Origin: Candidatus Poribacteria bacterium
GTDB lineage: Bacteria; Poribacteria; WGA-4E; WGA-3G
Assembly (NCBI GenBank): GCA_964291315.2
Contig: OZ219753.1
Span: 256,001 to 320,000 of the forward strand
Length of the DNA stretch: 64,000 nucleotides
Reading direction: 5' to 3'
In this document: positions 1 through 64,000 of the stretch, piece after piece
How positions within the stretch are numbered: the first letter of the stretch is position 1
How the letters are laid out: each line of letters opens with the position of its first letter
Position numbers and translations under genes: made by a program
The notes under the pieces: model-generated
Database searches by the model: none
The model's input: only the letters and a program-made list of their open reading frames with translations
Told to the model about the DNA's origin: nothing

Positions 1-4
1 CATT

Positions 5-892
5 ATGCGACCACTCATTTACATCATGACTCCTGTGCTGATCCTCGCTGTTCTCTTCGCTTCTCGTTATGTAACGTGGGACGCAATAAAGGGCGAAAAT
101 CCGCATGCACAAGCATATGTTCAAAAAGGGACTCTCTCGCTGAGGACATGGAATATTCGGAAGTCAATAGCAGCATTCACGAAAGCAATTGAGATTGAAC
201 CGCGGTATGCTGAAGCCTACGTCAAGCGTGGACTTGCCTATTACCGTGCCGGAGCTTACAAAGCAGCGATAACAGATTATACTCGAACCTTAGCACTCAA
301 GCGGTATGAGGCAGATGCTTACGCCAGTCGTGGCGATACGTATCGCGCGTTGGATAACGCGCAAAGTGCGATCGCAGATTATAACGCTTCACTAAAAAAA
401 AGGTGGAGTGCAAGGGTCATGCGGAAACGGGCAGAAACCTATTGGCAATACGGGGCTGTTCAGGATGCACTGACAGACTATGACGCTGTGATTAAGCGAC
501 AGCCGAGCGCGGTGGCTTATTATGCTCGTGGGAATGTCTATCACCAGCTTTTTACGCAAGGTGACAAAGAGCGTTTGAAACTTGCTTTGATGGATCTAGA
601 TCAGGCTATTGCACTCGACCCACGCTTCGCTCATGCCTATATGAGTCGCGGACTGATTTACGAATACTTAGGAGAACAGACATCAGCAACCGCTGACTAT
701 ACACACGTCTTAGAACTCCTGACCGAAGCAATCAGGGCCTGGCAAGATAATGGTAGTGTCCTCATACAAGCCCGCTATTGGCGTGCCTTGGTTTATCGGA
801 AGCTGGGTTGGATTGATAAGGCGCGCAAAGAAGTTCATGAGGCAAACATGCGCGTTTTCAGTTTTTTTGTTGAAAAAGTGCAAAAAATGTGA
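5..892 (+). CDS. Membrane-anchored tetratricopeptide-repeat (TPR) protein
   Basis: N-terminal hydrophobic helix followed by repeated TPR-like units (AEAYVKRGLAY, ADAYASRGDTY, AVAYYARGNVY, AHAYMSRGLIY). Confidence 0.85.
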   Translation: MRPLIYIMTPVLILAVLFASRYVTWDAIKGENPHAQAYVQKGTLSLRTWNIRKSIAAFTKAIEIEPRYAEAYVKRGLAYYRAGAYKAAITDYTRTLALKRYEADAYASRGDTYRALDNAQSAIADYNASLKKRWSARVMRKRAETYWQYGAVQDALTDYDAVIKRQPSAVAYYARGNVYHQLFTQGDKERLKLALMDLDQAIALDPRFAHAYMSRGLIYEYLGEQTSATADYTHVLELLTEAIRAWQDNGSVLIQARYWRALVYRKLGWIDKARKEVHEANMRVFSFFVEKVQKM

Positions 893-1019
893 TATATTAT
901 ATTAATACTTAAAAACGTTTTGCTCAATTTTTTTTTTTTCTGTATTGCCTGCACATGATGGCTCATAATTACTCACGTGTTTATTGTTGAATTTTTAATC
1001 GGAGGCTATTAGGATTAAT

Positions 1020-1295
1020 ATGACCGGAGATGCATTGGGTTTGATTGAAACCAGAGGTTTGATTGGAAGTGTTGAAGCTGCAGATACGATGGTGAAAGCC
1101 GCAAATGTTCAACTCGTCGGCTATCAGCAAGTTGGTGGTGGCTACGTAACAGTTATGGTTCGGGGCGATGTTGGAGCAGTAAAAGCTGCAACAGATGCTG
1201 GTGCCGAGGCGGCTGCGCGAGTCGGTGAAGTTGTTTCTGTCCACGTGATTCCACGACCACACGCAGATGTTGAAACTCTTTTACGGGAAGCGTAA
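1020..1295 (+). CDS. Bacterial microcompartment hexamer shell protein (BMC-H, EutM/PduA/CcmK family)
   Basis: ALGLIETRG...[11 protein letters not shown]...[19 protein letters not shown]...VHVIPRPH is the canonical BMC-H sequence; RBS-like AGGA upstream. Confidence 0.97.
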
Positions 1296-1365
1296 CGTGT
1301 GGGTTAGGTCAATTGATTGGACGCTATTTCTAACTTTCGGAGTGTCTTAAAAAGGCAAGTGAGAG

Positions 1366-2079
1366 ATGTCAGAACAAGCCCTTGTTGAGTTGATTACCCG
1401 TCGTGTTGTCAATAGACTCACGACAAACCAAGCGTGTAGCGGTTGTGCTTTGCGAACCTGTGCGGCAGGAAGCCGCGCGTGTGACGTTGTCGCGCAACAG
1501 CAGCAGATTCCTGTTGGCGTTTCTGCACGGCATGCGCATGTAACACAAGAGCACCTTGAAATTCTCTATGGGGTTGGCCACCAACTCACTGTCTATGCTC
1601 CTCTCTATCAACCCGGCGCGTTCGCTGCAAATGAAACTGTAACCATCGTTGGGAAACGGATGCGCGCTATTGAAGCCGTTCGGATTCTCGGTCCTGTACG
1701 AGACTACTCTCAAGTCGAAGTCGCGCAAACGGAAGCTATTCGACTCGGATTAAAACCACCTATCCGAGATTCCGGGGACCTCAAGGGTGCAGAACCTATT
1801 ACGTTTGTCGGGCCCGCCGGAAGTATTTATTTGGAAGAAGGTGCAATCTGTGCAACACGACACATTCATATGACTCCTAAAGATGCTGAGGCTCTTCGTA
1901 TCCACGAGGAAGACCTGCTAAAGGTAAGGTTTCCTGGGGAGCGCGCTTTAACGTTTGAAAACGTGCGCCCGAAGATTTCTGAGGGGTATGTGCTCCAAAT
2001 GCACTTAGATACCGATGACTCCAACGCCGCTGGCCTGAAAGGCGGCGAACCCGTTGAAATCGTGCACGATTCACGATAA
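1366..2079 (+). CDS. pduL: BMC phosphate acyltransferase PduL
   Basis: VSARHAH, QPGAFAANE, RILGPVR, SQVEV, RDSGDL, RHIHM and MHLDTDDSNA motifs; N-terminal encapsulation-peptide-like helix. Confidence 0.93.
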   Translation: MSEQALVELITRRVVNRLTTNQACSGCALRTCAAGSRACDVVAQQQQIPVGVSARHAHVTQEHLEILYGVGHQLTVYAPLYQPGAFAANETVTIVGKRMRAIEAVRILGPVRDYSQVEVAQTEAIRLGLKPPIRDSGDLKGAEPITFVGPAGSIYLEEGAICATRHIHMTPKDAEALRIHEEDLLKVRFPGERALTFENVRPKISEGYVLQMHLDTDDSNAAGLKGGEPVEIVHDSR

Positions 2080-2112
2080 AACTTTGCAGGTTTCTTGCAA
2101 TTTCAAACCGAC

Positions 2113-2847
2113 ATGAATCAAGAACTGATTGAACAGATTAGGAAAGCTGTGGAGAAGGTGCTGCGAGAGCAAACGTCCGCTACTACAGGTGTTGAAAACG
2201 AAAAACGACTACTCGCTATCTTCGGGGCCACACAACTTGAATTGGATGAGCCACTTCAGCAGCTTCGAATCTGTGAACAAAACGGATGGAAAGTTACAAT
2301 AATTTTGTCTGAACTTGCAACTAAAGTTTTGAATCTTGAACCAATTTATGATGCATTTGGTAGAGATAATATTTTAGCGGAGCATGTTTTAAACGACATA
2401 CCGGCTCTTGTGGCAGCATATCAACACATAGTAATTCCCGCTTTTTCGCATCCGATGGTCGCGAAGCTTGCCTTAAGACTGGTGGACACGCCGTGTAGTT
2501 ACCTGATTTTTGAGGCTCTCTCTAAAGGGAAAAGGGTTATAGCTGCCTCAGACACATTGGATCAAAGTGAGACATCTACAAAAATTGGCGCTATTGAGCT
2601 CCAATATGTAAACGTTTTGTCCGAAATAGGCGTTCAATTGGTACCGATACTGAAAATTGCTGGGTCAGTCACGGCGGAAACAGGCAGTTTATCTGTCACT
2701 ACAAGCGAGGCATTAATTAGCGCATCGACGATTGCAAATTTGGCTGCAAATGTACACGAGTTGGTTTACGCAAACTCTGCGATTATTACGCCCCTGGCTC
2801 GTGAATATGCCAAAAAAAGAGGGATCAAGCTGATGTCCAAGGATTAA
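2113..2847 (+). CDS. BMC-associated flavoprotein-like protein
   Basis: N-terminal amphipathic helix MNQELIEQIRKAVEKVL; central AKLALRLVD/ALSKGKRVIA segment; C-terminal IITPLAREYAKKRGI motif typical of BMC-locus proteins; ATG at 2113 preferred over TTG at 2095. Confidence 0.7.
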   Translation: MNQELIEQIRKAVEKVLREQTSATTGVENEKRLLAIFGATQLELDEPLQQLRICEQNGWKVTIILSELATKVLNLEPIYDAFGRDNILAEHVLNDIPALVAAYQHIVIPAFSHPMVAKLALRLVDTPCSYLIFEALSKGKRVIAASDTLDQSETSTKIGAIELQYVNVLSEIGVQLVPILKIAGSVTAETGSLSVTTSEALISASTIANLAANVHELVYANSAIITPLAREYAKKRGIKLMSKD

Positions 2848-2904
2848 GGTGGAGGGGCGTGTGTTCTGAAGTACGGGGGTTTGACACCAAAAACTGATTA
2901 TTCC

Positions 2905-2933
2905 TTGACAATTCTTGAAGAAAACTGTATGAT
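2905..2933 (+). promoter_or_regulatory. Sigma70-type promoter for the 3025-7354 cluster
   Basis: TTGACA-17 nt-TATGAT. Confidence 0.65.
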
Positions 2934-3024
2934 GTTGTTAACACTTTATGATACTATTGCAATAGGTATAAGAAGCTATTAGTAGTACCAAATCGAGGAG
3001 ATAAAGATAGATAGGAGGATTTTC

Positions 3025-4656
3025 ATGAAACCCCGGATTTCCATTTTTAGCGCAGTATGCGTGATTAGTTGCTTTCTAACTTTTGGATTGCTGAGTCCCA
3101 TCACTGCAGATTACGATTATTACGCAGACCGGCTCAGTCGTGAGCATCGAGTGGCAAATGAGGTTGACGAATGGATAGAACGTGGGAATGCCACTATTAC
3201 CACAAGTCCACGGTTTGAAGATGGTGTAAGACTCACGGCTTGGGCAAGTGCTGCTCAGAACGCTGATGAATATGAATTTGCGATTGCAAGTGCTGTGTAT
3301 CTCTTTGAAATTCCAGTGGGTGCACAGTATATTGAGATTCTAGTGAGATACCGAGGGGAGCCACATCGCTTAGAGATTGAAGATTATGAAGAACCTATTG
3401 CGGGGCGTGCTTGGATTCGTAACACCAAGCGCGAAGCAACAAGGCGCGGTTATTACGACGAAAATGCCAGCGAAACCCGTTATGGCGACACTTTCATGCT
3501 TCGGGCGAAAAACCGGTCTGAACGTATTAAGATTCCCTCCGTGGGGCATGTAAAGGAGGGTTGGATGGAACTCCATATTGTTGCTGAAGGTGGTGAGCAG
3601 ATCGATGTAGAACATATTGAGGTTTCCACCTATCGTAGACAGCCGAAGGTTAGAGTTATTCAACGATACACGCCGACCTATCGTTGGCGTCCGTGGCACC
3701 GCTACACTTATCTCTACTTTTATGATGGGCCGGTCTACTACGCAACAGACTACGACTACTACCTCCGATGGAGCTACCCCATCTACGATCACCACTACCT
3801 CTCTATCCGTTCATATTATGGTGGGTACCTTGGCCGCTACCGCGGTTATCATCCGGCTGCGTATTACCGCCGCTATTCGCCATATTCTGGATATTACTCC
3901 GGTTCCTACTACCATGGGACACCGAAGGTTTATCAGCGGCGAACCCGGCTGAATAAGTGGAGCTCACAGCATGAAACAACGCGTCGGCAGTATAGCCGCG
4001 GTCGGTTGGCAGCAAATAGCCTGCGAGTGGACAGAGCTGCAGTACGCAGAAGCGTGAGGACGACCCTCGAAAACCACCGCAGACAAACACCAGCGTCAGC
4101 AGATCGGGTTTCACGTCACTCAATTATCGCTCAGAAACAGCGAGCCCTTGCATCCACTTCAACACTTCGCCAAAGGAATGTCAAACAGCGCGTCTATGCT
4201 TCTGGAAGGAAGGTCGGTAAACAGAGACGTTATCCTGTTGGCACAACGAGCTACAGTAGGTCCGCACAAACACAGCGGACGGTGCCGCTGTATAGACGTT
4301 CGCCTACTACATCTTCGCGGCGATCTGTCTTTTCAAGTAAAAGTAGCAACGCGGTTTCAAAGTATAGAAGCACGACTTCAAGCTCAAGGACTTCACGTTC
4401 AAATACGAGCGTCAGTCGTTCACGGGTGTCCCGTGAACCAACGAGCGTTAGTCGACCCAGTACAACGAGCTCGTCAAGGTCACGTACGAGCGTTAGTCGA
4501 TCGACTTCTACAAAAAGGCGGACCCGTCCGACGACATCAAACTCTAGTTCATCGAGTACGCGTTCAAGTAGTAATGATGATGATGATGAGAATCGGAGCC
4601 AAAGTCGAAGCAGTAGCCGGAGCCGGACGACGGAACGGACAAAACGGCGGCGTTAA
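3025..4656 (+). CDS. Secreted protein with a globular N-domain, Tyr-rich middle and Arg/Ser-rich low-complexity tail
   Basis: Signal-peptide-like N-terminus, strong RBS (AGGAGG), obvious compositional blocks. Confidence 0.8.
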   Translation: MKPRISIFSAVCVISCFLTFGLLSPITADYDYYADRLSREHRVANEVDEWIERGNATITTSPRFEDGVRLTAWASAAQNADEYEFAIASAVYLFEIPVGAQYIEILVRYRGEPHRLEIEDYEEPIAGRAWIRNTKREATRRGYYDENASETRYGDTFMLRAKNRSERIKIPSVGHVKEGWMELHIVAEGGEQIDVEHIEVSTYRRQPKVRVIQRYTPTYRWRPWHRYTYLYFYDGPVYYATDYDYYLRWSYPIYDHHYLSIRSYYGGYLGRYRGYHPAAYYRRYSPYSGYYSGSYYHGTPKVYQRRTRLNKWSSQHETTRRQYSRGRLAANSLRVDRAAVRRSVRTTLENHRRQTPASADRVSRHSIIAQKQRALASTSTLRQRNVKQRVYASGRKVGKQRRYPVGTTSYSRSAQTQRTVPLYRRSPTTSSRRSVFSSKSSNAVSKYRSTTSSSRTSRSNTSVSRSRVSREPTSVSRPSTTSSSRSRTSVSRSTSTKRRTRPTTSNSSSSSTRSSSNDDDDENRSQSRSSSRSRTTERTKRRR

Positions 4657-4719
4657 GATGTTCATAGGAGTAGGGTAGGCTTCGCGTAATCATTTGGGAA
4701 CGTGGAGCCTACATATCAG

Positions 4720-5292
4720 ATGCAATTGTTGAGAGTTTTATTGGTTATTTTACTGCTTTTTTTTAGTATCTCTGCCGGTTTTGCACAAGACACTGAAAAT
4801 AAAACTGAACCTGAGCAGAGGGTACCCGAGGCGGATGCCGGAGGTAAACTGGTGTCACCGATTGGGGCGATGATCCGTTCTGCTATTTTCCCGGGATGGG
4901 GGCAATTTTATAGCCGTGGTTACCTCCGGAGCAGCTTGACTGTTTTGGGAGTAGGCGGTTCTGCTATCGGTGCCTTATTGGCACAAAGATCTTTTAATAA
5001 CCGTTACAATGCTTACGCCACTTATGCCAGTACAAATCCTCATGATGAAGCCGGGGTATTTGAAAGATACGACTACGCAAATCAACGTTACAAGCTCAGA
5101 ACGTTTTTTATGTACACTGGTATCGGTATTTGGGTTTATAGTCTCATTGACTCCTATGTAAGTTCAAACTTCTACAACGCTGAAACCCTGGTTCAGTCTA
5201 TCCAAAAAGACGCACAAGACATGGAGAAAGTGGGAATTGAGATCGGTGCCACCCCTTTCCAGCTTTATTTTGGCGTTGTTAGAACTTTTTAG
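4720..5292 (+). CDS. DUF5683-like membrane protein
   Basis: SPIGAMIRSAIFPGWGQFY and IWVYSLIDSY motifs; signal peptide; C-terminal Phe. Confidence 0.75.
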   Translation: MQLLRVLLVILLLFFSISAGFAQDTENKTEPEQRVPEADAGGKLVSPIGAMIRSAIFPGWGQFYSRGYLRSSLTVLGVGGSAIGALLAQRSFNNRYNAYATYASTNPHDEAGVFERYDYANQRYKLRTFFMYTGIGIWVYSLIDSYVSSNFYNAETLVQSIQKDAQDMEKVGIEIGATPFQLYFGVVRTF

Positions 5293-5317
5293 ATTTAAAA
5301 AGGGAGAACACTCAACT

Positions 5318-5878
5318 ATGTTTAGGGGTTTTATAAAAATCGGGGGCATTCTCGTTTTACTTGTAGCTTTTATCGGGTGCGGGGATGCCGAAAAAGTCGG
5401 TCAGGTTCCACCTGAAGAACTCCTTCAAATTAATAAAGTTTTAGAACGTTGGCGTGAAGGTTATGAGACGGAAGATGTCAATACCTACATCGGTGCTTTC
5501 TGGGAGGAGGGTTTCCTTTATGTTTCCGATATGGGGACAGATGGGGACAAAACAGACGATCTGGAATTTGACGACATCCGACAAGAACGTGATGCTGCGA
5601 CTCGTGTCTTTGATCAGTTTCAGGATATTGAGATAGAACTTTCCGCGCCACCAGAGATTTCTATGAACGAAGACGGAGATCAAGCAGAGGTCCGAAACCA
5701 CTATAGAATCCAAGGATTTGTAGCAGACGGTCAGTCGCTTGAAGGTGGATATACGGGATGGTTTGCCGAAGGGGATAACCTCTTTATTTTTGAAAAAAGA
5801 AATGATGAATGGCGTATTACCGAATGGCATGACGAAGCCTACAACGACGAAGAAATTCGTCAAGCTAATAACCTATAG
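5318..5878 (+). CDS. Acidic lipoprotein, SnoaL/NTF2-like fold
   Basis: Lipobox FIGC after a hydrophobic stretch; WREGYETEDV...Y and EKRNDEWRITEW resemble NTF2-like domains; RBS GGGAG upstream of ATG 5318. Confidence 0.7.
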   Translation: MFRGFIKIGGILVLLVAFIGCGDAEKVGQVPPEELLQINKVLERWREGYETEDVNTYIGAFWEEGFLYVSDMGTDGDKTDDLEFDDIRQERDAATRVFDQFQDIEIELSAPPEISMNEDGDQAEVRNHYRIQGFVADGQSLEGGYTGWFAEGDNLFIFEKRNDEWRITEWHDEAYNDEEIRQANNL

Positions 5879-5938
5879 ATGGAAGAGTAAGGAGAGTTAA
5901 TTTCTAGTCCATGTGCAGGACGGAAATTCTGTATATTC

Positions 5939-7354
5939 ATGTCGCAGCAGGAGGCACACCTACGTGACTATTTTCAACTCATCCGAAAACATGCTTTTAC
6001 ATTTTGCCTGAGTATTTTGCTGGTATTAGGAACCGCCTTAGTTATCTCACTCCGTTTACCTAAAACCTATGCTGCTTCCACTTTAATGTTGCTCGTCCAA
6101 CCTAGCGCGACCCCTTCTCTTCCGTCAGTGAATCTTTTTCAGAACGTCCTCTCTGGAGGCGTTGATCGCAGGGAAATGGAGACAATCAGTACTCGATTTT
6201 CCACAGAGTCGATGCTAAAGACTGCCATCGAAAATCTTGAGGATGCCGGAAATGCGGACGCGGTTGCTCTTTTTCCGCCTATTGGTAAACTCAAACGACT
6301 GCTGAAGGCCCAGCTAAATCCTGATTCTGACTATATCAATCTCTCAATTGCCTTGACCGAGTCAGAAGGAGGAGAGCGCAATGCAGCTCTTCTTGTTAAT
6401 CAACTCGCTCAGGATATGAAAACGTTGCGGCGCGGAGACGAAGAGACAAAGCTCAGGAAACGGATGGAATTTCTCACTGACAAGCAACGGGAAATCCAAT
6501 CTGAAATCCAGAGAGATCTTGATGCTCTTCTCCAATTCGTGCGTCAAAATGGTGCCCCAGAGACTTGGGGACCGACACTCACCAATCTCCTTGAACGTTA
6601 TGCTAACGTCCGGGAAAATATTGAGACAAACCAGCAGCAGGCCTATGCAGCGCGTGCCCATATTACTTATCTGCAGGAACAACTCAGACTTTTGCCGGAG
6701 CAGACACAACTATCCGAAACGACTGCTTACGACCCTGTCTGGCTTTTTCAAAAAGAAAAGCTGTTCGATCTTGAGGCACAACGTGTTGCTGATAAAGAAA
6801 GAGTAGGCAAAACAGCATCGGAGTTGAAGGGGCTTGACGCGCAAATTGCAGATATTCAAAAGAAAAACACGCAAATCTCACCTACGACGACTAGCATCAC
6901 CGCCGGTCCTTCTGCACACCACACCTATATAAAGAACCAGTTAACAACCTTCATTCCCACTCTTTCGAGTCATGAAAATTCTGTGGTGCGTCTCAAGCAG
7001 GAGCTTGGCACTTTAGAAGCTGAACTGGCGCGGTTTCTGGAACAAATCCCTGAAAATCAGATTATTCTGACACAGATGGGGGCCAAAATTCAGAAGACTA
7101 ATATGCTTGCTGAAGAAATCGCCAAACGTTCGCTCGAAGCTGAAATATTATATGCTGAATCCAAATTAACAGCTGCTCGCAATCAGGTGGGCGGTATTGA
7201 AATCATAGATCGCGCTGTACCGAGGAAGGTACCCGTTAGTCCCCAACTCAGATTTGTCCTTGTTATTGCGGGGATCACTGGTACGGTTCTTGGGATTACT
7301 GTTATCTTGTTTAGTGAATATTTTAGCAAGGCCGCTGAGGGTTCAAGAAACTAG
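5939..7354 (+). CDS. Polysaccharide co-polymerase-like protein (Wzz/GumC family), no kinase domain
   Basis: HLRDYFQLIRKH, TM1, PKTYAAST, long coiled coil, IIDRAVPRKVPVSP, TM2. Confidence 0.8.
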   Translation: MSQQEAHLRDYFQLIRKHAFTFCLSILLVLGTALVISLRLPKTYAASTLMLLVQPSATPSLPSVNLFQNVLSGGVDRREMETISTRFSTESMLKTAIENLEDAGNADAVALFPPIGKLKRLLKAQLNPDSDYINLSIALTESEGGERNAALLVNQLAQDMKTLRRGDEETKLRKRMEFLTDKQREIQSEIQRDLDALLQFVRQNGAPETWGPTLTNLLERYANVRENIETNQQQAYAARAHITYLQEQLRLLPEQTQLSETTAYDPVWLFQKEKLFDLEAQRVADKERVGKTASELKGLDAQIADIQKKNTQISPTTTSITAGPSAHHTYIKNQLTTFIPTLSSHENSVVRLKQELGTLEAELARFLEQIPENQIILTQMGAKIQKTNMLAEEIAKRSLEAEILYAESKLTAARNQVGGIEIIDRAVPRKVPVSPQLRFVLVIAGITGTVLGITVILFSEYFSKAAEGSRN

Positions 7355-7362
7355 CCTAAATT

Positions 7363-7397
7363 ATATTTGAAAAAAAAAGACTTTTTTTTTCAAATAT
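7363..7397. repeat. Perfect 17-bp AT-rich inverted repeat with a 1-nt centre
   Basis: ATATTTG-A9-G [A] C-T9-CAAATAT read directly. Confidence 0.85.
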
Positions 7398-7777
7398 GGT
7401 ATAATATATAGTATATCTAACGGGCAGTGATTATTAAGCCTCCGATATAGCAAATATTTCGTGAGTCTATGTCGAGGCTTTTAGATAGTCTTAAAGTGTG
7501 TTTTAAGATAAATTAGTTCTATTATCGGTTCGCGGTTATCTTCAGGCAACAGCAGCAGGTGAAATCGTCTAGGATGTGTGACTGGTGTTCCTCGAACGAA
7601 GAGGCTTCGCTAGTGCAATTTTTAATTCTGTTGGTATGCCTTCCCGATATTGACTTTCTTGTCTTAAGGCTAGTAAAAAATGAATGACACTGATGCATTT
7701 AAAAGTTGAAAGTATATTACATTTTCGGTATGATATGCAAAAATCACCTTAATGAATATAATTTTCTATTAAAAAAC

Positions 7778-7806
7778 TTGACAAAAATTCAACTCAGTGC
7801 TATTTT
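7778..7806 (+). promoter_or_regulatory. Sigma70-type promoter upstream of the OM protein/ExbBD operon
   Basis: TTGACA-17 nt-TATTTT with an extended TG. Confidence 0.55.
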
Positions 7807-7917
7807 AAAACCCAAGAACAGTTTTGTAGGTGTTCTATCGCGCGCGTTTATCAAGCGCGTTTATCAAGAATTTTCACAGGACTGACCCTTAATTTGTTGG
7901 AAGGAGACTCGCTTTTT

Positions 7918-8103
7918 ATGCTTGTTCGTGCAATATCTCTAATGTTGGGGTATCCATGGGCAGTAACTACGAAAGCTGAAATTGAAATACCGTCCATCTT
8001 AACTAACGACATTTTTCACCTTTTCGTTTACTAGCAAAGCAGTTTTCATCCATTTTTAAGGTTTTTTGTTCGGAGAGCGGGGTAGATATAGCGTGAAAAG
8101 CAT
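7918..8103 (+). ncRNA. Candidate ~186-nt structured RNA (rod with a central open region)
   Basis: Outer stem 7918-7938 pairs with 8084-8103; inner stem 7960-7981 pairs with 8014-8035; G-U pairs favour the + strand. Confidence 0.45.
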
Positions 8104-8174
8104 GCCTTACTTACATCGCTGTTCCGTTACCCAAATATCTGATACATCATCTCCTAAGGAGGAAACATAAAATA

Positions 8175-11100
8175 ATGAATAGGCTAAAACAATCGATTGA
8201 TGTTTTACTTGTAGTGACCTGTATCCTGAGCGCTTTTGTGCTTTACGGCTGTGGTGCACAGAGCCTCGGTCCACAAGAACCCCTATTACCAACGATTGAG
8301 GGGAATTCTAAATTCTCAGCACGGTTTCAGTTAGAAGAAGAACCTCAATTCTTCTATGATCTATTTGGTAAAGAGCTACTTGAAGGTAACGAGGTCTATA
8401 ACTATCGCGAGCAAAAAGAGTTTGACCAGAACGGTGAATTGTTTGTCGGTTGGACGGGGCAGCTTGATAGTGAAAGATTCTCGGCGCAGCTGGACAGAAC
8501 CGTTTTAACTGAAGACAGCTTCCGCGGTAGATATACCGAGTTTGCTATCGGTGATAGCATGCGTTTCAAGCCGTCTACGTTGTTCCCAAACCGTTATATC
8601 CTTTACAAAACCGAGTTTGACGGGCTTCGTTGGGATATCTCTTTTGCACAGGAACGTCATCTGTTTACACTCATCAACTCTCGTATTTCGAACCCCGTCC
8701 AGTTAACAGATGCGGCTGCGAACCTCGCTCCCACCCTCGGGCGGCGAAACGGTTTAAACGAAGATGCCGGGGTACGCCATATCGAAAACGCACGTCTCAT
8801 GGGTTTCCGTGCACAAGGGCTCTTAGGCGACATTTTCCGCGTCGGGTTCACTTATGTTAATCTTCATAAAGAACACCCAGAACGTGTTGAAAACCCAATG
8901 ATGGGTACCGTGGCGAATACGCCCCCGGAAAGTATTTCTGTTGTTTTTCGAGATGATTCACCTGAAGACAATCATAGTCTCGTTACGCAATTCTCCGGTT
9001 ATGATGAAGCCAAACACGGTGATAGGCTCCAAGGCGGTGTTGGGGCAGCTTTCAATAAGATGACAGTTACTGTGGTTACACAAGAATTGGAAGATCTAAC
9101 AGCGGAAGAGATTGAAGCAGGTGCTAGTCCGAAAACACAGCCATCGCAAACCGAAACGATTGAAGTTTTTTCCAGCGATATCACGCCTGTTGATGTAGGA
9201 GGGCTTCCTTCTGATGTGCGTATGTCTGGAGACTGGGCAATTGTAGACGGCTTCGATAAGATGAAGTATGACTTGGTTTTTGAAGAACACCAGATTGATC
9301 CTCGCACCGTCCAATCCGTGGTTTTCGATATGATGGTAGCAGGGGATTACAATATCGCCGTTATTGGCTTCAGTGATGCAAACAGAGCTGCTGAAGGGGC
9401 TGACCCGCTCGCCGAGGAATGGATTAAAACCGAAGACGGTCATATCCAAATGCCATATCGTGATGTTATTCAAGCCCCGGGCAACTATGGACAATCTTCT
9501 GAGTATACCAGCGACCGGGCAAATCTTCACGATAATCCAGATGCTTGGACAGGCGAAGGCAGACCGCGTAAAATTAGTTACCGCTACGGTGCAGCACGCG
9601 CAGCAGTCCTCTACGGGCTCGACCTTGAAGGAACTATCGGTAACGTTTTCCTGCGGGCACATTACTCCATTAACGGGAAATACAAACAGTATCCGACAAT
9701 CCCCAAAGAGCAGATGGGCTTTAGCAGACTCAAACCTACTATCGTCGGCGAAGATGGAGAAGAAGAAACCGGTATCTCTATAGATCCAGCAACAGGCTTA
9801 CCGTTAGACCGAAACGGGATACCTACCTATTCTGAAACTGAAGGGGAACGTTTTGAAGCTAGGTTGGGTGGCGACGGAACCGATGAAAGTGGCGACGGCG
9901 AACTAGGTAGAGAAACCGCATGGTTCATTCACCTCAGATCTCGCTTTGGAAAGCTGTACCTTGAAGGTGTCTACTATCATATTGATCCGGGGTACACCAC
10001 AACTTACCTCAACTTTGGTGCTAATACCGGTAGGGATCAAACCTACACCCTCGAAAGGACCCCCGAATCTCAAGCTGAAAGGGACCCGTGGGACGAAACC
10101 AATTACGCCCTCATTGAGGATGACGATGATGATGATGACTGGCCGGATGATATCGACTTCGATGGAGTCCTGCCACGTGCTGATGACAGAGACCAGAACG
10201 GAGTCCTTGATTTCCAAGAAGACTTCCTCATCTTTGATGCCGACCCGCCGGTCTTTACTGATCTCATTGACCTCAATAACAACGGGACTATCGACTCACT
10301 TGAGGATGACTTCGAACCACAATATGAGTACGGAGTAGACAGGGAAGGATACCACGTCTTCGCTGAATATGACCTGCTTGATAACCTTTCGCTCAAAGTC
10401 GGATGGCTCAACGAAAGCCAAGTTTCAAGCCGCCGACAGAATGATTCTAGGTATCTACATGTTACCTATCAACGGGACATTCCAGACTTTGGAACGGTCC
10501 TCTTCCAAAACCGATTCGTGCGGGTTCGCGACGATATTCCGGACTACACGATTACACTGCGCGTTGGCGAATTGGAGCCCGTCCAGATTTCTGACGAGCT
10601 TGACTTTTACAACGCTCGCGTGAATACCACAACGCTTCAGTTTCTTTATACTGCTGTCCCCAACCTCACATTAGAAGCAAAATTCCTTGTTGTTCTGCAA
10701 AAACAGTTCCAGCAGGATGAAGCTAGCGCCATTTTCTTAGATGTTGAAGGATCCGGGGCTGACGGTGATCCGCTGAATGCTGATCAGCGGGTTGACTTCA
10801 TGGTACCTGTTGAGCAGGTTCGTGCCAGTGGCGAAAAGCGGGAATTCCCGTTCTATCCAGATCACGGGATTAATGCGCTTGACTCCGAGGATACGGGCTT
10901 AATCTACGACTCTGAAAACTGGAAAAAGCGTCGCTACCCAGAACGGGATATCCGCAATCAGCAGACGATTCTCAAAGCACGGTATGAGATTCCGCTTGGA
11001 GATCTTCCCTTCGTTGACAGAATCGGTGAAGATTTAACGCTGACACCCATGGTGAAATATATCTGGGATCGCGCGTTCGACCGCGGGGCAGAGGACATTG

Positions 11101-11495
11101 GCGACTCGCTTAACCCACGCCTCTTCGTTCCAACTGATGATGAGCCGGTCGAGTATCTACGCTTCAACCGTAGGAGCCGTGAAGATGTTCTCGGTGTCCG
11201 GCTTGACTATTTGTTCACACAGCGGATGAACATCCTTGGCGGTTTCCAATACCGCAAGTTCACCAACCGGGACAACAACTTCAAGCAATACTTGACTAAC
11301 TTCCCGGAAGATGAAGATGCTCCAGTGCTTTTCCGTCCGGACCTGCGGACACGGATATTTGAAGTCCAAGCAATTAACCGTGGTGAATGGCTTGGCTTTA
11401 ACATTGTTATCCTTGCAGGTTACCGGCGAACGACTATATTGCTCGACCACACGACAAGTAATACGACATTCGTGCGAGCGATGATGGGTTTCTAA
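8175..11495 (+). CDS. Large acidic outer-membrane (lipo)protein with Ca-binding-like DxDxNG repeats
   Basis: Lipobox VLYGC; alternating beta-strand pattern; DDDDDDDWPD, DRDQNGVLD and DLNNNGTID motifs; C-terminal ...FVRAMMGF; RBS AAGGAGG. Confidence 0.75.
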   Translation: MNRLKQSIDVLLVVTCILSAFVLYGCGAQSLGPQEPLLPTIEGNSKFSARFQLEEEPQFFYDLFGKELLEGNEVYNYREQKEFDQNGELFVGWTGQLDSERFSAQLDRTVLTEDSFRGRYTEFAIGDSMRFKPSTLFPNRYILYKTEFDGLRWDISFAQERHLFTLINSRISNPVQLTDAAANLAPTLGRRNGLNEDAGVRHIENARLMGFRAQGLLGDIFRVGFTYVNLHKEHPERVENPMMGTVANTPPESISVVFRDDSPEDNHSLVTQFSGYDEAKHGDRLQGGVGAAFNKMTVTVVTQELEDLTAEEIEAGASPKTQPSQTETIEVFSSDITPVDVGGLPSDVRMSGDWAIVDGFDKMKYDLVFEEHQIDPRTVQSVVFDMMVAGDYNIAVIGFSDANRAAEGADPLAEEWIKTEDGHIQMPYRDVIQAPGNYGQSSEYTSDRANLHDNPDAWTGEGRPRKISYRYGAARAAVLYGLDLEGTIGNVFLRAHYSINGKYKQYPTIPKEQMGFSRLKPTIVGEDGEEETGISIDPATGLPLDRNGIPTYSETEGERFEARLGGDGTDESGDGELGRETAWFIHLRSRFGKLYLEGVYYHIDPGYTTTYLNFGANTGRDQTYTLERTPESQAERDPWDETNYALIEDDDDDDDWPDDIDFDGVLPRADDRDQNGVLDFQEDFLIFDADPPVFTDLIDLNNNGTIDSLEDDFEPQYEYGVDREGYHVFAEYDLLDNLSLKVGWLNESQVSSRRQNDSRYLHVTYQRDIPDFGTVLFQNRFVRVRDDIPDYTITLRVGELEPVQISDELDFYNARVNTTTLQFLYTAVPNLTLEAKFLVVLQKQFQQDEASAIFLDVEGSGADGDPLNADQRVDFMVPVEQVRASGEKREFPFYPDHGINALDSEDTGLIYDSENWKKRRYPERDIRNQQTILKARYEIPLGDLPFVDRIGEDLTLTPMVKYIWDRAFDRGAEDIGDSLNPRLFVPTDDEPVEYLRFNRRSREDVLGVRLDYLFTQRMNILGGFQYRKFTNRDNNFKQYLTNFPEDEDAPVLFRPDLRTRIFEVQAINRGEWLGFNIVILAGYRRTTILLDHTTSNTTFVRAMMGF

Positions 11496-11506
11496 ATCGC
11501 AGTTGG

Positions 11507-11549
11507 ATCGCTGGACACGGTTTCCATATGTTCAGCGATCTTTCGTTTT
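11507..11549 (+). terminator. Hairpin with a U-rich tail after the OM protein gene
   Basis: GATCGCTGGACA...TGTTCAGCGATC followed by TTTCGTTTT. Confidence 0.55.
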
Positions 11550-11761
11550 ACAATATCATTTGGAGTATTATTCTCCACACTCGAATTAAACGCGTAACTT
11601 CTTAAGCGTTCAGGTGTTATTTAGGGAGATGATGTTGTGAAAGGGCGGAGCGTTTTAACATAGCGATGCCGCGACTTAAAAACTGCCTAGAAATAAATTG
11701 AGTTGTTGGAGAAGGTTCTATGCCTTAGCCATACAACCCATATATTATTAAATAAATTGTA

Positions 11762-11790
11762 GTAACTTGCCACCGTATGTGGCAAGTTAC
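11762..11790. repeat. Perfect 12-bp inverted repeat just upstream of the exbB RBS
   Basis: GTAACTTGCCAC-CGTAT-GTGGCAAGTTAC. Confidence 0.8.
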
Positions 11791-11817
11791 CCTTAAGTTG
11801 AAGGAGGATTAGAACGA

Positions 11818-12807
11818 ATGACTCGTTTTAGTTTAGTGTTAATGTTAATCACATGTGTCGGCATGTCCGCTGGCACGGCCCTTGCACAAGACAGTGGTGG
11901 CACTGTCCGAGGCGAAATTGTTGATACAACTACAACAGAGAATCCAATTCAAGGTGTCGAAGTCAAAATTGTTTCCCAAGGACAAGAATTCACAGCAACT
12001 ACTGATGCTAACGGCGAATACGAAAGTTCTGGTATTCCGGCGGGTCGCTATCTTATCAGTATCTATAAAGATGGATACGGCGAACGGCTTGGTAAACCCG
12101 TTACAGTTGTTAATGGCGGCGACCACTATGTTCGGCTTAAAATGACTAAAAAGGACAACATCGTCACTTTCTTCGCGAAGTTTGGATTTGTTTTTTATCC
12201 ACTTGCCCTCTGCTCTATCACTGCATTAACCTTCATTATCGAAAGGCTTTTTACCTTTCTTCGGAGTCGCTCTCGGATCGGAACCGAACAGTTCATCGCT
12301 AACATTGCCGACTCGCTTCGAAAAGAGAACATTATGGAAGCCGTCTCGATTTGTGAAGAAGCTGGCGGTCCGCTTGCCAACGTACTTAAAGCAGGATTGC
12401 TCCGATACAGCCAGGCTCAGATTGAAGAACGTGATATTAGCAAAGAGGAAATTCAGGAAGCAATTGAGGAGGCAAGTCTCCTTGAAATTCCTGAGCTTGA
12501 AAGAAACCTGCCGGTCCTCGGTACCGTTGCAGTTGTTTCCCCGCTCTTTGGCTTGCTGGGAACTGTTACGGGTATGATTAGCGCTTTTACTACAATTGCG
12601 CTTGAAGGAACAGGTGATCCACAGCAGCTTGCAGGTGGTATCTCACAGGCACTTCTCACAACTGCTGCTGGTTTGACAGTTGCTATTCCTTGCCTGATTT
12701 TCTTCCAACTCTTTGATAGCTGGGTTAACAGACATATGGTTGAAATTTCTCAGGTTTCCACCGAGATCGTCAACCAGCTAATCGTTGGTGAAGCAGGAGA
12801 TGCCTAG
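11818..12807 (+). CDS. exbB: MotA/TolQ/ExbB proton-channel protein with an N-terminal carboxypeptidase-regulatory-like beta domain
   Basis: Signal peptide; GTVRGEIVD...TTDANGEY...PAGRY domain; then LERNLPVLGTVAVVSPLFGLLGTVTGMI and GISQALLTTAAGL. Confidence 0.9.
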   Translation: MTRFSLVLMLITCVGMSAGTALAQDSGGTVRGEIVDTTTTENPIQGVEVKIVSQGQEFTATTDANGEYESSGIPAGRYLISIYKDGYGERLGKPVTVVNGGDHYVRLKMTKKDNIVTFFAKFGFVFYPLALCSITALTFIIERLFTFLRSRSRIGTEQFIANIADSLRKENIMEAVSICEEAGGPLANVLKAGLLRYSQAQIEERDISKEEIQEAIEEASLLEIPELERNLPVLGTVAVVSPLFGLLGTVTGMISAFTTIALEGTGDPQQLAGGISQALLTTAAGLTVAIPCLIFFQLFDSWVNRHMVEISQVSTEIVNQLIVGEAGDA

Positions 12808-12855
12808 TCTCGAAACGGGCGGATAGATTCATGCCGTCCTCTCCTCACAGACTTT

Positions 12856-12886
12856 GTAGGGGCTAAGGTCAGCATACCTTACCCCT
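12856..12886 (+). repeat. GTAG-headed REP-like hairpin
   Basis: GTAGGGGCTAAGG...CCTTACCCCT between exbB and exbD. Confidence 0.5.
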
Positions 12887-12916
12887 GATCTCATCAATGA
12901 GAAAGGAGACTTTGAA

Positions 12917-13366
12917 ATGCAACAAAGTGGTGGCACTAAACTGAGCTTGCTTGCAGTCAAAATTAGAGAACGCAAGCCCCCAACACTCAGCATGGCACCC
13001 ATGATTGATTGCGTGTTCCTGCTCTTGATCTTTTTCATGGTGTCAACAACCTTCGCGCCAATTCCGGGGCTTCGGGTGCAATTACCGCCACCAGGCAAAC
13101 CCTCACCTGATAAACCGAAAGGGCTGACTGTGCGAATCGCAAACCCGGAACCGGGCCAGGACAGAGGGACGATGGTGCTGAACGACGTTCTTGTCCAAAT
13201 TGATGAAATGTTCGATCACTTTATCAATACACCTGAAGAAACCAAAAACATGCTAATTATCCAATCGGAGCGCGATGTCCTTCATGAGCAGATCGTTAAG
13301 GTAATGGATATAGCGAAACAGGCAGGTATAGATAAAATTGGGTTCGCTATCGTCGCAAGAGAGTGA
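12917..13366 (+). CDS. exbD: ExbD/TolR family protein
   Basis: MAPMIDCVFLLLIFFMV TM with the conserved Asp; VKVMDIAKQAGIDKIGF. Confidence 0.93.
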   Translation: MQQSGGTKLSLLAVKIRERKPPTLSMAPMIDCVFLLLIFFMVSTTFAPIPGLRVQLPPPGKPSPDKPKGLTVRIANPEPGQDRGTMVLNDVLVQIDEMFDHFINTPEETKNMLIIQSERDVLHEQIVKVMDIAKQAGIDKIGFAIVARE

Positions 13367-13418
13367 CACTCTTCAAACGACATGATAGCATTTTACTCTC
13401 TATAGAAGGAGGATCCAC

Positions 13419-13841
13419 ATGGCTTTAAACATAGCTCGACGGAAGAGAACGGGTGATGATGAAGATATTCCGATGGCACCTATGATTGATTGTGTCTTCT
13501 TGTTACTCATTTTCTTCATGGTATCTGCTGTTATGCGGGTTCCACCGCCTTTTACCGTTACTTTACCAGATTCCGCTACGCAGCATGAATTTACACGCAA
13601 GAAGTACAACCTCTTCATTAATAGTGACGGGCGAATTTCCATTGATGATCAAGAAATGTTAACTCTGGAAGATATGGAGTTTTTCCTAGCTGCACATGAA
13701 AACCAGATTAGCACTTTGATTATCAGAGCGGACAAACGCGCAAAGCACGGCGACGTTATTGACGTGGTAGAACGAGCGAAACAACGTTCTAGTAAAACGG
13801 AGGGGCTCGAAATCGCTTTCGCGGTATCCGAAGAAGACTGA
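13419..13841 (+). CDS. exbD: Second ExbD/TolR family protein
   Basis: MAPMIDCVFLLLIFFMV; IRADKRAKHGDVIDV. Confidence 0.93.
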   Translation: MALNIARRKRTGDDEDIPMAPMIDCVFLLLIFFMVSAVMRVPPPFTVTLPDSATQHEFTRKKYNLFINSDGRISIDDQEMLTLEDMEFFLAAHENQISTLIIRADKRAKHGDVIDVVERAKQRSSKTEGLEIAFAVSEED

Positions 13842-13861
13842 AGAGGATAATAGAATTAAAA

Positions 13862-13897
13862 AAAAGAAAAAGGCAGCACATGCTGCCTTTTTCTTTT
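13862..13897. terminator. Bidirectional intrinsic terminator between exbD and gltB
   Basis: AAAAGAAAAAGGCAGCA-CA-TGCTGCCTTTTTCTTTT between convergent genes. Confidence 0.85.
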
Positions 13898-13978
13898 GCA
13901 AGACAATACTAATTCTGGATAACACTTAAAGACTTATCCTGATCAGAAATTTTTAACGCACGCTGCTTGAAGTGTTCT

Positions 13979-16900
13979 TTACACTTTCCGTTTTCTTCGC
14001 GCTGCAGCTCTCCTTTTGAGCTGGACAGGTGCTGGTGGTGGCGGAGGTGGTGGGGTCACAACTTTCCAGAAGTGTGGTAGGAAAGTCTCCCAATTCGCTA
14101 GAATCTTTTGAGCGTGTGGGCTTCTAGTGTATGCGGCGTGATTTTGTATAAGCGCCATCAGATTCTTAATATCGGTTTCGTTCGTCACTTTTTCCAATTT
14201 TACCCAATCGGAATTAAATCTCTTCTCGAAGTGTTGTTCTTCATCAAGAACGTAGACAGTACCGCCTGTCATGCCCGCTCCAAAGTTTCTGCCTGTTTCA
14301 CCAAGGATCACAACCACACCCGCTGTCATGTATTCACACCCGTGGTCTCCGACGCCTTCAACTACGGCAGTTGCTCCGCTATTTCGGACACAAAACCGTT
14401 CGCCAGCTCGCCCGGCTGCGTAAAGTGTGCCACCTGTAGCCCCGTATAAAACTGTATTACCGATGATTGTGTTTTCATACGTCCGGAATGGTGCTGTTGG
14501 TGCCGGCTTAATGATAAGTTCTCCCCCTGCAATACCTTTGCCTACATAATCATTGGCTTCGCCTGTCAACACGAATTGGATACCACTGATACAAAACGCG
14601 CCGAAACTTTGTCCAGCGCTTCCTTCAAAGTTACACTGAATTGTTCTATCAGGCAGCCCAGTCGCGCCGTAGCGCGTTGCGATTTCACCTGATAGCTTTG
14701 CCCCGACTGTTCGGTTTGTATTTCGGATCCGATAGAAGAGCTGAATTGATGTTTTCTGTGTGATTGCCTTTGCTGCGTCTTTGAGGATTGAATCATCGAG
14801 TGGTGTATCCTCCCGATCGTTCCGTTCTTGTAGATGATAACGTGGCTGTGTGCCTGTCGGGTCGGCAGGTGTTAGAATTTCGCTCAAATCCAATGTTGCT
14901 GCCTTCGGGTAATCTGTTAAATTGATGGGTTGGAGCAACTCTGGACGTCCAATAACATCGTTCAGGCAGCGGTGTCCAAGATTCGCGAGAATTCCGCGTA
15001 CTTCGTTGGCGACCCCGATCATGAAATTAACAACCATTTCTGGGGTTCCTGGATATTTTGCGCGGAGTGCCGGATCTTGGGTGGCTATGCCGACCGGGCA
15101 TGTATTTAAGTGACATTGGCGTGCCATAATGCATCCGGTTGCTACCATGGCTATCGTTCCGAAGCCGTATTCTTCCGCGCCTAACATCGCTGCGATAACG
15201 ATATCTCGTCCTGAACGCATCCCGCCATCTGCTCGTAATGTGACGCGATCTCGTAATTCGTTTTCCACGAGTGCGCGCTGCGTCTCGGCAAGTCCGAGTT
15301 CCCAAGGGGTTCCTGCGTTCTTAATGGAACTCAGAGGCGATGCCCCGGTACCTCCTTCATGTCCGCTCACCTGAATAACATCTGCATAGCCTTTTGCGAC
15401 TCCTGATGCAATCGTTCCGACCAGAAATTCGGACACTAATTTTACGGCAACTTTGGCGCGAGGGTTTGCCTGCTTCAGATCGTAGATGAGCTGTGCTAGA
15501 TCCTCAATAGAATAGATATCGTGATGTGGCGGTGGCGAGATAAGCGGCACGCCTGGCACAGAGTGTCGAAGCGCGGCGATTTCAGCAGTCACCTTATGTC
15601 CCGGAATTTGCCCGCCCTCTCCCGGTTTTGACCCTTGTGCCATCTTGATTTCCAATTCCTCCGCCGAGGCGAGATATGTTGGTGTTACACCGAAACGTCC
15701 GGATGCCACCTGCTTGATGGCGCTGGAGGCAAGATCGCCGTTGGGTTGCCGTTTGAAGCGTGCACTACTTTCACCGCCTTCTCCACTTCCGGATTTCCCG
15801 CCCAGCCGATTCATAGCGATCGCTAACGTTTCATGTGTTTCTCGACTTAATGCCCCGAAAGACATACTGCCGGTTGTGAATCGACGAACAATATCCTCTG
15901 CGGGTTCCACTTCCTCAAGCGGGATTGGTTTACTAGGTTTAAACGCAAGTAAATCTCGTAGGCTCGATAGTTCTCCACTCTCAACGGCTGCAGCATACTT
16001 GTCATAGTCTTCCGGTCGCCCCTCCTTCACAAACTTGTGGAGTGCCTTAAACATGGTCGGATTGAACGCATGAAATTCCCCGTTTCTGCGGAAGCGGAAA
16101 AAGCCTGCTTCTTCTAATGAAGTATCATTGACATTTTCCGAAAATGCTTTCATATGAAAATGAAGTGTTTCGGCGGCGATTTCCGAAAAACCGATACCAC
16201 TTAATCGTGAGGTTGTGCCTGTAAAACACTTATCGATGACTGTGGCATTAATGCCGAGTGCTTCAAATATCTGGGCCCCCCGGTAACTTGATACCGTCGA
16301 AATACCCATTTTCGCCATAATTTTCAGAATGCCTTTTTCGACTGTTGCCTTGTAGGTTTCGATCGCTTTTTCTGTCGTCATCTCTTTAAATTCACCGTTC
16401 TCGGCAAGTTGTGCAATTGTTGAGAGTGCGAGATAAGGGTTGATTACAGCTGCACCATAACCCAGAAGAACTGCAAAGTGGTGTTCCTCTCTTGCATCTC
16501 CTGTTTCAGCGATAAGGCTTACCTGCATCCGTTTCCGTTCACGGATCAGATGATGATGAACAGCACCGACCGCTAGTGCCATAGGAATCGGTGCAAAATC
16601 GCGGCTGACTTCCTTGTCGCTTAATACGAGGAGTGTTTTTCCTGCATCAACTGCCTCACAGGCACGTTCACATAGCGTTTCCAAGGCATTTTCCAAGCCT
16701 TGTTTACCGGCATCTATTGGAAAACATGCAGAAAGTGTTGCTATCTCAAACTCGGGTATATCAAGTTCCCGCAGGGCTTGTAGATCCGTGTTCGTTAAAA
16801 TTGGCGAGGGGAGTCGAATCAGTCGAGCGTGTGCTGGCGTTTCTGTTAGCAAACTATGCTGGCGTCCAAGGTGGGTAGTCAGAGACATTACCAAACGTTC

Positions 16901-18472
16901 TCGAATCGAGTCAATCGGTGGGTTTGTAACTTGCGCGAAACGTTGTTTGAAGTAACTGTAGAGCGAACGCGGGTTACGAGAAATTACAGCGGGAGGGGTG
17001 TCATCACCCATTGAACCGACAGCTTCTTTTGCCTCTGTTATCATCGGTTTAATAAAACGTTCTACATCCTCAGTTGTATATCCAAAGGCTTTCTGATATA
17101 TCGGGAGTGTCTCAGGAGTGAGTTTTGCCGTGTTGGGTGTCTTGATAGTGTCGGTGGACAGCAGCACGGTTCCTTTCTGCACCCACTTTGCATAAGGCTT
17201 CTGATTGGCAATAGTGTGCTTAATCTCTGCGTTCTTTAGCAATTCGCTGTTCGCTGTATCCACTGCGATCATTTGTCCTGGTCCCAAACGTCCCTTCTCA
17301 ACAATGCAACTTTCATCAAGTTCAATAAGACCGACTTCGGATCCCATAATAACAGTCCCGTCTTCCGTGACTTTATAGCGTGCGGGGCGTAGGCCGTTTC
17401 TGTCAAGACTGGCGCCGACAATAACGCCGTCGGTAAAGGCGACTGCTGCTGGGCCGTCCCACGGTTCGCTGACGCATGACAGGTACTCATAACACGATTT
17501 CAGAGCGTCGGGCATATCGGGAATCTGTTCGTAAGCTTCCGGCATTAGGCACATCATCGCGTGCAAAATGCTACGGTCAGAGTGTGCTAATAACTCCAAC
17601 ACGTTATCCAAGCTCATTGAGTCGCTGCCTCGTTTGTTGATAATAGGGACAAGTTTTTGGATATGTTTATTCCAGACTGGTGATTGTAAGTCGGCTTCGC
17701 GGGCCACCATCCAATTTCGATTACCCATCAAGGTGTTGATTTCACCGTTGTGTGCCAGCATATGGAAAGGTTGCGCGAGCATCCATGTGGAAGAGGTGTT
17801 TGTACTGTAGCGTTGGTGAAAAACAGCGAGTGCTGCTTCAAAATCTGAATCTTTCAAATCCAGATAGAATTGCGCGAGCTGGGGTGCTACTAGTAAGCCT
17901 TTATAGACAACCGTCCGATGTGAAAAAGAGGCGATATGGAATTCGTTATCGAGTGCAGCTGCCGCGATACGGTGCTCAAGCTCCTTACATATCAAATATA
18001 GGTGTCGTTCAAAGGTATCGTCGGTGATGTGCTCTGGCCGCCCGATGAGTACTTGTTGAATTTCTGGTACTGTTTCTAGCGCCTTGGTCCCAAGGGCGGT
18101 CGTGTTGATCGGAACCGAACGCCATCCGAGCAGTGGGGTACCGTATTCTTGTAATATCTTTTCCACGAGTACCCTGCTTTGTTGTGCGTTGGGGGCGTGC
18201 GCTGGTAAGAAAAGCATCCCCACTCCCAAGTCGGTTATCTTGTCTAGGCGAACGCCGAGTTTCTGTAGCTCTTTTTGAAATAACCTCTGTGGAATCTGTG
18301 TTAGGATACCTGCACCATCACCTGTCTTTGCATCAGCTGCCACTGCTCCCCGGTGTGTTAAGTTTGTGACCGCCTGGGTCGCCATTTCAATGATCTTGTG
18401 ACTTCGACTTCCGAAACGGTTCGTTACAAACCCGACACCACACGCATCCTTTTCATTTAAATTTTTATACAT
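13979..18472 (-). CDS. gltB: Glutamate synthase large subunit
   Basis: N-terminal CGVGF, HQRYSTNT, EPWDGPA, IKQVASGRFGV, GSKPGEGGQ, CIMARQCHLNTC 3Fe-4S motif, GXGXG C-domain. Confidence 0.98.
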   Translation of the reverse strand: MYKNLNEKDACGVGFVTNRFGSRSHKIIEMATQAVTNLTHRGAVAADAKTGDGAGILTQIPQRLFQKELQKLGVRLDKITDLGVGMLFLPAHAPNAQQSRVLVEKILQEYGTPLLGWRSVPINTTALGTKALETVPEIQQVLIGRPEHITDDTFERHLYLICKELEHRIAAAALDNEFHIASFSHRTVVYKGLLVAPQLAQFYLDLKDSDFEAALAVFHQRYSTNTSSTWMLAQPFHMLAHNGEINTLMGNRNWMVAREADLQSPVWNKHIQKLVPIINKRGSDSMSLDNVLELLAHSDRSILHAMMCLMPEAYEQIPDMPDALKSCYEYLSCVSEPWDGPAAVAFTDGVIVGASLDRNGLRPARYKVTEDGTVIMGSEVGLIELDESCIVEKGRLGPGQMIAVDTANSELLKNAEIKHTIANQKPYAKWVQKGTVLLSTDTIKTPNTAKLTPETLPIYQKAFGYTTEDVERFIKPMITEAKEAVGSMGDDTPPAVISRNPRSLYSYFKQRFAQVTNPPIDSIRERLVMSLTTHLGRQHSLLTETPAHARLIRLPSPILTNTDLQALRELDIPEFEIATLSACFPIDAGKQGLENALETLCERACEAVDAGKTLLVLSDKEVSRDFAPIPMALAVGAVHHHLIRERKRMQVSLIAETGDAREEHHFAVLLGYGAAVINPYLALSTIAQLAENGEFKEMTTEKAIETYKATVEKGILKIMAKMGISTVSSYRGAQIFEALGINATVIDKCFTGTTSRLSGIGFSEIAAETLHFHMKAFSENVNDTSLEEAGFFRFRRNGEFHAFNPTMFKALHKFVKEGRPEDYDKYAAAVESGELSSLRDLLAFKPSKPIPLEEVEPAEDIVRRFTTGSMSFGALSRETHETLAIAMNRLGGKSGSGEGGESSARFKRQPNGDLASSAIKQVASGRFGVTPTYLASAEELEIKMAQGSKPGEGGQIPGHKVTAEIAALRHSVPGVPLISPPPHHDIYSIEDLAQLIYDLKQANPRAKVAVKLVSEFLVGTIASGVAKGYADVIQVSGHEGGTGASPLSSIKNAGTPWELGLAETQRALVENELRDRVTLRADGGMRSGRDIVIAAMLGAEEYGFGTIAMVATGCIMARQCHLNTCPVGIATQDPALRAKYPGTPEMVVNFMIGVANEVRGILANLGHRCLNDVIGRPELLQPINLTDYPKAATLDLSEILTPADPTGTQPRYHLQERNDREDTPLDDSILKDAAKAITQKTSIQLFYRIRNTNRTVGAKLSGEIATRYGATGLPDRTIQCNFEGSAGQSFGAFCISGIQFVLTGEANDYVGKGIAGGELIIKPAPTAPFRTYENTIIGNTVLYGATGGTLYAAGRAGERFCVRNSGATAVVEGVGDHGCEYMTAGVVVILGETGRNFGAGMTGGTVYVLDEEQHFEKRFNSDWVKLEKVTNETDIKNLMALIQNHAAYTRSPHAQKILANWETFLPHFWKVVTPPPPPPPAPVQLKRRAAARRKRKV

Positions 18473-18801
18473 CTGTAGACTGACTCTCCATACATTCTTC
18501 TACATTCTTTTTTTTTCGCATCATAGAGCGAGCGTTCTACGTATCTCGCCATCTTCTATTTTTTAGTGTGGTTCATATACCTTAGCCTTGTCCTGTTTTG
18601 TCAAGGGGATAAACAACTAAAGATTGGATATAATCTTTTGTACGGTTTTAGACAGACGCTGGCTATCGTATCCTGCCGGAGATAACGTGTCCTAAGGCAA
18701 GAGAGAACCACTGGAATCACATGGGTGATTCGCAACCGGCTTGGCGGGCTTATATGACTCGGTTTTAATTTTTTTAGCCAAAATCAGCTATTAACACTAA
18801 T

Positions 18802-18830
18802 ATTATACCTTAATTTGCCTCGAAAGTCAA
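18802..18830 (-). promoter_or_regulatory. Sigma70 promoter about 330 nt upstream of gltB
   Basis: Minus strand TTGACT-17 nt-TATAAT. Confidence 0.65.
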
Positions 18831-19125
18831 GTAATTTCCTTATATTCTGATAACCACAAGGGGTCCACGTTCTGTAGGAGGCATTGTTTCCGAATGCCCA
18901 CTTCTTTTTTTCCGCTGGTATTTGGGGGATCAAATTGGTTTACCTACCGGTTCTCTCGCTTCGTAGTGTTCGCCGGTGCAGTTCTTTGTATAGGGAACAT
19001 AATGACCCAATCGTTCTAAATCTATAGCATTATCTTAAAATATAATCAAGTTAAAAATATCTGGCGGCTTACTTTTCACGTCTCCATGGAACGGAAGATA
19101 TGCGGCTCCGAATCGCCATTAGATC

Positions 19126-22100
19126 TCACACCGCCATCCCCGCCTCACGATACGTCTGCTCAATCAACGCGATCTCCGCATCTGTTAACTCATACACCCG
19201 ATACACCCACCGGTCTATCTCCCGCTCGATGTCGCGCACGTTATCGCTCTCTGGGGCTGCTAGTATCTGTTCAACGAGACATGATACTTCTGCTTTCTGT
19301 GTATCAGTGCAATCTGCCATAGGAACCTTCTCCATATGTTGCGAAAAGAAAGACAAACCTCCGCCTGCCCACGGGTCGTTGAGACTCTGAAATTTATGGC
19401 GTGCATACCAGTCAAACAGTCTACTATTCAAAATAGCAAGTAAAGGGAGATCATGGGTCGGTATGAAGTGTGTTGAGTTTAATCCGAATGATTTCATTGT
19501 GTCATAGCATGCGTGAATCGATTTTGAAATCTCTGGGTACAAAATCTTAGGTTTTTCAAACTCGGCATAGTATGCACAAGATCGAAGTTCCCAATAAAAT
19601 GTGCCCTGATCGTCCCTTTTGATCAAGCGCTTGCGATAGCCGAGCAAATGTTGATGGATTGCGGGGTAGGCTCTTGCAAAAATCCGTTCTGCCTCTGAGG
19701 TGTTGCTTGCATCTGACCAGGGCCAGTCTCTATTCGCACTGCTCTCTATCGCTATTAGGTATTCATTTGCGGGTATTGCCTTCCATTTACGAAGATTACG
19801 CCCTCTGAGCAAAGGCTTTATGAGCTCATCGCTCTTCGGATCCTCGGAGATCAGCCGCTGCCGCACAGCCGCATCGATGATAAACGCTTTGTTATATCCT
19901 GTCTTCACTCCCATATAAAAACCTTCCTTGACATATTCTCCGAGGGGTGTGCCGGTGGTTTCGAGTTTCCGCAGGAGCTGCAGTGTCTCGGGCGATGCCA
20001 ACGTCCAGCCCTCCGCTGATAAATCACGCGGATGCAGCCGAAACGCCCGCTCCCGAAACGCCACAGACAGCCGCAGCACATCGGACGCATCCCGAAACGT
20101 CGCCACCGAAACAGGCGCTCCGTCTGATGTGGCATTTTCAAGGATCAGGATACAGGTATCCACACTCGCTTTGAAGACAGAGACACTCCCGAAGTCAAGC
20201 AGCCGCTGAATGCGTTGGGTATCGCTGAAAAAGGTACGCAGTTTTCTGCCATACGCTGCCCGCAAAAACTTGTTTGAGGAGATATACGCCAAGATGCCGT
20301 GCCTCCGCAGCAGCTCCGTGCCGCGCTTGTAAAAATAGACGTAGAGGTCTGCGGTGCCGACATACACCTCTGGGAATAGCCGTTTGTAAGTCGGCTTCAT
20401 CGCTTTGATAAGTTCTTGTCGCACATAAGGCGGGTTGCCAATCACAATGTCAAAACCGCCCGCTTGGAAGACCTCCGGAAACTCCACCTGCCAGACAAAC
20501 GCCTCCTCCGGGGCATCTTGCCAGCCTTGAAGATCCGCTCGGAGTGCGGCGATCTCCGCTCGGAGTGCCTCTTTCTTTGCGTCCCCGTGTGTGATGAAAT
20601 AGTCCGCTTGTTTCTCCTGTATCGCTTGGATCAACGGCCTTTCAAGCGTCAGCTGTTCGGGGGTTGCACCGGTCAAACTGTCTCCGGTTGCAACCTTATA
20701 GTCCAAGTTCGGCAGCGGTTCCGGTACGGCACCTTCATAGTCTACTGTGAGGCTCAGCCAGAGGCGCAACATCGCGATGTTGACTGCGAAGCCGTCTCTG
20801 TCCACACCGTAAAGGTTCTTCCGAATAATCTCCAGTTTGCGTTCATACACCGTACGAGTATCGGTCTGATCGCTTTGGAACAGAGCATCGCGCAGGCGGA
20901 GCAGTTCGCCCATCATCCCGAGTAGATACGCACCGCTCCCACACGCAGGATCACACACCCGTAAGTTCTGCAGCACCGCTAACACGCCCTCTGAATCGCG
21001 GATCCCCGTGGCATCGCCACCGTCTACGAATTGTGTCAGGCAAGCCGCGGTTTCTGCTGTCTGCTTCTGCAAGCAGAGCTTCAGGCTCTCCCGACACATG
21101 AAGGAGACAACCGCACGCGGCGTGTAGTAGCTCCCACTGGCGTGCCGCCCCGTGACCAGTTCCTCAAACACCTTACCCAGCATCTCGGGATCCACTGCAA
21201 CCTCTATGTCTAGCGGCGTGGACTCGGTGATCGTGAAGTTATAACGTTCAAAGAGATTGAGGATTTCAGCGAAGGTGTCGTTCGGCAGATCCACGGCGTG
21301 TTGTTCATCATACGGCTGCATCTCGAAGAGGCCACCGTTGAGGAACGGCACATCGCCGCGCCGGGTGCGCGCGGCGGCATCTTCGGCATCGGACTGGCCG
21401 GCAGGATTGCTGAGACCGTGGAAGAAGACGTAATAGAGCCGGTCGTTGAGCAAGCTCTCTGTGTGAGGCTCCTTGTACTTATCAGAGATTACCCCCCCCG
21501 CTTCTTGTCGATTCCGCACTGCCAGACGACGATTCTATACCCACCGCCGCCTCATACAACGCACGGAAGTAGTCCCGACGACCCGCATACCGCAACCAAC
21601 CTTTTCTCTCAAGAAAACGCAGAAACATCAAACGATTCAACAGACGCTGCGTATACAGACGACGCTCATCCGCCTCGCTCTTTGGGATCCCTGACAGTGC
21701 CGCCTCCACTAATTCGAAGACGCTCCTATACTCACGGAAAAACTGATCCGTCACAGCCGCCACATCAAACGCACGCTGCCATTTAGCAACCCACGCTTGC
21801 GGAGAGGAAAAACCGCCACGCGGAAAAATAAGGGCCGGCAGGTTGTATTCACACAGCGTCCGAAGGTGCGTATCCCCACGATCCCACGAGAATATAGACA
21901 GCACCGCATCCTGCCAAGACGCACCCGCACCTGAAAAGTGGGCAAACGCAAACCGATGAAAATCAGCAGTCGTGCAGATGAATAGCAGATGATCCAGCTC
22001 CCACGCAGGCAACCGTGCATCTCGGGTGCGCCTTTCAACCAGACCCCGCAGAACCCGCCGCAACTCCGTGCGATACACCCGCTCGCTACTGAATTCAACA

Positions 22101-22360
22101 AAGAAGATGCCCCACGGCTGCGAGCCGACCTCGGGAGAAAATCCCAACGCCTCGCGCGCGAACGGCGGCAGCTGATCACACGCAACAAGGCGTGCCTCAG
22201 ACGTTTCATCAAGCTCCAGCTCTGATGACGACCACGGGAAGGCTATCTCTCCGAGCGTCACGTCTTCAGGGATAGGCCATTCGAGGGTTTGGCGAAAAAA
22301 CGCCAACAGTGTCTCGAAGTCAGTTATAGTATCAACAGCTTCAACGGTTATATATGACAT
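19126..22360 (-). pseudogene. Type IIG (Eco57I/TaqI-C-like) restriction-modification gene split by a +1 frameshift at a G8 tract
   Basis: ORF 21482-22360 (N-part, RLLNRLMFLRFL) and ORF 19126-21519 (PFLNGGLF, LGKVFEEL, GSYYTP, DPACGSG, NPPY, TaqI_C-like TRD) overlap at G8 (21492-21499); G7 would fuse them. Confidence 0.85.
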
Positions 22361-22490
22361 TGGTATTCCTCAAGGGTTAGCTCACAGGACTTTCCTGTTG
22401 AACAGATTGTCGGTTTCACTACGTTCAGCCATATCACCTATTGTTTGGCATGCGATGATATAAACAGTTAACGCATCGACAGAGATATAA

Positions 22491-23171
22491 TTACCGTTTT
22501 ATTGCCACCGAAATACCGTCTCTGAGCGGGATGATCGTTGTGAATACTTCTGGTGAATTGTAGAGAAGCCGAGTCATTTCTTTAACACCAACGGTGGTAG
22601 TGTGAAGCCATTGTTCCTGCTCGTCGAGTCCTTCTGTTGCACTATCCGGCTCCTGCGTGAGGACACGTCCTCCCCACAGCATATTGTCTGTGATAAACAG
22701 CCCGCCGTGCCTGAGGCGTGGAATTGCTTTCTGAAACGCTTTGGGATATCCGTCTTTATCAATATCGTTATAGATAATGTCAAATTCGCCCTGGGTTGCG
22801 TCTATAATTTCAAGGGCGTTGCCGACGCGATAATCGATGCGGTCTGCAACGCCGCCACGGGCAAGATACCCGGCAGCGCGCTCTGCGTTGGCCTGCGATC
22901 CATCGGTACAAATGATAGTGGCTTCCGGTTTCTGTAGTGCCTTCGCCATCCAATACGCCGAATAGCCGAAGCCCGAGCCCATTTCGAAAATTCGAGTCGG
23001 ATTGGTGAGCAGGACTAATTGATGCAAGACGCGCCCTACCAGCGGGCCCACGATGGGAAATCGATTTTCCCGGGCATGCTCCTCCATTTCTGCGAGAACT
23101 TCGTCGCGTTCAGGAATAATGTCGAGTAAGTAGTTATCAATTGAAGGATGAAGAATGTTCAAACGTTGCAT
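22491..23171 (-). CDS. SAM-dependent O-methyltransferase (COMT/CCoAOMT-like)
   Basis: IFEMGSGFGYSA, FDIIYNDIDK..YP, DNMLWGG, PLRDG. Confidence 0.92.
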   Translation of the reverse strand: MQRLNILHPSIDNYLLDIIPERDEVLAEMEEHARENRFPIVGPLVGRVLHQLVLLTNPTRIFEMGSGFGYSAYWMAKALQKPEATIICTDGSQANAERAAGYLARGGVADRIDYRVGNALEIIDATQGEFDIIYNDIDKDGYPKAFQKAIPRLRHGGLFITDNMLWGGRVLTQEPDSATEGLDEQEQWLHTTTVGVKEMTRLLYNSPEVFTTIIPLRDGISVAIKR

Positions 23172-23654
23172 AAATATCTCCTTTTTTCAATCAGGCACTT
23201 CTCTCAGTCCCCGATCAGCACATATACACCCGGTGTTAACGACCTGGGCACCCGAGCTCCTGGCAGAGCTGCATGAATTATTTCAAGGCGGACAAGTTGG
23301 CAATGGCTTTCTAACTGTACCGCCTCGGCATGAGATTTTCCGATGTCCACAACCCGATAATCGCACACCACGCGGTATTTGTTCGTGATTTTTCTGAAGG
23401 TTGCCAAGAAGAGAGGCGATTCGATTGTCTCTATCATAGCAGCTTTTTAGTTGGAGGACAACAAAAAAGTGCGTAACGGATTGACTTTAGATTCTAAATC
23501 TATTATCCTATTGAGATAGGGCGATTGGGTTTTGGTGTTTTCCTGTTTCTATGGAAGAAGGTAGTCCCTTCTCTTTGTAGGACGGAATTCCTACTCCCGA
23601 CTGCTATAAACTATAGATAGAATTTGGAAATTCCTTTTGCAGCAAGACAGGAAA

Positions 23655-23683
23655 TTGACAAAAATAAAAAAATAGAATATGAT
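23655..23683 (+). promoter_or_regulatory. Sigma70 promoter for sulfatase-peptidase-mobA
   Basis: TTGACA-17 nt-TATGAT. Confidence 0.6.
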
Positions 23684-23886
23684 TTAAGAATATCGAGCAG
23701 GGAAGAGATCAAGATTTGGAAATTCCTTCTGTAGAAGAGAAAACGTATCTGCTGGAGAGCAGTCTACACGGAGATTGTTTGCCCGGAAACGGACCATGGG
23801 TTGAAGATACGTCAGCAAAACCACATATTTAGAGGATAAAGAACAACTACTCCTAGGCTATCAAGGCGGCCTTATAGGATCCTAAG

Positions 23887-25266
23887 ATGACTCGAAAAAT
23901 GGATAGACCGAACGTTCTCTTTATCATGTCAGACCAGCACCGTTACGATTATCTGGAAACTGATGAAAACGCGCCTACCGTCCTCCGTACTCCGAGCTTG
24001 CGCCGTTTAGCAGAACGAGGCGTGAGTTTCCGGAACTGTACCGTGAACGCTCCAGTCTGTGCACCATCACGTATTGCCCTTGCATCCGGACTGCAGCCCT
24101 CACGTGTAGGGGCAGTAGACAACGGGAGTTTTTTACCGTCTACTGTTCCCACTTACTATCAACAGCTCCGTGACCACGGTTACCATGTTGGATGTGTCGG
24201 CAAACTCGACCTTGCCAAGCCTGATGGGTATAACGGACGTTATGGTGATCGACCGCGTACTTATAGTTGGGGTTTCACACATCCGGAAGAGTGTGAAGGC
24301 AAGATGCACGCTGGAAGTTCACCAATACCTATTGGTCCTTACACCCACTACCTTGAGGAAAAACGGTTGCTCAGGGCGTTTCATGAAGACTATCGGAAAC
24401 GCAGTAGCAGCGGTTGGATTAAAAACGCATCTCACGATTCTGTCCTTTCAACGGAGGATTTCGCTGATGTCTACATCGGTAGACGAGCGACTGAATTTAT
24501 TGAGCTCATTCCGTACGATTTTCCGTGGCACCTGTTCGTCAGTTTTGTCGGCCCCCATGATCCTTTTGATCCGCCAACTGAATACGGTGATAAGTACCGG
24601 GATGCCGAGACACCTGCTATTATTGCTGACAATATGGACAGGAAACCCGACTGGGTGAAACGACGCGTTATTGATATAAGCCCCGAGGAAATGGCAATAA
24701 CACGCCGACAATATTGTGCCGCTATCGAGCTAATCGATAACCAAATCGGTGAGATACTGCATGCACTTGAAAAACGCGGAATGCTCGACAATACTTACAT
24801 CATTTATTCAAGTGATCACGGCGAAATGCTTGGTGACCATGGACTTTACACCAAGAGCGTTGCCTACGAAGCATCGCTTAGAGTGCCGCTTATTGCTGCT
24901 GGACCCGACATTGAAGGGAATCGAATATCAGGCAGTTTGGTTGAATTAATCGATCTGAATCCGACGATATGCGAATTGGTTGGTGTGCCCGTGTTGCCAA
25001 GTATTGATGCGAAGTCTATCGTGCCCGTTCTGCACGGTAAAACTGAAACACATCGCACTGAAGCTGTGAGTGCGCTCCGAAACTTCCGATGTATTCGTAC
25101 GACAACACATAAACTTATCGAAAACTACAACGATGTGACGGAATTGTACGATTTGGAGAATGATCCTTCGGAACTGCACAATATCGCAACATCGGAACAA
25201 GAAATCGTCAGAGTCCTCAGTGGGCGTTTAGGAAGACGGTTCCGATCGGAGTTAGGGGCCGCCTAA
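23887..25266 (+). CDS. Formylglycine-dependent sulfatase (S1)
   Basis: PNVLFIMSDQHR, CAPSR FGly motif, PHDPFDPP, SSDHGEMLGDHG, ELYDLENDP. Confidence 0.95.
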   Translation: MTRKMDRPNVLFIMSDQHRYDYLETDENAPTVLRTPSLRRLAERGVSFRNCTVNAPVCAPSRIALASGLQPSRVGAVDNGSFLPSTVPTYYQQLRDHGYHVGCVGKLDLAKPDGYNGRYGDRPRTYSWGFTHPEECEGKMHAGSSPIPIGPYTHYLEEKRLLRAFHEDYRKRSSSGWIKNASHDSVLSTEDFADVYIGRRATEFIELIPYDFPWHLFVSFVGPHDPFDPPTEYGDKYRDAETPAIIADNMDRKPDWVKRRVIDISPEEMAITRRQYCAAIELIDNQIGEILHALEKRGMLDNTYIIYSSDHGEMLGDHGLYTKSVAYEASLRVPLIAAGPDIEGNRISGSLVELIDLNPTICELVGVPVLPSIDAKSIVPVLHGKTETHRTEAVSALRNFRCIRTTTHKLIENYNDVTELYDLENDPSELHNIATSEQEIVRVLSGRLGRRFRSELGAA

Positions 25267-25275
25267 TAAATTCCA

Positions 25276-26439
25276 ATGGATATGGATGTCACTTACAATG
25301 CTAAACGTGTATACCAACACATCAAACATCTTGCTTTTCCAAGATTGGTTGGCAGTGCGGGCGAGGTAAAAGCGCGAACCTACATTGTTAAGCAGTTTAC
25401 GGCGTTCGGATTGGAAGTCTCGCAAGAAACTTTTTCTTTCACAAAATTTCCGTCCGAAGTGTTACCGCGTATCTTGTGCGGATTCTTTGTGCTTATAGTC
25501 CTCTCTGTACCGTGGTTCGGTGAACGGTTCCCGCTACCGGTATGTTTAGCCTGTTTTGTGAGTCTTTCGCTATCCATGTTCTTGACCCAATGGCAGAAAC
25601 GGCTTGAAGGCTTGTATGATGTCGGTCGGAAGTACAATTCAGCAAACGTTATTGCAACAAACAGTACGAAACAAGGGCGTGATGTCTCGGCTTTGCTTTT
25701 CGTGGCGCACTACGATTCTAAATCACAAGTATTACCTATCGCCGTGCGAGCAGCAGCTTATGGCGTCGCGCTCCTCGGGCTCATCGGACTCACAGTCGTG
25801 ACAGTGGTTAAGGTTGTTACCCTTGTGTGGCTGCCCGATTATATTGTCTGGAGCCTCGCTGGAATTACTACTTTCTGTCTCTTGCTTCTGCAAATCAATT
25901 TGACACAGAACCGTTCCCCTGGCGGTTTCGATAATGCTTCCGGTGTTGGCGTTATGCTCGAAGTCGCACGCGTGGTGATGGCGCGTGATGTGGGGAGGCC
26001 TATAACCTTCCTTGCTGTTGGTGCAGAAGAGTACGGTATGTGCGGTGTGGTACGCTATATGCAAAAGCATGCTGACAAATACGATCGTAATCGTACCTAT
26101 GTTATCAACTTAGATGGCCTCGGCGTTGGAGAGACTGTCAATGTTATCACACGTTACGGTATTCCACCAGTCCACACGACCCGTACGTTGGCTAAGGTGT
26201 TGCAGACATCGGGTGAATCTCTCGGAATACAAGTGTCGGAACGTTATCTGCCGATCGGTGTCGGATTGGATAGCATTCCGATTGCGAGTCGTGGTTTTGA
26301 AGCAGTCACGTTAACGGCAGGAGGTGTCAGTAGCGTTGCTTTGAAAATCCACTCAAAAGAGGACAAAAGTGGCCTGCTCAATGTAAGAAGTCTCCAACAG
26401 ATAGGCGAGCTGATTACCTATGTCATTGAACGCGTCTAA
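25276..26439 (+). CDS. Membrane-embedded M28 family metallopeptidase
   Basis: RLVGS.GE, AHYDS, GFDNASG, GAEEYG, INLDG, IHSKED; four TM inserts. Confidence 0.88.
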   Translation: MDMDVTYNAKRVYQHIKHLAFPRLVGSAGEVKARTYIVKQFTAFGLEVSQETFSFTKFPSEVLPRILCGFFVLIVLSVPWFGERFPLPVCLACFVSLSLSMFLTQWQKRLEGLYDVGRKYNSANVIATNSTKQGRDVSALLFVAHYDSKSQVLPIAVRAAAYGVALLGLIGLTVVTVVKVVTLVWLPDYIVWSLAGITTFCLLLLQINLTQNRSPGGFDNASGVGVMLEVARVVMARDVGRPITFLAVGAEEYGMCGVVRYMQKHADKYDRNRTYVINLDGLGVGETVNVITRYGIPPVHTTRTLAKVLQTSGESLGIQVSERYLPIGVGLDSIPIASRGFEAVTLTAGGVSSVALKIHSKEDKSGLLNVRSLQQIGELITYVIERV

Positions 26440-27064
26440 AAGAACGTCTCCGATCACGGGTGTTATTCTTGCGGGCGGTGAGAGCCGGCGGATGGGAAAA
26501 AACAAAGCGTTGCTGCAGCTTGCAGGCAACTCTCTTGTTGGGCATGTTATCCGGCGTATGCACATCGTTACGGACGAACTCCTCCTTATCACCAATAGTC
26601 CCTCGGAATATGCACACTTAAGTCTCCCAACGTACGAAGATATTTTCCCAAATACTGGGGCGTTGGGAGGCATCTATACCGGTTTATCGTACGCTTCACA
26701 CGATGCTGTGCTTTGTGTTGCATGCGATAGTCCGTTTTTAGAACCGAAACTGCTCACCTATCTTGTCTCCTATTTGGGCGGATATGAGGCGGTGATGCCT
26801 TATACCTTCTGCAAGGACGCAAGACAGACGATACTCCAGCCATTGTGCGCCGCTTATTCTAAGCGCTGTCTACATCTCATCGAATTGATGTTTCAGGAAT
26901 CTGAATTGCGCGCGCACGCCTTCCAAGAACGAGCACGTGTGAAACGCGTGCCGCCTGACATCTGGCAACGCTTTGATCCAGACGGCACATCGTTTTTCAA
27001 CATTAATACACCTGAGGATTTTGACCGCGCACAGGCCTATATACAAGCACAGACTCAGCAATAA
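26420..27064 (+). CDS. mobA: Molybdenum cofactor guanylyltransferase
   Basis: ILAGGESRRMG.NKALL, GALGGI, VACDSPF, QPLCAAY, FFNINTPED. Confidence 0.93.
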   Translation: MSLNASKRTSPITGVILAGGESRRMGKNKALLQLAGNSLVGHVIRRMHIVTDELLLITNSPSEYAHLSLPTYEDIFPNTGALGGIYTGLSYASHDAVLCVACDSPFLEPKLLTYLVSYLGGYEAVMPYTFCKDARQTILQPLCAAYSKRCLHLIELMFQESELRAHAFQERARVKRVPPDIWQRFDPDGTSFFNINTPEDFDRAQAYIQAQTQQ

Positions 27065-27111
27065 ATTAACGCTCACATTCCGCACTTAAAAGACCGGCCA
27101 AAAACGATAGT

Positions 27112-27528
27112 TTAAGATGAAGTCTGCCGACCAACGCCTTCCTCTTCACATTGGGGACAGGTGTTGCACAGGTGCCTATTTACGAGATGCGCAGATGCCA
27201 ATAGAATGCCGCCTACACTGTGGAAGACAACCTCAAATGTACCTTCAATCGTCGTCCGCCCAATAATAATAAATGCTAGCGCCACTACTAGTATCAGAAA
27301 CGCGCGCCAACTTCTATGGTGACGAACACCCCACGCTAAACTTCCAACTGCAAGCGCAGCTGCTACGGTGATTATAGTCTTTTCGGCAGACTCAGTCGCG
27401 AGGAATCCCAAACCAACTAGGGGCAAAACTACTATCCAAAATGGCATCGCAAGGCAATGCACTGCACATGCAAAAGAGAGGCATGCGCCGGTGTTATCTA
27501 CTAATGCTTGATTAAAACGAGTTTTCAA
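27112..27528 (-). CDS. MerC-domain membrane protein
   Basis: D..GACLSFACAVHCLAMP; four TMs; AHLVNRHLC; C-terminal CxxC. Confidence 0.88.
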   Translation of the reverse strand: MKTRFNQALVDNTGACLSFACAVHCLAMPFWIVVLPLVGLGFLATESAEKTIITVAAALAVGSLAWGVRHHRSWRAFLILVVALAFIIIGRTTIEGTFEVVFHSVGGILLASAHLVNRHLCNTCPQCEEEGVGRQTSS

Positions 27529-27594
27529 TGGGCCTCCTAAAAAAACGAAGGCGAAGAATTTACTTCGGGCTCATTCCTCGCCTTCTCCTTTGAA

Positions 27595-29859
27595 CTAAAA
27601 ATTAAGTTTGTATAGAAATTTCAGATTCCGCCCGGGTTCTGGCATCACCAATTTGATACGAGACAAATGTTCACGGTATTCTGTGTCAAGAAGATTCTCA
27701 ATCTCGAAAACCAACGTGTTGCCAACCTGCAGCCACGAAAAATTAAAGTGGCACCCGACATCATACACGACATATCCATCGGTCGCTTCCTCAAATTCTC
27801 CGAGACGCGTCTGGCTTCCTGAAAAACGGCTGTTTGCGTAGAAATGAAACGGTGAAGGAGTGTAGCTCAAACCCACCTTTCCATTGAACGGCGGAATACG
27901 CTCCAAGGGACGACCACTGCTTTCAATCGTTCCATCAACGTAACTCATGTTGAGCTGCAGATGGATTTGTGGAATCACCTCGCCACTCAGCTGAAGCTCG
28001 GCACCGTTCATCACAACATCGTGTTCCATATACTGATAAATCCACAACCATCCGGCAGCACCGCTACCCCACTCTTTTTTACCCGTCTGGGTTGGAGCGA
28101 GGTAGTTAGAGATGCGGTTTTGAAACACAGCCAAATTCAGTTTGAACCTATCAGCTGAATATCTTGCAAAGAATTCTGCACCGTAACCGGCCTCAGGTTG
28201 AAGCTCCGCATTGCCAATTTCATACGAAAACACCGCCAGATGCGGACCATCGCTGAAGAGCTCCTCAATGCCCGGAGCCCGAAAAGTCTTCATCAAAGTA
28301 ACACCGGTACTGAACCTATCGCTCCAATCGTAAATGCCAGAGCTTGCTCCTGATACCCCGTTGAAATCACGACGCTGAACAGTTCCGGCTCGGATAACCG
28401 TGCCGGGTCTAAACGGTTCTGAACGCCTAACATCGTAACGGATTGCTCCTTGTAACGTGAATTTATCGAAGTTATGCTGATTTAGATAAAAGCCGGCGGC
28501 TGCGAATTCTCGGGTGTGCGGAGTCCAGTAGAACCCGCCTGTTGCATGATCCCGATATTCACCAGATATGCCCGTAATCGCATTGCCCAAGCCATAAGCC
28601 ATCGCTGAAAAATTGTAAGTGAGCAGGCCAAATTCCACACCTAATGACCCGTTTGACTCTAGCTCTTGATGCTGATAACGAGTATAGGCAGACTGGATTT
28701 TTACCTTCTCAAGCAGTGATCTATTAAAACGATACTCCAGCTGGCCCTCATAACGTTGGCGTTCCAACTCAATATTAACACCGCTAATATGACCTTCCGG
28801 CGACCCCGGAACACCGTAATCGGAACGGTAACTGCTCCCAGAGACACCGATGAAACCCCAAGGCCTAATCAACGAAGTACCGCCTGAAACATTAACGTTC
28901 GAAAGTGACGTATTGTCGATCGCACCTATTGGTGTTTCTGTATCAGCCGCAAGCCGCCGATTCCATTCTAAATTTCCGGCAAAATTACCGACCGGAATCG
29001 TCAAACCCGTCGTACCTGTCAACCCTGAATTCACAGATTCACCTTGAAATGTTAAGTTCATATTGACTTGTTCGGGTAAAATTTGACGGATGTTGTTGCT
29101 TTTGACATTGATAATCCCACCCAATGTGCTCGAACCATACAGAAATGATGCCGGCCCCCGCACGATCTCAATACTTTCCGCAGTCGTGGGATCAATCGAT
29201 ACAACATGATCAGCACTAGATGCTGATTTATCACCAGTACGCTCACCGTTTTCAAGGATAAGCAGCCTGTTCCCCCCTAAACCACGAATCACAGGGCGCG
29301 CAATCGCTCGCCCCATCGTCCGTTGCGATACACCGATCTCGTTCGCCAACGTGTTTGCTAAGGTCATACCAACCCGTTTTTCAAGCTCAGCCTCTCCGAG
29401 CACTAAATCGGTAGTCCTCTCAAGCTGGGAAAGCTCGCGCTTCCAACCATAAACCCAAAGCGTTTCTAATTGAAACGGGAGTTCCTCCAACGAAATCTGA
29501 ATATGAGGAGTTGACGCATCAACAGCTATCGTCCGTTCAAACTGACGATAACCGACTTTCATAAAGCGAAACGTTTGCAGACCCTCCGGCACTTCCGAAA
29601 GCTTAAATTGACCATTCGCATCGGTCTTCACACCCCTTTCAAGCCCACTAACACGCACAGTAACCCCAACGAGACGTATGTGACTACGGGATGCAACAAC
29701 CGTTCCCACAAGGCTCCGCGTTGGACCTTGAACACTTTCATCATCGCCAAAGCAGGAACAGAGACATATGAACTCCGTCATCAACACGAATAGGTAGGGA
29801 TACTTAAAAAGCATCCCTACTACTGAAGAACGGCGCGAACAGCTACAAGGCTGTAACAT
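27595..29859 (-). CDS. TonB-dependent receptor (ZnuD-like metal uptake)
   Basis: N-terminal carboxypeptidase-like domain, plug RPVIRGLGGNRL, IEIVRGPASFLYGS, FRAPGIEELFSDGPH, ENLLD..YREHLS, C-terminal PGRN...F. Confidence 0.93.
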   Translation of the reverse strand: MLQPCSCSRRSSVVGMLFKYPYLFVLMTEFICLCSCFGDDESVQGPTRSLVGTVVASRSHIRLVGVTVRVSGLERGVKTDANGQFKLSEVPEGLQTFRFMKVGYRQFERTIAVDASTPHIQISLEELPFQLETLWVYGWKRELSQLERTTDLVLGEAELEKRVGMTLANTLANEIGVSQRTMGRAIARPVIRGLGGNRLLILENGERTGDKSASSADHVVSIDPTTAESIEIVRGPASFLYGSSTLGGIINVKSNNIRQILPEQVNMNLTFQGESVNSGLTGTTGLTIPVGNFAGNLEWNRRLAADTETPIGAIDNTSLSNVNVSGGTSLIRPWGFIGVSGSSYRSDYGVPGSPEGHISGVNIELERQRYEGQLEYRFNRSLLEKVKIQSAYTRYQHQELESNGSLGVEFGLLTYNFSAMAYGLGNAITGISGEYRDHATGGFYWTPHTREFAAAGFYLNQHNFDKFTLQGAIRYDVRRSEPFRPGTVIRAGTVQRRDFNGVSGASSGIYDWSDRFSTGVTLMKTFRAPGIEELFSDGPHLAVFSYEIGNAELQPEAGYGAEFFARYSADRFKLNLAVFQNRISNYLAPTQTGKKEWGSGAAGWLWIYQYMEHDVVMNGAELQLSGEVIPQIHLQLNMSYVDGTIESSGRPLERIPPFNGKVGLSYTPSPFHFYANSRFSGSQTRLGEFEEATDGYVVYDVGCHFNFSWLQVGNTLVFEIENLLDTEYREHLSRIKLVMPEPGRNLKFLYKLNF

Positions 29860-29871
29860 GAACCTTTCTCC

Positions 29872-30516
29872 TTATTGAACGGTTACCGGTATCGGTAGGG
29901 CCGCCGTGAAGTCCGCATGATCGCCGTGAAGGAGCTGGAGTCTGATTTCCGTTGTACCTGCTTTCAGTCCGGTGATTTCGAACCGTGCGAAAGCCTCTTC
30001 AACATGTTCATCATGCCCGGGTTCTTCATGTTCATGTTCATCATGTTCATCATGCTCATCATGCTCATCATGCTCATGTTCCGCTTCGTCTTCAGACATG
30101 TGGATCTCAATCACAGTAGAATCATAGCCTGTTAAACTCAAGGCGAAAGCCTCTTCTTCGGCGTGATCATGGTCGTGATCATGGTCGTGTTCCTCTTCAC
30201 CAATATGGGTTTCAGTGCCGCTTGCGTTAAGAAACACTACATGCACTTCAATTTCTTCGCCAACTCCAACTGTAAGCCCTCCTGTTTCGCTACCTTGGAA
30301 CTGCCGATACACTTCAGTTTCTCCAACTTCCAAAACGAAGCCGTCTGCATCAGCATGAAAAGGAGCAGGTTCTTCTTCGCCGTGGTCGTGGTCATCAACA
30401 ATAGGGTTGTCATCTGCCCCGCAACCACCAATAAACGGGAGCGCGGCGACGAAAGCCAGTAATAGGCATTGAGAAATAGCGACAGAAAAGTCGCCTCTAG
30501 AAAAATACATAAACAT
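29872..30516 (-). CDS. His/acid-rich metal-binding lipoprotein
   Basis: Lipobox IGGC; DHDH, HDHDHDHDH and (HDE)n tracts; C-terminal LLHGDHADF. Confidence 0.85.
   Translation of the reverse strand: MFMYFSRGDFSVAISQCLLLAFVAALPFIGGCGADDNPIVDDHDHGEEEPAPFHADADGFVLEVGETEVYRQFQGSETGGLTVGVGEEIEVHVVFLNASGTETHIGEEEHDHDHDHDHAEEEAFALSLTGYDSTVIEIHMSEDEAEHEHDEHDEHDEHDEHEHEEPGHDEHVEEAFARFEITGLKAGTTEIRLQLLHGDHADFTAALPIPVTVQ
30024..30080. repeat. Short tandem repeats (9- and 6-bp units) encoding the HEHDEHDEHDEHEHE tract
   Basis: Repeated TCATCATG(C/T) and TTCATG units. Confidence 0.8.
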
Positions 30517-30730
30517 TACATTCCCCTTTTTTCTCAGAGGGCAGTTATAATCTGCTCCTCTTCACTATATAAAATTAGTAATAAACCGCTCTAACATATC
30601 AATATTAAAGATACATAGAGCTTATCCGGTCAGCGCAATACTTCAGGGCCACATAGAGTTCACGCCATCGCAGCTACCCATACGTGGAGGTATTGCAGAA
30701 TATCTAACAAATTTTGTCTTTAACTAATGG

Positions 30731-31066
30731 CTATTGGGAGTTCATCGGAGAAGGCGGGGGGGCGCGACCGCGCGTGTTCGCGGGAAGCTCCAAGGGGAGA
30801 AATAGGGTTTGATAGGGTGGAGACGTGGTGCCAAAAAGAGATGGAAGAATGAGAGCACAGGTTGTGACTTCAACGCTAACATGCTGACTGTTATATAAAC
30901 AGGCCGTACACTCCTCTTCAGAGTGTACATGTGCGGTATGCTCGTGCATCAGGGCAATGAGACTCAGCATCACGAGAAGAAAGCATAAACCTATTGCGAT
31001 GCAGATTTTTAAGTTTTGCCCAAATGTTAGCGTTAGCATTTCGCGAAAAGCATTGTTGTTTTTCAT
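30731..31066 (-). CDS. DUF2946/CruR-like leader with CxxC and a C-terminal RAPP arrest motif
   Basis: Hydrophobic helix, HEHTAHVH, CTAC, then RGRAPP near the C-terminus; first gene of a TBDT operon. Confidence 0.8.
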   Translation of the reverse strand: MKNNNAFREMLTLTFGQNLKICIAIGLCFLLVMLSLIALMHEHTAHVHSEEECTACLYNSQHVSVEVTTCALILPSLFGTTSPPYQTLFLPLELPANTRGRAPPPSPMNSQ

Positions 31067-31125
31067 AAACTAACTTAGACCTGTGCCGTTGATAGAAAAA
31101 AATAAGTGCTGATTAGCTACAAAGT

Positions 31126-31154
31126 ATTATATCACGCGATTACTCCAATGTCAA
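31126..31154 (-). promoter_or_regulatory. Consensus sigma70 promoter for the metal-uptake operon
   Basis: Minus strand TTGACA-17 nt-TATAAT. Confidence 0.75.
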
Positions 31155-31250
31155 ATGAAATAATGTGGAGGGATGGAAAGATAGACTTGCTATTATCAGC
31201 ATAATGCTTTATTATATTCACAAACATTATGCAAAGGAGCAAAAAATTAT

Positions 31251-32453
31251 ATGCTAAGTGTCGAAACTGCCCGCCAACGAATGCTAAGCACACTTCGGGT
31301 GCTACCGGCAGAAAGGCGCGGCATTTTGAATTGTGCCGGTTATGTCCTAGCAGAAGAAGTTGGGGCTGTGGAAAACATTCCGCCTTTTGACAATTCGGCC
31401 ATGGACGGTTATGCCGTGCGCGCAGCAGATGTCCGGGGTATTTCCGAACAAAAAACCGCAGTTCTTTCCGTCGTAGAAACTATCGGTGCAGGCCAAGCTC
31501 CAACAGAGTATATCAACGAAAATGAAGCTGCCCGGATCATGACCGGCGCAATGATGCCCGAGGGCGCTGACGCTGTCGTCATGCAGGAAGTAACCCAACA
31601 AGAAGGCAACACGGTCAAAATTTTTGAAGGCGTTCGTGAGGCTCAAAACGTCCGGTTCACCGGCGAGAGTGTCAAGAAAGGGGCATTGGTCATGGGCAAA
31701 GGAAAGCTCCTACGCCCCCCGGAAATCTCCATGCTTGCGTCCCTCAATTGTGCAGAAGTCTCAGTACATCGGAAACCTACTGTTGCGATCGTCTCCACAG
31801 GTGACGAACTTACACCACTCGGCGGAGCACTCAAGCCGGGAAAAATTCGAGACAGCAACCGCTATGGGCTCCATGCACAAGTTGAAGAAGCAGGGGGAAT
31901 TCCAATTGATATGGGAATCGCCCCAGATGACGCAGCGGAAACAGAGCGCATTTTTCGCACCGCACTCTCAGAAGCAGATGCTCTTATCACAAGTGGCGGT
32001 GTCTCCGTAGGAGAACACGATGTCGTCAAAAACGTTTTAGAAAAGCTAGGTGAAATTAATTTTTGGCGTGTTGCCATGAAGCCTGGAAAACCACAAGCTT
32101 ACGGCATCGCCGATGGAAAACCGATTTTTGGGTTACCCGGCAATCCAGTCTCTTCGCTTGTCGTATTTGAGCTCTTTGTACGACCAGCCCTTTTGAAAAT
32201 GGCAGGACATACAGATATACTGCGGCCAACCTTCAAAGCTGTCCTGTCAGAAAGCGTCAGTAACAAAGACGCCCGTGTTAACTATATACGAGCAATTCTC
32301 AAGCCTGCCGATGATGGATACACCGCTCAAACAACCGGACCGCAAGGATCCGGTATTTTGCTTTCACTTGTCTTAGCGAATGGTTTGATCATAATTCCAG
32401 CAGGTGTGACGTTAGAGGCAGGAGAAACAGTGGATGCCCAATTCATGTTCTAA
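31251..32453 (+). CDS. moeA: Molybdopterin molybdotransferase
   Basis: PPFDNSAMDGYA, RIMTGA, STGDEL, SGGVSVG, MKPGKP, GLPGNPVS. Confidence 0.97.
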   Translation: MLSVETARQRMLSTLRVLPAERRGILNCAGYVLAEEVGAVENIPPFDNSAMDGYAVRAADVRGISEQKTAVLSVVETIGAGQAPTEYINENEAARIMTGAMMPEGADAVVMQEVTQQEGNTVKIFEGVREAQNVRFTGESVKKGALVMGKGKLLRPPEISMLASLNCAEVSVHRKPTVAIVSTGDELTPLGGALKPGKIRDSNRYGLHAQVEEAGGIPIDMGIAPDDAAETERIFRTALSEADALITSGGVSVGEHDVVKNVLEKLGEINFWRVAMKPGKPQAYGIADGKPIFGLPGNPVSSLVVFELFVRPALLKMAGHTDILRPTFKAVLSESVSNKDARVNYIRAILKPADDGYTAQTTGPQGSGILLSLVLANGLIIIPAGVTLEAGETVDAQFMF

Positions 32454-32573
32454 ATTTAATAGTGAGGGAACCTCTGTGGTTGTCGACACGCTTGTTTATG
32501 TCTAGGGAATCGCCGCATCGAAACCTACCACGCGAATGTCCAGCTGAAATCATCAAACTAACACAGGCATTTC

Positions 32574-33422
32574 CTATGATCTAACCTTTGTCTCTGGAAT
32601 TTCGACCGGCAAATCCAGCCGGTCACCCCACTCTTTCCAGGAACCTATGTAGTTGCTCACCTTTGGATACCCCAAAAGTCGCAATGCCAAATAGGCTTGG
32701 GAAGAGCGGTATCCGCCCTGTCAGTAGCACATGACCTGTTTGTGCGGTGTAATACCGGCCGCTTCATACATCTGCCGGAGTTCATCAGCAGGTTTGAAGG
32801 CACCTGTTTCGTCAAGATTGTGTAGCCATTCGATGTGAATAGAACCGGGAATCGCTCCTGCGCGCTTTGCACGGGCGATCCTGCCGTAGTGTTCATCATC
32901 GGTTCGAGTATCTAGGCGGATAAAGTTATCCCGGCTGAGCAAAAGACGGATCGCATCGGCATCCATATGTGTATCCTGTTGAGGGTTTATTGGGAAGGGT
33001 GGTACTGCTGGAGGTTCAGTACCGGTTGTGCTGATAGGACCCCCCGCTGCGATCCAGGCCTTGAAACCACCATCCAGCAAACGGGTTTCCGGGTGTCCTA
33101 AGTACTCACAAAACCAAAAACCGCGTGAGGCCCGTGTTCCAGAGATGTCCTCATACCATATGATTTGTTTCCGCGGATCGAGTCCGCGCTGCTGAAACAG
33201 ATATGCTATCATCCACATAAAGGTGTCGAAAGTATCTTTGCTGGTATCAATGAGGCTTAAACCGAACAGATCTAAATGAAGAGCACCGGGTATATGCCCG
33301 CGCATATATTCATAAACTGGTCGTGTGTCAAGGATGCAGTGTGTTTCATCGTTTATTGTGCCCTTTAATTCATCAGCAGAGATAACCAAGTGTGGATTCT
33401 TATAACCTTTGTAGTCTTCCAT
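32574..33422 (-). CDS. Two-domain sulfurtransferase (rhodanese/SseA), probable selenoprotein with UGA (Sec) at the catalytic position
   Basis: GHIPGA and GAIPGS; after VMCY the TGA (32721-32723) is followed in frame by [32 protein letters not shown]... to TAG at 32574; RBS AAAGGAG before ATG 33422. Confidence 0.88.
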
Positions 33423-33468
33423 TTTAACTCCTTTTGCAGTCATTTAAGATGCTGTTGCTGTGTTTCGG

Positions 33469-34851
33469 TTAGCGTGGACTTCTCTTGGCACCGTTTGTAT
33501 TAACAAGTTTCCTAGTTTTCCATTTTCCTGTGCGATACCAAAGCCACATGACGACACCTTGCACAACGTTTGATAGGGCAATTCCCAACCAAACGCCATT
33601 GAGACCCATCAGATGTGATAGTAGAATCACAAGTCCTAAACCGACTCCGACTTGTGAGACGAGTGTAATTACCATCGGAGAGAGCGTATCCCCTGCACCG
33701 TTAAGTGCTCTGCCTGAAATAAGTGAAAAGGCAATAAATCCAAATGTTGGAGACAAAAACTGCAGGTAAACAGCCCCGATCTCAATAACTGTTAGGTTGG
33801 CGGTGAAGATCTGAACGAAGGTCTGTGGAAAAATAAGAAAAACTGCGCCAATTCCTGACATAAGCGCAGCCCCTAAGAGATTTGCTGTCCGTGTTGATTT
33901 TTCGGCGCGTTCTGTCTGATTCGCGCCTAAATTTTGACCAACTAATGGCGAGACTGAATTTGCGATACCGAAGCCCGGATTCATTACCAAAATTCGAAGC
34001 CGCATGCAAATTGTATATGCGGCAACAATGTTTTTCCCGTAGGGTCCGATGATCCATAAGAAACCGAGTCTTGAGAAATGCCGGCAGAATCCTTGCATAG
34101 AACTATAAACCCCCAGTCGTAAAATGTCAAGTATCTCTATCATATCTACTCGGTATTGCACCCGCCGCAGTGAAACTGGGCCCCGGTTTGTCCAGCAGAG
34201 ATAAAGCAGCACAATCACCCCGGCTCCACGTCCGATGAGGGTTGCGTACGCTGAACCGGCTACGCCCAGTTTTGGAAATCCCCACAGCCCGAAAATCAGC
34301 AACGGATCAAGTACAATGTTAATTAATGTTGAGAAAACCAACACGACCATTGGTGTGAAAGAATCGCCGCCAGATCGGAAGATGGAGCCGAGAACCATCG
34401 ACACAAACATTGTGCTGATACCGGCAAGTGTGATATGCATGTAAGTTGTCCCGAGACTTAACACCTCTGGATCAACCATTCGAACGGCGAGTAATCCTGG
34501 CTTCGCTAGTGGGTAACCGGCAAGCGTAACTGCGATAGAGAAAAAAACAGCTAGTAGGAGTGCCTGCATCGCGATGTGCTCAGCTTTATTGAGGTTACGA
34601 GCCCCGAGATGCTGCGCGACCATAATCCCCGCACCTGTTGAGACGCCGAGTGAGAATACTCCGATTAGTCGGAGCAAATTTCCACTTACGCCGACGGCAG
34701 CGATTGCCCCCGGGCCAAGTCTGCCAACGAAAATCATATCAACAATGTTAAAGGCATCTTGGAGAATGTAGCTAAATATTATCGGTACAGAGAGTCGTAG
34801 AAGGTGTTTAAAAAGACTTCCCTGAGTCAAATCTCCATGTCTTTTTCTCAT
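33469..34851 (-). CDS. MATE family efflux transporter
   Basis: DLTQGS, NIVDMIFVGRLG, NIVLDPLLIFG..GFPKLGVAG, GQNLGA. Confidence 0.95.
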   Translation of the reverse strand: MRKRHGDLTQGSLFKHLLRLSVPIIFSYILQDAFNIVDMIFVGRLGPGAIAAVGVSGNLLRLIGVFSLGVSTGAGIMVAQHLGARNLNKAEHIAMQALLLAVFFSIAVTLAGYPLAKPGLLAVRMVDPEVLSLGTTYMHITLAGISTMFVSMVLGSIFRSGGDSFTPMVVLVFSTLINIVLDPLLIFGLWGFPKLGVAGSAYATLIGRGAGVIVLLYLCWTNRGPVSLRRVQYRVDMIEILDILRLGVYSSMQGFCRHFSRLGFLWIIGPYGKNIVAAYTICMRLRILVMNPGFGIANSVSPLVGQNLGANQTERAEKSTRTANLLGAALMSGIGAVFLIFPQTFVQIFTANLTVIEIGAVYLQFLSPTFGFIAFSLISGRALNGAGDTLSPMVITLVSQVGVGLGLVILLSHLMGLNGVWLGIALSNVVQGVVMWLWYRTGKWKTRKLVNTNGAKRSPR

Positions 34852-35076
34852 ATTTTCGTGCTTTGGTTTCTACATTGAACTGCTTGGTTACTCCACCGGA
34901 CTTCTATGTCTAATAAAAATGTTCTATTATCAAGCTTATAAATTTTGTGCAGGTTTTGTTCATATTAGCAAAATTCTGTTCAGCCGTCAAGACGAAAAAC
35001 AGGTTTTAGGCATATCAAGTGTTTCTCTGAATCTGAAGGTGCCTTAAGTAAGGTGTTACTACTACAGTGTTTTTCT

Positions 35077-35106
35077 TTGACAGTGTTATTAAAAAATTGT
35101 TATAAT
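35077..35106 (+). promoter_or_regulatory. Sigma70 promoter
   Basis: TTGACA-18 nt-TATAAT with an extended TG. Confidence 0.65.
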
Positions 35107-35154
35107 TATTTTGTGTGCTTTTAAGGTGGAAACCGCCGTAACATTGAAATCTCT

Positions 35155-35435
35155 AATCCGGTTTGGGTTGATGACAAATTTGGGAAAGCATTTCAGTTTG
35201 GTGGTGAAGGCAGCGACGCATACACCATGGCGAGGGTACGGGTGCATTGAATGTGAACGAGTGTCCATTTACGGTGTGGATTCATGCCGATCATTGGGAC
35301 GGCACGCGCCAAATTGTTGGCAAATCTGTTCATGGTGGGTGTGCAGGCAGAACATCGTGCTGCCTGTTCAGTGAAGCCTGCGTTTTCAAACTCCGTTTTG
35401 AGACCGAAGGTGGCAGGGCCGACGTGACAACTGAT
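35155..35435 (+). pseudogene. Decayed fragment of a LamG-domain gene paralogous to 37482-38261
   Basis: Codon-by-codon alignment to 37656-37937 (WVD.KFGKA..FGGEGSD; HWDG.RQIVGKSVHGGC; VFKLRFETEGGRAD) with one 1-nt deletion; both ends missing. Confidence 0.9.
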
Positions 35436-35542
35436 TTTCTGGGAAACAGTGTAGGCGTACTTACCGATCTCACTCGCTTCCCCCGTGTACTCACCTGTCT
35501 CACACCTATCAGAGAAAAATCAATATCCTCACGGAGATTAGC

Positions 35543-37357
35543 ATGTTTTGGGAACAGGTAAAAAGATACTATAGTGCAGGTTCTGCCCATGAATTCCTGC
35601 TCCATTTTAACGTACAGGACCTTCTATACGACGATGTTTACGGTTACCTGCCTGCCTTCGACTACCTGATGGAGCAACTTAATGTATTAGGTTGTGATCT
35701 TGTCCTCGGATATAATACGTCACACGGAATTATTTGGCCAAATATTTGGCGATGGTTGAACACACAGCGGATGTTAAAACTCATTCCTGTGGATCAAGAG
35801 CCCCCCCCGGAGAACGAACGCCCCAGAATCAACGCCAGTTTGGCGGTCTATAAACTTCATGAAGACCCGTTTATAAATGTGAATCCTGAGCCATCAGGTG
35901 AGTTACAAGAACAGCTCAACAATCTCTTGGGGCAAGGTCGGGCAAAAGTTGGGTTAATTATCAATTTTTTGGAGCATTTAGCACCGAACGATCTTTCTTT
36001 GGGGGGCGACAGCAGCTACGATTCATACCGCTTTTTTAGTAGGATCCAAAATTGGGCCTCTGACTTAGATATCCGGAGGCGCGGGCATATCATACTCCTC
36101 CTCACTCAAAATACATTTGATATTCATCCGAGTCTTACCGTCAATCCAGAGATTCCAGTGGTAGAGATTCCATTTCCGGATTACAATCAACGGCATCATT
36201 TTATTGAACATCTGCATACCATCTCAGACGATTTATCGCAGATGCGTAAAACTCTCGGTGACGAGCACGATAGAGAAGTCTTAGCGCGTGAGACGACAGG
36301 GCTCAACCTTTTCGGCATACACGATGTTGTGCGGCAGGCAGAATCCGCAGAGGAGCAAGCCGGCGGTGAACCGCTCGTTCGCTACCGGCGTGAGAGCATC
36401 AGGACCTTCAGCCAAGGTGTCCTTGGACTTGGTGAAACGCATACAAGTGGTTCTGCGGATGGCTGGTATGTCATGCGGGCAATTAGGCACATTGCCGACG
36501 GTATGAAAGATGGAGATCTCCGCCGCGTACCACGCGGAGTCCTTTTCCTCGGACCGCCAGGCACTAGCAAGAGTTACGCTGCACAATTGCTTGCTGGTGA
36601 GGCGGGAATGATCTTTGTGCAACTCCGCTACGCTAGTCAAGTGGGCGAGGTAGTTGTCAACGTCAACGAAAACATGAACGCGTACGAGCGAAATTTGAAC
36701 GCTGCTATCAGCTTTATCCGTGGTATCTCACCTGTGGTCGTTTTTATTGATGAAATAGAGCATGCATCGCCGCATACCAGTATGTATCTAGAAGAACAGC
36801 AGCCGTTCCCACAAAGCCTTATGAATGTAATTAGTGACGAGTCTTTACACGGCAGAGTAATATGGGCAGCGGCGGCGCACCGTCCGGATCTGATGCCGCA
36901 GATATTCCGGCGGCATGGCATCTTCGACACTAAATTCGTCATGCTACCCCGGATCGCTGAGGGCAGAATCGAGGTTTTGAAGGTATTTTGTCGCAGGAAA
37001 ACTGAAAATGATATTAACTTCCGAGCCCTCGTCGGTACTCCAGATACGGACGGGTTAACCGATCGAGACCTGTTTCTGATTGTTCAGCGTGCAAATAATA
37101 TCGCTAGGCATAACCGACGCGACCGTCTTACTGAGACCGATCTCCGTCAATCTTTAGAAGACTTCATACCGACATATTCACCGGAGATGCAGCTTTTCAT
37201 GGGGTTGCTGGCATTGCGAGAAGCAAATTCCCGTATCATGATCCCGGATACACTGTTACCCGCCTACCAAGAATTTATGGATGGGAATCGCATCGACAAA
37301 ACACGGATTAATAGCCGCTTGTTGGAACTGAGCAATCAACTCAACTTAAATGTTTGA
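35543..37357 (+). CDS. AAA+ ATPase with a degenerate N-terminal domain
   Basis: FLLHFNVQD N-terminus, Walker A GPPGTSKS, Walker B VVFIDEIE, HRPDL. Confidence 0.85.
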   Translation: MFWEQVKRYYSAGSAHEFLLHFNVQDLLYDDVYGYLPAFDYLMEQLNVLGCDLVLGYNTSHGIIWPNIWRWLNTQRMLKLIPVDQEPPPENERPRINASLAVYKLHEDPFINVNPEPSGELQEQLNNLLGQGRAKVGLIINFLEHLAPNDLSLGGDSSYDSYRFFSRIQNWASDLDIRRRGHIILLLTQNTFDIHPSLTVNPEIPVVEIPFPDYNQRHHFIEHLHTISDDLSQMRKTLGDEHDREVLARETTGLNLFGIHDVVRQAESAEEQAGGEPLVRYRRESIRTFSQGVLGLGETHTSGSADGWYVMRAIRHIADGMKDGDLRRVPRGVLFLGPPGTSKSYAAQLLAGEAGMIFVQLRYASQVGEVVVNVNENMNAYERNLNAAISFIRGISPVVVFIDEIEHASPHTSMYLEEQQPFPQSLMNVISDESLHGRVIWAAAAHRPDLMPQIFRRHGIFDTKFVMLPRIAEGRIEVLKVFCRRKTENDINFRALVGTPDTDGLTDRDLFLIVQRANNIARHNRRDRLTETDLRQSLEDFIPTYSPEMQLFMGLLALREANSRIMIPDTLLPAYQEFMDGNRIDKTRINSRLLELSNQLNLNV

Positions 37358-37418
37358 TGTAGGCCAGACAAATACGAGAGTGCGAAGATAATCTTTCTAT
37401 TTTTCGCCCCGATTTTTC

Positions 37419-37448
37419 TTGACAGATATCCTTACTGTTTGTTATAAT
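37419..37448 (+). promoter_or_regulatory. Sigma70 promoter of the LamG gene
   Basis: TTGACA-18 nt-TATAAT with an extended TG. Confidence 0.65.
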
Positions 37449-37481
37449 AACGCATCTTTATCTATAAGGGGGAAATTGGTA

Positions 37482-38261
37482 ATGAAATTAGGTATTTGTT
37501 TATGTTTTGGATTCCTTTTTGGGTTGACACCTTTGACTATGTCCATCGGTCCGGAGGAATTTAAGGACGGTTTGGTATTATATCACGCTTACGACGAAGG
37601 AAAAGGTGAAAAAGCCGCAGACCTTAGCGAAAATGGACATGAAGGTGTGATTGACAACCCAACATGGGTCGATGGAAAATTTGGAAAAGCATTGGAATTT
37701 GGCGGCGAAGGGAGCGACACGTTCGTCACCGTCGAAAGCACTGCCGCACTAAATGTGGACGCATGTACGTTTATGGCATGGATTAACGCTGAACATTGGG
37801 ACGGCGTACGCCAAATCGTCGGTAAATCTGTCCACGGCGGGTGTGGCGGTCGAACTCAATACGGACTCTTTAGTGAAAACGGCGTTTTTAAACTTCGCTT
37901 TGAAACTGAAGGCGGACGCGCTGATATTACAACTGATCTGCCTGACACAGGAAAGTTCGTACATGTTGCTTTCCCCAACGATACCAAGAAGGCAAAAATT
38001 TACATAGACGGCGATGAAGTAGTCGAACAGGATACGCCCGGAAAACTCAATGTTAACGATGATCCCTGGCGCATTGCCCAAGACTGTGACCGGCCTGCTT
38101 ATGTTTTTGCGGGTATTATTGACGAAGTCCGCCTCTGGGATCGCGCTTTGAATGAAGATGAGATCAACACGTTTATGGAGCAAGGGGCGAAAGAAGCTCT
38201 CGCTGTTGAAGCTGGCGGGAAACTCCCCATTACCTGGAGCTACCTTAAACAAAGTCGTTAA
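37482..38261 (+). CDS. Secreted LamG/concanavalin-like jellyroll protein
   Basis: LVLYHAYDEGKG, WVDGKFGKALEF, FAGIIDEVRLWDRAL; C-terminal AVEAGGKLPITWSYLK. Confidence 0.9.
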   Translation: MKLGICLCFGFLFGLTPLTMSIGPEEFKDGLVLYHAYDEGKGEKAADLSENGHEGVIDNPTWVDGKFGKALEFGGEGSDTFVTVESTAALNVDACTFMAWINAEHWDGVRQIVGKSVHGGCGGRTQYGLFSENGVFKLRFETEGGRADITTDLPDTGKFVHVAFPNDTKKAKIYIDGDEVVEQDTPGKLNVNDDPWRIAQDCDRPAYVFAGIIDEVRLWDRALNEDEINTFMEQGAKEALAVEAGGKLPITWSYLKQSR

Positions 38262-38447
38262 AATGGACTTAAAACCTAAATCTGTAAGGTAATTTATTTT
38301 GCTGGGCGAGGCTAAAAAGTCTCGCCTCTATTCAAATGGCGAGATCTTTGCGAACGCCCTGGTTCCATTTTTTGGCGGCGGTTCTCCTCACCTCTATTTA
38401 TTTTTCCCTTGGTGCGTGTTGTAAAACTGCTTTGCCAATTAAAAGAG

Positions 38448-39221
38448 ATGTTTGAAACTTCAACAACAATTTCATGTAGAAACTGCGATACGCAGATTGT
38501 AGTAGATGCGTTTGTTAAAAACTTCAAGGTGTGCCCATATTGTGATTACCATCATTATATGAATGCACATGAACGGCTCAACCTCATCGTAGATGCAGCC
38601 AGTTTTGAGGAATACGATGCGAACCTCTACTCCATTGATTCATTGGAATTCCCGGGGTATCCGCAAAAGCTGGAGAGAGATACTGCGAAAACGGGACTCA
38701 GATCCGAGATGCTCTCTGGTATAGCAAAGATTGGGGGCCATCCGACCGCTATCGCGATCGGTGATGTTGGTTTTATTGGTGGAACATGCGGTTCGGTGAT
38801 TGGTGAAAAAGTCACCCGATGCATTGAGCGGGCTCTTGAACGGGATCTGCCGTTAGTGATCGTCTCTGTCAGTGGCGGAATGCGTATGCAGGAAGGCACA
38901 CTCGCCTTAATGCAGATGGCGAAAACCGCTGCGGCCTGTGTTGAATACACAAAAGCAGGTGTTTTTTATATCTCCGTTGTTACAGATCCGACTTTTGGCG
39001 GTGCTACTGCTAGCTACACCTCACTCGGGGATGTGATTATTGCGGAGCCTAGGGCACGTATTGGATTTGCAGGCCCGTTGGCCGTTTCGAGTCTTCGTGA
39101 GGAACTTCCTGAAAACTTCCAAAAAGCAGAATCATTACTCGAACATGGGTTCATTGACTCCATCGTCCCCCGTTCAGACATGCGCCAGAAGCTTACCGAT
39201 TTGATTGCTTTTGTGTCGTAA
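38448..39221 (+). CDS. accD: Acetyl-CoA carboxylase carboxyltransferase beta subunit
   Basis: Zn finger CxxC...CxxC, FIGGTCGSVIGEK, SGGMRMQEG, DPTFGG, IGFAGP, FQKAESLLEHG. Confidence 0.92.
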   Translation: MFETSTTISCRNCDTQIVVDAFVKNFKVCPYCDYHHYMNAHERLNLIVDAASFEEYDANLYSIDSLEFPGYPQKLERDTAKTGLRSEMLSGIAKIGGHPTAIAIGDVGFIGGTCGSVIGEKVTRCIERALERDLPLVIVSVSGGMRMQEGTLALMQMAKTAAACVEYTKAGVFYISVVTDPTFGGATASYTSLGDVIIAEPRARIGFAGPLAVSSLREELPENFQKAESLLEHGFIDSIVPRSDMRQKLTDLIAFVS

Positions 39222-39509
39222 TGTGGCGAATCACTCCGTCTTTTTTTTGTAACCGGAAATGAAGTTTGTGCTTTATACTTTTGTACCGTGCGCTGGTTGA
39301 TTAATGGAACATGAAACTATTATCAACCTTGAACGTTAACAGAAGTGCGTAGCTATGAAATAATTACGTATTGTTAGTAGTGTCTTTGCCGACATATTGT
39401 TTTTGGATATTTCGTCGTTGACAGAAAATCTCCGAACTTGTATCTGAAGACTGATGCCTACTAGATCAGGGGATCTGTCGTTTCAAAGGCGGGAACATAG
39501 GAATAATAC

Positions 39510-41792
39510 ATGTCTAAGTCACTGGTCGTCGTTGAATCACCGGCGAAAGCGAGAACCATCAAAAAGATCTTAGGTCCGGATTATGTTGTTGAATCGTCCG
39601 TTGGGCATATTCGCGATTTACCGAAAAAAGAACTCGGAGTGGATATCGAAAACGCCTTCGCGCCGAAATACGTTCTCATTCATGGGAAAGGTAAGGTTGT
39701 GAAAGCCCTCCAGAGCGAGGCGCGGAAAGTAGACAATATTTATCTTGCTGCTGATCGCGACCGCGAGGGTGAAGCTATTTGTTGGCATCTCGCTGAAGAA
39801 TTGAAGAAATCTCAGAAACCGATCTACCGGATAATCTACAACGAGATCACGAGAAGCGCTATTTTAAATGCGATCAAACATCCGGGCGAGATTGATATGT
39901 CACTTGTTGACGCGCAACAAGCACGGCGCGTTCTGGATCGGCTCGTGGGATACCAAATTAGTCCTATTTTATGGCGCAGTGTTAGGCCCGGACTCAGTGC
40001 AGGCAGGGTCCAGTCAGTTGCGGTTCGACTTATTTGCGAACGCGAGGTAGAAATTGAGAAGTTTAAACCTGAAGAATACTGGACGCTCACGGCTACGTTG
40101 ACTGCTATTGACGTTGAGCACCTGTTCCCCGCGAAATTACATAAGATTGGTAGCAAGAAAGGTGAAATTAATAACTACGGATTCCGTATAGAGGAAGCAC
40201 GGGCAAAGGAGCTCGCTGCAGATGCCAAGACAAAAACTTATGTTGTCGAAAAGGTCGAAAAACGAGAACGAAAGCAGAGACCTGTTCCTCCGTTTATCAC
40301 GAGTACTTTACAACAGGAGGCATCCCGAAAACTCCGGTTTACTGCAAAAAAGACGATGTTTATTGCACAACAACTCTATGAGGGGTTAGAAATTGGGAGT
40401 GAAGGTTCGGTGGGACTCATCACATATATGCGTACGGATTCGACACGCGTGGCCCAAGAAGCGGTTCAAGCAGCAAGAGGCTTCATTAAAGACACATATG
40501 GTACGGAATATTTACCTGCAAGGGCGGTTGCTTACCGGAGCAAGAGAGGGGCACAAGATGCACATGAAGCCATTCGTCCGACTGTTCCGTTGCGACCTCC
40601 AGAAGGATTGAAAACTCATTTGAGCAGTGAGCAGTATCGCCTGTACGACTTGATTTGGAAGCGGTTCATAGCGAGTCAAATGCAGCCTGCTATCTTGGAT
40701 GCCACAACAGTTGACATTAAGGCGGGGGATTACCTCTTCCGTGCCACGGGGTCGGTTATCAAGTTTAGCGGGTTCAGGCGTATCTATATCGAAGGGAAAG
40801 ACGATGTTGCTGCTGATGAAAATGGCACTGGTAGAGAGAATATTAATTTACCGATAGTCAAAGCTGGCGACAAACTGGATCTGCGCAAGTTAGAACCAAA
40901 GCAACACTTCACACAGCCGCCACCGCGTTACAACGAAGCCACGCTCGTTAAGATGTTAGAGAAGAAAGATATCGGGCGTCCGAGCACTTATGCTTCTATT
41001 CTGTCGACTATTCAGGACCGCGGTTATGTGACGAAAGAAAGCAGGCAGCTGCTGCCTACCGATGTCGGCAGGCTCGTTAATCATCTTCTTATTCACGGTT
41101 TCCCGAACATTGTCGATGTAGAATTCACAGCGAAAATGGAGGAACAACTGGATACTATTGCGGAAGGGAACGTCAAATGGGCAGAAACCTTAAAAGCGTT
41201 TTATCCGGACTTCCAAACCGCATTGCAAGAAGCACCCGATAAGATGTATGAAGCCCGGAAATCAATAGAAGAAGAATCAGATCAGAAATGTGATAAGTGT
41301 GGCAGTCATATGATTATCAAGTGGGGCAGATACGGACGGTTCCTCGGATGTGCTAGCTATCCGGAATGTGCAAACATCAAACCATTGAACACGGATAATA
41401 CCCCGCATCCGGAACCTGAACCAACCGACACCGTTTGCGACAAATGCGGCAAACCGATGCTCATCAAAACGAACCGGATGGGCGGGAAGTTTTTGGCATG
41501 TAGCGGATATCCTACCTGCAAAAACGCTAAGCCGCTCCCAATCGGAATCGACTGTCCCGAACCCAACTGCGCCGGCTACCTGGGGGAACGCCGCACCCGA
41601 CGTGGGAAGGTCTTTTATGGGTGTAGCAACTATCCGAAGTGTGAATTCTCAACATGGGATAAACCTATTTCTGAACCCTGTCCGGAATGCAATGCTCCAT
41701 TTTTAGTTGAGAAAACGAAAAAGGTGAGAGGTAGTGAAACAGAGCGTATTTCTATTGCTTGTCTCTCATGTAAATATACAAAGACCAAGTAA
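39510..41792 (+). CDS. topA: DNA topoisomerase I
   Basis: VESPAKA, DRDREGE, SAGRVQS, ITYMRTDS, AHEAIRP, C-terminal Zn ribbons. Confidence 0.98.
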   Translation: MSKSLVVVESPAKARTIKKILGPDYVVESSVGHIRDLPKKELGVDIENAFAPKYVLIHGKGKVVKALQSEARKVDNIYLAADRDREGEAICWHLAEELKKSQKPIYRIIYNEITRSAILNAIKHPGEIDMSLVDAQQARRVLDRLVGYQISPILWRSVRPGLSAGRVQSVAVRLICEREVEIEKFKPEEYWTLTATLTAIDVEHLFPAKLHKIGSKKGEINNYGFRIEEARAKELAADAKTKTYVVEKVEKRERKQRPVPPFITSTLQQEASRKLRFTAKKTMFIAQQLYEGLEIGSEGSVGLITYMRTDSTRVAQEAVQAARGFIKDTYGTEYLPARAVAYRSKRGAQDAHEAIRPTVPLRPPEGLKTHLSSEQYRLYDLIWKRFIASQMQPAILDATTVDIKAGDYLFRATGSVIKFSGFRRIYIEGKDDVAADENGTGRENINLPIVKAGDKLDLRKLEPKQHFTQPPPRYNEATLVKMLEKKDIGRPSTYASILSTIQDRGYVTKESRQLLPTDVGRLVNHLLIHGFPNIVDVEFTAKMEEQLDTIAEGNVKWAETLKAFYPDFQTALQEAPDKMYEARKSIEEESDQKCDKCGSHMIIKWGRYGRFLGCASYPECANIKPLNTDNTPHPEPEPTDTVCDKCGKPMLIKTNRMGGKFLACSGYPTCKNAKPLPIGIDCPEPNCAGYLGERRTRRGKVFYGCSNYPKCEFSTWDKPISEPCPECNAPFLVEKTKKVRGSETERISIACLSCKYTKTK

Positions 41793-41860
41793 CGAGACGT
41801 GTTAGGTTACATTGTGGGTACAGTTTCAAATAACATCCTAACCTCTCGGGAATTTGTTAA

Positions 41861-42532
41861 ATGATACAGGTACATCAGGTCAGCTTTAGTTACGATGAAC
41901 TTAGCGTGCTTGAGAAAGTGAGTTTTCGTGTTGAGCGTGGTGAGTTTGTGTTTCTTGTCGGTCCCAGTGGTTCAGGAAAGACAACGCTATTACGGCTATT
42001 ATATGCTGATTTATTTCCGGTAGGAGGCGAGCTGAGTGTAGTTGGGCAACAGCTTTCTGAATTGAACAAGGTTAACCTTCCTTACTTTCGTCAGAAAATA
42101 GGCATTGTTTTTCAAGATTTCAAGTTATTAGGGAATAAAACATTAAAAGAAAATTTGGCACTCCCTCAGAAACTGATAGGTACAGTGCCACGGTTGCTGA
42201 AGGATAACGTCAATGCGTACCTGCATCAAATGGGGTTGAGCCATCATCAGAACGCGCTGCCAGCCGAAATATCTAGCAACGAACGCCGTAAACTTGCTAT
42301 AGCGCGAGCGATTATCAATAAACCTTTATTATTGATTGCCGATGCTCCGACAGAAGGCTTTGATTTGCGCCTTTCACTTGAAGTAATGGAATTCCTTGAT
42401 GCCCTTAACTTTCAGGGCATGACCATCCTTATTGCAACGGCTGATCGGAGACTCGCGGAGAAATGCAACAAACGGATTATTGAACTGCGGGATGGTGCTA
42501 TACATTGGGATCCCTCGTCTCTGCCTATCTGA
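41861..42532 (+). CDS. ftsE: FtsE-like ABC ATPase with degenerate catalytic motifs
   Basis: GPSGSGKT, VFQDFKLL; adjacent to ftsX; signature, Walker B and H-switch altered. Confidence 0.82.
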   Translation: MIQVHQVSFSYDELSVLEKVSFRVERGEFVFLVGPSGSGKTTLLRLLYADLFPVGGELSVVGQQLSELNKVNLPYFRQKIGIVFQDFKLLGNKTLKENLALPQKLIGTVPRLLKDNVNAYLHQMGLSHHQNALPAEISSNERRKLAIARAIINKPLLLIADAPTEGFDLRLSLEVMEFLDALNFQGMTILIATADRRLAEKCNKRIIELRDGAIHWDPSSLPI

Positions 42533-42604
42533 GATGTAGCGTTACTTCTGTACGGATCTCGCTGTTTGGTCTCATTTTCGTTCTAAGAAAAAAATATAGA
42601 AAAC

Positions 42605-43462
42605 ATGCGTTACCGCTTTCAAAATGCTATATCCCATATATCGAGTGCTGGTAGCTCAAACATTATGAGTATCGCGGGGATTGCGTTCATTGCAACCTTG
42701 CTCGCCTCTTTGTTGTTAAATCACTTGTCTATATTAGAAGAGTTTGAGTTTAAGAGCCATGACCCGACGCTTATAGTCTTTCTAAAGGATAGCGTAGATG
42801 AGTCAAAAGGACGCAAGCTTCTCAGTCAAATAGAAAAAAGCGGGCATATTCTCGCTGCAAATTATACTTCAAAGTCAGAGAACCTCGCTCGCGGGGAGGC
42901 TGAGTTTAGGGATTTAGGCATTTTGATTAAGGAGGCCTTTGCAGAATCTAAAGGTGTAAACCCTTTCCCGGCCTCCCTAAGTATTTATGTAGACGAAGAA
43001 TTGATCACCCGTCAAACATTAGAGCAGATTGCCTTAGATATGAAAACCTATGATGAAATCGAGGATATTTCACTAACCGGACAGGGGCAACTCAATGAGC
43101 GGTTACGCAATTCAGAGCGCACAACTTTGATTGGTATCGGAGTAGCAGTTGTCGTCATTTGGTTCATGGTTGGTTCTCTTATTAAAAAGACAGCAGCAGC
43201 TCGTGCTAAAGAGATTAACCTCATGAAGTTACTCGGCATGCCGCGGCACTACCTCCTCGTTCCATTTGTCGTCCACGGAAGTTTTCTTGGAGGGTTTGGA
43301 ACGCTATGTGGACTTGCCTGTTTTTATGGGATGTTTCATATATTCAGATATCAATTAGGTGTAATTAATTTTCTCAATATTTATCAACTCCTCTTGGTTA
43401 TTATAGGTGGTATGGTCATCGGATTTTTCGTTGGCCTCATTACACAACGGCAATATGCGTAG
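42605..43462 (+). CDS. ftsX: FtsX-like permease
   Basis: TM1, periplasmic domain with NPFPAS, ARAKEINLMKLLG...PF..G, three C-terminal TMs. Confidence 0.82.
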   Translation: MRYRFQNAISHISSAGSSNIMSIAGIAFIATLLASLLLNHLSILEEFEFKSHDPTLIVFLKDSVDESKGRKLLSQIEKSGHILAANYTSKSENLARGEAEFRDLGILIKEAFAESKGVNPFPASLSIYVDEELITRQTLEQIALDMKTYDEIEDISLTGQGQLNERLRNSERTTLIGIGVAVVVIWFMVGSLIKKTAAARAKEINLMKLLGMPRHYLLVPFVVHGSFLGGFGTLCGLACFYGMFHIFRYQLGVINFLNIYQLLLVIIGGMVIGFFVGLITQRQYA

Positions 43463-43491
43463 CATTGTGCATCTATCGGAGAACAGCATCG

Positions 43492-45426
43492 ATGACAAAT
43501 CGCGACATTAGTGATGTATTCAGAGCTATTGGGTATCTCTTGCAAATCCGCGGGGGCGACACATTTCGCGCTCGTATATATGAACGCGCAGCCGATATCA
43601 TTGAGGAATTTCCATACGTCTTCCTTTCCGCGCCCCTCCAACAGGACACATTGGAATATAATAAAGAAGCATTAGAAGAACTGCGCGCTACACCCGGGAT
43701 CGGAAAAGCTATCCAAGGTAAGACCGTTGAACTGTTGGAAACCGGACACTGCAGATTCTATGATGAACTTGTAGCGGAAATGGGGGTGGGTGTTCTTGAA
43801 TTGCTGAAACTCCGAGGCATCGGGATTAAGACAGCTAGTAGGCTTTACCACGGATTTGGTGTCAGGACTCTTGAGGATTTTCAGGAATTGCTGGATAGCG
43901 GAAAGATGCGCGGCTTGAAAGGAATCGGTCACAAAATGCTCCAAATGATAAGCGAGAGTTTGGCATTTTACAAAGAGCAGAAAAATAAGCGCCCCTTATG
44001 GAGAGTTTTACCCATCGCTCAGCAGATTGCTGAACGTTTGGTACAATTTGTGGAGGCAGGTTGGATAAAACGGGAACCTGAATTCACAGGAGATTTACGT
44101 AGACATGAAGAAATATGTCAAAGTATAGAACTCATCGTTGAGTGTGTGGATGAAACAGTATTTCAACCTGAAAATGGAATCCCCTCTCCTCAGCTGCAAT
44201 TGTTACTTGAACTCTTTTCACAATCACGATTTACTCGATCGCCTTTAATTGCAGGTTCGGAACACACATCTGAAAATCTACGTTCGTCGTTACTTCTAAA
44301 AACTGATTTTTGTGGAGCTGGGCGGATTCAATACATATACGACGCGGAAAGTAAGGTTCTCATCCGGAAAGAACGGGTCGAAGCGACTGGTGATATCCGA
44401 GACACACTGCCTGCGATTCAATTCTGTATTGATGGTAATTTTCCAGTGTCTATCTATTTATCGGTCGCTGCTGCCTACGCCTCGACCCTTTTCTTAACAA
44501 CAGCGACTGCGGAACACCTCGCTGCACTTAGCGATACAAAGACATTAGAACCAGAGATTGAATTCAACGCAATGCGCAATCTAACGGAGACAGAAATTTA
44601 CAAAAGGTTCGGAGCCTCCTATATTCCTGCGGAGTTACGACAGGATGAAACATCATTTGTAGCGGCTAAAGATAACGTCCTCCCGAATCTCGTTGAATTT
44701 AAAGACTTACGCGGTGACCTACATGCCCACACCAATTGGAGCGACGGACGGCATACACTTGAAGATATGGTAGCAGCAGCGAAGGCAGAAGGTATGGAAT
44801 ACTTTGCTATCACCGATCACTCTGTCTCGTCGGTAGTCGCGAATGGGTTAGATCAGAAGCGACTCCTAGCGCAAGTGGCACAAGTCCGTGAATTAGATGC
44901 CAAAACCGAAGATATTACAATTCTTGCTGGTTCTGAGGTAGATATCCGGCGATACGGTAAGCTAGATTTTCCTGATGAGATTCTAGCTCAACTCGATGTT
45001 GTTGTTGCAAGTGTTCATAGCGCCTTTACGCTCCCTGAAGCGGAGATGACAAAGCGGATCATTCGTGCAATTGAGAATCCGTTTGTTAACATCATTGGTC
45101 ACCCGACCGGTAGGCTGCTTGAACGTAGACCTATGTATCCGCTGCATATGGAAGAAATCATTGCTGCTGCTGCGGAAAACCGTACAGTTTTAGAAATTAA
45201 CGGATCCCCGAATCGATTAGACTTGTCCCCTCAATTCGTACGGATGGCCAAAAGTGCAGGCGTGTTATTGGCAGTTAACACAGATGCTCACGCTATCCGA
45301 CAACTCGCGCATCGTAGATCCGGGTTAAATGTTGCACGGCGCGGATGGTTGACGAAATCTGAGGTTATTAATACACACAGTTTAGAGAAATTGCGCGAAA
45401 CGTGTAATATCGGTGTGCGTGTGTAG
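43492..45426 (+). CDS. polX: PolX-PHP protein (family X polymerase domain degenerate, PHP domain intact)
   Basis: FRARIYERAA, HhH motifs PGIGK/RGIGIK/KGIG, YIPAELR, GDLHAHT..SDG, ITDHS, IGHPTGR, NTDAH. Confidence 0.9.
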   Translation: MTNRDISDVFRAIGYLLQIRGGDTFRARIYERAADIIEEFPYVFLSAPLQQDTLEYNKEALEELRATPGIGKAIQGKTVELLETGHCRFYDELVAEMGVGVLELLKLRGIGIKTASRLYHGFGVRTLEDFQELLDSGKMRGLKGIGHKMLQMISESLAFYKEQKNKRPLWRVLPIAQQIAERLVQFVEAGWIKREPEFTGDLRRHEEICQSIELIVECVDETVFQPENGIPSPQLQLLLELFSQSRFTRSPLIAGSEHTSENLRSSLLLKTDFCGAGRIQYIYDAESKVLIRKERVEATGDIRDTLPAIQFCIDGNFPVSIYLSVAAAYASTLFLTTATAEHLAALSDTKTLEPEIEFNAMRNLTETEIYKRFGASYIPAELRQDETSFVAAKDNVLPNLVEFKDLRGDLHAHTNWSDGRHTLEDMVAAAKAEGMEYFAITDHSVSSVVANGLDQKRLLAQVAQVRELDAKTEDITILAGSEVDIRRYGKLDFPDEILAQLDVVVASVHSAFTLPEAEMTKRIIRAIENPFVNIIGHPTGRLLERRPMYPLHMEEIIAAAAENRTVLEINGSPNRLDLSPQFVRMAKSAGVLLAVNTDAHAIRQLAHRRSGLNVARRGWLTKSEVINTHSLEKLRETCNIGVRV

Positions 45427-45446
45427 GACAAGCACCGATTGTGTGG

Positions 45447-47405
45447 TTATTCTAACGCAGCTAGCCGAGTCAAATGCCAATTTGGGTCCTCTAACGCTTC
45501 ATAAACAACACCGCCCTCTACCGTGTCAGGCATCGGAAGTCCGAGTAAATAACAGAGCGTTGGCACGACATCAACAACGCGGACCTGTCTTTGTAAAGCG
45601 ACCCCTTGTCGGACACCAGATCCCGATAAGATAAAAGTAGAGTGTTGTCCACCGATGCCGAAACTCACAGAAGGGAGCTGTTTCCCGTGGGCACCGTCGA
45701 ATTCCGGTCGGAGCGCGTAGACGACATCTCCTACCAAATCCCCATGTAAGTTAAACATTTCCGCATCTGCACGAGTGACAGCCAATGTAAACGGATGTCG
45801 TCCAGTTTCTGCGTCTTTATAAGTGTGGAGTGCAGCGATAATCTCACGTTGTGTTGCCTCATAGTCCTCAGGTGCCACGATTCCATTGGGGTCACGTCCG
45901 GCTAAGTTAATGAAGATATGTACCAAACCGACGTTGACAGCTCGTGTTTTCGTCCAATCTATCGCCCGCTTTGTGTCTCTAACGATGAATCCTGTCTCTT
46001 CGAGCACATGTTCAATGTCTATAGCCTGAAATTGGTTAGGTGTGCCGCCATGATCAGAGCATACCAGAATAACGGTGTCATCATCTGCTTGCTCTATCAC
46101 ACTTCCAACCATACGATCTACAGATTCGTAGGTTCTGCGCAATCCTTCGAGACACCTGTGCGTTGTTTCAGGGGCTGCTCCGCTGATTTCATCAGCTTGA
46201 CTAAGGAAGAAATGACTAGCGTAGTCGGGGGCATGAGTCTCTACCATCAGCACGTTCCAATCGTCGTTTGCAGCGAGATATGTTGAGATTTCTGCAAGAC
46301 GTTGGTGATGGTAGTCTAAGAGTTCAAAATAGGTGTCGTCGTCTATGTGTCCGAGGGCATCACGAGCGGGATTCTGAAGGAACGAACCGATCTCCTTGTC
46401 AATTGCAGTAGCTACTGTGTCTGGGACGGTATATCCTGTTCTGGGCCAGATTTGTGGCACAAAAAGTTCGAACGCATCTGCTGTCGGCGTGAGCGTCACA
46501 AGTTTCATCCGGACGTAACCTTCTGGCTTGTTATCGCCAATTTCAAATTTCTCCAGCCACCAATTGCTCCACTCGCCGACCCTGAGATCTGCAACGGTAT
46601 CTGCGCCAGATCGGCTCTTGCAAATCCGCACTCGGTCATAGCCGCTGTCTCCGGAGGCGTAGATCAGTCCATAAAACTGTTTCGGCACTAGCGTTTCGTG
46701 GGAGGTTTCGTTTTGAGAATAAACTGAGGGCATGATATCTTCTCTGCCGCGCGCTAAAGGCCGGAGAGTAAGTTGAACTTCCTGCACCGGTTTTGTGGAA
46801 TATGGCAAAGTATCCCAATCGTTACTTTTTATAGGTTTGATGCTCACCGGATCAACGTGGCGAACATCTTGTAATGCGCTCGGGTCTAGTGTTTCCGGAT
46901 CGCGCTGTCCCCCGATAGGGCGCGGTGTCCATTCTCCGGCAACAAAGAGATGGTAACCTGCAATTTGGTGGTGATTCGAGACCCCCGGGCCCGTTCCCTC
47001 CACCTGAATTCCGTTTTTGACGGTGGGGGGCCATGACATTTCCCATTTCACCAAAATTGGTTTCCCTCCTGCGCGCTCCACTAGATTCCAGAGATATTCG
47101 GATTGGCACAAGCCGGTGTTAATACCCCAGGTGGTTTTGTCGAGACGCTCTCCTAGGGCGCGAATGTTAAAATCCATTACTCGATGTGTGCCAGGCCATG
47201 AGCCTGTAGAAAGTGCTGTCCACCCGGGGGGTGTCAGGGTCGGAAACACACCAAGCATCGGTCGGTAAACTCCATTCTCAAGGAGGGTCGCCATATTTGG
47301 GGTATGTCCCCAATCTATCATATTTTTGACTAATTCCATGCTCGCCCCATCCATTCCGATAATAATTGCCCTTTTCGCTGGTGCGAGTCGTGTGCGTTTT
47401 GTCAT
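45447..47405 (-). CDS. Alkaline phosphatase/nucleotide pyrophosphatase-phosphodiesterase superfamily protein
   Basis: IIGMDGA, PTLTPPGW..LSTG..PGTH, CSDHG, FINLAGRDPNGIV, VDVVPT. Confidence 0.9.
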   Translation of the reverse strand: MTKRTRLAPAKRAIIIGMDGASMELVKNMIDWGHTPNMATLLENGVYRPMLGVFPTLTPPGWTALSTGSWPGTHRVMDFNIRALGERLDKTTWGINTGLCQSEYLWNLVERAGGKPILVKWEMSWPPTVKNGIQVEGTGPGVSNHHQIAGYHLFVAGEWTPRPIGGQRDPETLDPSALQDVRHVDPVSIKPIKSNDWDTLPYSTKPVQEVQLTLRPLARGREDIMPSVYSQNETSHETLVPKQFYGLIYASGDSGYDRVRICKSRSGADTVADLRVGEWSNWWLEKFEIGDNKPEGYVRMKLVTLTPTADAFELFVPQIWPRTGYTVPDTVATAIDKEIGSFLQNPARDALGHIDDDTYFELLDYHHQRLAEISTYLAANDDWNVLMVETHAPDYASHFFLSQADEISGAAPETTHRCLEGLRRTYESVDRMVGSVIEQADDDTVILVCSDHGGTPNQFQAIDIEHVLEETGFIVRDTKRAIDWTKTRAVNVGLVHIFINLAGRDPNGIVAPEDYEATQREIIAALHTYKDAETGRHPFTLAVTRADAEMFNLHGDLVGDVVYALRPEFDGAHGKQLPSVSFGIGGQHSTFILSGSGVRQGVALQRQVRVVDVVPTLCYLLGLPMPDTVEGGVVYEALEDPNWHLTRLAALE

Positions 47406-47424
47406 GAAGATTTCTCCTTATCAG

Positions 47425-48915
47425 CTAGGGAACGCGTTGAATATAAATATCATAATCTGGGCCGCGAGCATCGCTCCAGACGACAATCGCTGCATTGGGG
47501 CCTGTAGATATGGCTTGTGGACTGATTTGCTCCTTTGGGGCGCTACAGACGGGAACACCATCAATTTCCCATAGCGGGTTGCCGTCTGCATCAAGTCGTT
47601 GGGCATAGATTGCGTCCTCGGTTGAATCACCGAAGTCCTCTCTATAGTCGAGCCAGTAAACGATAGCCCCATCCACCGTAGGAACAAGTTGCGGGAGTCG
47701 CTGCACACCCGCTTCTGTGCATATGGGTACACCCTTTTGGAAGTCAAAACTTTTATCAGCCCATAACGCTTGTCCGCTTGCATCAATGCGTTGTGCGTAG
47801 AGGTCAGCGAAGATATTTCGTTCATCCCACCAAGCAACTATGAATCCTCCACTTCCATCAGGGATACAGTCCGGTTGCTGCTGATTGACGTGCAGATCAC
47901 AGACAGGAATACCATCCATTTTCCATGATACCTCTCCTTGATCGGTGATGTGTTGCGCGTATAACTGGGCTCTCGTATAAAAATTTGGGTCATTGCGGTA
48001 ATCCGACCAGACAAAGAATGCCCCGCCATTTTCATCACTAATAGCAATAGGCGCGCCTTGGTTTCCGACTGCTGTACAGACGGGTACAGGAGCGTTTTCG
48101 ACAGTAGTGCTGGAATTCCACATAGGTGTTCCCTCTGCAGAGAGGTGTTGCGCGAAAATATTCCAATCCGGTGTGCTGATATCCCACCACGCGACAATAG
48201 CTCCGCCTTCTCCATCAGCGATGAGTACCGGATCGTACTGATCTCCGTCACCCATATAGACGGGAACACCATCTGTTTTCCATAAAGGTTTCCCTGTGCT
48301 GTCGATTCTTTGGGCATAAATGTCTTGATTTCCGTTTCGCCAATCTTCCCATACAACAATTACTCCCCCTTTTCCGTCTGCAATAGCGTTGACATCATCT
48401 TGCAGTGTTGGGTGTGTACAGACCGGAATCCCTTTAGAGCGCCAGAGGGTGTTGCCGTCAGCATCGATTCGTTGTGCGTAACTGTCCTGATTTCCGTGTC
48501 GAGTATCCCCCCAAACGAGGATAGCACCTTCCTTGGTGTCACTGACAATTAGTGGCCAGCTCTGCGATGAAGGCAAATCACAGATTGGAATACCGTCGGG
48601 TTTCCAGAGGGCGGTCCCCGTATCAGTGACTCGCTGCGCAAAGATATCACGGTTCGCGTTACGAGCATCGCTCCACGCCACAATAGCTCCGTCTTTTCCA
48701 TCGGTGACGAGGACAGGGAAATGTTGCTCGTTCTGTGCTGTGCATAACGGGAGGTTTTGTATTGAAGAAAGGGACCATTCGGCAGACACTACATTTATTG
48801 AAGTAAATAAGGAAAGAATGGTTAGGGTCAGATATATTCGGCGGAACTGTCCACCGGAATCGCGGTGTGCAGGCGGCACGCTAGAATCATATATAGATTG
48901 AGGAAGATAATTCAT
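47425..48915 (-). CDS. Secreted protein with eight ~54-aa repeats (probable 8-bladed beta-propeller)
   Basis: Repeat consensus Q..P....DG.GGAI..W.D.R....DI.AQR....G...W...G.P.C. Confidence 0.85.
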   Translation of the reverse strand: MNYLPQSIYDSSVPPAHRDSGGQFRRIYLTLTILSLFTSINVVSAEWSLSSIQNLPLCTAQNEQHFPVLVTDGKDGAIVAWSDARNANRDIFAQRVTDTGTALWKPDGIPICDLPSSQSWPLIVSDTKEGAILVWGDTRHGNQDSYAQRIDADGNTLWRSKGIPVCTHPTLQDDVNAIADGKGGVIVVWEDWRNGNQDIYAQRIDSTGKPLWKTDGVPVYMGDGDQYDPVLIADGEGGAIVAWWDISTPDWNIFAQHLSAEGTPMWNSSTTVENAPVPVCTAVGNQGAPIAISDENGGAFFVWSDYRNDPNFYTRAQLYAQHITDQGEVSWKMDGIPVCDLHVNQQQPDCIPDGSGGFIVAWWDERNIFADLYAQRIDASGQALWADKSFDFQKGVPICTEAGVQRLPQLVPTVDGAIVYWLDYREDFGDSTEDAIYAQRLDADGNPLWEIDGVPVCSAPKEQISPQAISTGPNAAIVVWSDARGPDYDIYIQRVP

Positions 48916-49057
48916 TTATTTATTATAACGGTTATCAGTTATAGATTTCAGTTGTAAAAACTTGTTCGCAAGGACTTTCCGAAACTTGGCACATTCTAGG
49001 AAGTGGTGCGTTGTTAAATGGAGTTCTCTGAACCTACGTCTGACGAGGGCCCCTATT

Positions 49058-50683
49058 TCAGATCAGCAATTCATCTCTGATTGGAAAGAATTGGTCTGCG
49101 ATTTGTTGTAGGTCCATGGAGGTATTATGCTCAAAAGCGACTACCTCCACCCGTTTATCCTGCTGTTTGATGAGTTCTGCGAGTGGACAAAAATCGCCAT
49201 CGCCGCTTGCTAAGATGACGACATCTAGTGATCCAAGTATTGAGACTACATCCACAGCAATGCCGACATCCCAATCACCTTTTGCGGATCCATCGCCACG
49301 TAAACGCAGGTCTTTGCTCTTAATAGTGTATCCATTGTGTTCAAGGAGTGTAAGAAAGCTGGATTGATTGATTTCAGGTATCTGGACGACATAGGCGTAG
49401 GCAACCATTAGGAATCGAGGCCCGACGATGAGATCCAATAGTTTGATATAATCGACTCTGCGTCCAAACCGGTCTTTAGCGGCGTAAAACATATTTTGAA
49501 CATCCACAAAAACACCGACACGCGGTTGCTGGGGTGTTAGCCCGTAAGGTGTTGCGTTTTTGTCTATCTTTTGTGTATCCAAATAAGTAAGTGTTTGACG
49601 AATCTGGTTCAATCCGCCCCGTGCCGTTTGATGATAATTCTCCACTGTATCAAAAAGGTCATCTAAACTTCTTTGAAAATTTTCGAGTTCTTGATGTTCT
49701 TTGTAAATCGCCTCTTCAACCAACTTGAGGTCGGCAATAAGAGTCTTTTTTCCTGTTTTAACATGTTCATATTCCTTTAATTTTTTCGTCAATTGCTTCT
49801 TTTCTATGATGAGGTGTGCCTGCTCGTCGGTGAGTTTCTGAATTTCCTCCGTTTCTTCCACATAGTGTGCTACTTGCTCCCGGAGAACACGATTTTCATC
49901 CTCAAGAACTTTCAGTCGTCTGTTGTTTTCGTGATAGGCATCTGTCTCACTTTTCAAGCGCTTGTTTTCTTGTAACAGAAAGGTGTGCTGTAGATCTAGC
50001 TGTTGGTGCCTTTTCTCAAGTGAGGTATAATCCGCTTTGGAATTTGCCAACTGTTGTTCAAGCAGCTTGATTTCAGAAGTGGGTACCTCCTTGTGTTGCT
50101 GTATATCTTCTGAATCATAGATAGGCTGCTCCTGAATTTTTGTTAACTGTTCCGTGTTTGGAAACGTTTTTTGCCCATTTAGGTGTGGGCTTTCTAGCGA
50201 TTCATATGTTCTGTTAAGTAATTTGTAACCGTGTTCAACGACTCTCCGGCGCTTGTCAATCAGAAGTGCCCAGACAATCTCAGCGAAATCACCGGCTTCA
50301 ATGAGCACTTCAGATGTTTTAAAGAAGGTTTCGATTTCAGAGACTTCCATGTAACCGACACGTGAGATTGCCTCTTGCGCCTTTTGGGTAAAGAATTGGC
50401 TTGCGATTTTTTCGACTGAAGTCTCCTGATTTTGCGAATGAGATTCTTCGCGGTAAGTCCGTTCACTTTCAACAGCAATTTTGGTTTCGCCAGTTCCATC
50501 CAAAAAAGCATTTGTTAGATTTGTCAATAACTCCTGCTTCGATAATGCGTACAACCGGTCGAGATCCGGAATGATACTAGCAGAAGCACTCAATTCGAAG
50601 ACCTCTCTTTCATTTAAGAGTAGATCCAAAAACCATGTGAGCTGATCTCGCCGTATCTTTAATTTTAGATATGGGTCTGCCAT
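49058..50683 (-). CDS. Coiled-coil protein with a C-terminal NYN (LabA/DUF88) nuclease domain
   Basis: VFVDVQN, KGDWDVGIAVD, LASGDGDF, ADQF; long heptad region upstream. Confidence 0.9.
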   Translation of the reverse strand: MADPYLKLKIRRDQLTWFLDLLLNEREVFELSASASIIPDLDRLYALSKQELLTNLTNAFLDGTGETKIAVESERTYREESHSQNQETSVEKIASQFFTQKAQEAISRVGYMEVSEIETFFKTSEVLIEAGDFAEIVWALLIDKRRRVVEHGYKLLNRTYESLESPHLNGQKTFPNTEQLTKIQEQPIYDSEDIQQHKEVPTSEIKLLEQQLANSKADYTSLEKRHQQLDLQHTFLLQENKRLKSETDAYHENNRRLKVLEDENRVLREQVAHYVEETEEIQKLTDEQAHLIIEKKQLTKKLKEYEHVKTGKKTLIADLKLVEEAIYKEHQELENFQRSLDDLFDTVENYHQTARGGLNQIRQTLTYLDTQKIDKNATPYGLTPQQPRVGVFVDVQNMFYAAKDRFGRRVDYIKLLDLIVGPRFLMVAYAYVVQIPEINQSSFLTLLEHNGYTIKSKDLRLRGDGSAKGDWDVGIAVDVVSILGSLDVVILASGDGDFCPLAELIKQQDKRVEVVAFEHNTSMDLQQIADQFFPIRDELLI

Positions 50684-50712
50684 AGGAATTGGACTCCAAA
50701 GGGTGTCGTGAG

Positions 50713-52038
50713 TTAAATTCTGATAATTTTCTCTCGTCCCGCTTGTACAGCGTGTGCAGCGTTGCGCGTGTCAACAACTAATTGGGCGTGTTCAACAAGC
50801 CACTTATAATCTATGTTGCTATGATCTGTCAAAATGACGACACAATCCGCATTTTGGACCAGGTCCGCTGTCAACGGTTCTGAACAATAGGTTTTCTGTT
50901 TATCAAGAGATAAAGTCTCTACATAGGGGTCATGATACAGAAACTTTGCTTTTTTGTCAAGAATTAAACGGATTACTGCCAATGCTGGAGATTCTCGAGT
51001 GTCGCCTAGGTCTTTTTTGTAAGCGACACCGAGAATTAATAATTGTGCATCCTCAAGGGATTTTCGTTTTGGTTTGAGAGCATGAACAATTTTATCTACC
51101 ACGTATTTGGGCATCTCGTTGTTAATTTCGCTGGCAAGTTCAATAAAACGGGCGTGGTATTCATACATATGGGCTTTCCAAGAGAGGTAGTGCGGATCGA
51201 TAGGGATGCAGTGTCCTCCTAATCCCGGCCCCGGATAGAACGGCATAAATCCGAACGGTTTTGTTGCAGCAGCATCTACGACCTCCCAAACGTCCAAATC
51301 CATGCGGTCACAGATAAGTGCTACTTCATTGATTAGGCCGATATTGACGCTTCTAAACGTGTTTTCTAGTAATTTGACCATCTCGGCTGTCCGGGGTGAC
51401 GAGACGGTATGTGTCTTGTTAATAAACTGTGCGTAGAATGTTTTAGCGATGTGGGTGCATCGCCGGGTAACACCGCCGATAATTTTAGGAATGTTCGTCA
51501 CAAAGTGGGTGCTATTTCCGGGTTCAATGCGCTCGGGGGAAAAAGCGAGATAGAAATCGCGTCCTACTTGTCCGGGGCGAGAATCTCCTGTTTTCGTAAA
51601 TTGAGCAGTGAGCCTTGGGAGGACAATTTCTTCGGTTGCCCCGGGGTAGGTGGTACTTTCGAGGATAACCAATTGTTGGGTATGCAGATGCTGTGCGACT
51701 TGTTCGACTGCGGCGGTGATGAACTGCATATCAGGTGTTTGGTTCTCACCCAAAAGGGTCGGTACACAGATGTTAACTGTATCTAATTCACGCAGCACCT
51801 CATAGTTGGTCGTGACTTGTATGTGTCCAGAAGCGACGAGCGGTTTAAGCACTGCGTTGGTGACATCCGGCACGTAAGAGATGCCTCGTTTTAGCTGTGC
51901 TATTTTGTTTGGGCAAATATCGATACCTGTGACTCGGAACCCCGCGCTTGCAATCGCGACCATAAGGGGTAAGCCAACATAACCTAGTCCGATAACACCG
52001 GCATGAGCACTCCGGTTCTCTATTTTTTCAAGAATCAT
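50713..52038 (-). CDS. UDP-N-acetylhexosamine 6-dehydrogenase (WbpA/TviB-like)
   Basis: GLGYVGLP, LESTTYPG, FSPERI, KLLENTFRSVNI, GGHCIPIDP, GVAYKKD..D.RESP. Confidence 0.93.
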   Translation of the reverse strand: MILEKIENRSAHAGVIGLGYVGLPLMVAIASAGFRVTGIDICPNKIAQLKRGISYVPDVTNAVLKPLVASGHIQVTTNYEVLRELDTVNICVPTLLGENQTPDMQFITAAVEQVAQHLHTQQLVILESTTYPGATEEIVLPRLTAQFTKTGDSRPGQVGRDFYLAFSPERIEPGNSTHFVTNIPKIIGGVTRRCTHIAKTFYAQFINKTHTVSSPRTAEMVKLLENTFRSVNIGLINEVALICDRMDLDVWEVVDAAATKPFGFMPFYPGPGLGGHCIPIDPHYLSWKAHMYEYHARFIELASEINNEMPKYVVDKIVHALKPKRKSLEDAQLLILGVAYKKDLGDTRESPALAVIRLILDKKAKFLYHDPYVETLSLDKQKTYCSEPLTADLVQNADCVVILTDHSNIDYKWLVEHAQLVVDTRNAAHAVQAGREKIIRI

Positions 52039-52606
52039 TTTTTAATAGCCAGCGCGTTGCTGCGTAAAGGTTTGTGAATATCTTGTCTGGACAGTCTTGT
52101 TCACCATCTGCACGTTGATAATTAGCATCAATGTAATTATGGTAACTCTCCCGTCCAAGTCCTGTCAAGACGAGAAACGTTGTGGTCTTAGCACGCTTAC
52201 CGGCTTGAATATCAGTAGTAGTATCGCCAATGAAGTAGGCACTTGAGAGATCGATATTGTGTTCTTGTGCAGCACGTTTTAGCATACCGGCTTTTGGTTT
52301 CCGGCACTCGCAACCCGTCTTTGGATGATGCGGGCAGTAATAGACAGCGTTAATTCTTCCACCTACTTTTTCGATTTCAATAGTCATTCGAGAATGGATA
52401 TCTCTCAGATCTTCTTCCGAATAAAGTCCTCTTCTAATGCCGGATTGGTTGGTTACTACGAAGAGGCGGTACCCCTTTTGTGTCAGTTTTTGAATTGCTC
52501 TACGGGCATTTGGAATGAAGGAGAACTCTGTCCATTTTCGGACATAACCCATATTTGGTGGATTCCGATTAATAACCCCATCCCGATCAAGAAAGACAGT
52601 TTTCAT
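52028..52606 (-). CDS. gmhB: D-glycero-beta-D-manno-heptose 1,7-bisphosphate phosphatase
   Basis: FLDRDGVIN, VTNQSG, CPHHP..GCECRKP, IGD...D. Confidence 0.92.
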   Translation of the reverse strand: MKTVFLDRDGVINRNPPNMGYVRKWTEFSFIPNARRAIQKLTQKGYRLFVVTNQSGIRRGLYSEEDLRDIHSRMTIEIEKVGGRINAVYYCPHHPKTGCECRKPKAGMLKRAAQEHNIDLSSAYFIGDTTTDIQAGKRAKTTTFLVLTGLGRESYHNYIDANYQRADGEQDCPDKIFTNLYAATRWLLKNDS

Positions 52607-52675
52607 TTTTGTTAATCGCTCTCGATTTCAGTCGCCTGCATTTAGACAGAAACCGTCTGCGGCTCTTGCTAACTA

Positions 52676-53704
52676 TTAGGGTTGTGCTGTTTCAATTGCC
52701 TGTCGGAGTTCCTGTGATGTGACAGTTGCACACCCCATCTTCCCAACAACGATTCCGCCAGCAAGGTTGGACAATACCGCGGCCTGATGGAATTCGGATC
52801 CTGCAGCAAGGGCAAGGGCGAAAACTGCAACAACTGTGTCCCCCGCACCTGTCACATCTGTTACGATGCTGGAATAGGACGGTAGATGTTTGACTTGTAG
52901 ATTTCCGTGTGATCCGCGCTGGAACAGAGACATCCCGCTTGCATCACGCGTAATTAGCAACGCTTCAAGCGATAAGCGGTTTAAAATTTTCTCTCCGGCA
53001 GCAACAAGATGTGCTACATCGGTAATTTCTTCACGAACAGCGGCACCGGCTTCCTTATGATTCGGCGTGACAGCTGTTACGCCCTCGTAATGCCAGAAAT
53101 TGTCGAGTTTTGGATCTACGATGACCGGGATATGGTAAGATTGTGCTCGCTTGACGAGTTTCTTGATAAGTTCAGCATTCACAACTCCTTTGTCGTAGTC
53201 AGCAAAGATAACTGCGTTACTTGCAGGCAGTTGAGAGACCGCTTCGGCTAGCAGGCGTTCCGACAGCCGAGCAGGAATTTTTTGTTTAGACTCCCGGTCG
53301 ATGCGAAGCAGATGGTGCCCTAGTTCAGGTGCTCTCTCTGCAGACTTTCCGACAGCGGCGTGGGCAATTATACGCGTTTTCGTGCTTGTCGGGCGTTTGG
53401 GATCTATACAGACCCCGGCAATGCCTAAGTTCATACCGGTAGCCATCTGCCGTAATTTTTCACCAGTTCTGTCCGCTCCGATTACGCCTAGAAGTGCTGC
53501 GTTACCTCCGAGGCTTGCAACATTCTGAGCGACATTCGCTGCACCACCGCAACCGATGGTTTCGGTAGACGTTTCAAAAACTGGAATAGGGGCCTCGGGC
53601 GAGATTCGGTTCACATTGCCCCATATATACTCGTCTACGATGATATCGCCGATAACCATCACCCGTTTGCCTTGCAGTTGTGTAAGAATAGTTTTTAGAT
53701 TCAC
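52676..53704 (-). CDS. rfaE1: Heptose-7-phosphate kinase (stand-alone RfaE domain I / HldA)
   Basis: RISPEAPIPV, GGAANVA, DYDKG, TPNHKEA, DVTGAGDT. Confidence 0.92.
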   Translation of the reverse strand: MNLKTILTQLQGKRVMVIGDIIVDEYIWGNVNRISPEAPIPVFETSTETIGCGGAANVAQNVASLGGNAALLGVIGADRTGEKLRQMATGMNLGIAGVCIDPKRPTSTKTRIIAHAAVGKSAERAPELGHHLLRIDRESKQKIPARLSERLLAEAVSQLPASNAVIFADYDKGVVNAELIKKLVKRAQSYHIPVIVDPKLDNFWHYEGVTAVTPNHKEAGAAVREEITDVAHLVAAGEKILNRLSLEALLITRDASGMSLFQRGSHGNLQVKHLPSYSSIVTDVTGAGDTVVAVFALALAAGSEFHQAAVLSNLAGGIVVGKMGCATVTSQELRQAIETAQP

Positions 53705-54259
53705 GAGAGCATGTTAGCATAAATCTATAGGTTAAAGCAATAGGATAATCTCAGTGTATCCATATTTCGTCGGAAGTTTGGTATGGCGGGGCGGAAAGGA
53801 TGCCCGACTACCGAGTAAAGACACTAGTATAACGCGAATTAAGAGATAGCGACATCTTGCTTGTGACAGGTTCTAGTCAACTGTCTCCATGAAACCTCTG
53901 TGAAAACCTTTGTTAAAATAAATATGTTCATGCTTCCGATCTACTTAACCGTGCAATCTTGCAAATCCTTGCATCCCATAAGTCGCGCGCAGCTCATCCA
54001 ACCAATACCCAACTGCTAAAGTTTGAAGAAGATCCAACCTATTTCCTACTAAAAGTAAGACATGAAGCATTTATACCTCTATCTTTACAGTTCCTCATGA
54101 AAAATTGTTGTCTGCAATTGACAACTAATCCATTTTTTCCACTTCACAAAAATTTGAATTTGTGGTGAATCTGTGTTACAATTTAATTTCTATAAACCTC
54201 ATACCGTTGTCAGTGTCGTATCATTTTACATTTTAATGAATTGCAAGCGGTGAACACCA

Positions 54260-55522
54260 ATGAACACGTTAGAATCCAAATTAGGTAAAGTCGACCCGCA
54301 GGTCGTGGAAATTGCTTCCAAAGACTTAGCACGCCAGCGGAATACACTCATACTAATCCCTTCAGAGAACTACGCTAGTCGCGCTGTTATGGAAGCGCAG
54401 AGTACCATTCTCGCTAACAAATACGCCGAGGGCTATCCTGGTGAGCGTTACTATAACGGGTGCAAGTATATGGACGAAGTTGAATCATTGGCAATTGAAC
54501 GCGCTAAGGCACTCTTCGGTGTTGAGCACGTTAACGTCCAACCTCACGCTGGCAGCCAAGCGAACATGGCGGTCTACCATGCTCTCCTCGAACCCAACGA
54601 TACGATTCTTGGCATGTCTCTCAGTCACGGTGGACATTTAACCCACGGCGATGCTGTTAACTTTTCCGGACGCTACTACAACACCGCCGTTTATGGTGTG
54701 GACAGTGAGACCGAACGGATTGATATGGAGCAGATCGCACGGATCGCCCAAAAGCATCGCCCGAAACTCATCGTTGTTGGCGCCACAGCTTATCCCCGAC
54801 ACTTTGACTTCGCCCTATGGCGGGAAGTCGCTGATTCCGTAGGAGCATATCTGCTTGCTGATATAGCGCATATTGCAGGCCTTATCGCAGGCGGTGCCCA
54901 TCCAGATCCTGTTCCGTATAGTGATGTGATTACGACAACAACCCACAAAACACTACGGGGCCCCCGTGGAGCAATGATTATGTGTAAATCTGAATATGCA
55001 GATAAGATTGACCGCGCAGTGTTTCCCGGCTTACAAGGAGGCCCTTTCCTCCATACAATCGCGGCGAGAGCCGTCGCTTTCAAGGAAGCAAACCAACCTG
55101 ATTTTAAGAGGTATCAAGCGCAGATTGTTAAAAATGCTAAAGCCCTATCTGCACGGTTGATCGAAAACGGATTCCGGTTGGTGAGCGGTGGGACAGATAA
55201 CCATCTGATGCTGATAGATCTCACCTCTAAATACGAGAAACTCAGTGGACGGCAAGCCGCTGATCATCTGGAAGAGGCTGGAATTATCGTAAATAAAAAT
55301 ACAATACCGTTCGACAAAAGAAAGCCGAGAACGACGAGTGGTTTACGCATCGGGACTCCGATGGTTACCACGCGCGGCATGAAAGAAGATGATATGATCC
55401 AAATTGCCGATTTTATCGCAGAGACTCTCGAAAATAGACAGAAAGCCTCAATCAAACGCCGAATTCGAGAGAAAGTCAAGGAATTCTGCGCGCAATTCCC
55501 AATTTATGAATATTTAAAATAG
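54260..55522 (+). CDS. glyA: Serine hydroxymethyltransferase
   Basis: [39 protein letters not shown]. Confidence 0.98.
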
Positions 55523-55638
55523 GTGGGTTCTGCTTTAGCCAATGATATGATGTCCTTCTTGTGATGTTAACTGGAGGCTGTCAGCGAATTGAGTACCAAT
55601 TTCGCGAAATCATTATTAAATAGTTATTGGATTCGGCT

Positions 55639-57045
55639 ATGGATTACAAAGCAGCGCTTGCTTATATTGAAGCGTTCATAGATTATGAAAGAAGTGCGGA
55701 CTTTGCCCGACAGCAAAGATACCACAACCTGAATCGAATCTCGTTGTTGTTGGATTTGCTTGGCAACCCGCAAGAGAAGTTGCGTGTCATCCATATTGCA
55801 GGAAGTAAAGGGAAAGGCTCTACCGCTGCACTTATAGCATCAGTGCTGACCCATGCAGGCTATAAGACTGGTTTGTTTACATCACCGCATCTCATTACAC
55901 CGCGCGAGAGGTGCCGGATTGATGATAAATTCATTTCGGAATCAGACGTTGCTTTTTATATTGACAAGCTCAGACCCGCAATCGACACCGTTTCCGCTGC
56001 TGAATTCGGGCGTGTTTCGTTTTTTGAAATATATACAGCACTCGCCTTTTCTTACTTTGCTGACAAAGCAACAGATTTTGCTGTTATAGAAGTTGGTTTA
56101 GGAGGCAGACTGGACGCGACAAATGTCGTTACGCCAGTCACAACGGTTATCACGTCTATCGGGCTAGAGCATACGGCGATATTAGGTGATACCTACGGCG
56201 AAATCGCAACCGAGAAAGCAGAGATCATTAAACACGGATGTCCACTTTCACTTGCACCCCAACCCTCAGAAGCGCGAGCAGTTTTTGAAAAGGTCGCCAG
56301 GGCGCGGAACGCGCCTATCATTGAGGCCAAACATTTGGTCCAGGGCAATTTCGATACTTCACGGACTCGAACGGTCTACGACACCGAGGGGTTGCCAGTA
56401 GGACAGCATTTTGATGTGAAGACCGCCTCGGAGTGTTATTCGCAGTTGACTGTCCCTCTTCTGGGACACCATCAATTTGTGAATGCCATAATAGCTCTTG
56501 CTGCGGTTAAGAGTTTGAAACAGCAAGGTTATGTGATTCCGAAAGCCAGCGTTTATGCAGGATTTGAAAACGTGCAGTGGAATGGACGAGTTCAACGAAT
56601 TAAATCCTCACCGATTGTTGTGCTTGATGGTGCACACTCTCCGTTTTCGATGGAAGCCTTGTGTCGGACACTCCGCGAGAGTTTTTGCTGCTCTCATACG
56701 ATTTTTGTCGTTAGTTTAATGCGTGATAAAGATCTTACAGCAATTGGCGACATTGTTTCGAAGAACGCAGATTCTGTGATAGCTACAGAGGTTGCGGATA
56801 ACCCGCGTGTTATGCCCGCTGAGGTAATACAAGACGCCTGGGGTCAGACATGTCCGAAGATCACTGCATGTCCAAATCCAGAAAGTGCGATCGCGAAGGC
56901 ACTGTCAGAAGCGTCATCGACAGATTTGATCTGCATCACCGGTTCGCTTTATCTCGTCGGTCAGGCCCTAAAGTGGTTCTCGGTTCTCGATAGTCAGCAC
57001 GAAGATTCTATTCTCTGTGCATCCGGCTCTGGTGTTAAGCGCTAA
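55639..57045 (+). CDS. folC: Dihydrofolate/folylpolyglutamate synthase
   Basis: HIAGSKGKGST, FTSPHL, EVGLGGRLDATNV, LDGAH, TGSLYLVG. Confidence 0.96.
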   Translation: MDYKAALAYIEAFIDYERSADFARQQRYHNLNRISLLLDLLGNPQEKLRVIHIAGSKGKGSTAALIASVLTHAGYKTGLFTSPHLITPRERCRIDDKFISESDVAFYIDKLRPAIDTVSAAEFGRVSFFEIYTALAFSYFADKATDFAVIEVGLGGRLDATNVVTPVTTVITSIGLEHTAILGDTYGEIATEKAEIIKHGCPLSLAPQPSEARAVFEKVARARNAPIIEAKHLVQGNFDTSRTRTVYDTEGLPVGQHFDVKTASECYSQLTVPLLGHHQFVNAIIALAAVKSLKQQGYVIPKASVYAGFENVQWNGRVQRIKSSPIVVLDGAHSPFSMEALCRTLRESFCCSHTIFVVSLMRDKDLTAIGDIVSKNADSVIATEVADNPRVMPAEVIQDAWGQTCPKITACPNPESAIAKALSEASSTDLICITGSLYLVGQALKWFSVLDSQHEDSILCASGSGVKR

Positions 57046-57187
57046 AGAATATAATGGATTAAGAGGATAAAAAACCTGAAAAAAAACGGTTTTGAATGGA
57101 AACCCAATCGTGTCAGAAAGGAAACAGACAAAACCGATCAGAACGCTAACCTTTAAAGTCAAAGGAAGAAAAAAGAGAGGTCTTTTA

Positions 57188-59548
57188 ATGTGTGAAATCA
57201 AATGCAAAAGACGGTGGCTAAGTTGGAAAGTATTTCTGACATCTTTCCTCACTCTGAATTTAGTCACTGTGGCTTTTGCTCAAACAGAACATTATCCAAC
57301 TATTCCAACAGCTTGGTGGATTGCCCCTATCGGTGCCCTCGTCGCTTTGGGGTTTGCGTACTACTTTTACCGTGCAGTGATGCGACAGGATGAGGGTAAC
57401 GAAACAATGCGTGCTATCGCGCAATCTGTCCGAGAAGGTGCCATGGCGTATCTCAGGCAACAATACAAAGTGGTAGGGATAGTTTTTGTTGTCCTTTGCC
57501 TCATATTTCTCTTCATGGCATTCGTTCTTAATGCCCAAAATAAGGTGATTCCGTTTGCATTTCTTACAGGTGGTTTCTTCTCAGGGCTCTGTGGTTTCCT
57601 CGGCATGAAAACGGCGACCAATGCCTCCGCACGTACCACGAGTGCAGCGATGAACGGACTCAACGCCGGATTGAAGGTAGCCTTTCGTGCTGGAGCGGTT
57701 ATGGGTTTGGTCGTTGTCGGGTTTGCACTCCTTGACATTACAGGATGGTTTCTAATACTCTACTACCTTTTTCCAAAAATATTTCCTGGGTTTTTATCTG
57801 AGGCGAATCCGCTGCCGCAGATTACTGTGATTATGCTGAGTTTCGGAATGGGGGCTTCTACACAAGCCTTGTTTGCTCGTGTCGGTGGGGGTATCTACAC
57901 AAAGGCAGCCGATGTCGGAGCGGACCTCGTCGGAAAGGTCGAAGCCGGAATTCCAGAAGATGATCCGCGTAATCCGGCTGTCATCGCAGATAATGTTGGT
58001 GATAATGTCGGCGATGTTGCAGGCATGGGCGCGGACCTGTACGAGTCTTATGCAGGCTCTATCTTAGCAACCGCTGCACTCGGTGTCGCTGCTGTTGCTG
58101 CAAACGATTACAACAATCTCGCTCTCCAGCTGAAGTATCTCGCAGCCCCTATGGTTATTGCTGGCGTTGGAGTGATCCTTTCCATCCTAGGTATATTTCT
58201 AGTACGAACGAAAGAGGGAGCATCAATGAGCCAATTGATGGGATCTCTTAACTTTGGTATTAACGGGAGTGCTGTAGGCATCGCAGTTATATCACTTCCT
58301 GTCCTTATCTATCTCGATCTTCCGAATAAATGGCAGATTTGGGGAGCGATCGTCGCGGGGCTCATCGGAGGATTGGTTATTGGAAAAGTCACTGAAATTT
58401 TCACGTCCCATGACTATGCTCCGACGCGTGCTATTGCTAAGCAGGCGCGAACAGGGCCCGCAACGGTAATTATTGAAGGGGTTGCTGTCGGCATGGAATC
58501 GACTGCGATTCCTGTTATTACGATCGTCGCCGCAGTCGCTATCAGTTACTATCTCCCTGGCGGCATGCAGGAACCATTGATGGGACTTTACGGGGTCGGT
58601 ATTGCTGCCGTCGGTATGCTTGCGACCCTCGGTATCACTCTTGCCACGGACGCATACGGACCTATCGCAGATAATGCCGGTGGCAATGCTGAAATGGCAG
58701 AACTTGATAAAAGTGTCCGGAATCGCACGGATCAGTTGGATGCCCTCGGAAACACGACCGCAGCAACAGGGAAAGGATTCGCTATCGGGTCAGCAGCACT
58801 GACTGCCCTGGCGTTGTTAGCCGCCTATATTGAAGAAATTCGACACGGGCTCATCGACTTAGCGGGGCAGAAGATGCTGAACATACCCGGTGAAGGCCCG
58901 GTGGCCACGGCGAAGGTTTCAATTAATCAATTCATGGACTACTACAATGTTAACCTCATGAATCCGCAAGTTCTTATCGGACTGTTCATCGGTGCAGTGA
59001 TGGCGTTCTATTTTTGTGCTTTGACGATGAAGGCGGTCGGACGGGCTGCGGGGGCTATGGTGGAAGAGGTACGCCGTCAATTTCGAGCGAAACCGGGGAT
59101 TATGAAAGGTGAGGAGAAACCAGATTATGCCCGGTGTGTTGAGATTTCAACAGCTGGTGCACAACGAGAGATGATTTTTCCATCGCTTATCGCTATTGCT
59201 GTTCCTGTCGTCGTTGGCTTAGTTTTTGATGTTGGCGGGGTGCTTGGTTTACTCACTGGAGGGTTGGCAACCGGTTTTGTTCTTGCAATCATGATGGCAA
59301 ACGCGGGCGGGGCATGGGACAACGCCAAAAAATTCATTGAAGAAGGCAGGCATAAAGATGAATATGGCGACAAAGGTTCAGAACCTCACAAAGCCACTGT
59401 TGTCGGTGATACCGTCGGAGACCCGTTCAAGGACACCTCTGGACCCTCACTTAATATTTTAATTAAGTTGATGTCCATGGTATCTGTTGTTTTTGCCGGA
59501 CTCATTGCCAAATACGGCGGTGCCCTTAACAGCTGGCTGGGTATGTAA
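57188..59548 (+). CDS. hppA: Membrane-integral pyrophosphatase, K+-dependent, with Na+,H+-PPase signature
   Basis: [45 protein letters not shown]. Confidence 0.96.
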
Positions 59549-59613
59549 ACAGAATTAAGATTTCTCGCTTCCCTTTCTCTTTTCTTTATCAATTTGTAGG
59601 AGAAAACAGACAG

Positions 59614-61293
59614 ATGTCCAATAAACTGAAACCTCGAAGTTACGCGATTACTGATGGCCCCGACCGTGCTGCTGCACGCACGATGCTCATGTTCGGCGAC
59701 GGTGGTCTCTCACCGGAGGACCTTGACAAGCCAATTGTCGGGGTTGCTAATACATGGATCGAGATCGGCCCTTGTAACTTTCATCTCAGACAGCTCGCCG
59801 CCAAGGTCAAAGAGGGGATCCGCTACGCAGGCGGTACACCTCTTGAATTCAATACTGTCAGTATTTCCGATGGGATTACGATGGGCACCGAAGGCATGAA
59901 AACCTCGCTCATTAGTCGAGAAGTCATCGCTGATTCGATTGAATTGGTTTCTATCGGTAACATGTTTGATGCTGTTGTTGCACTCTGTGGATGCGACAAA
60001 ACGGTCCCTGGCACCGTCATGGCATTGGCGCGGTTAGATATTCCCTCGCTCACGCTGTATGGTGGTTCAATCATGCCTGGTAAATTTCAGGGACGTGATG
60101 TCACGATTCAGGACGTGTTTGAAGCTGTCGGGGAGCATGCAGAAGGTACAATAACCGTCGAGGAACTCGATGACCTAATCCGTAAAGGATGTCCCGGCCC
60201 TGGGGCGTGTGGAGGGCAATTTACTGCTAATACGATGGCCACAGCCGTCGAAATGTTGGGTATTGCTCCGATGGGAAGCGGAAGTGTACCCGCTGTGGTA
60301 GAAGGTAAGGCTGATGAGGCATACAAAGCCGGCCAGCTCATTATAGACATGCTCGCTGCTGATAGGTGCCCGAGCCGAATTATCACCCGTAAATCGATTG
60401 AGAATGCTATTACCTCTGTCGCCGCGACCGGTGGGTCTACCAACGGCATTTTGCATCTCCTCGCCATCGCTCATGAAGCACAGGTTCCGATAACGCTTGA
60501 GGATTTCCACACCATTAGCCAAAGAACTCCGGTGTTAGCTGATCTGAAACCGGGCGGTCAATTTGTCGCTAACGATCTTTATGAGGCAGGAGGCATTCCC
60601 TTCTTGGCGAAACGTCTCCTAGAAGCAGAATTGCTGCATGCCGATGAACTGACTGTCACCGGCAAAACCATCGGCCAAGAAGCGAACGCAGCCACTGAAA
60701 CCGAGGGGCAGCAAGTCGTCAGACCCGTGGAGGCACCCCTCAAACTGACGGGCGGATTCGCTATTTTAAGGGGTAACCTTGCACCCGATGGATGTGTTAT
60801 CAAATTAGCTGGACAGGACAAAACCCTCCACCGGGGGCCAGCACGCATCTTTGACCGAGAGGAGGACTCTTTTGCTGCTATTAAAGGAGGCTCGATTAAA
60901 CCCGGTGATGTCGTTGTTATTCGTTATGAAGGCCCTACCGGGGGACCAGGAATGCGCGAGATGTTGGGGGTAACGGCAGCAATTGTCGGCGCAGGTTTGA
61001 GCGAGGAGGTCGCCCTTTTAACCGATGGCAGATTCTCCGGTGCCACACACGGTTTCATGATCTGCCACATCGCACCTGAAGCCGCAAAAGGTGGCCCTCT
61101 TGCTATTCTACAAGAAGGAGACCAGATCGTTATTGATGCCAAAAAACGACGACTAGATGTTGAACTCTCCAACGCAGAAATTCAGGCGCGTTTTGAACAG
61201 TGGACCCCGCCCGAACCGCTTTACACCCGCGGAGTTATGGCAAAATATGCAAACACAGTATCTTCTGCTTCCGAAGGTGCTGTAACAGGATAA
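59614..61293 (+). CDS. ilvD: Dihydroxy-acid dehydratase
   Basis: [43 protein letters not shown]. Confidence 0.97.
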
Positions 61294-61628
61294 CACACAG
61301 TTGGTTTTCTACGTTTCTATCTATTAGGGGCAGGCCTTCGGAGTGGCCTCTTTTACTTACTTTCCCTGTCTACATGCCCCTTGTCTGAAACCGCCTTGCA
61401 GACGCCCCCTAACGCCTGCAAGTGCTGTCGCTCTTTTCACTATTGTCCTGATTCCCACGTTCGGAAGCGTTCGCAGTCGCCCCGCAACCTCTCATTTACA
61501 TCGTCTAAATATTTTGCCAGATCTATCTGTTATCATTTTCCGTTCCACTCTGTCGTGAGGTATAGAATTAATTGTCCGCATTGGTATTCCTTTCCAGCAA
61601 CAGGTGACCCTATTATAAAAAAACTTCT

Positions 61629-64000
61629 CTAGCGCTTACCTGATTCAAGAACTTCTCTTATTATCTCTTGGCTGCGAATGAGTTGTTGGGCGGACTCTTT
61701 TAGTAGGTTAAACGATTCTGTTACACTTTGGTGAATGTTTTCTTGCTCCTTCGTGGATAGCAATGGAATGGGGAAATCTAAAATATACCGTTCATTCAAG
61801 GTTGGATAGGAAGTCCAAATTGCACCTTTTAACGACCATTTCAGGAAATGTTTAGAGCGCAGAATAGACAGGAGCGACTCTTTATTGATCTGTCCTTTTT
61901 CTTTTAAAATACAGAAGGCACTTGTCCCGATCATATCATCTTCTTGAACAATAGTAATAGCACCTCTGTATGTTCTGACCTTAGAAATGATTAGATCCCC
62001 TTTCATCAAAATACGCTTTCCACCACCGGGCAAGTTTTTGCCCAACATTTCTTGTGGTATTATATTCCCAGTGTGAATATCAACACTCCCTATTTCTACG
62101 TAGCGGTAGAACTTTTCCGGATCTATCTTGAGGCTTTCTTTAGAAAGGTTAAATTCGTCTCCGATACGCGTATGTCCACCTGAGTAACTTTTCATCAGAT
62201 TTTCTATTTCCGTGTGTTTAGGGTGAAAGTAATATGCGTCTATACGTCTTGCTTTTTTGACATCCAAATAATTTTTCTCATAAGTATTGGGCAACGGTTT
62301 CCAATCTTCCACATTTGCGTCTGCAAAAGAAAGGTTAACTTTTCTCGCCCATTCAGCAAACGATTCAGCTATGCCTTTATCTAAATATCCATTATGGCTA
62401 TGCAAATCATGGTCAATAATTGTATGTCCGTTACTGTCTAGTATATTAACCCCACTACTGTCTTTGATATATTTATAGTTGCCTGAGCTATCTTTACCAC
62501 TTTTCTCACTTGATCCAAAAAATATCGGATAATCATATTCTTTCGGACAATAATCAGAGGCATTCTCGTCCTCATTCCATTTTTGAAGCAATAGAACGCC
62601 AGTTTTCGTGTCAGTGTGAGGCTTAAAGGTTTGTTCGTGTAAACTTATTACTGCCACAATACGAGCATGCTCGGTTATAAATTCTCGAATATTTTCGTAT
62701 GTAGGAGCCCCCAGTTTACCTTGTGGTAAAACAATTGCCATTCGGCCCCCAGGCTTTAAGAAATCCAAATTACGCTCAATGAATAAAATTTCACGTCCAA
62801 CCTGGTTTTTGATTTCCCCTTTTTTGTTAGTTGCAAGATCGTATAATTGAAGGATATGATTTTCTTTGATAGCTCCTGCAAACGGAGGATTCGCCATTAC
62901 TAAATCAAATTTGAATCGCCTATTGTCGTTTTTGTCAACACGCAAACGTTCTAGTCGCTTAAAACCTTCATTGTAGGTGTCTATCCAGTTTTTATTACTT
63001 ATGCGTTCATTCCAACGCTTGTAGTCCAATGTGTTAAGTTCCAATACGTTTGTTTCACCGTCACCAGCAATTAGGTTAAGGGTTCTAGCAACTCTAACCG
63101 TTTTTTCATCGAAATCAATGCCGAATACTTTTAGGACATGTTCCTTATCTTCATCCGAAATTTGGGCATCACTGAAGAGGCTACCGGTTAATTTGAAAAT
63201 GGTATGGATGGGGAACCCACAACTGCCTGCGGCGGTATCAATCATATATTCTCCCTGCTTCGGATTTAACATCTGGACACACATATCAATAACATGTCGA
63301 GGAGTAAAATATTGCCCTTTTTCACCCTTCGCTGACTTGTTGACGAGATACTCAAATGCCTCGTCTAAAACAATTAGATTTGAATTAAATAACTTGACAT
63401 CTTGTAAACTGGCGACACATATTGCTAAATGGCTATCGGTTAGTTCAATCTTAGAGCCTTCGGAGAAAACGCCCTGCCATTTCTCTTTGCTTTTCTCGAA
63501 CAGTTCTGAAATTTTTTCTTTCAGTTCGTGTTCGCTTTGTCCAGTATTTCTGAATGCCATCTCTCTAAAATGCTCATTCGAGATCTCATGTATATCAACG
63601 TTTTGTCGCTGGCGCCGCGCTATAAATTCTTTGTCCTTGCGACTTTCATATTCGTCATAGAGTTTGGTAAAGATCAGTTTAAATGCTTCTTCAAAGACAT
63701 CTATGCCCGCGTTTGCAAGCACCTCATCTTCAAGTTCCAGGATTACTTCTTTCAAGGTTCTCCTTTCCTGAACAAGTTTATCCCTTATAATGAGTTCTTT
63801 AAGAGTAAAGCGTTCCTTAAAAATATCTTCTAACCTTTGTTGCGAATTAGGAATATCAGGGATCTCCTCAAAATGGTTGGGAGGCTTGCGATGGTAATGA
63901 GATATGTCTTTCCCGTTTGTCCATACCCCTATCGGTGCCCCTGTTGTATTGCAGTACGAACGCAATTGATCCTTGCCTTCTTTCAACTTCGGTTGTTTCA
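61629..64000 (-). CDS. Restriction-modification fusion (HsdR-N-like endonuclease end, N6-adenine MTase, single TRD); 5' end outside the window
   Basis: K..KEGKDQL.SY...GVWTNG, GQYFTPR, DTAAGSCGF, ANPPF, C-terminal HsdS-like TRD; frame is open to the window edge; visibly AT-rich. Confidence 0.88.
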   Translation of the reverse strand, partial: KQPKLKEGKDQLRSYCNTTGAPIGVWTNGKDISHYHRKPPNHFEEIPDIPNSQQRLEDIFKERFTLKELIIRDKLVQERRTLKEVILELEDEVLANAGIDVFEEAFKLIFTKLYDEYESRKDKEFIARRQRQNVDIHEISNEHFREMAFRNTGQSEHELKEKISELFEKSKEKWQGVFSEGSKIELTDSHLAICVASLQDVKLFNSNLIVLDEAFEYLVNKSAKGEKGQYFTPRHVIDMCVQMLNPKQGEYMIDTAAGSCGFPIHTIFKLTGSLFSDAQISDEDKEHVLKVFGIDFDEKTVRVARTLNLIAGDGETNVLELNTLDYKRWNERISNKNWIDTYNEGFKRLERLRVDKNDNRRFKFDLVMANPPFAGAIKENHILQLYDLATNKKGEIKNQVGREILFIERNLDFLKPGGRMAIVLPQGKLGAPTYENIREFITEHARIVAVISLHEQTFKPHTDTKTGVLLLQKWNEDENASDYCPKEYDYPIFFGSSEKSGKDSSGNYKYIKDSSGVNILDSNGHTIIDHDLHSHNGYLDKGIAESFAEWARKVNLSFADANVEDWKPLPNTYEKNYLDVKKARRIDAYYFHPKHTEIENLMKSYSGGHTRIGDEFNLSKESLKIDPEKFYRYVEIGSVDIHTGNIIPQEMLGKNLPGGGKRILMKGDLIISKVRTYRGAITIVQEDDMIGTSAFCILKEKGQINKESLLSILRSKHFLKWSLKGAIWTSYPTLNERYILDFPIPLLSTKEQENIHQSVTESFNLLKESAQQLIRSQEIIREVLESGKR

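Follow-up and report, generated by a model that had tools for sequence, protein, structure and literature searches.

A rhodanese gene of Candidatus Poribacteria with UGA at the catalytic codon is a mis-annotated selenoprotein gene of a known kind with a possibly non-canonical insertion signal

The gene at positions 32574-33422 (minus strand) of the window, i.e., of the whole stretch of 64,000 nucleotides of Candidatus Poribacteria DNA that was analysed, is a real selenoprotein gene of a known kind, which is mis-annotated in public databases and has a possibly non-canonical insertion signal. As judged from sequence comparisons, it very probably encodes a genuine two-domain sulfurtransferase, in which the codon of the catalytic cysteine is replaced by a selenocysteine (Sec) UGA. 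This TGA is fixed across an order of sponge-associated bacteria. The original prediction of a Sec-containing sulfurtransferase that annotation pipelines would truncate was borne out by the Sec machinery of the genome, the alternation of Cys and UGA among homologs, the selection on the tail of the gene, and public protein entries that end at the TGA.

The reading frame starts with an ATG at 33422 (minus strand), which has a GGAG 5 nt upstream, and the starting methionine is common to the aligned orthologs. Translation of the minus strand revealed 233 sense codons ending with ...KQVMCY, the in-frame TGA at 32721-32723 (residue 234), 48 further sense codons ([40 protein letters not shown]...), and a TAG at 32576-32574, so that the product has 282 residues when TGA is translated as U. 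This agreed with the earlier reading of a frame that stops at VMCY-TGA and is followed by 48 sense codons; in the mechanical list of open reading frames the frame had been terminated at 32721. A Pfam search with the read-through protein yielded two stretches of the Rhodanese family (PF00581, E 2.9e-35, 121 bits). The best stretch represents the N-terminal domain (residues 15-125, 33048-33380, minus strand). In the alignment to two rhodanese structures, 1UAR and 1E0C, this domain has an Asp at the place of the catalytic Cys (...[11 protein letters not shown]... versus ...YGDKNN... and ...YDDEGG...), and thus it is presumably the inactive one. The second stretch, which was not delimited by Pfam, belongs to the catalytic C-terminal domain, with approximate limits at residues 150-275 (32598-32975, minus strand); the alignments to the structures extend to query residues 274 and 275. 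This domain spans the UGA and is complete only with the 48-codon tail.

The read-through protein could be aligned nearly end to end with 1UAR (Thermus thermophilus rhodanese, E 2.5e-38, query residues 6-274) and with 1E0C (Azotobacter vinelandii RhdA, E 4.7e-36, query residues 11-275). In both alignments codon 234 falls on the Cys of the Y/H-C-x-x-x-x-R-S loop, which verified the earlier claim that the TGA lies exactly at the catalytic Cys in the second rhodanese domain. The active-site loop U-QGGYR-S is aligned to C-RIAER-S and C-QTHHR-S, and it has the C-x5-(R/S/T) pattern of two-domain rhodaneses. A product ending at the TGA would be devoid of the nucleophile and its loop, and its fold would be incomplete at the C-terminal end. 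The protein shares with 1UAR and 1E0C the length, the two-domain layout, the inactive N-terminal domain, the catalytic loop C-x-x-x-x-R-S with Sec in place of Cys, and the C-terminal ...GSW.EWG... motif. It differs from them in having Sec instead of Cys and in the loop residues, which are QGGY instead of RIAE and QTHH, respectively. The similarity is distant, with 135 and 128 bits for about 270 aligned residues, and therefore the substrate preference is not transferable from these enzymes.

The best NCBIfam match was SseA (3-mercaptopyruvate sulfurtransferase, NF008557), which has the same fold and size (1URH, E 7.4e-23), but the score of 98.4 bits is far below the cut-off of 250, and thus the protein is not an equivalog. 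The Arg at position +5 of the loop presumably groups it with the thiosulfate sulfurtransferases, unlike SseA. Two other families also combine a rhodanese domain with Sec, i.e., the single-domain rhodanese_LYCAU (NF041203, CxU motif) and TsoB (NF045694), but the scores were only 29.9 bits versus 115 and 20.5 bits versus 805, respectively, and both differ in motif and architecture. The motif around the Sec is C-Y-U in the present protein, which has two domains.

An ortholog was present in 40 of 41 related genomes. Alignment of these 40 orthologs revealed the alternation between Sec and Cys that had been anticipated for homologs: in one and the same column the codon is TGA in 36 cases and TGC or TGT in four. 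The four Cys orthologs belong to one family (f4) and are 55-59% identical. Throughout the phylum, orthologs were detected in 137 of 151 genomes at E<=1e-60; 134 of them contain an in-frame TGA and three contain none, while eleven genomes of the families f5-f9 were devoid of an ortholog at this threshold. The position of the TGA was read at the same codon in 56 of these orthologs, and for the other 78 of the 134 the result is a count of in-frame stops. The 56 comprise the 36 aligned Sec forms and 20 further orthologs, all of which have the TGA before QGGYR at the sequence level, so that Y-TGA-QGGYR is found in 56 of 56 Sec forms. The Y-U-QGGYRS gene is also present in eight Latescibacterota, two Gemmatimonadota, and two unclassified genome records; thirteen other pattern matches outside the Poribacteria were chance hits with closed frames. 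In metagenomes, 79 of 120 pattern matches were rhodanese-like, with TGA in 13 and TGY in 66 cases.

The genome (4.40 Mb) has the capacity to decode UGA as Sec. The original prediction had made its case dependent on selA, selB, selC, and selD, and all four were detected above the curated cut-offs. The tRNA-Sec (selC, anticodon tca) is encoded at C2:61509-61598 (78.1 bits, cut-off 47) and is adjoined by selB (328.8 bits, cut-off 242); selA scored 588.9 bits (cut-off 268) and selD 357.3 bits (cut-off 125), the latter having one in-frame TGA itself. At least eight other genes with one in-frame TGA each were found, namely six AhpC-TSA genes, one SelW-like gene, and selD (C4:2301999-2302370, C4:2302449-2302817, C4:1108602-1108973, C4:2253622-2253996, C1:471388-471774, C1:367055-367390, C4:2229859-2230080, and C4:721940-722863). 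The genome thus has a sizeable selenoproteome, with at least nine in-frame-TGA genes including the rhodanese. Two of the six AhpC-TSA genes are adjacent to each other. A reassignment of TGA in the genetic code was rejected, because TGA is an ordinary stop codon that ends 426 of 1960 stop-to-stop frames of at least 300 codons; an AAA-ATPase gene in the window (35543-37357) also terminates in TGA.

The RNA downstream of the UGA was analysed for an insertion signal. The two hairpins that had been described there were confirmed, AGGGCGG-AUA-CCGCUCU at 32719-32703 (hairpin 1, minus strand) and CCAA-GCCUAU-UUGG at 32687-32700 (hairpin 2, minus strand), the latter with its loop-leading G 25 nt after the UGA. 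[quoted passage not shown] With our own re-implementation of these four published criteria, which is not bSECISearch itself, the sequence of the window failed, 11 of the 56 Poribacteria Sec forms passed, and 38 of the 56 had no candidate. Of the distinct Sec forms from other phyla, 5 of 21 passed, which is no enrichment over Cys forms (13 of 66). A search against Rfam at the gathering thresholds yielded nothing in the whole window, and the only match near the UGA was a chance match to a miRNA (E 1.4).

The earlier proposal that hairpin 2 fits the SECIS pattern did not hold. This hairpin does not exceed chance expectation and is unconserved: the 4-bp stem exists in only 11 of 56 orthologs, and three of the four pairs are each disrupted in 6 to 12 of the 31 distinct sequences. 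In the window its energy of -6.3 kcal/mol is above the limit of -7.5 kcal/mol, and it is probably not the SECIS. Two further elements were rejected. A hairpin termed region B (apical GCC/GGC, loop UAUYU, about 28 nt after the UGA) is stable in the family f2 only, has no RNAalifold consensus, and has no G in its loop; its energy was -9.2 kcal/mol versus -7.4 kcal/mol for synonymously randomised controls. In the Latescibacterota and Gemmatimonadota forms, a hairpin with a 9-nt loop follows the UGA at a distance of 35 nt, but it is not retained in Poribacteria, and the pass rate does not exceed that of Cys forms.

In contrast to hairpin 2, hairpin 1 is conserved. The full element extends from 32701 to 32722 (minus strand), starts 1-2 nt after the UGA, and consists of the G and the A of the UGA, which are paired with UC, one bulged C, the 7-bp stem AGGGCGG/CCGCUCU, and the loop AUA. 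It was the single RNAalifold consensus structure with both 36 and 56 Sec forms, including the pairing of the G and the A of the UGA. In 98.9% of the alignment cells the pairs are formed, versus 55-66% with slid partners. Seven of the nine pairs are invariant, the central pair is disrupted in 7 of the 56 sequences, and no compensatory changes were found among the up to 56 Sec forms examined. The codons +1 to +7 have a normalised synonymous entropy of 0.22 versus a gene median of 0.68, which is rank 7 of 270 windows along the gene, and the loop position is free to vary synonymously. The real codons yielded a folding energy of -9.3 kcal/mol, compared to -4.8 kcal/mol for synonymous shuffles. However, the same 26 nt are equally stable in 66 GC-rich Cys forms (-9.0 kcal/mol), and therefore much of the hairpin is a by-product of the G-G-Y-R-S codons.

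The codon usage of Sec and Cys forms differed. In 81 Sec forms, which were drawn from three or more phyla, Tyr+4 is encoded by TAC and Arg+5 by CGY in 81 of 81 cases, Ser+6 by TCY in 81 of 81, and residue +7 is Ser in 80 of 81. The respective numbers for 70 Cys forms are 37, 53, 39, and 3. Of the nine Cys forms with a position inside the Sec clade, 4, 6, 5, and 1, respectively, show these features. At residue +7 (32700-32702) the 80 Ser residues of the Sec forms stand against Ala in 67 of the 70 Cys forms. This Ser could be a protein-level adaptation to Sec, or it could reflect an RNA-level need, because the U and the C of its codon pair with the A and the G of the UGA in hairpin 1.

Hairpin 1 resembles a canonical bSECIS in its location within the coding sequence just downstream of a Sec UGA, and in a loop that begins with G, if the closing G-C pair is left open. 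It differs in the spacing, as the loop begins about 8-9 nt after the UGA and not 16-37 nt; the loop AUA of the folded hairpin lies at 9-11 nt. Among the eight other selenoprotein genes of the genome, seven have a G-containing loop of 3-6 nt located 16-22 nt after the UGA; compared with these genes, hairpin 1 is nearer to the UGA by about 10 nt. The nearly invariant stretch that forms hairpin 1 was the only Sec-specific signal at the nucleotide level. Stretch and hairpin are the best candidate for the recoding signal, and if hairpin 1 were the signal it would be non-canonical. Because the synonymous choices are fixed in 81 of 81 Sec forms and relaxed in the nested Cys forms, it is tempting to consider, as a tentative and rather doubtful proposal, a second class of bacterial Sec-insertion signals, a hairpin of about 20 nt of the form CAGGG-N-GG-N-UACCG-Y-UCU-UC located 1-2 nt after the UGA. 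The same SelB would read it in a cell that also has eight SECIS elements with canonical spacing.

The lack of a canonical SECIS, the stable hairpin directly after the stop codon, and the C that follows the UGA in 56 of 56 Sec forms would also be compatible with a read-through of UGA 234 by a standard near-cognate tRNA for Cys or Trp, favoured by a leaky UGA-C context and the adjacent hairpin and without any selenocysteine. This was regarded as very unlikely. The C is forced by the Gln codon and is also present in Cys forms. The codon lies exactly at the catalytic Cys, where a Trp would yield a dead enzyme, and if Cys were wanted, TGY would be one mutation away, yet TGA has been kept in 134 of 137 orthologs. 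Moreover, the genome keeps the full Sec system and at least eight other UGA-containing genes. Decoding of UGA 234 by the Sec system of the organism, yielding a Sec-containing two-domain rhodanese, is thus, with high confidence, the best explanation of the whole.

The selection on the sequence downstream of the UGA was quantified by comparing the gene with its orthologs. Upstream of the TGA pS was 0.70 and pN was 0.140, which results in a pN/pS of 0.200. For the codons +1 to +42 the values were much lower (pS 0.40, pN 0.022, pN/pS 0.054), and for the codons +17 to +42, which are located beyond any RNA element, pN/pS was only 0.039. The tail is therefore the most constrained part of the protein. 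In 56 of 56 Sec forms it is open for 44-48 codons, and the codons +1 to +42 are free of indels. The purifying selection on the tail led to the conclusion that, as judged from the substitution pattern, the frame after the UGA must be translated. A second dip in synonymous variation was seen at 32613-32633 (codons +30 to +36, EWGDRLD), with a normalised entropy of 0.29 versus the gene median of 0.68 in 36 Sec forms. Contigs of one sponge metatranscriptome run, which are about 83% alike and stem from relatives, bridge the place of the TGA; they may be derived from DNA in the library, and contigs cannot show translation. Small-share sequencing runs were disregarded as evidence of the habitat.

The public databases present a different picture of the gene. 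The nearest 80-odd database proteins have 231-234 residues and cover 81-83% of the query, and full-length proteins (273-281 residues) are found only at 53-61% identity; those that were checked, from one cluster and the family f4, are Cys forms. The names of the homologs in public sources place the lineage in Candidatus Poribacteria. The NCBI entries of close relatives have 232-233 residues and in one case 244, and they are annotated as rhodanese-like domain-containing protein, sulfurtransferase, or hypothetical protein. If these gene calls, all in the range of 231-234 residues for close relatives, were taken at face value, the 233-residue protein would be the real product, the UGA a stop, and the downstream frame a decaying remnant. 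This is highly improbable, because such a protein has neither the catalytic residue nor its loop and is cut off before the fold is complete, and because the supposed remnant has a pN/pS of 0.05, below that of the rest of the gene, and has stayed open and free of indels, as described above. An error of sequencing or assembly, or a nonsense mutation that arose recently in one genome, can practically be dismissed, as the same TGA is present in the 134 orthologs of separate species-level genomes as well as in other phyla and metagenomes, and DNA contigs from two other runs span the TGA, one of them with 0 differences over 32597-33360; the absence from relatives or reads that would have spoken against the original prediction was thus not observed.

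The evolution of the Sec and Cys forms was analysed with a FastTree phylogeny of 138 rows, i.e., 78 Sec forms, 59 Cys forms, and a Cys paralog from the same genome as the outgroup; rows with fewer than 200 residues before the site and exact duplicates had been dropped. A single clade of 87 rows (SH-like support 93) contains all 78 Sec rows and, nested among them, nine Cys rows, of which seven are similar to the family f4 and two are others. At least four changes of state between Sec and Cys are needed on the tree. In this tree the Sec form is one clade that is common to genomes of Poribacteria, Latescibacterota, and Gemmatimonadota, with a few nested Cys lineages. The topology fits one old change from Cys to Sec with later reversions, and the tree cannot order the events. 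The outgroup is a separate two-domain rhodanese at C1:449813-450646 (minus strand) with the loop C-R-I-G-E-R-S and an identity of 31%, and it has a counterpart in most of the relatives searched. Therefore, the Sec enzyme adds to an ordinary rhodanese and does not replace it.

The gene neighbourhood did not indicate a pathway. It had been proposed that the gene is convergent with moeA and near mobA and might thus serve the molybdenum cofactor. The convergent arrangement was confirmed (moeA at 31251-32453, plus strand, 120 nt away), but the MobA-like gene, a nucleotidyltransferase gene at 26420-27064 (plus strand) with scores below the NCBIfam equivalog cut-offs, is 5.5 kb off, and the proposed link was rejected because the synteny is limited to the genus. 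In those other members of the genus whose retrieved flanks contained moeA, the distance is 877-1910 nt, and in 25 of 25 genomes of the genus the immediate upstream neighbour, in the same orientation, is a MatE transporter gene; outside the genus neither gene was found within 4 kb of the 15 orthologs examined. The region between sulfatase/peptidase genes and moeA contains the MobA-like gene, a gene for a MerC-family membrane protein (27112-27528, minus strand), and a gene for a TonB-dependent receptor (27595-29859, minus strand); two open reading frames at 29872-30516 and 30731-31066 (both minus strand) had no match in Pfam or NCBIfam.

In Poribacteria outside the genus, 10 of 15 orthologs, including one Cys form, have serS as the immediate upstream gene in the same orientation (loci L042:2563-3954, L044:4825-6159, L052:2603-3925, L054:2695-3984, and six more), and serS overlaps the rhodanese gene in some genomes. 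A functional link would be appealing, because SerRS charges tRNA-Sec. It was nevertheless rejected as a synteny of the lineage, as serS is not upstream in other phyla and at unrelated metagenome loci: among the loci from other sources, 21 of 22 with Sec and 38 of 39 with Cys do not have it. Of the two exceptions, one is a row identical to a locus from Poribacteria, and the other falls with the Poribacteria loci in the tree. In the genome studied here serS is 213 kb away from the rhodanese gene. One Poribacteria relative has an upstream gene for a protein of 672 residues (L050:1530-3548) with a HATPase_c_3 domain and a weak match to the C-terminal part of Shedu SduA (E 4.6e-5, below the cut-off), which may be a defence gene. 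Across the loci compared, from the genus, the 15 orthologs outside it, and other phyla, no widely conserved neighbour was found that would assign a pathway.

Taken together, the gene very probably encodes a cytoplasmic two-domain rhodanese of 282 residues of the thiosulfate-sulfurtransferase type with the active-site loop U-Q-G-G-Y-R-S. The nucleophile is then the selenocysteine at UGA codon 234, inserted with SelA, SelB, SelD, and tRNA-Sec. By analogy with Cys rhodaneses, sulfane sulfur (or selenium) would be transferred from a donor onto the Sec selenolate, and the resulting enzyme-Se-S(-) intermediate would pass it to a thiophilic acceptor; selenium would be expected to lower the pKa and to be a better leaving group. 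Its homology predicts that the protein transfers sulfane sulfur. A binding of selenium is also known for rhodanese and 3-mercaptopyruvate sulfurtransferase, and according to the discussion in PMC8538045 both have been debated as selenium-delivery proteins; a role of the present protein in selenium trafficking is a speculation.

Selenoproteins of this kind have been in print since 2005, when rhodanese-related sulfurtransferase selenoproteins of the COG2897/SseA type were described from the Sargasso Sea (3 sequences in the account of PMC1088965), followed in 2008 by a cd01449-type set from the GOS data (8 sequences in the account of PMC2398784). A 2026 review contains entries for the rhodanese-like forms 2 and 4 with the motif UxxG (PMC13188914), and the same motif for rhodanese selenoproteins appears in the pertinent part of the review PMC9312934. 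The present gene fits this published kind: it has U-x-x-G, here U-Q-G-G, at the catalytic site of a PF00581 protein, Sec for the catalytic Cys, widespread Cys homologs, and a marine setting. The match is by description and motif and not by sequence. A difference is that these sources describe SECIS-like stem-loops for their forms, the small apical loop of which contains a G, and no such conserved element was found here. A search of the full-text literature on Poribacteria and selenocysteine or selenoproteins yielded nothing on rhodanese, and no publication was found that describes the near-fixation in three families of Poribacteria; supplements may hold such lists.

All of the public gene calls seen for close relatives terminate at the TGA, before the catalytic residue, and thus what is deduced about sulfur and selenium metabolism in Poribacteria and their neighbours relies on a broken gene model. 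With no canonical SECIS beside eight canonical-type ones in the same genome, the gene is a clean case for studying the requirements of SelB. The nested Cys reversions are natural Sec/Cys pairs with which the advantage of selenium can be tested. That Sec has been kept in 134 of 137 species-level genomes indicates that selenium gives this sulfurtransferase a lasting advantage in its habitat.
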